Below are positions 1-7,138 of a DNA stretch of 7,138 bases, piece after piece. The stretch comes from a virus (taxonomy: Duplodnaviria > Heunggongvirae > Uroviricota > Caudoviricetes). The notes below the pieces were generated by a model. The model searched no databases. It was given only the letters and a program-made list of their open reading frames with translations, and had not been told where the DNA came from. The position numbers were made by a program, and so were the translations under genes. How positions within the stretch are numbered: the first letter of the stretch is position 1; every line of letters starts with the position of its first letter. The stretch lies in IMG/VR virus record IMGVR_UViG_2711768034_000004; one strand, given 5' to 3'.

Positions 1-206
1 GGAACAACCTGTTCTCCGGCGGCGACAGCAGTAAGACTTCCTTCCTGGTATTGCTTACGCCAGAGAAATAACTGGCTGGCTGCTACACCATGTTGCCGGG
101 CAACGAGGGAGACCGTCATCCCCGGTTCAAAGCTCTGCTGAACAATTGCGATCTTTTCCTGTGTGGTACGCCGTCTGCGTTTCTCCGGCCCTAAGACATC
201 AATCAT
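1..206 (-). CDS. insC: IS2 transposase OrfA (InsC), N-terminal 68 codons; partial, 3' end outside window
   Basis: ATG at 204-206 on minus strand, preceded by GGAGAACAG. Translation [68 protein letters not shown] matches recalled IS2 OrfA. Absent from the ORF track because there is no stop in the window. Confidence 0.85.
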
Positions 207-297
207 CTGTTCTCCAATGACTAGTCTAAAAACTAGTATTAAGACTATCACTTATTTAAGTGATATTGGTTGTCTGGAGATTCAGGGGGCCAGTCTA
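1..297 (-). mobile_element. IS2 insertion sequence, left-end portion (terminal inverted repeat plus start of orfA); element continues past window start
   Basis: Reverse complement of 1-297 reads TAGACTGGCCCCCTGAATCTCCAGACAACCAATATCACTTAAATAAGTGATAGTCTTAATACTAGTTTTTAGACTAGTCATTGGAGAACAGATGATTGATG..., which I recognise as the IS2 left terminus. Terminal CCAGTCTA lies at 290-297; flanking sequence changes character at 298. Confidence 0.88.
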
Positions 298-3119
298 GTT
301 AACGACCTGACAGTTATATCCTGATTCCATCCGGAAACAACAACCTGACTCCACGCTGTCCAGTTTCCATTAACAACAAAGCGAACGTATATACGTTTTG
401 TGTCGCTGTTAATCAGCGTTTGCATGTTCGCATAATCTGAATCCCTAACCTTACGAGTCGACTCTACACGGAGCAAAAAGTTACCGGCTATGCCGTCAGG
501 CTTATTGGTAATATTTGCACCACCTGCAGAGGATGGACAAATATAGTATTTAACTGCCCCGGCATCTGACTTGATGATGGTCAGGTTGTTAAGATTAACC
601 GTCTGGCCGTCAATGTTTTCCGGCTCGATGGCTCCTGCTATCCCGGCACTGAACGTAGCAACGGCTGAAAACGCTGTCGTACCTTTGAAAGCCAGTTGAC
701 CACCAATCGTTAATCCCTTGTCGAGTTTCGCTTGCGTGATCAATTTGCTGTTTTGTTTCTGATCAGGACTCTCACCAAAAGCCAGATCCCCATTAGTATC
801 AATTCCAAGATACTTTGGGTTCATGTTGTCTAACTTAAACCCAATGGACACATTTTCAGAAGAACCAGAACGCGTTAAAACCAACGGCGTGTGCTGTACT
901 CCATAGATGCTGAGCGTAGTTGCCGATGAGTCAGTGTCGGTATTTGCAATCTCAATCGTTCTGCTTTTAATTTTATACGCTACTGTGAGATCACGGACTT
1001 CAACCCTCCCGTCGTGACGAACAACAAGATCCCCTCCTGATGTCCCCCCTGCTGTCTTTGCCCTGATGCGAACTTCGCCAAGCGAATCAGTGTTAGGACC
1101 AGCATAGATTATGCCGCGCTCTGTGTTATCGCCAGTATAAAACCGCAAAGCGGTGACTCCACTGTCTGCCCGCAGGAAGACTGACGGTGTACCTTTTTTG
1201 ATTGTCAAGTCACAGGTCATTGTATCGCCGGTTTTTTTTACCTGCGCATCGTTCGTTACGTTGCCAAGTCCAACATCCGATTTCGACGGCTTGTTTGCCG
1301 AGCCGTATAGCTCATTGATGCTAAAAGTCCCGTTGTTAAGCCGGGCATCGTTGCCGGCATAGATCTTAATCTTCGCGGTTGAGTAGTCGATATTGATCGC
1401 TGACCACGTATCGCCGCACCGCGAGAATATACCAGAACCGTGGCTATAAATGGTCGCCGTGCTTCCGGTCGGCTTATCACCGCGCCAGAAATGACCACCT
1501 TTGTCACGCAGAGCTTTTAAGATCTCTACATCGCTCATCTTGCCGTTTGTTGATATCCCGCTACCGCCAAGACCGAAAGCGCCTGTAAGCATAGCATTAG
1601 AAAGACCCAAATCTGCTTTAGTCGGCTTGTTTAACTGGTCGTAAATCCTTACAACGGGGCTTTCAACATATCCAGAAGGCGCGGCGGTTTGCTTAACAAA
1701 TCCGTCTGGAATGTATAATTCCGTGCGTGCCGTCTGCGCCAGTACCGCAACCTTTGCGCCGTTGATAAATGCACGCTGGAAGGCCCAAACCTCAATAAAG
1801 CCATCATCTTTAACCAGGCCGTAACGCATTTGCATGCTATTGATTAGCCCGGTTGGCCCTAAACGGCGTATACTCAGGTAACGAGATACATTATCAGCAG
1901 TAAGCGAAGAAGGCAGACCGCGCGCCGAGATCTCGATAAAGTCAATGTTTCCGTAAGGGGAGCCGTAGTCACCGCCGTTAGTAACCATTAGCGTTACATG
2001 GCAATTGTTGCTTCCGGGATCGGAAAGTTTCGCGATCTTTATGTAAAAAGACTCATTACCAGTAACAACGGGCCAATCGTATTGCGTCATCGGGCTGACG
2101 AGTCCCCCGACCTTGTCGAGATATTCTTTCGCCTTGTTCTCTGACGCTTTAGCGTTGGTTTCGCTGACCTTTGCTGCTGACTCACTATTTTTCGCGTTGG
2201 TTTCTGATTTTTTGGCTGCTGTCGCGGAATTTGCCGATGCAGTTTGTGAGTCTGCTGCCGCCTGTGCGCTGTTATCCGCATTCATCTCAGACGTTTTTGC
2301 GGCCTTCGCGGAATTTCCTGCCGCCGTTGCCGAGGAAGCTGCACTGCCGGCGCTCGAGGCTGCGCTCGTTTCTGATGATTTTGCCGCCACTTTTGAAGCC
2401 GACGCATCCCGGGCTGAGGTGGCAGCTTCTGACGCTTTCGTGGTCGCGGTGGATGCAGAAGTGGCCGCAGATTTTTGTGATGCTGCGGCATTCGTTTCTG
2501 ACGTTTTCGCTGCACCGGCACTGGTGGCTGCCGCGCTTTTTGAAGACTCTGCAGCGGCAGCACTTTTTGATGCTTCAGTAGCCTTTGTTGATGCCGTTCC
2601 TGCGCTGGAAGACGCTGACTGAGCCGACGACGCGGCCTGTCCGGCTGACGTGCTGGCTGCGCGTGCGGAGTCCGCAGCATCAGTCGCATGGGTTGCCGCC
2701 TCACGGGCTGATGTGCGGGCATCACTGGCTGACTTCTTCGCGGCTGCCGTGTTCTGTGCCACTGCGGACGCGTTACGCGCCACCTCTTCCACCATCAGTT
2801 CAAAGCGGCGCAGTGCCTCCGGACGGACATCATCCTCCGTCATGGCACCGAGAAAATCATTCAGCGTACCCGGTTGTGAGTCTTCATACACGGTGATGGT
2901 CCCGGCATGCGATGGCGGGAAGCCTTCCACCAACAGAATAACGCTGTACTGACCGTACTCAACGTCCATGCTGTAACGCCCGGCTTCATCCGGGTTTTCT
3001 GAGGCCACTGTGTTCACCACCACCGTGGTGCTGTTGCGCCTGGCCTTTAGCTGAATGGTGCAGTTTTGTATCGGCTTACCTGCGCCATCTTTCAGTACAC
3101 CTGAAATCCGTACTGCCAT
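282..3119 (-). CDS. stf: Lambdoid side tail fiber protein (lambda Stf homolog), 945 aa as read; 3' end interrupted by IS2, which supplies the last 4-5 codons and the stop
   Basis: N-terminal ~110 aa (MAVRISGVLKDGAGKPIQNCTIQLKARRNSTTVVVNTV...GRYSMDVEYGQYSVIL...FPPSHAGTITVYEDSQPGTLNDFL) is near-identical to recalled lambda Stf (orf-401) N-terminus. This is followed by an Ala/Ser/Thr-rich repeat region and a ~600 aa distal domain. ATG at 3117-3119 is preceded by a G-run RBS. The ORF reads across the IS2 boundary at 297/298: ...VRSLT then RLAP-stop from IS2. Confidence 0.85.
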   Translation of the reverse strand: MAVRISGVLKDGAGKPIQNCTIQLKARRNSTTVVVNTVASENPDEAGRYSMDVEYGQYSVILLVEGFPPSHAGTITVYEDSQPGTLNDFLGAMTEDDVRPEALRRFELMVEEVARNASAVAQNTAAAKKSASDARTSAREAATHATDAADSARAASTSAGQAASSAQSASSSAGTASTKATEASKSAAAAESSKSAAATSAGAAKTSETNAAASQKSAATSASTATTKASEAATSARDASASKVAAKSSETSAASSAGSAASSATAAGNSAKAAKTSEMNADNSAQAAADSQTASANSATAAKKSETNAKNSESAAKVSETNAKASENKAKEYLDKVGGLVSPMTQYDWPVVTGNESFYIKIAKLSDPGSNNCHVTLMVTNGGDYGSPYGNIDFIEISARGLPSSLTADNVSRYLSIRRLGPTGLINSMQMRYGLVKDDGFIEVWAFQRAFINGAKVAVLAQTARTELYIPDGFVKQTAAPSGYVESPVVRIYDQLNKPTKADLGLSNAMLTGAFGLGGSGISTNGKMSDVEILKALRDKGGHFWRGDKPTGSTATIYSHGSGIFSRCGDTWSAINIDYSTAKIKIYAGNDARLNNGTFSINELYGSANKPSKSDVGLGNVTNDAQVKKTGDTMTCDLTIKKGTPSVFLRADSGVTALRFYTGDNTERGIIYAGPNTDSLGEVRIRAKTAGGTSGGDLVVRHDGRVEVRDLTVAYKIKSRTIEIANTDTDSSATTLSIYGVQHTPLVLTRSGSSENVSIGFKLDNMNPKYLGIDTNGDLAFGESPDQKQNSKLITQAKLDKGLTIGGQLAFKGTTAFSAVATFSAGIAGAIEPENIDGQTVNLNNLTIIKSDAGAVKYYICPSSAGGANITNKPDGIAGNFLLRVESTRKVRDSDYANMQTLINSDTKRIYVRFVVNGNWTAWSQVVVSGWNQDITVRSLTRLAP
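2130..2780 (-). repeat. Low-complexity Ala/Ser/Thr/Lys-rich repetitive segment inside stf (about aa 114-330)
   Basis: Translated segment AAAKKSASDARTSAREAATHATDAADSARAASTSAGQAASSAQSASSSAGTASTKATEASKSAAAAESSKSAAATSAGAAKTSETNAAASQKSAATSAS... consists of degenerate short periodic motifs, as in lambda Stf / T4 gp37-type fiber shafts. It generates several long spurious ORFs on the opposite strand and in other frames. Confidence 0.7.
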
Positions 3120-3130
3120 ATTCCCCCCAC

Positions 3131-3155
3131 AAAAAAACCCGCCTGAACCGGCGGG
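3131..3155 (-). terminator. Candidate rho-independent terminator between lom remnant and stf
   Basis: Plus strand A7 (3131-3137) then CCCGCC (3138-3143), 6-nt loop, GGCGGG (3150-3155). On the minus-strand RNA this is a 6-bp GC stem followed by U7, 29 nt after the lom stop and immediately upstream of the stf RBS. Confidence 0.5.
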
Positions 3156-3183
3156 CTGTCATAACACTGTGTTACCTGGCTAA

Positions 3184-3384
3184 TCAGAATTTATAACCGA
3201 CACCCACGATGAAACCGTCAGTGCGCCAGTCACCACTGCCGGAACCTTCATAAGCAATATCAATGGCCACGGATTCGGTCGGGTTAAACTGCACGCCAGC
3301 CCCCCACGCCAGAGACGTGTTGCTGTGGCGACCGTCATCACTTCCGGTCAGCACATCGTGCGTTTTCCCCTTGTTGTCAGTTAG
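3184..3384 (-). pseudogene. lom: lom (Ail/Lom-family outer membrane protein) C-terminal fragment, about 65 codons, no start codon
   Basis: Minus-strand translation ends ...SLAWGAGVQFNPTESVAIDIAYEGSGSGDWRTDGFIVGVGYKF-stop (stop at 3184-3186), matching recalled lambda Lom C-terminus ...SVAWSAGIQINPAASVVVDIAYEGSGSGDWRTDGFIVGVGYKF. The frame is closed upstream by a stop at 3418-3420 with no ATG, so the N-terminal two thirds of lom are missing. Confidence 0.75.
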
Positions 3385-3829
3385 ACGGTCATGGCATCCA
3401 TGGCTGGCTGAAAATATTCACCGCAGTGCGGACATGGCCAGTACCAGCGGCGGCGGTCACCACGATTGTAAAGGGAAAGAATACCAGTCGTCGGTGGCGC
3501 TTCATGAGGCGACTTACGTCGCCATTTGCTGTCGCAGATGTCACGTCCCGGCGAGCTCTCCACCAGAGTCATCCCGGCGGACATAAATGTGGTGGTACGT
3601 TTTGAGGCCTGGGAGAAACCATCACCCTCGCTGTCGATATTCTCCGGAAAACGGTCGTAATCGGTTAAGGCGACAAACCGGTAACGGGGTTCCCCCTGAC
3701 AGTCGCAGCCACAGGAGTGTTGGCCGCGAGGAGCCGTTTTTTTACTGTGTCCCGGTGAAGCCCAAAGGCCTCGGCGATTTTAAAAACACTCCAGTAATAA
3801 GCATCACCGATCCCGCTCACATTTGACAT
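3381..3829 (-). pseudogene. Terminase / DNA-packaging gene remnant: Nu1-like (Noh) N-terminal HTH segment, frame-disrupted, continuing into a short gpA-like segment; truncated
   Basis: ATG at 3827-3829 with GGAG 6 nt upstream gives MSNVSGIGDAYYWSVFKIAEAFGLHRDTVKKRLLAANTPVAATVRGNPV..., stop at 3665-3667. The segment IAEAFGLHRDTVKKRL...RG resembles lambda Nu1 LADIFGASIRTIQNWQ...LRGGG. A second frame, open 3779 to 3381, continues sensibly: YRFVALTDYDRFPENIDSEGDGFSQASKRTTTFMSAGMTLVESSPGRDICDSKWRRKSPHEAPPTTGILSLYNRGDRRRWYWPCPHCGEYFQPAMDAMTV. Its CPHCGE and ESSPGRD...SKW..KS motifs resemble the lambda gpA region recalled as EGSPTFLGDKRIEGSVWPKS...ACPHCGEE. The two frames meet near 3680-3695, a G/C-run region. 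Confidence 0.5.
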
Positions 3830-3989
3830 AAGCAACTCCATCTGGCAGGTGAAAATCAGGTTTATTTATATATTTCAATTAATTGCAAACTAGTCTAATG
3901 ACAGGGAGAAAAAAATATTGTACAGCTGAAAAGAGAAATAACTTTTAATTATCAATAAATTACCAAACATGCTGCCGCCGCCATGGAAA

Positions 3990-4060
3990 TGCAAAAACTA
4001 GCCTTTTTCCGCGACGCTCCCGCCCCGTGGCAGGGACCCCCACTGGGAGGACCCGACAGC
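3990..4060 (-). other. Candidate cos (cohesive end, cosN-like) site of the ancestral phage
   Basis: Isolated GC-rich block in an AT-rich region. Minus-strand reading GGGGCGGGAGCGTCGCGG (plus 4009-4026) resembles lambda cosN GGGCGGCGACCTCGCGGG, and lies about 200 nt upstream of the Nu1-like start codon (lambda: about 190 nt). An AT-rich tract suitable for cosB/IHF lies between it and the gene. Confidence 0.4.
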
Positions 4061-4391
4061 CTGACAACCGTGACGAGCATCTGAAACAGAGCTTTACATA
4101 ATGGCATGGGGATAATTCAGAAGGACATCACAGCATGCCCACACAAATTAGTGTGAGTGTCCTGTTTCTTACTACGCGCAGGACTGACGAGCATGAGGGG
4201 AAAATACGAGAACCGAAATGCCTTATCTTCAGAAATGCAGCCGGCATCCGAACTGGACGATATTGTAAATTCACCTAAATACGAGGCATTGCTGTAGTTG
4301 AATTGCATTGCTGTATTAGCCTGACAGTGACAGAATACGATATTGACTCTGTCACTTGTGAAATGGTCAGAATGGTTAGCAGTTATGGTGA

Positions 4392-4598
4392 TCAGTCAAC
4401 CACCAGGGAATAATCCTTCGTATTCTTATCGTGCTTTACTAACGCGGCCTCAATTGCCCTGAATGCTTCCAGAGACACTTGATGTTCTATACATGCAATT
4501 ACAACATCCGGGTAACCCATCGAAATGGTGCTATTAAGCATAGTTTTTACACGAACCTGCTCCTGGGAGGGGGCATCAGTGTATTGATCTTTATGCAT
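4392..4598 (-). CDS. Hypothetical small prophage protein (68 aa), possibly ynfO/ydfO-region equivalent; start uncertain
   Basis: [71 protein letters not shown] has balanced, helix-like composition and the same orientation as neighbouring moron genes. No family recognised from memory. Confidence 0.4.
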
Positions 4599-4809
4599 TT
4601 TGTCGCTCCATGCGTTTGCTCTTCACTTACGGCTAAAAATATAACGTCAAATCACTCAGCATGAAAGAGTTAAAGATTCAGCGCGTTTCCCTTACATAAT
4701 CTGTCGTTTGTATTCTCTTCAGGCATACCGGAAAGACTAGGTATTGTCACACAACCAATACCATCGACAATCGAGATTTATACCTATTCGGTAATGTTTA
4801 AATATAACA

Positions 4810-4832
4810 AAACCCCGTAAAAACGAGGTTTA
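4810..4832 (-). terminator. Weak candidate terminator downstream of gnsB
   Basis: Imperfect hairpin AAACCTCG/CGGGGTTT (one G-U pair on the minus-strand RNA) with a 6-nt loop, followed by a moderately U-rich tail; about 60 nt past the gnsB stop. Confidence 0.3.
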
Positions 4833-4891
4833 TGGGTAATTTGTATTGTTGAATAGCATCTGATGAGAAATTGATGCTAATACTAAACAGA

Positions 4892-5065
4892 CTAGATTAA
4901 ATCAATCTTGATATCATAGCTTTCAAGACCAGTCATTTTTTCCCGTGCAGTAAACTGGATACTGGTAACTTCTTTCCCGGTCTTTTTCTTAAGCTCAATG
5001 ATTTTTTTTGTTATATATTCAGAAATATCTGCTTCTGTTTTTGTTTTTAACTCTTCAATGTTCAT
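4892..5065 (-). CDS. gnsB: GnsA/GnsB-family protein (57 aa)
   Basis: MNIEELKTKTEADISEYITKKIIELKKKTGKEVTSIQFTAREKMTGLESYDIKIDLI matches the recalled GnsA/GnsB family (FTAREKMTGLESYD motif). RBS AAGAGGAA sits 6 nt upstream of the ATG at 5063-5065. The ORF-track version (88 aa, 4892..5158) uses an upstream in-frame start that I do not favour. Confidence 0.85.
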   Translation of the reverse strand: MNIEELKTKTEADISEYITKKIIELKKKTGKEVTSIQFTAREKMTGLESYDIKIDLI

Positions 5066-5237
5066 CATTTCCTCTTTTAGTCTGTTATGACTTTCCTGGT
5101 ACACAGTAGTGTCAATTATATGGAGCAAACGTATAAAAGATAAGATGAAACATCGCAATAATCAACATACGACGGTCTAAATTTCACACAAACAGATAAA
5201 GATGATTATCATTTATTATCAATGCATTAGAATCAAA

Positions 5238-5429
5238 TCAATTCAAGAGTCTCATTGCTGCTTCCAGAATTTCTTCTGAAGTTACATGTCGATCCGCTGC
5301 TACATAAATGACTTTATGATCTCCGGTCAGAGATGGAAACCCTGCAGCCATTACAGTGAGGTGTGTTGTTTCGCCATTTGGATATTCACGCATGATGGTG
5401 TTAACTCCGGTCATCACTGGCACTACCAT
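5238..5429 (-). CDS. Hypothetical small protein (up to 63 aa), ynfN-like by position in a Qin-type layout; start codon uncertain (in-frame ATGs at codons 1, 6 and 13)
   Basis: ORF MVVPVMTGVNTIMREYPNGETTHLTVMAAGFPSLTGDHKVIYVAADRHVTSEEILEAAMRLLN lies between gnsB and cspI on the same strand. GGAG is found 11 nt upstream of the third ATG only. Confidence 0.45.
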   Translation of the reverse strand: MVVPVMTGVNTIMREYPNGETTHLTVMAAGFPSLTGDHKVIYVAADRHVTSEEILEAAMRLLN

Positions 5430-5511
5430 TGCTGGTTCAGAGTTAAAAAAACTATTATTTTTTTCATAATGTTACCGTAATATGTGAGTATCCATCGACT
5501 AGACACTAAGC

Positions 5512-5531
5512 AAAAAAGCTCCCGAAGGAGC
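5512..5531 (-). terminator. Rho-independent terminator (minus strand) with UUCG tetraloop
   Basis: Plus strand A6 (5512-5517), GCTCC (5518-5522), CGAA, GGAGC (5527-5531). On the minus-strand RNA: GCUCC-UUCG-GGAGC followed by U6. It begins 9 nt after the stop of the 5540-5794 ORF. Confidence 0.6.
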
Positions 5532-5539
5532 CTTCATTT

Positions 5540-5755
5540 TCACTTTCTTAAATCTAACGATAGACGGCTAACATTTAAGTATTGTGAAATATTATCAAAT
5601 GTAATCATCATTGATTTACAAAAGATACATTTTGCCCCGAAAGGATTCCTGTCAGAAACATCAAAAGATGATGTTCTATACTGAGAACCATGGCAACACG
5701 GGCATCTAAAGTGAATATGGTTTGTAATATTTTCTACCTCAAAGTGCCACAACAT
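5540..5755 (-). CDS. Candidate Ogr/Delta-like zinc-finger protein (71 aa from ATG at 5755; 84 aa if TTG at 5794 is used), overlapping the 3' end of cspI
   Basis: Translation ...[46 protein letters not shown]... has a C-x2-C-x21-C-x2-C arrangement with a conserved RTS after the first Cys pair, resembling recalled P2 Ogr (CPLCQHAAHARTSRYITDTTKERYHQCQNVNCSATFITYESVQRY). A strong terminator follows immediately. Caveats: AT-rich region, start overlaps cspI by at least 17 nt, no clear RBS. Confidence 0.4.
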
Positions 5756-5951
5756 GAACAGCCGCGGGGCCTTTAGGTCCGTTCTCAATACCAAATTCGA
5801 CTTCCTGATTCTCAGTTAACGTTTTGAAATCGTTGCTCTGAATAGCTGAGAAATGGACAAACACATCTTTGCTACCATCTTTCGGCGTGATGAAACCAAA
5901 ACCTTTTTCAGGGTTAAACCATTTCACTAAACCAGTCATTGTGTTAGACAT
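5739..5951 (-). CDS. cspI: CspA-family cold-shock protein (70 aa), CspI-like
   Basis: [70 protein letters not shown] carries the cold-shock domain RNP motifs (KGFGFI, VFVHF) and is nearly identical to recalled CspI. The ORF track begins one Met earlier (5954). Confidence 0.9.
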
Positions 5952-6200
5952 CATTATTACCTTTTGAAGAAGTTAGCCCTTGGGCAGAATGATCCGAAAA
6001 AAATATCAGAGAGAAAAACCAAAAAGGAAATCTCAAGAGGTACAAATAATAAAATTATAACAATGACTGCTTCAGATAATTTTGTAACAAACCAGAACAC
6101 CATTAACGCATGATTAACCAACCATAGCAAGGATTACTTTTGTAAAGAAAAACACACGAATGAAACAATAGCTTTATTTATTAATAAAACGTGTCATTCT
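5952..6200 (-). promoter_or_regulatory. Long AT-rich 5' leader and promoter region of cspI
   Basis: About 250 nt of AT-rich non-coding sequence upstream of cspI, with ...CTTCAAAAGGTAATA-ATG similar to the cspA leader end (AAAGGTAATACACT-ATG). A possible cold-box-like AATGACACG lies near 6190-6200 on the minus strand. Boundaries are approximate. Confidence 0.35.
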
Positions 6201-6313
6201 GTCTAATGACCTTTTATCTTACCCTTAAGATTTCAAGGATTTTGACTCATGGAAGAGTCCTTTTTATTTAAATTTCACATTCAGCGCTAAAAATAATCCG
6301 ATTTAATATTAAT

Positions 6314-7138
<825 letters not shown>

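Follow-up and report, generated by a model that had tools for sequence, protein, structure and literature searches.

A stretch of cryptic prophage DNA from Escherichia coli raises the question of why the reading frame of a side tail fiber gene, stf, comes to its end inside an insertion sequence, and how much of the fiber is missing. The DNA analysed here, called the window, is a stretch of 7,138 nucleotides from the IMG/VR virus record IMGVR_UViG_2711768034_000004. The interrupted gene is stf of a decayed Qin-type cryptic lambdoid prophage of E. coli. We propose, with a probability of about 0.93, that IS2 transposed into stf at codon 941/942 of 1258 and duplicated the target GTTAA.

IS2 at the left edge of the window

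The reverse complement of window positions 1–297 is identical at 297/297 bases to positions 1–297 of IS2A of E. coli K-12 MG1655. The stretch (minus strand) is the left 297 bp of IS2, a member of the IS3 family, in agreement with the sequence-only reading of this locus. IS2 continues past the left edge of the window, with only these 297 left-end bp lying inside it. In strains 127 and EC190486, RefSeq labels the same stretch "IS3-like element IS2 family transposase". IS2 is a repeated element in E. coli, with a median of 4 matching places per genome and many genomes carrying several copies.

The IS2 left inverted repeat (IRL) lies at the element boundary, at 256–297 on the minus strand, and reads TAGACTGGCCCCCTGAATCTCC... 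on that strand. Its reverse-complement match to IS2A positions 1–42 corresponds to the 42-bp length given for this repeat in PMC3299598, where the transposition mechanism and repeat lengths of IS2 are described. The sequence-only reading had placed the boundary feature at 256–300, nearly the same span. The outer 15–16 bases of the IRL are the end of the stf fusion frame described below. The right end of the element is …GGGGCAAATCCA on the IS2 strand.

Positions 1–206 (minus strand) hold the 5' part of IS2 orfA (insC), 68 codons that run in the same direction as stf. The fragment matches profile positions 1–68 of 121 of NCBIfam NF006928, "IS2 repressor TnpA" (E = 3e-44). Its score of 150 bits stays under the whole-protein cut-off of 229, since the window edge cuts the protein. 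The element at the same site in EC190486 is annotated with an intact programmed-frameshift transposase.

The junction and the fusion reading frame

The IS2 end (...GGGGGCCAGTCTA) falls at position 297 and host sequence begins at 298 (GTTAACGACC...). The sole long open reading frame across the 297/298 boundary is the stf::IS2 fusion on the minus strand at 282–3119. It encodes 945 residues, 941 native ones followed by Arg-Leu-Ala-Pro and a stop, with the C-terminus ...ITVRSLTRLAP and without further stops in the frame. The codon of Thr941 (299–297) consists of two host bases and one IS2 base, and threonine is kept. The IS2-encoded tail occupies 282–296 on the minus strand, where Arg (296–294), Leu (293–291), Ala (290–288), Pro (287–285) and TGA (284–282) can be read directly from the sequence. 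It had been claimed that the stf frame crosses the boundary and takes its last residues and its stop codon at 282–284 from the IS2 repeat, and the codons bear this out. When the fusion is aligned to the Stf protein of strain HS, divergence starts exactly past Thr941.

The fusion is assigned to Stf by the Pfam domain PF08400, "prophage tail fibre N-terminal", which covers residues 1–134 with 242.5 bits against a cut-off of 26.6; the domain spans 1–134 in the HS protein as well. A search of 5426 complete E. coli genomes finds the 100-bp junction, identical at every base, in 8 of them. The recurrence of the same junction in eight independent complete genomes is therefore no chance match. In a scan of one genome per species, the 43-bp junction was absent from every species-representative genome.

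Target-site duplication and the far side of IS2

Window positions 298–302 (no strand assigned) hold GTTAA, the one copy of the 5-bp target-site duplication visible in the window itself. The whole IS2 of strains H2 and EC190486 is bordered by GTTAA at both ends, and the empty site of HS has a single GTTAA. The other end of the element had been named as the place to look for a duplication and the rest of the fiber locus. Both are found there in H2 and EC190486: past the second GTTAA come the 317 stf codons lost here, then a 126-bp remnant of tfa and the invertase gene pinQ. Removal of IS2 and one GTTAA from H2 in silico gives a 1258-aa open reading frame identical to HS Stf at 1256 of 1258 residues, and the 60-bp rejoined site is present verbatim in HS. 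For the IS2-free site, 200 genomes reach a coverage of at least 80%.

The far side of IS2 lies outside the window, and its neighbors in the window's genome are inferred from these relatives. The relationship is close: window 1–3383 matches strain H2 at 100%, and the 945-codon frame differs from strain w264 by one base in 2822. For the whole window there is no collinear record in the collection; strain H2, which matches best, aligns in four pieces.

Later rearrangement of the site is common among relatives. In six of the eight junction genomes IS2 has shrunk to a 131-bp stump, a deletion between 7-bp TACGCCG repeats having taken away most of the element and 147 bp from the 3' fragment of stf. 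Strain 127 has moreover acquired a second IS2, which is flanked by a duplication of its own, CTCAG. In the window, as in H2 and EC190486, IS2 is still present over 297 bp or more. An intact homolog in strain Res13-Lact-PEB21-38-A is a 625-aa S74 protein that continues past VRSLT.

The part of the fiber that was lost

The intact Stf of HS (WP_000290867.1) has 1258 residues and is near-identical to the window's frame over residues 1–941; at the DNA level, window 298–3383 is 99.87% identical to the HS region. The Stf proteins of phages Ayreon (1252 aa) and mEp460 (1202 aa) likewise run about 317 residues beyond ...ITVRSLT, and all three end in ...LTGSEH. Had intact homologs ended at ...ITVRSLT, the insertion would have lain at or after the natural stop; none of them does. 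The window's Stf is missing 317 residues, 942–1258 of the 1258-codon gene, and the expectation of a fiber altered at its distal tip is supported.

The lost distal module comprises about 173 residues of mature distal fiber and a Peptidase_S74 intramolecular chaperone of about 144 residues. PF13884 (Peptidase_S74) is located at 1115–1166 of the HS allele and scores 45.5 bits (cut-off 22); the motif SDRDLK (Ser-Asp-Arg-Asp-Leu-Lys) is at 1115–1120. Besides the intact allele, only the displaced H2 fragment has the domain, and the window's 945-aa frame lacks it. The profile of PHROG 6578, "tail fiber protein", reaches its last position in the intact allele only. On this domain content, the ancestral stf appears to be one of the S74-chaperone fibers, a group to which the truncated frame would no longer belong. 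NCBIfam gave no family for either intact or truncated Stf, so no position could be assigned to the RefSeq product label "pyocin knob". When the C-terminal 584 residues of the intact allele were compared by sequence with solved structures, the matches were all weak (6F45, a phage long tail fiber distal subunit, and 4UXE, T4 gp34), and T5 pb1 was not reached.

The sequence-only reading also held that a downstream tfa chaperone gene and an invertase gene were displaced beyond the element. The loss of a chaperone and, in relatives, the far-side location of the displaced sequence and the invertase gene hold. The tfa part needs amending: what separates stf from pinQ in the relatives is no more than a 126-bp pseudogene of tfa, and tfa is not annotated after stf in phages Ayreon and mEp460. 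What the domains point to is the loss of the distal module together mainly with the fiber's own C-terminal S74 chaperone, not of a Tfa-dependent tip.

A prophage already defective

Directly upstream of stf in the window are a 5'-truncated lom, a terminase fragment and a nohA-like fragment, and the window contains neither J nor any other tail gene. The insertion struck a prophage that was defective beforehand, its head and tail genes having been lost. These upstream remnants and the lack of any J or tail gene therefore indicate a fiber that had no virion to decorate even before IS2 arrived. The lom 3' fragment (3184–3354, minus strand) matches Pfam PF06316 Ail_Lom at profile positions 145–199 of 199, its last 55 codons. 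In lambdoid phages lom precedes stf. It is full length in H2 and HS, where a J fragment is found as well, and the order J-lom-stf is seen in phages Ayreon and mEp460, which places the window's gene in the position of an stf.

A consensus scan located a terminator-like hairpin (AGCCCGCCGGTTCAGGCGGGTT followed by a T-run) at 3136–3157 on the minus strand, after the lom remnant and ahead of stf. Ayreon and mEp460 have annotated terminators at the corresponding place between lom and stf. A promoter scan of 1–4000 found no sigma-70-like site. The lineage of the window's genome has also lost 2.9 kb in lom/J and carries an IS3 at 6842, both changes being specific to it.

Proposed course of events and alternative explanations

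In the proposed course of events, IS2 would have transposed into codon 941/942 and duplicated the 5-bp target GTTAA. The stf frame, which reads into the IRL because IS2 and stf share direction, enters the repeat for 15 bases, adds Arg-Leu-Ala-Pro and stops. The insertion parts the N-terminal attachment domain and shaft (1–941, in the window) from the distal module (942–1258), which would lie beyond IS2, as it does in related genomes, and be followed by the tfa remnant and pinQ. In characterised fibers the C-terminal S74 chaperone guides trimerisation and folding, as established by work on T5 pb1 (PMC4690869) and by Schwarzer 2007 and Schulz 2010, both cited in that paper. The truncated product lacks the distal module and, by this analogy, would be expected to fold badly if it folds at all. 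The suggestion that the fiber is probably non-functional fits a frame from which both chaperone and distal module are missing, with misfolding as the likely consequence. We infer that the 945-aa frame is the remains of a dead gene, in a prophage whose virion genes had already gone.

The far side of the element is where another history has a small but real chance of being right. The IS2 of the window's genome may no longer be a simple insertion, with a later deletion, inversion or recombination with another copy having removed the stf 3' part, the tfa remnant and pinQ from its immediate neighborhood. The TACGCCG-repeat deletion in six of the eight junction genomes, the second IS2 of strain 127, the 2.9-kb lom/J deletion and the IS3 at 6842 in the window's own genome all point to continuing rearrangement, and several IS2 copies (median of 4 matching places) are common in E. 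coli genomes. However, bases 1–297 of the window's IS2 are unchanged, a state shared only by H2 and EC190486, the two genomes in which the element is complete and its duplication intact. Moreover, such a rearrangement would alter what adjoins IS2 on its far side, not the truncation of stf. By comparison, almost no credence can be given to an insertion at or just past the natural stop that left the fiber essentially complete. VRSLT is a conserved joint between fiber modules and might suggest a domain end, but every intact homolog examined (HS, Ayreon, mEp460 and Res13-Lact-PEB21-38-A) extends about 317 residues past it, and 200 genomes have the site uninterrupted; the HS alignment and the phage Stf comparisons rule this reading out. 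An assembly artefact is just as implausible. IS copies are classic sites of misassembly, where contigs can be misjoined, and the window starts inside one, but eight independently sequenced complete genomes share the identical junction. Together with the two genomes that carry a whole IS2 and a perfect 5-bp duplication, H2 and EC190486, in which excision restores the gene exactly, they rule the artefact out.

It is very improbable that the 945-aa protein still serves as a shorter fiber, or that the separated 3' fragment serves as a module reservoir for infecting lambdoid phages. The 945-codon frame is free of stops, with one base changed in 2822 relative to w264 and full identity to H2 over 1–3383, but conservation among such close relatives is uninformative on selection. 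Modules are exchanged at the VRSLT joint, as seen in mEp460, which is 91% identical at 934–1112 and about 18–23% identical at 341–933. Against a retained function stand the missing S74 chaperone (PMC4690869), the lack of any J or tail gene in the window and the ongoing decay of the locus in relatives. IS2 lies within the conserved VRSLT joint, two to seven codons in, exactly where mEp460 homology resumes. This leads to the speculative and very doubtful idea that IS2 favors module joints as targets and that copies lodged at such joints promote the swapping or loss of receptor-binding modules, which would make the insertion a part of tail fiber module shuffling instead of plain decay. A coincidental location is by far the likelier account, because only one insertion event stands behind the idea.

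The simple insertion of IS2 into stf is an ordinary gene-killing event of an already known kind, and RefSeq already labels the H2 gene a pseudogene. The correct label for the 945-aa open reading frame is an IS2-disrupted stf pseudogene, not a functional fiber. The junction is a clean lineage marker at 8 of 5426 complete E. coli genomes, and with the later stump deletion and the second IS2 it makes a small case of stepwise IS-driven decay of Qin. The Qin locus of some E. coli, namely HS, retains a full-length S74-type fiber, unlike the StfQ/TfaQ of K-12. Beyond annotation, the significance is little.

Comparison with known systems

We have compared the window's gene and its intact allele with phage fibers, with the K-12 Qin locus and with a resident IS2 of K-12. 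The Ayreon, mEp460 and HS Stf loci share with the window the (J)-lom-terminator-stf order, PF08400 and an Ala/Ser-rich shaft. They have an extra 317 residues or so, the distal module and S74 chaperone, in place of which the window's frame has RLAP.

The intact allele resembles T5 pb1 and the K1F endosialidase in its C-terminal PF13884, in the Ser...Lys motif at the start of the domain and in a predicted coiled-coil end as in pb1. In pb1, the last 133 residues are cleaved off by the protein itself through Ser1264 (PMC4690869). Self-cleavage of the pb1 type and chaperone-dependent trimerisation may be suggested for the intact allele only by analogy with Ser1264. Similarity to solved structures is weak outside the chaperone, and the likeness to pb1 comes from the shared Pfam domain and the literature. 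The C-terminal module of the intact allele also matches the tail fiber of phage slur09 at 69% identity.

The K-12 Qin stfQ-tfaQ-pinQ segment is the same locus, flanked by ydfJ, ynfT, ydfK and pinQ at one side and by gnsB, ynfN, cspI and rzpQ at the other. K-12 has a 320-aa StfQ, a complete tfaQ and an abutting nohA, whereas in the lineage of the window stf has 1258 codons and is of the S74 type, with only a 126-bp tfa remnant. A megablast of the window's stf region against the fetched K-12 Qin segment, with stfQ included, gave no match.

The closest parallel to the insertion itself is IS2A in yaiX of K-12 MG1655. Both have the same element end and the same orfA, with a 5-bp duplication, seen for the present site in relatives. 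Around IS2A, yaiX is annotated as two fragments, and the interrupted stf is likewise split into two. The sole difference is the target, here a prophage tail fiber gene, with the left 297 bp of the element contained in the window.

The stf reading frame terminates within IS2

The window comes from a cryptic lambdoid prophage of E. coli, of the Qin type. Its right side carries gnsB, ynfN, cspI and rzpQ, ordered as in K-12 Qin, and its left side a lambda-type late-operon remnant, in which nohA-like, terminase and lom fragments stand together with stf. Once reverse-complemented, window 1-297 agrees at 297/297 bases with positions 1-297 of K-12 MG1655 IS2A, placing the left end of IS2 on the minus strand. 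The first 68 residues of OrfA (1-206, minus strand) match NCBIfam 'IS2 repressor TnpA' with E = 3e-44. Since the left inverted repeat of IS2 is 42 bp long (PMC3299598), it occupies 256-297, and the IS2/host boundary lies at 297/298. The sole long ORF spanning this boundary encodes 945 aa (282..3119, minus strand), opens with PF08400, the N-terminal domain of prophage tail fibres (minus strand; Pfam, 242 bits), and ends in ...ITVRSLT-RLAP. The Thr941 codon takes two bases from the host and one from IS2, with Thr retained, while the R, L, A and P codons (296-285, minus strand) and the stop TGA (284-282, minus strand) lie wholly within the IS2 repeat. The sequence-only reading had flagged 256-300 as the site of the insertion, taken 1-297 as IS2, and had the stf frame cross at 297/298 to acquire RLAP and a stop codon from IS2; this observation is confirmed in every detail.

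IS2 and stf are co-oriented, so any stf read-through would run into IS2 on its sense strand. A simple scan of 1-4000 showed no sigma-70-like promoter. It should be mentioned that Stf residues ~120-340 (window 2100-2760, minus strand) form a long Ala/Ser/Thr-rich low-complexity stretch of AAxSAxxS-type repeats, so that several other frames, of either strand, show ORFs that are long but spurious, e.g. 2113-2622 (+) and 2282-2725 (-). These are not to be called genes.

Extent of the truncation

At the same locus without the IS in E. coli HS, stf is a 1258-aa ORF (WP_000290867.1). Over residues 1-941 the HS protein and that of the window are near-identical; the HS protein then runs on with TSSPVKSGGGRIDVLG... 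through to ...LTGSEH. Judged from this alignment, stf in the window is truncated, and 317 C-terminal residues are absent from its ORF. The fibres of lambdoid phages Ayreon and mEp460 (Stf of 1252 and 1202 aa, respectively), both with the order J-lom-stf, align through to the same C-terminal end as HS Stf. Homologs ending naturally at ...ITVRSLT, the case against a truncation, do not occur among these three, all of which continue. The last position of PHROG tail-fibre profile 6578 is reached by the intact allele only.

A simple insertion shared with relatives

A 100-bp junction-centred probe was searched in 5426 complete E. coli genomes. The IS2-stf junction was found at 100% identity in eight, and a 100-bp probe for the empty site was at least 80% covered in 200. 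As the window ends inside IS2, the far side was read from junction-sharing genomes. Strains H2 and EC190486 retain the whole IS2 at this site, with GTTAA preceding its right end (TGGATTTGCCCC...) and a second GTTAA after its left end; the pair is the 5-bp duplication expected of IS2. When IS2 and a single GTTAA are taken out of H2 in silico, a 1258-aa ORF results that is 1256/1258 identical to HS, and the rejoined 60-mer is present verbatim in HS. The whole IS2 with its duplication in both strains and the restored frame in H2 rule out an assembly artefact and establish a simple insertion. Beyond IS2, both strains carry a 963-bp stf 3' fragment, a 126-bp tfa pseudogene and pinQ. In these strains the native distal part of stf is displaced past the IS, as had been proposed; of the tfa gene and invertase named with it, the invertase is present but tfa is only a pseudogene. 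From these relatives, the same arrangement would adjoin IS2 in the window's own genome.

The H2 copy (L001 6966-8297) is 1332 bp long and differs from K-12 IS2A by an additional A (alignment column 1226) and a single substitution; the annotation gives it a shortened orfB, a CDS of 822 bp. At this site in EC190486 the frameshift-fusion transposase is intact.

Six of the eight junction-sharing genomes have kept no more of IS2 than its outer 131 bp (window 167-297), which is the same insertion at a later stage of decay. In w264 (L004 5990-6131), a deletion between two 7-bp TACGCCG copies took ~1.2 kb of IS2 together with 147 bp of the stf 3' fragment. The stump is also seen in strain 127 (L009 4340-4470), and KMi012, STS73-1-E, OZ501612 and KFu024, matched from window base 167, are expected to have a w264-like stump. 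Strain 127 carries a second, complete IS2 (L009 2967-4297) in the stf 3' fragment, 42 bp from the stump and flanked by its own duplication CTCAG; the same dead gene was thus hit twice independently by IS2. IS1A insertions are suggested in stf of strains 04A19CPO007, Ec-U7 and 2017-03-3CC.

The lost distal module and its chaperone

Residues 1115-1166 of the intact allele form a Peptidase_S74 domain, Pfam's 'chaperone of endosialidase' (45.5 bits vs cut-off 22), opening with SDRDLK at 1115 and followed by a predicted coiled coil. The domain is also present in the displaced H2 fragment and absent, by Pfam, from the 945-aa ORF. In the T5 tail fibre pb1, the S74 chaperone is removed by Ser1264-dependent self-cleavage once the fibre has trimerised and folded, and folding is proposed to begin at the chaperone coiled coil (PMC4690869, which cites Schwarzer 2007 and Schulz 2010). 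We infer that the insertion takes away the ~144-residue chaperone along with ~173 residues of the mature distal fibre. The truncated protein of 945 aa should then be without the distal module and poor at folding or trimerising.

The sequence-only reading had any downstream tfa chaperone gene displaced by the IS. The chaperone that is lost is the intramolecular S74 domain; no tfa is annotated 3' of stf in Ayreon or mEp460, so for this type of fibre Tfa is not the chaperone that matters. In the relatives, pinQ and the 126-bp tfa remnant seem to be left over from a different arrangement of modules, e.g. the complete stfQ-tfaQ-pinQ of K-12. The Qin locus has at least two fibre versions. The HS type (L003 5872-5997, 5184-5774) combines the 1258-aa self-chaperoning Stf with the tfa remnant and pinQ, whereas the K-12 type (L005 5623-7848) has a 320-aa StfQ, complete tfaQ and pinQ. 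The window stf region gave no megablast match to the fetched K-12 segment.

IS2 entered the gene two to seven codons inside a conserved joint, VRSLT, at which the distal module is exchanged between phages. mEp460 Stf is about 18-23% identical to HS Stf over residues 341-933 and 91% over 934-1112, homology resuming at ...VRSLTTS. This mosaic joint, (D)xxVRSLT, spans Stf residues 934-941 (window 298-320), and the target GTTAA falls within its codons. Most of the mEp460 shaft is unrelated to the window Stf, while VRSLT to the C-terminus (L008 4001-4975) is 91-96% identical; FritzHoffmann and slur09 carry this distal module too, at 69-75% identity. The landing of IS2 at the joint is most likely coincidence, being a single event.

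Other lesions of the prophage

Even before the IS2 insertion there was no virion left for the fibre. In HS and H2, J is already truncated and fused to a terminase fragment. The window has lost more: compared with H2 and HS, ~2.9 kb are missing, made up of the 5' part of lom and the remaining fragment of the tail-tip gene J, with a junction at about 3383; this deletion was seen in no genome of the collection. It joins (window ~3375-3390) a 55-codon lom 3' remnant straight to the terminase large-subunit fragment, with 1-2 bases of microhomology and one mismatch alongside. An IS3 left end (TGATCTTACCCAGC...) occupies 6842-7138, beginning 30 bp past the rzpQ start codon; in K-12 its place is the 3' end of the lysozyme gene rrrQ. 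The H2 IS3 has the same orientation and lies in ynfN, equivalent to window 5386/5387. With differing sites, the two IS3 insertions are independent.

Comparison with known insertions

The sequence-only interpretation is supported, amended for the S74 chaperone, the already defunct prophage and a far side read from relatives. RefSeq describes the same H2 ORF as 'prophage tail fiber N-terminal domain-containing protein, incomplete, missing C-terminus', beside an IS2 transposase. The event is of a kind already known. In the IS3 family, transposition is by copy-out and paste-in through a circle and leaves a 5-bp duplication (PMC3299598); stf::IS2 is a textbook insertion of this family.

Follow-up and report, generated by a model that had tools for sequence, protein, structure and literature searches.

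The long minus-strand open reading frame (ORF) of the analyzed DNA (7,138 nt; hereafter the window) is very likely a side tail fiber gene of mosaic lambdoid type that has been disrupted by IS2, carried by a Qin-type defective prophage of Escherichia coli. The window is a piece of such a prophage, and near-identical sequence was found in many complete E. coli genomes. In the preliminary description, the last ~600 aa of the ORF had been taken for the distal end of the fiber. However, IS2 cuts the gene at codon 941, and the native gene runs 317 codons further, outside the window. Because the insertion removes the tip and the chaperone, the receptor-binding end is not part of the stretch kept in the window. 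The features of the window are as follows.

1..297, minus strand: IS2 left end, with IRL and the beginning of orfA, continuing off the window; 100% identity to an IS2 copy
282..297, minus strand: IS2-derived end of the ORF, comprising the third base of codon 941, the codons for RLAP and a TGA stop, as read from the sequence
298..302, minus strand: one copy of the 5-bp IS2 target duplication TTAAC, from the junction sequences; the other copy lies beyond IS2, outside the window
282..3119, minus strand: truncated side tail fiber ORF, 945 codons and a stop; pseudogene allele of the 1258-aa Qin-type prophage fiber
298..2099, minus strand: aa 341-941, non-lambda middle module (PHROG 24369, AF2 model, Foldseek, BFVD)
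2100..2717, minus strand: aa 135-340, Ser/Ala/Thr-rich shaft (34% Ala, 22% Ser), lambda-like to aa 284 (window 2268)
2718..3119, minus strand: aa 1-134, lambda Stf-type N-terminal domain for tail-tip attachment (PF08400, PDB 9e7m/9mgh, lambda identity)
6843..7138: IS3 end
Elsewhere in the window: rzpQ with an embedded Rz1-like frame, cspI, ynfQ, ynfN, gnsB, terminase fragments and a lom fragment

At every base (297/297), window positions 1-297 agree with the final 297 bp of an IS2 copy in L002 (its positions 1036-1332), and they match thousands of plasmid copies annotated as IS2 transposase. In the direction of the gene, the junction reads ...GTC AGG TCG TTA AC/T AGA CTG GCC CCC TGA, with the slash marking the boundary, so IS2 provides both the four C-terminal residues (RLAP) and the stop codon. 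The whole insertion can be seen in strain H2, which is 100% identical to window 1-3383. Its junctions read ...tcgTTAAC/TAGACTGG...IS2...AAATCCA/TTAACcacatct, and the window junction is identical. TTAAC flanks the terminal sequences of IS2 on both sides in H2 as a 5-bp target duplication, and the reading frame resumes after the second copy, at the far IS2 end. Joining the H2 parts across IS2 yielded a frame of 3777 nt and 1258 codons with no internal stop. PGAP annotates interrupted copies as pseudogenes, the H2 sequence identical to that of the window being marked 'incomplete; missing C-terminus'. Since IS2 sits at codon 941 and the gene goes on beyond it, positions 282-2129 represent 16 nt of IS2 and the middle domains of a 1258-aa fiber. 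In the source genome, the rest of the gene probably lies beyond IS2, as judged from H2 and EC190486, which share the junction. An origin of the fragment beyond IS2 from another fiber (K-12-type StfQ with Tfa) was ruled out, because the frame continues and is colinear with the intact gene of E. coli HS.

Misassembly is frequent at IS elements, and both ends of the window fall within IS copies. The IS2/fiber junction could therefore be suspected of being an assembly artifact, with the gene intact in the source and the fiber joined directly to ...CACATCTAGTCC. However, the insertion has a proper 5-bp target duplication, and the same junction occurs in the complete genomes of both H2 and EC190486, which together make an artifact next to impossible. 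In addition, 156 member sequences are represented by the exact 945-aa product and 205 by an allele of 93% identity that has the same RLAP tail; the RLAP* ending was also found in P0001 and P0035.

The uninterrupted gene is present in E. coli HS, where it encodes a protein of 1258 aa (WP_000290867.1, 'prophage tail fiber N-terminal domain-containing protein'). The fiber gene of the HS Qin prophage is the same gene at the same locus as that of the window, with lom upstream and, on the other side, a tfa remnant and pinQ. The two alleles differ at 4 of the 2822 nt that they share and, over aa 1-941, at 2 aa, G636C and I824S. Thus, compared with the HS fiber, the window allele carries these two substitutions, is cut by IS2 at codon 941 and is without aa 942-1258. 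G636C hits the nearly invariant Gly of a GDTMTGDL motif, located at aa 631-638 of the middle module. With a threshold of at least 80% coverage of a 600-nt junction query, the uninterrupted junction was present in 230 of 5426 complete E. coli genomes.

The missing 317 aa consist of a variable tip domain (aa 942-1113) and a Peptidase_S74 chaperone domain (aa 1114-1258). PF13884 (Peptidase_S74, 'chaperone of endosialidase') was detected in these 317 aa (E = 1.8e-12) and in the 915-aa protein P0002 (E = 1.8e-16), and was absent from the 945-aa window ORF in a Pfam search. Because the domain is found beyond IS2 and in P0002 but not in the window, the gene family belongs to the S74 fibers and the window allele has lost the domain. 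The earlier suggestion to look for an intramolecular chaperone was thus right for the family, the intact allele of which contains PF13884, but not for the window ORF. In the intact HS allele, SDRDLK at aa 1115-1120, outside the window, has the S-x4-K spacing of a Ser/Lys dyad, and a long C-terminal helix follows the S74 domain. A family profile matched, in its C-terminal parts, an 'L-shaped tail fiber assembly' chain (8hqz, E = 4.5e-14), 6f45 and the MYRF chaperone 7dc3. The AF2 monomer of P0002 had a pLDDT below 50 in the tip and chaperone region, and a Foldseek search with this model returned nothing further than T4 gp34 and pyocin fibers. Given this low confidence, the fold proposed for the missing part derives entirely from sequence profiles. 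PF13884, the SDRxLK motif and the C-terminal helix are shared by the intact allele with known S74 fibers, namely K1F endosialidase, the L-shaped fiber pb1 of T5 and S16 gp37. In contrast, the window copy is without the domain, and aa 341-941 are unlike the upstream domains of T5 pb1 or the endosialidases. RBPseg classes that combine a coiled-coil N-terminus with S74 have been described (PMC12143355).

These observations bear on the reading of the ORF as a complete fiber, with the last ~600 aa being a functional module for receptor binding that was swapped in and determines host range. The region shows no relationship to the lambda tip and has no HxH motifs, and alleles differ from one another in blocks of domains, a pattern often seen in receptor-binding regions. 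However, the ORF terminates inside IS2, and the intact allele is 317 aa longer, with a tip and an S74 chaperone. The most divergent block among the alleles is the missing tip itself, aa 942-1113, with a median identity to HS of 71% compared with 82-98% in the neighboring blocks. Furthermore, no head or tail genes were found in the prophage, and the fiber gene therefore cannot be a host-range determinant here, as had been proposed for it; nor is the module unusual, given that matches to the distal region at E <= 1e-5 were obtained for ~433 database proteins. Taken together, a complete and functional fiber is highly improbable, and truncation by IS2 is the reading that we follow below.

The N-terminal part of the truncated fiber is of the lambda Stf type. 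A Pfam search of the ORF matched the attachment domain PF08400 (phage_tail_N), expected of a lambda-type Stf, over its full length at aa 1-134 (E = 1.4e-72), and a PDB search matched the N-terminal domain to a 94-aa chain named 'Tail fiber protein' (9e7m/9mgh, E = 7e-52). BLASTP against lambda orf-401 gave 85% identity over aa 1-284 and nothing further, and against orf-314, the His-rich distal half of Stf, it gave no significant similarity (E >= 3.9), confirming that the distal sequence is not that of lambda. The absence of His-rich Gly-x-His-x-His repeats noted in the preliminary description was likewise borne out, as neither HxH nor GxHxH occurs in the 945-aa ORF and no HxH occurs in the 1258-aa intact allele. 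There are 5 His residues in aa 341-941, compared with 16 His, 7 GxHxH and 8 HxH motifs in orf-314. The window gene therefore shares with lambda Stf (orf-401 and orf-314 in lambda PaPa, with Tfa) its N-terminal domain, the first part of the shaft and its position after lom, but it has no His-rich GxHxH tip of the kind seen in orf-314 and T4 gp37. A separate downstream Tfa gene is also missing, and the window itself ends in IS2. The folding helper also differs, being a built-in S74 chaperone in the intact alleles and Tfa in lambda.

In HS, H2 and JNQH498, all that follows of tfa is a 3' remnant (42 codons, 126 bp). The left recombination junction lies in the Ser/Ala-rich shaft, with lambda identity ending at aa 284, and the right junction is marked in intact loci by the tfa remnant, which has 88% nucleotide identity to the end of lambda tfa, and then pinQ. 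The lambda-like part has a G+C content of ~57%, which drops to 46-51% in the new module. The junctions on both sides and this drop in G+C support the swapped-module idea for the gene family: the exchange of the His-rich tip and Tfa of lambda for a multi-domain fiber with a built-in chaperone is real. The original proposal of a swapped receptor-binding module is thus upheld insofar as an unrelated module replaces everything beyond the Ser/Ala-rich shaft, but the tip (aa 942-1113) and the chaperone (aa 1114-1258) are missing from the window. Tandem Repeats Finder detected no DNA repeat in the Ser/Ala-rich region.

The ORF matched PHROG 24369 ('tail fiber protein', E = 6.8e-252) over profile positions 82-804 of 1396, the middle module covering 205-804, and the end of the match at position 804 agrees with the truncation. 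No Pfam or NCBIfam match was obtained for aa 135-945, and a single-sequence PDB search of the ORF returned only matches to the N-terminal domain and the low-complexity shaft. The AF2 model (pLDDT 72.7) predicts four beta-rich domains, at aa ~342-507, 520-620, 630-796 and 831-927, with low-confidence linkers between them. Among solved structures, Foldseek matched the C-terminal region of T4 gp34 (4uxg, E = 1.4e-4) and an R-pyocin fiber (6cl5, probability 0.94-0.96), both weakly; for the knob fold of 6cl5/6cl6, probabilities were 0.80-0.96 but E-values were 7e-3 to 0.1 and TM-scores 0.1-0.2. The T4 gp34 region and the R-type pyocin knobs are therefore the best structural analogues of the modeled domains, but with such TM-scores, 12-16% identity and no NCBIfam or Pfam match, the analogy applies at the level of fiber building blocks only. 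Close E. coli relatives carry the NCBI name 'pyocin knob domain-containing S74 family peptidase'. The label 'pyocin knob' thus comes from NCBI annotation of relatives and, as aa 135-945 matched no NCBIfam or Pfam model, is without HMM confirmation.

For the middle module, the best predicted viral match in BFVD was Gp37 of Klebsiella phage KP27 (E = 1.6e-42), and tblastn found the region whole in Stf of a lambdoid coliphage (78% identity), in fibers of Klebsiella siphophages and T5-like phages (53-54%) and in the 'L-shaped tail fiber' at the gp37 position of Slopekvirus (41%). Slopekvirus Gp37 (phiEap-3, KP27) and the Klebsiella siphophage and T5-like fibers are homologous across nearly all of aa 341-941, with identities of 41% for phiEap-3, 54% for vB_Kpn_K50 and 53% for Roth37. 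However, they differ in N-terminal attachment (a gp36 junction in the myoviruses) and in their tips, and in phiEap-3 the fiber gene is followed by a separate assembly catalyst gene. The best 120 of the ~433 distal-region matches were 83-100% identical, and most of them are already named; the fiber family is ordinary and already catalogued, and none of it is new in kind. In a library clustered at 50% identity, the full four-domain array was kept in only a handful of clusters, and single domains, above all the last one, recurred in many fibers. This recurrence fits the mobile fiber pseudo-domains described previously (PMC12143355).

The same recurrence, namely that the last domain in particular occurs alone in many fibers, could favor a truncated fiber that is still partly active through a lateral RBD within aa 341-941, comparable to the 'T-shaped' dual-RBD fibers of BASEL phages, and that might be salvaged if a lambdoid phage infecting the cell acquired it through recombination. 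There is a precedent in dual-RBD fibers with a T5-like tip and chaperone (10.1101/2024.09.12.612763), and Red recombination enables lambda to acquire stf DNA of Qin (PMC3945230). However, aa 1-945 contain no gp12/collar-type Pfam domain of the kind that characterizes T-shaped dual-RBD fibers, and G636C affects a nearly invariant Gly. By analogy with endosialidase and T5 pb1, trimer folding would not be expected without the chaperone, and a rescue would still require the tip and chaperone from beyond IS2. We therefore regard partial activity as very unlikely and return to an inactive, IS2-truncated copy.

The state of the prophage is consistent with such a copy. At 3382/3383, a 2944-bp deletion has brought a terminase fragment up against the lom 3' end. 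The IS2 cut, the IS3 element, this deletion, the absence of virion genes and G636C together indicate that the fiber copy is non-functional. At most, it may serve as recombination material for incoming lambdoid phages, as in the experiments in which lambda acquired stf DNA, with the Qin and Rac stf regions shown as its source (PMC3945230).

The domain order suggests how the intact fiber may work. An Stf-type N-terminal domain, which docks on the tail tip, and the Ser/Ala-rich shaft precede four beta-rich domains of shaft or knob type (aa 341-941). Beyond these come the variable tip (aa 942-1113) and, at the C-terminus, the S74 chaperone (aa 1114-1258). In endosialidases and T5 pb1, trimer folding is driven by the S74 domain, which afterwards cuts itself off at the Ser of the Ser/Lys dyad. 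In the same way, the chaperone of the intact fiber would drive trimer folding and then cleave itself off at Ser1115 via the dyad in SDRDLK, exposing the tip, which probably recognizes a surface glycan. This arrangement would take the place of the His-rich tip and separate Tfa chaperone of lambda. In the window allele, IS2 has entered at TTAAC within codon 941, and translation would stop after four IS2-encoded residues. Because the tip and the chaperone are lost, the 945-aa product is expected to be incapable of trimer folding and of receptor binding, the folding defect being predicted by analogy with the other S74 proteins. The truncated product could nevertheless be made and have an unforeseen role.

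The significance of these results is mostly corrective, in that an ORF resembling a complete fiber with a novel receptor-binding end is an IS-cut pseudogene, and its real tip has to be sought beyond the window. Among lambdoid side fibers, the intact family is one of many that traded a His-rich tip and Tfa for an S74-chaperone tip, with the Ser/Ala-rich shaft as the crossover zone. Alleles of such fibers in cryptic prophages can supply infecting phages with spare parts, and lambda-based particles could be engineered with them as candidate modules.

The boundary before the tip has been hit by two independent IS3-family insertions within 3 bp, IS2 here and IS3 in Shigella. It is conceivable but unlikely that aa 341-941 hold an independent lateral RBD, making the intact family a dual-receptor, T-shaped-like fiber, or, separately, that the paired insertions reflect selection to switch off the tip and not target-site preference. 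The shaft is also a site of gene disruption, as other genomes have the gene split by frameshifts in the Ser/Ala-rich region. Splits within this region are the origin of the 'S74 family peptidase' entries of 915 aa with MTQYDWP as their start, with PGAP calling the upstream part a separate pseudogene fragment. A natural two-gene arrangement was rejected for these entries, because the upstream part in JNQH498 is a pseudogene fragment of the same fiber.

Compared with the uninterrupted allele of E. coli HS, the fibre encoded in the window has only two amino-acid changes, G636C (codon at window 1212-1214) and I824S (codon at window 648-650). G636C lies within the fibre motif GDTMTGDL, and the glycine that it replaces is conserved at 90% or more in this motif.

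Interruption of the fibre gene by insertion sequences was also found in other alleles. An allele 93% identical to that of the window (P0035, with 205 member sequences) ends in the same IS2-derived RLAP tail as the window ORF, and the Shigella allele P0003 (951 aa) is interrupted by an IS3 end located 3 bp upstream of the window's IS2 site. Two independent insertions of IS3-family elements, no more than 3 bp apart, have therefore occurred immediately before the tip domain. Downstream of the fibre with its own chaperone, the E. coli HS locus (L007) and a second comparison locus (L002) carry the surviving 3' end of a lambda-like tfa gene and, beyond it, the invertase gene pinQ. An older invertible Stf/Tfa tip module has left these vestiges.

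Features in the comparison loci
L009 (Shigella) 5320-5360: IS3 end (TGATCCTACCCACG...) interrupting the fibre gene
L007 (E. coli HS) 5804-5929: 42-codon 3' remnant of tfa
L002 832-957: the same tfa remnant

Features in the remainder of the window
3382/3383: site where 2944 bp present in strains H2 and EC190486 are deleted
6314-6811, minus strand: rzpQ, an Rz-type gene
6364-6660, minus strand: out-of-frame ORF embedded in rzpQ
6843-7138: IS3, left end

The deletion has removed the 5' part of lom, a fragment of J (tail tip) and part of a terminase fragment, and at its junction what is left of lom, its final ~200 bp (3184-3383), abuts a terminase-A fragment. The G+C content of window 4800-6300, which contains the cold-shock-type genes cspI and ynfQ together with ynfN and gnsB, is low (30-39%, versus 49-61% in the fibre gene). 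The ORF embedded in rzpQ encodes a lipoprotein-like signal (...LIVLTSC...), a sequence feature consistent with a nested Rz1-type gene (rzoQ). The IS3 end, which shows 100% identity to the IS3 copy located in ynfN in strain H2, is inserted just past the rzpQ start, at the place occupied by rrrQ in related genomes; the window is therefore flanked by IS2 and IS3.

Follow-up and report, generated by a model that had tools for sequence, protein, structure and literature searches.

The interval 3184–3841 of the window, as we call the whole 7,138-nucleotide stretch of DNA analyzed here (IMG/VR record IMGVR_UViG_2711768034_000004), is best explained as a composite deletion scar, most likely formed in three steps, in a Qin-type lambdoid cryptic prophage of Escherichia coli. 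We assign this reading a probability of about 90%. All genes in the window lie on the minus strand, and within 3184–3841 that strand carries the stumps of three genes, each in its own reading frame and with stop codons between them (ORF list and frame check). The stumps are, in order, the N-terminal 49 codons of a small terminase subunit gene (TerS, 3683–3829), codons 165–264 of a gpA-type large terminase subunit gene (TerL, 3382–3684), and the last 65 codons of lom (3184–3383). A first-pass annotation of this DNA had described three contiguous remnants with frame changes at joints near 3680–3695 and 3381–3420. All three are present on the minus strand in three different frames, and the breakpoints, 3683/3684 and 3382/3383, fall within these ranges. 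The stump region is bounded by the stf ORF (282–3119) and by intergenic DNA from 3842 onward. The features are as follows.

1–297: end of an IS2-type (IS3 family) element; strains lacking the IS align from 298
298–3119, minus strand: side tail fiber gene stf (Pfam phage_tail_N, 1.4e-72)
3136–3157, minus strand: intrinsic-terminator-like hairpin with a T-run, just 3' of the lom stop codon (pattern scan)
3184–3383, minus strand: lom pseudogene remnant (blastn to cdtI and H2, blastx, Pfam Ail_Lom, phrog_108)
3382–3385: junction B, gpA nt 1526 to lom nt 19111 (three-way alignment with the lom and gpA sides of H2)
3382–3684, minus strand: internal fragment of a gpA-type large terminase gene (blastn, blastx, Pfam GpA_ATPase, phrog_15)
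3665–3841, minus strand: truncated TerS ORF of the DUF1441/phrog_141 type (blastx, phrog_141 at 2.5e-9, Pfam DUF1441 at 19.3 bits)
3683–3684: junction A, TerS nt 343 to gpA nt 1224 (alignments with ZY22049, cdtI, and Tritos)
3842–4025, minus strand: retained cos region, with the cosN cohesive end GGGCGGGAGCGT at 4025–4014

Identification of the Stumps and of the Missing DNA

The stumps were identified by blastx-type comparison together with Pfam and PHROG profile scans, and their matches to terminase and Lom proteins are far beyond chance. Lambda is too distant to serve as a breakpoint reference. The intact phages cdtI (NC_009514) and Tritos (OV696610) were used in its place, and this comparison with intact relatives, already proposed in the first-pass annotation, mapped both the breakpoints and the missing DNA. 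By blastn, window 3683–4025 corresponds to cdtI nt 343–1, window 3382–3684 to cdtI nt 1526–1224, and window 2770–3383 to cdtI nt 19724–19111. The DNA absent across both joints amounts to 18,464 bp in cdtI coordinates (880 + 17,584). Lost are the final 126 TerS codons, TerL codons 1–164 and 265–699, the first 133 codons of lom, and 16 whole genes, from the head–tail adaptor through J on the cdtI gene map. The earlier statement that the whole head–tail module is missing therefore holds for these 16 genes, but stf survives downstream and is the only tail gene remaining.

The gpA fragment corresponds to cdtI nt 1224–1526, codons 165–264 of 699, and covers the rear part of the ATPase domain. Its DNA is 98.7–99% identical to cdtI, Tritos, and strain ZY22049 (blastn), and blastx aligns 3683–3387 with residues 165–263 of the 699-residue cdtI/Tritos TerL at 99% identity (E about 1e-68). 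Against Pfam GpA_ATPase (PF05876) the fragment scores 50.1 bits, with a cut-off of 25.6, over profile positions 163–209 of 247 only; against phrog_15 it reaches 4.6e-45. These matches bear out the earlier description of a gpA-like stretch. A direct blastx comparison with lambda gpA gives an E value of only 0.003. The fragment is incomplete: 164 codons are missing at the N-terminal end and 435 at the C-terminal end, and the nuclease domain is among the latter losses.

The lom remnant corresponds to cdtI nt 19111–19310 and consists of 65 complete codons, matching the approximately 65 first estimated, followed by a stop codon at 3184–3186. Positions 3383–3187 encode residues 134–199 of cdtI Lom (blastx), and the remnant is 64% identical to residues 146–206 of lambda Lom. 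Among the three lambda proteins that had been named as blastx targets, Lom thus gives a clear match, whereas gpA is reached only weakly and Nu1 not at all. The remnant scores 101.5 bits against Pfam Ail_Lom (PF06316; cut-off 23, E 6.6e-29) over profile positions 145–199 of 199 and 5.8e-33 against phrog_108 Lom. DNA identity ends at 3383, the N-terminal 133 codons with the signal peptide are gone, and the only codon that could serve as a start is a GTG within the gene, at 3354. This piece is a pseudogene remnant and not a complete Ail/Lom protein of ~199 aa. The first-pass annotation had left room for a complete small OMP with an overlooked start; the loss of the signal peptide and of the N-terminal two thirds, with GTG 3354 as the only candidate start, speaks against it. 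It had also considered that 3381–3829 might encode a single intact non-terminase protein, and that interval contains three stop codons. Plus-strand ORFs of 59–107 aa within the scar region have no Pfam match and were dropped as chance antisense ORFs.

The Small Terminase Stump and Its Relationship to Nu1

The TerS stump starts at ATG 3829 or 3841 and is genuine coding sequence down to 3683. It retains 49 authentic codons out of 175, including a helix-turn-helix-like segment; 3' of codon 49, five out-of-frame codons lead to a stop at 3665–3667. By blastx it aligns with the N-terminus of cdtI gp01/Tritos TerS at 96% identity (E 7e-33). The fragment alone scores 19.3 bits against DUF1441, which is under the Pfam cut-off of 35.1, and 2.5e-9 against phrog_141, whereas the full-length relative, cdtI gp01/Tritos TerS, scores 151.8 bits against DUF1441. 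Because the stump is 96% identical to DUF1441 proteins with this high score, the alignment indicates that it is a truncated DUF1441/phrog_141 member by descent.

The relationship of this protein to lambda Nu1, to which the stump had first been likened, is a distant one. Lambda Nu1 yields no blastx match to the stump and a BLASTP E value of 4.6. Full-length Tritos TerS does not match Phage_Nu1 (PF07471) even at E values up to 10 and hits DUF1441 alone, while lambda Nu1 and K-12 NohA score 333–336 bits on the Phage_Nu1 profile. Reciprocal profile cross-matches are found: the DUF1441 protein matches phrog_57, the PHROG of Nu1, at 1e-9, and lambda Nu1 matches phrog_141 at 5.6e-8, with cross-alignments that cover most of the protein length. 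These data indicate that the DUF1441 small subunit is a remote relative of Nu1 that lies outside the Phage_Nu1 family as defined by Pfam. The term Nu1-like is consequently apt for a small terminase with a profile-level kinship to Nu1, but not as a family assignment. In the gene maps of cdtI and Tritos, the DUF1441 gene is flanked directly by cos on one side and the large terminase gene on the other. Since it sits between a lambda-like cosN and a gpA homologue, DUF1441 TerS can be expected, by analogy, to work like Nu1. When solved structures were searched with the full-length DUF1441 protein, nothing meaningful came up (best E 0.49). The single-sequence AlphaFold model of the 58-aa stump is poor (pLDDT 64.8), and Foldseek found no match to it in the PDB below E 3.5.

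Junctions and Probable Mechanism of Deletion

Junction A marks the loss of 880 bp, cdtI nt 344–1223, a length not divisible by 3. The two parental sequences share 2 bp (AA) at the joint, with GTAA flanking in both. Junction B (3382/3383) marks the loss of cdtI nt 1527–19110, or 17,584 bp. Here the microhomology is TA (3382–3383), within an imperfect 9-bp repeat that reads GTTACGCGG in lom and GGTAGCCGG in gpA and agrees at 6 of the 9 positions. The junction B 31-mer is CCTTGTTGTCAGTTAGACGGTCATGGCATCC. The gpA frame is ended by a TAA codon (3381–3383) that junction B itself creates. A C-to-A change at 3385, two bases from junction B, is the sole substitution relative to strain H2 in window 1–5386, and it probably arose in the same event as the junction B deletion.

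The search for microhomology that the first-pass annotation had suggested thus found 2 bp at each joint of the window, and a third joint, between gpA and J in H2, has 2 bp as well (TC). Alignments and a sequence scan revealed no IS end, att site, or long repeat at the joints. Joints with such short microhomology are typical of RecA-independent illegitimate recombination or replication slippage. Because each joint shows a 2-bp microhomology in a setting free of long repeats, IS ends, and att sites, the sequences point to illegitimate, short-homology recombination.

Distribution of the Junctions and Proposed Order of Events

The distribution of the junctions was examined in 5,426 complete E. coli genomes. 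Junction A occurs in 14 of them, in identical form, and the gpA|J junction also occurs in 14; all strains listed for junction A carry gpA|J too. Junction B is found in none of the 5,426, and its exact pattern, with or without the odd base at 3385, is absent from species-representative genomes and JGI metagenomes. Junction B is therefore seen in the window alone and is without independent confirmation.

Strain H2 is informative with respect to what was removed last. Aligned to H2, the window is the same sequence apart from a gap of 2,944 bp. Window 1–3383 shows no differences from H2 in 3,383 bp, and window 3382–5386 shows one junction-adjacent substitution and one single-base indel in 2,005 bp. 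Within the gap, H2 and strain 127 carry 37 bp of additional gpA sequence and a J remnant of 2,445 bp; the gap also takes in the opening 400 bp of their lom, which is intact in both strains. H2 combines junction A with a joint of gpA nt 1563 to J nt 16178. The Qin-type prophages of H2 and 127 therefore resemble the window in having identical or nearly identical flanks and exactly the same junction A, but they still hold the 2,944 bp that the window lacks, and their IS3 lies at another place.

These comparisons allow us to propose an order of events. The ancestor would have carried an intact module as in Tritos and cdtI, consisting of cos, TerS of the DUF1441 type, a gpA-type TerL, the genes from portal to J, lom, and stf. 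An 880-bp deletion would then have joined TerS codon 49 to gpA codon 165. A second deletion, of ~14.6 kb, would have brought gpA nt 1563 up against the C-terminal portion of J, producing the state kept in H2 and 127. Finally, a 2,944-bp deletion would have taken the gpA|J joint together with what remained of J and the 5' two thirds of lom, bringing gpA nt 1526 next to lom nt 19111. All three deletions would be RecA-independent, illegitimate, short-homology events. These alignments make three steps the most likely route to the scar, with the 2,944-bp deletion as the last, so that the earlier claim of at least one large deletion becomes two joints (880 and 17,584 bp) and most likely three events. 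Three events are favored because the H2 intermediate exists and one extra 2.9-kb deletion is the shorter path; the proposed order accordingly rests on parsimony.

Junction B could instead have formed in one step, by a 17.6-kb deletion (cdtI nt 1527–19110) after junction A, with H2 and 127 as a sister lineage. Junction B alone retains no record of what DNA went, and the independent scars in ZY22049, AST19, EH01-18-02, and K-12 imply that large independent deletions are common in this prophage family. However, the intermediate that this route requires, with junction A and an otherwise intact module, was seen in none of the complete genomes, whereas A and gpA|J are equally frequent there and accompany each other in the strains listed for A. 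With the window identical to H2 over 3,383 bp on the left, and nearly so on the right, a further 2.9-kb deletion starting from the state found in H2 is the shorter route. We consider the one-step route unlikely.

The IS copies at both window ends suggest that the window is a short-read contig, which raises the question of whether junction B is an assembly artefact, in which two loci were wrongly joined. Ends in IS elements, lom-like sequence at a median of 2 places per genome, and the failure of junction B to appear in any other genome or metagenome searched would all be compatible with such an error. Mis-joins by graph assemblers occur at long shared repeats. At junction B, in contrast, the parental sequences have no more than 2 bp in common, embedded in a stretch that matches at 6 of 9 positions, and a substitution accompanies the join. 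Moreover, both flanks come from one prophage, in the order and orientation of H2, as a simple internal deletion predicts. An artefact is thus very unlikely. The same flanks bear on a joint produced by recombination between two lambdoid prophages in one chromosome, for example between a Qin gpA stump and a foreign lom. E. coli genomes do hold several lom–stf copies, and exchange between prophages is well documented (PMC3945230). The lom–stf flank of the window, however, is 100% identical to the lom–stf of H2's own Qin, at the expected distance and orientation, and the joint has no homology stretch that would support homologous exchange. We regard such an origin as scarcely credible, and stepwise deletion within a single Qin-type prophage remains the preferred reading.

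Other strains have joints that differ from those of the window. The joint in ZY22049 connects gpA nt 1526 to lom nt 19051 and occurs in one genome (locus L001, 4329/4330). AST19 has two joints, TerS nt 232 to gpA nt 1223 (locus L006, 4918–4925) and gpA nt 1832 to lom nt 19058, and in EH01-18-02 gpA nt 1658 is joined to a point just upstream of stf. The gpA-side breakpoints at nt 1223/1224 and nt 1526 therefore recur between strains with different partners. This recurrence could stem from hot spots at short repeats, from slippage nested on a joint that was already there, or from recombination among variants. The re-use of gpA nt 1526 in ZY22049 may mean that hot spots or recombination between Qin variants complicate the history. 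ZY22049 was also considered as the parent of the window on account of this common breakpoint, and it was rejected: its lom–stf flank diverges by 6%, and junction A is missing from it.

Relationship to Qin and to Intact Phages

The element is assigned to the Qin-type cryptic prophages because of its neighboring genes gnsB, ynfN, ynfQ, cspI, and rzpQ, which are annotated in this order in near-identical loci of complete E. coli genomes; rrrQ is also annotated beside the remnants in such loci. Background on cryptic prophages is available (PMC6832061, PMC3945230). K-12 Qin has the same five genes in the same order and is 93.8% identical over window 4894–6842. It has also undergone a comparable loss in its nohA–stfQ region, where the small-terminase gene nohA adjoins a truncated stfQ and the intervening head and tail genes are gone. 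The two elements differ in the module affected and in the breakpoints. K-12 Qin encodes a lambda-type Nu1 homologue, NohA (Phage_Nu1, 336 bits), whereas the window has the DUF1441/gpA module, and no DNA similarity was found between K-12 Qin and window 3184–4756. At the K-12 scar, stumps of gpA and lom are both absent and the joint falls within stf. K-12 Qin adjoins ydfJ, while the window terminates at each end in an IS copy and includes no chromosomal flank.

Annotations of close relatives agree with a decayed element. In sister strains, RefSeq lists the pieces of the DUF1441 family, the phage terminase large subunit family, and the Ail/Lom family as partial pseudogenes. In H2 and 127, DUF1441, terminase, J, and stf are already annotated in this way, and lom is intact there. 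The decay seen here is of an ordinary, known kind, already annotated as such in close relatives; junction B is strain-specific and not new in kind.

Among complete phages, Tritos and cdtI are recovered at 99.4–99.8% identity when the terminase DNA of ZY22049 is used as the query. Tritos and cdtI are 98.5–99% identical to the window across cos and the two terminase stumps, and the lysis, cspI, and gnsB genome end of Tritos is also common to the window. They are complete phages of 46–47 kb, whereas the window is short of 18,464 bp in cdtI coordinates. Tritos itself lacks lom, and cdtI carries a toxin cargo that is absent from the window. Tritos is viable, as documented by plaques and electron microscopy (PMC9928086). 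With lambda, the module shares the Nu1–A...lom gene order and the cos architecture. TerL is a homologue of lambda gpA (24% identity over 627 aa, E 3e-21), and Lom is 44% identical over its full length. In contrast, the small subunit has no pairwise similarity to Nu1 and is linked to it by reciprocal profile matches only. The gene distances of lambda apply to the window by analogy only.

Consequences of the Deletions

None of the three stumps is likely to be functional. The TerS stump has lost 126 of 175 codons, which by analogy with Nu1 would include the oligomerization and gpA-binding parts. The gpA stump, without its N-terminal 164 codons and its nuclease domain, and the Lom stump, without its signal peptide and most of its barrel, are predicted to be inactive as well. 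With these losses, the element should therefore be incapable of packaging DNA or building virions. The earlier view of a cryptic prophage that cannot make virions is supported by the condition of the stumps together with the 16 missing genes and the Qin context. The survivors of the late region are cos, the truncated stf, and the lysis and cold-shock genes.

The retained cos region is well preserved. Over its first 60 nt it matches the left end of Tritos, whose record is linear, at 60 of 60 positions; the window crosses the ends of that record at 4025/4026. The cosN sequence GGGCGGGAGCGT is similar to that of lambda, GGGCGGCGACCT. The segment between cosN and the TerS start (3842–4013) is intact and occupies the place of lambda cosB; a cosB role is suggested by this position. 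The defective prophage thus still has a potential packaging start site.

One could argue that the remnant is kept because it is useful, with the TerS peptide of 54–58 aa and cos acting as a selected module, for example as a decoy against packaging of the Tritos/cdtI type. The ORF does retain its start and the helix-turn-helix-like segment, cos is identical to Tritos at 60 of 60 positions, and 14 other genomes carry this truncated ORF as well. These 14 genomes, however, are near-identical here, so that recent common descent explains the retention. AST19 lacks a further 106 bp of the TerS ORF, a promoter scan of 3000–4400 found no sigma-70-like sites, and the structure model is poor. We hold selection of such a module to be extremely improbable. 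That cos plus the 49-codon stump has been selected as a decoy or entry point for incoming terminases, by way of packaging interference or cos recombination, is a highly speculative proposal; so, separately, is the suggestion that the re-used gpA breakpoints are true hot spots.

Recombination of defective prophages with related infecting phages has been shown for others (PMC3945230), and the surviving cos and terminase stumps could still recombine with such phages. For annotation, the three ORF fragments in 3184–3841 are pseudogene remnants, and the element is a defective Qin-type prophage from which no particles are expected. The breakpoints can serve as strain markers, junction A being present in 14 of 5,426 genomes and junction B being private. 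The scar offers a small worked example of stepwise prophage decay through microhomology deletions.

Neighboring Features and Window Ends

At the left end of the window, the IS2-type element cuts off the C-terminus of stf and supplies the stop codon of a 945-aa ORF, so that stf looks intact but is truncated. The stf of H2, which lies beside IS3-family transposase genes, is annotated as "missing C-terminus". At the other end, window 6842–7138 is the left end of IS3 and is 100% identical to the copy within ynfN in H2 and to the copy near 4812 in AST19. This IS3 end lies just past the rzpQ start, where rrrQ would come next.

Several further observations concern the region between cos and the right end. 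The DUF1398 gene, which is ybcV in Tritos and ydfO in K-12 and lies between gnsB and a ybcW-like gene, is absent from the window. At the corresponding site, window 4676–4759 holds ~84 bp of unmatched sequence, and the same state is found in H2, 127, and ZY22049. An Rfam cspA thermoregulator match on the minus strand at 5693–6108 (108.7 bits, gathering score 78) spans the 5' leader and start of cspI. A 98-aa ORF at 6364–6660 on the minus strand lies in another frame inside rzpQ and has a lipobox-like LTSC motif; its position matches that of the K-12 o-spanin gene rzoQ.

Follow-up and report, generated by a model that had tools for sequence, protein, structure and literature searches.

We find that the open reading frame (ORF) behind cspI in this 7,138-nt stretch of viral DNA, which as a whole we call the window, is ynfQ, a gene of the YmcF family that is already known and annotated. 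All evidence considered, it is very probably the Qin-type prophage copy of the ymcF family, forming the second cistron of a cold-shock transcript and encoding a Cys4 protein from an AUU start codon, and not an activator of late genes. The 84-aa translation matches the Pfam YmcF-like profile PF23641 from residue 23 (112 bits, E=1.5e-32) and the 62-aa product matches it at 113 bits along residues 1-61, covering profile positions 1-61 of 62; with a gathering score of 27 bits this places the window protein in the family over its full length at 112-113 bits. Identical DNA in RefSeq carries a 189-nt gene labelled ynfQ or ‘cold shock small protein YmcF’, a megablast search of complete E. coli genomes detects the locus in about 2,144 of 5,426, and in E. 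coli K-12 MG1655 the counterpart is b4724 ynfQ of the cryptic prophage Qin, where the gene order is cspI, ynfQ, ynfR, ynfN, gnsB. The ORF is thus neither hidden nor unannotated, and the opinion of the initial annotation that it is not a standard annotation gives way to the K-12 entry and to the 40 RefSeq E. coli records that we sampled evenly down the ranking, all 40 of which name the ynfQ locus as YmcF. Phage records are less complete, leaving ynfQ unannotated in 5 of 9, and PHROGs v4 holds no family for it; ab-initio gene callers miss or mis-start the gene there. As a discovery the ORF carries little weight, since the K-12 annotation, Pfam and thousands of RefSeq genomes already contain it. 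Its one unusual trait is the conserved AUU start codon, and what remains of interest is the tie between that codon and the csp stop codon, and the function of YnfQ.

The window protein shares 59 of 62 residues (95%) with K-12 YnfQ, from which it is separated by three substitutions (R27M, V54A and R61K, the second letter being that of K-12), and the layout of the two loci is the same, running from cspI through 10 nt, ATT and 62 codons to a terminator, with the same GAGG overlapping the cspI stop; ynfR differs, the window copy being truncated (Table 1). The chromosomal paralogue YmcF (b4723), encoded downstream of cspG, is 65-68% identical, has the same four cysteines and the same core motif of 35 protein letters, and like ynfQ starts at an ATT 10 nt past a csp stop, here within TAAGG, with a cspA-type leader upstream. 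What follows differs between the paralogues, since ymcF is overlapped by ymcE and then followed by gnsA with no intervening terminator, whereas behind ynfQ come a terminator, ynfR, ynfN and gnsB.

The initial annotation had allowed that the frame might be a chance ORF, and had proposed conservation and substitution pattern in related loci as a check. That comparison points to purifying selection on the protein and excludes a chance ORF: median pairwise dN/dS is 0.06 (866 informative pairs, first 45 codons) against about 2.0 for the other two frames of the same DNA, and variability is concentrated at third positions (entropy by codon position 0.35/0.22/1.20). Alignment A1, which brings together 34 proteins of diverse genera, has 19 invariant columns, among them C9, P10, C12, G14, S15, Q16, R18, S20, D23, P29, G31, A32, K33 and I35-K38, and the window protein, with its core F-[RK]-C-P-x-C-x-G-S-Q-Y-R-x-S ... 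N-P-x-G-A-x-C-I-F-C-K, has every one of these invariant columns. A 37-residue core of YnfQ is very highly conserved, the YmcF core motif persists in the most distant members, and the cysteines and core residues stay invariant in more than 20 genera. If the frame were nonetheless an accident of the AT-rich 3' UTR of cspI, the region would act only as RNA, as a 3' UTR or a 3'-derived sRNA. Two observations lean that way, namely that the Salmonella Rfam sRNA STnc220 takes in the final ~40 nt of ymcF together with its terminator (L020 2647..2726), and that the K-12 gene has no canonical start codon. However, neither the dN/dS of 0.06 with its third-position variability nor the invariance of the cysteines and core residues fits such a reading, an Rfam search of window positions 5380..5800 returned no significant match (best E=0.19), and an RNA role for the 3' end is in any case compatible with coding. 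Because of the substitution pattern we consider the chance ORF refuted as the sole explanation, and an RNA-only region next to inconceivable.

Extent of the gene and its start codon

The ORF list for the window gave an 84-aa frame (5540..5794, minus strand) with a TTG start and, within it, an in-frame ATG at 5755 that would yield 71 aa, and the ORF had been described as overlapping the 3' end of cspI. On comparison across loci, the conserved product is 62 aa (5540..5728) and not 71 or 84 aa, and the overlap belongs only to the two longer readings: the cspI stop and the ATT of ynfQ are separated by a gap of 10 nt, with no overlap between the conserved coding sequence and cspI, and the upstream extension is closed by stops in K-12 and many other loci. 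In K-12 a TAG lies directly after the upstream ATG, and from that stop to the first cysteine there is no ATG, GTG or TTG; at locus L004, whose 62-aa match is 100% identical to our query, a TAG closes the extension as well. Among the 66 loci with a non-ATG start, an ATG is found at -9 codons in 13 and a TTG at -22 in 3, and 26 have no canonical in-frame start whatever. Considering the conserved start column described below, the TAG codons of K-12 and L004, and the rarity of upstream ATG and TTG codons, we conclude that ynfQ does not overlap cspI. The K-12 frame is stopped just upstream, whereas in the window allele nothing closes it as far back as 5794; this misled the first reading, and the product to be annotated is that of 62 aa from the AUU rather than the cspI-overlapping ORF.

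Table 1. Features of the cspI-ynfQ region, in window positions.
Feature	Positions	Strand	Basis
ynfQ CDS, 62 codons + stop, four-Cys YmcF-family protein	5540..5728	-	PF23641; RefSeq; K-12 b4724 of same extent; dN/dS 0.06
ynfQ stop codon, TGA	5542-5540	-	
Initiation codon, ATT (AUU)	5726..5728	-	conservation of start column; Pfam profile begins here
cspI stop TGA + GG, giving the GAGG Shine-Dalgarno, 8 nt upstream of ATT	5737..5741	-	invariant columns, alignment A3
Upstream in-frame extension (TTG 5794, ATG 5755), outside the conserved gene; mostly cspI coding in another frame	5729..5794	-	
cspI, cold-shock domain protein, upstream cistron	5739..5954	-	Pfam CSD 1.7e-31; RefSeq cspI
cspA-type thermoregulator mRNA element: 5' leader + cspI CDS + first 36 nt of ynfQ	5693..6108	-	Rfam RF01766
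Intrinsic terminator, stem GGCUCC/GGAGCU, UUCG loop, U6 tract	about 5512..5536	-	read from sequence; MFE hairpin
ynfR remnant, 12 codons, cut by TAG; 21 aa in K-12 b4749	5499..5537	-	K-12 comparison
First metal knuckle C9-P-C11-C12, putative ligands C9 + C12	5693..5704	-	C9, P10, C12 invariant in A1
Second metal knuckle C34-I-F-C37 (putative)	5618..5629	-	C37 invariant, C34 nearly invariant in A1

It could be argued that this particular allele makes the longer 71-aa form from the ATG at 5755 inside cspI, given that the window frame is open to 5794 with that ATG in frame, and that some pipelines annotate forms of 70-71 aa, in Citrobacter and in a Caudoviricetes MAG (P0007-P0011). We find this very unlikely, however. 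The ATG arises incidentally where two csp codons meet (xAT-GTx), and the sole purine-rich match ahead of it, AAAGG, is 14 nt off. L004, identical over the 62 aa, has its TAG right behind that same ATG, conservation in the YmcF frame does not extend to the nine added residues, and the Pfam profile has its first position at the ATT.

The start codon of the 62-aa product was followed through an alignment of 80 loci, one genome per species, to which the window and reference loci were added to give 84. The start column holds ATT in 62 of them, ATC in 4 and ATG in 18, and nothing else, and the same three codons account without exception for the 78 distinct enterobacterial loci. In 49 of these 78 the end of a csp gene lies 9-10 nt ahead of the start, and the start codon is ATT or ATC in 48 and ATG in 1 of the csp-adjacent loci, versus 12 and 17, respectively, of the distinct loci with no adjacent csp (Fisher's test, p=1.2e-8, a value that is indicative only because the loci are phylogenetically related). 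Moreover, TAAGG or TGAGG is found 7-8 nt ahead of the start in all 49 csp-adjacent distinct loci, and the TGAGG columns are invariant in alignment A3. This comparative evidence shows the AUU to be the conserved start, at which translation of ynfQ would begin 10 nt past the cspI stop, with the stop codon and the GG after it supplying the Shine-Dalgarno sequence. AUU is retained next to csp genes and is often swapped for AUG elsewhere; the lone csp-adjacent ATG locus is that of C. sedlakii, in which csp is frameshifted.

We found no conserved RNA structure that would hide the Shine-Dalgarno sequence or the AUU, as RNAalifold predicts no pairing there and a z-score of 0.13 is obtained for the single sequence. 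Any coupling to cspI would therefore be by proximity, that is by re-initiation, and not by unmasking. A csp-YmcF fusion made by frameshifting or readthrough was also considered and ruled out. In most loci 10 nt separate csp from the gene, but in Kosakonia the gap is 9 nt, which puts the gene in frame with csp, and a frame offset that varies in this manner between genera disfavours either kind of fusion.

Comparison with Ogr/Delta proteins and the predicted metal site

The initial annotation had read the ORF as a possible zinc-finger regulator of the Ogr/Delta type. The features that it named are indeed present in the translation, in which C-P-C-C, 21 residues and C-I-F-C make up the C-x2-C-x21-C-x2-C arrangement and Y-R-T-S contains the RTS motif, and the claim holds to the extent that this is a genuine gene for a four-cysteine, zinc-finger-like protein; the Ogr/Delta type does not hold. 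None of the 62-, 71- and 84-aa versions matches the Ogr/Delta profile PF04606 at E<=10 (gathering score 26.3 bits), and for the 84-aa translation, one of the two for which this HMM search had been proposed, PF23641 was returned in its place. As a positive control P2 Ogr, with a sequence 100% identical to annotated ogr genes, scores 76.9 bits on PF04606 (E=1.1e-21). In a nine-protein Ogr alignment (A2) the invariant cysteines are C4, C7, C30 and C35, corresponding to C-x2-C-x22-C-x4-C, and the second knuckle is an invariant Y-x-Q-C-x-N-x2-C where YnfQ has AKCIFCK, so the spacing of YnfQ is not that of Ogr.

To see in the window gene an Ogr/Delta-type activator, a lambdoid-prophage moron that would turn on phage late genes by contacting RNA polymerase, one would have to lean on the superficial pattern F-x-C-P-x-C ... 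R-T-S ... C ... I-T-[FY]-[DE], on the small size (about 60-70 aa) and four cysteines of both proteins, and on hhalign, which gives the YmcF profile 54.7% against P2 Ogr alone and 39.9% against an Ogr-family profile. Values of 40-55% are, however, the level expected between unrelated zinc ribbons, and when the two profiles are aligned their R-T-S residues are out of register by one. Apart from the failed profile match and the CxxC in place of Cx4C, there is no Ogr among the 50 BFVD fold matches listed and no Ogr-like member among the 42 clusters of the full-library HMM search. Context differs too: Ogr matches sit in Peduoviridae, whereas the window gene lies in a csp operon and not in a P2/P4-like late-control location, and the family is for the most part chromosomal, its members neighbouring cspG-type genes. 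P2 Ogr and P4 Delta thus share with YnfQ the small size, the four cysteines, the N-terminal F-x-C-P-x-C and an R-T-S-like stretch after it, but differ in second knuckle and genomic context, and YnfQ fails their family HMM. On the Pfam scan with its positive control, the spacing and the context, we reject membership of Ogr/Delta; that the gene is a late-gene activator of this type is highly improbable, and we give just as little credence to the family being a very distant Ogr-like, RNA-polymerase-binding finger. A very remote common zinc-ribbon origin with Ogr is conceivable but would carry no functional inference, and four cysteines plus R-T-S are not sufficient grounds to call an Ogr-type regulator.

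As an alternative we favour a Cys4 metal site of a more generic kind. An AlphaFold2 model of YnfQ, metal-free and built with the family alignment, shows a pair of short strands and a helix at the C-terminus (mean pLDDT 75, and 88-91 over residues 11-40). C9, C12, C34 and C37 are predicted to form two knuckles that together make a zinc-ribbon or rubredoxin-like metal site, ahead of the C-terminal helix. An HMM scan of 1.84 billion representative proteins yielded 42 clusters, all of them YmcF-like except for two spurious repeat proteins. In the most distant members C9, C12, C34 and C37 are kept, as is CIFCK in every one of them, while H13 and C11 (giving CPKC, CPTC, CPSC and others) are replaced, and we therefore predict the metal site to be Cys4. 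Fold searches with the model gave no significant match and only generic zinc-ribbon neighbours below threshold. Structure prediction had been proposed as a check for a zinc-ribbon fold, and its outcome is mixed, with a confident core but neighbours that are all sub-threshold. The top, non-significant fold and HMM neighbours (the TFIIE-alpha finger, ribosomal eL43 and the primase zinc-binding domain) are zinc ribbons in which, as predicted for YnfQ, a small pair of beta hairpins bears two CxxC knuckles.

The same four cysteines could instead hold iron, making YnfQ a redox-active protein (a rubredoxin-like Fe(Cys)4 or Rieske-like cluster) that serves in electron transfer and not a structural zinc ribbon. 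A review describes an AlphaFold-3 model of YnfQ with Fe2+ that ‘matches the rubredoxin topology’ (PMC13348028), and when the family profile was compared with the sequences of solved structures, a stretch of 12 protein letters locally resembled Rieske box II KFKCPCHGSQY (E=0.056, PDB sequences). But this similarity is not significant, Rieske box I (C-x-H) is absent, rubredoxin and Rieske Pfam matches were not found, and the conserved neighbourhood contains no redox partner genes. The box II resemblance itself was rejected, as H13 and C11 are not conserved and are replaced in distant YmcF members. An iron protein is accordingly unlikely in our judgement, though less so than the late-gene activator.

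The cspI transcript and a possible role of YnfQ

Rfam RF01766, the cspA thermoregulator, matches the cspI leader and coding sequence at 108.7 bits (E=8e-28, gathering score 78), and equivalents of this element precede csp-ymcF pairs in other genera. As the initial annotation had it, the ORF lies between the cspI stop and a UUCG terminator (GGCUCC-UUCG-GGAGCU and a U6 tract), and its view that the gene is probably co-transcribed with cspI likewise agrees with a single transcript unit from the RF01766 leader to the terminator, as judged from sequence. With this leader upstream and the terminator directly 3' of ynfQ, cspI and ynfQ make up one cold-shock-type transcript, in which leader, cspI, ynfQ and the hairpin follow one another and ynfQ is, by all sequence indications, the second cistron. 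Lying right behind a cspG/cspI-type gene in the same orientation, here at a 10-nt gap, is typical of the family, most members of which are chromosomal and lie beside cspG-type genes in more than 20 enterobacterial genera. The order csp, ymcF-like, ynfN-like and gnsA/B-like recurs in Escherichia, Citrobacter, Scandinavium, Yokenella and Trabulsiella, and in Raoultella a ynfN-like gene follows even where csp is missing. None of YnfQ, YnfN, GnsB and a 68-aa neighbour matched the PADLOC defence models.

Cold induction of ymcF and ynfQ was reportedly first described by Zhang et al. in Mol Cell in 2018. In transcriptome papers ynfQ appears as ‘Qin prophage, cold shock induced’, grouped with cspA/F/G/H/I (PMC11228462), and as co-regulated with cspG/H/I and ymcF (PMC11728337). 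Our search of the accessible literature returned no functional, metal-content or start-codon experiment on ymcF/ynfQ, and neither gene is mentioned in Nakahigashi 2016. Few small proteins of the enterobacterial cold-shock regulon are as conserved as YmcF and YnfQ, and we suggest, with low confidence, that YnfQ is an accessory zinc-ribbon protein of the cold-shock response, made from the cspI mRNA and binding nucleic acid, the ribosome or a Csp. That YnfQ would act in cold adaptation as a small factor associated with one of these is the weakest step of the proposal.

The start codon might offer a clue as to how such a protein is dosed. Ribosomes finishing cspI could re-initiate at ynfQ, or 30S subunits could bind the exposed Shine-Dalgarno sequence, and the weak AUU would then keep YnfQ at a fixed low fraction of CspI, tied to csp translation. 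A parallel is found in infC, whose AUU comes after the thrS stop and is used in about equal measure by initiation and by re-initiation (PMC3592434), and the AUU start of infC is phylogenetically conserved (PMC5499595). Like ynfQ, infC thus has a conserved AUU a few nt past the preceding stop, with a Shine-Dalgarno sequence; the infC codon serves autoregulation by IF3, whereas for ynfQ and ymcF a regulatory logic is only proposed here. Discrimination by IF3 against AUU has been reported to be weaker in the cold, and in vitro AUU mRNAs are poor competitors at low temperature (PMC5499595), the latter of which disfavours the AUU as a cold-specific enhancer. At present we can only advance as a tentative and somewhat doubtful proposal that the AUU behind a Shine-Dalgarno sequence built from the csp stop is a regulatory device, responsive to csp translation and IF3 fidelity, and that YnfQ is a zinc-ribbon partner of the Csp or ribosome machinery. 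If this were true, YmcF and YnfQ would be made only during Csp synthesis at low temperature, and the two would form a further AUU-initiated gene pair of E. coli beside infC and pcnB, the only ones counted in a 2017 paper (PMC5499595).

Some minor features were seen at the 3' end of the transcript. The terminator is flanked by an A-run, which would also permit termination on the opposite strand, and a pattern scan reported its stem (5518..5531) on the plus strand only. The ORF of the ynfR remnant passes through the terminator hairpin, and RefSeq labels an identical stretch ‘hypothetical protein, too short’.

Parallel gene order in the prophage and the chromosome

Taken as a whole, the prophage segment that carries ynfQ, a gene of the YmcF family, looks like a duplicated cold-adaptation module borne as a lambdoid moron cluster: its gene order, cspI-ynfQ-(ynfR)-ynfN-gnsB, parallels that of the chromosomal cspG-ymcF-ymcE-gnsA. 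Despite the RefSeq flag on ynfN, we find within it an intact ORF that matches phrog_3425 and phrog_4911. Moreover, across many genera a ynfN-like gene lies approximately 110-130 nt 3' of the ymcF-like gene, and this holds also for Raoultella loci where csp is not adjacent. Between ynfQ and ynfN of the window lies a remnant of ynfR, which starts 2 nt past the ynfQ stop and whose reading frame crosses the terminator hairpin. In the window allele a TAT-to-TAG change has shortened ynfR, and RefSeq labels the product 'too short'; among the records sampled, the truncated form occurs in E. coli records with 98-100% identity and the intact form in K-12-type records with 95% identity.

Features of the window and of the chromosomal counterpart
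Feature	Location	Strand	Remark
Prophage block cspI-ynfQ-(ynfR)-ynfN-gnsB	window 4892..5954	(-)	
ynfN	window 5238..5467	(-)	RefSeq flag 'frameshifted' on identical DNA
Intact ORF within ynfN	window 5238..5429	(-)	63 aa
ynfR remnant	window 5499..5537	(-)	12 codons here; 21 aa in K-12 (b4749)
Chromosomal block cspG-ymcF-ymcE-gnsA	locus L003, 1462..2241		
Tail-fibre ORF	window 282..3119	(-)	945 aa
Lom-like C-terminal fragment	window 3184..3354		after the tail-fibre ORF

Leaders, start codons and 3' ends of csp-ymcF loci

The cspA-thermoregulator match for cspI (window 5693..6108, (-)) scored 108.7 bits, clearly below the 159-177 bits obtained at five other loci (L003, L026, L037, L045 and L063) in a joint scan of mostly csp-ymcF-adjacent loci, and because of this lower score the prophage leader may have diverged. 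In Citrobacter sedlakii NBRC 105722 (L011, approximately 2240..2689) the csp frame continues in frame into ymcF, the start column of which reads ATG, the only ATG among csp-adjacent loci; this reflects either a frameshifted csp pseudogene or a sequencing error. The Klebsiella ymcF genes (L021, L030, L034 and L036; approximately 2470..2500) also start with ATG and have no csp gene within 700 nt. Considering that the segment directly 5' of their ymcF start, AATGTTGTAGCA, resembles the final csp codons (N-V-V-A), the sequence suggests that csp was lost by deletion and that the start codon was later altered to ATG.

At the 3' end, the Rfam sRNA STnc220 gave a 102-bit match in Salmonella enterica subsp. 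diarizonae (L020, 2647..2726) that spans the final ~40 nt of the ymcF coding sequence together with its terminator; this 'sRNA' could represent a csp-ymcF mRNA fragment from the 3' end. In the window, Rfam gave no corresponding match.

Phage annotation and the tail-fibre end

The ynfQ/ymcF gene is present in the lambdoid phages 2H10, mEp460_ev081, HannyBb, Tritos, PhiR63_1 and PhiR42_1, is unannotated in 5/9 of the phage records that carry it, and has no family in PHROGs v4. Other pipelines annotate forms of 70-71 aa (P0007-P0011) that start at an ATG inside csp. These missed or mis-started annotations are likely due to the non-canonical start. The name itself is ambiguous: in VanOrsdel et al. 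2018 (PMC6001520) 'ynfQ' denotes another protein than b4724, one of 37 aa that is encoded between ydfJ and ydfK and is identical to YnaM, and literature searches on the name return both proteins mixed.

At the other end of the window, the middle of the tail-fibre ORF is very long, repetitive and rich in Ala, Ser and Thr, and gives rise to numerous spurious long ORFs in the other reading frames. Beyond it (3184..3826) the Lom-like fragment is joined by terminase and DUF1441 fragments; RefSeq lists these as pseudogenes, and this region is therefore a decayed prophage junction.
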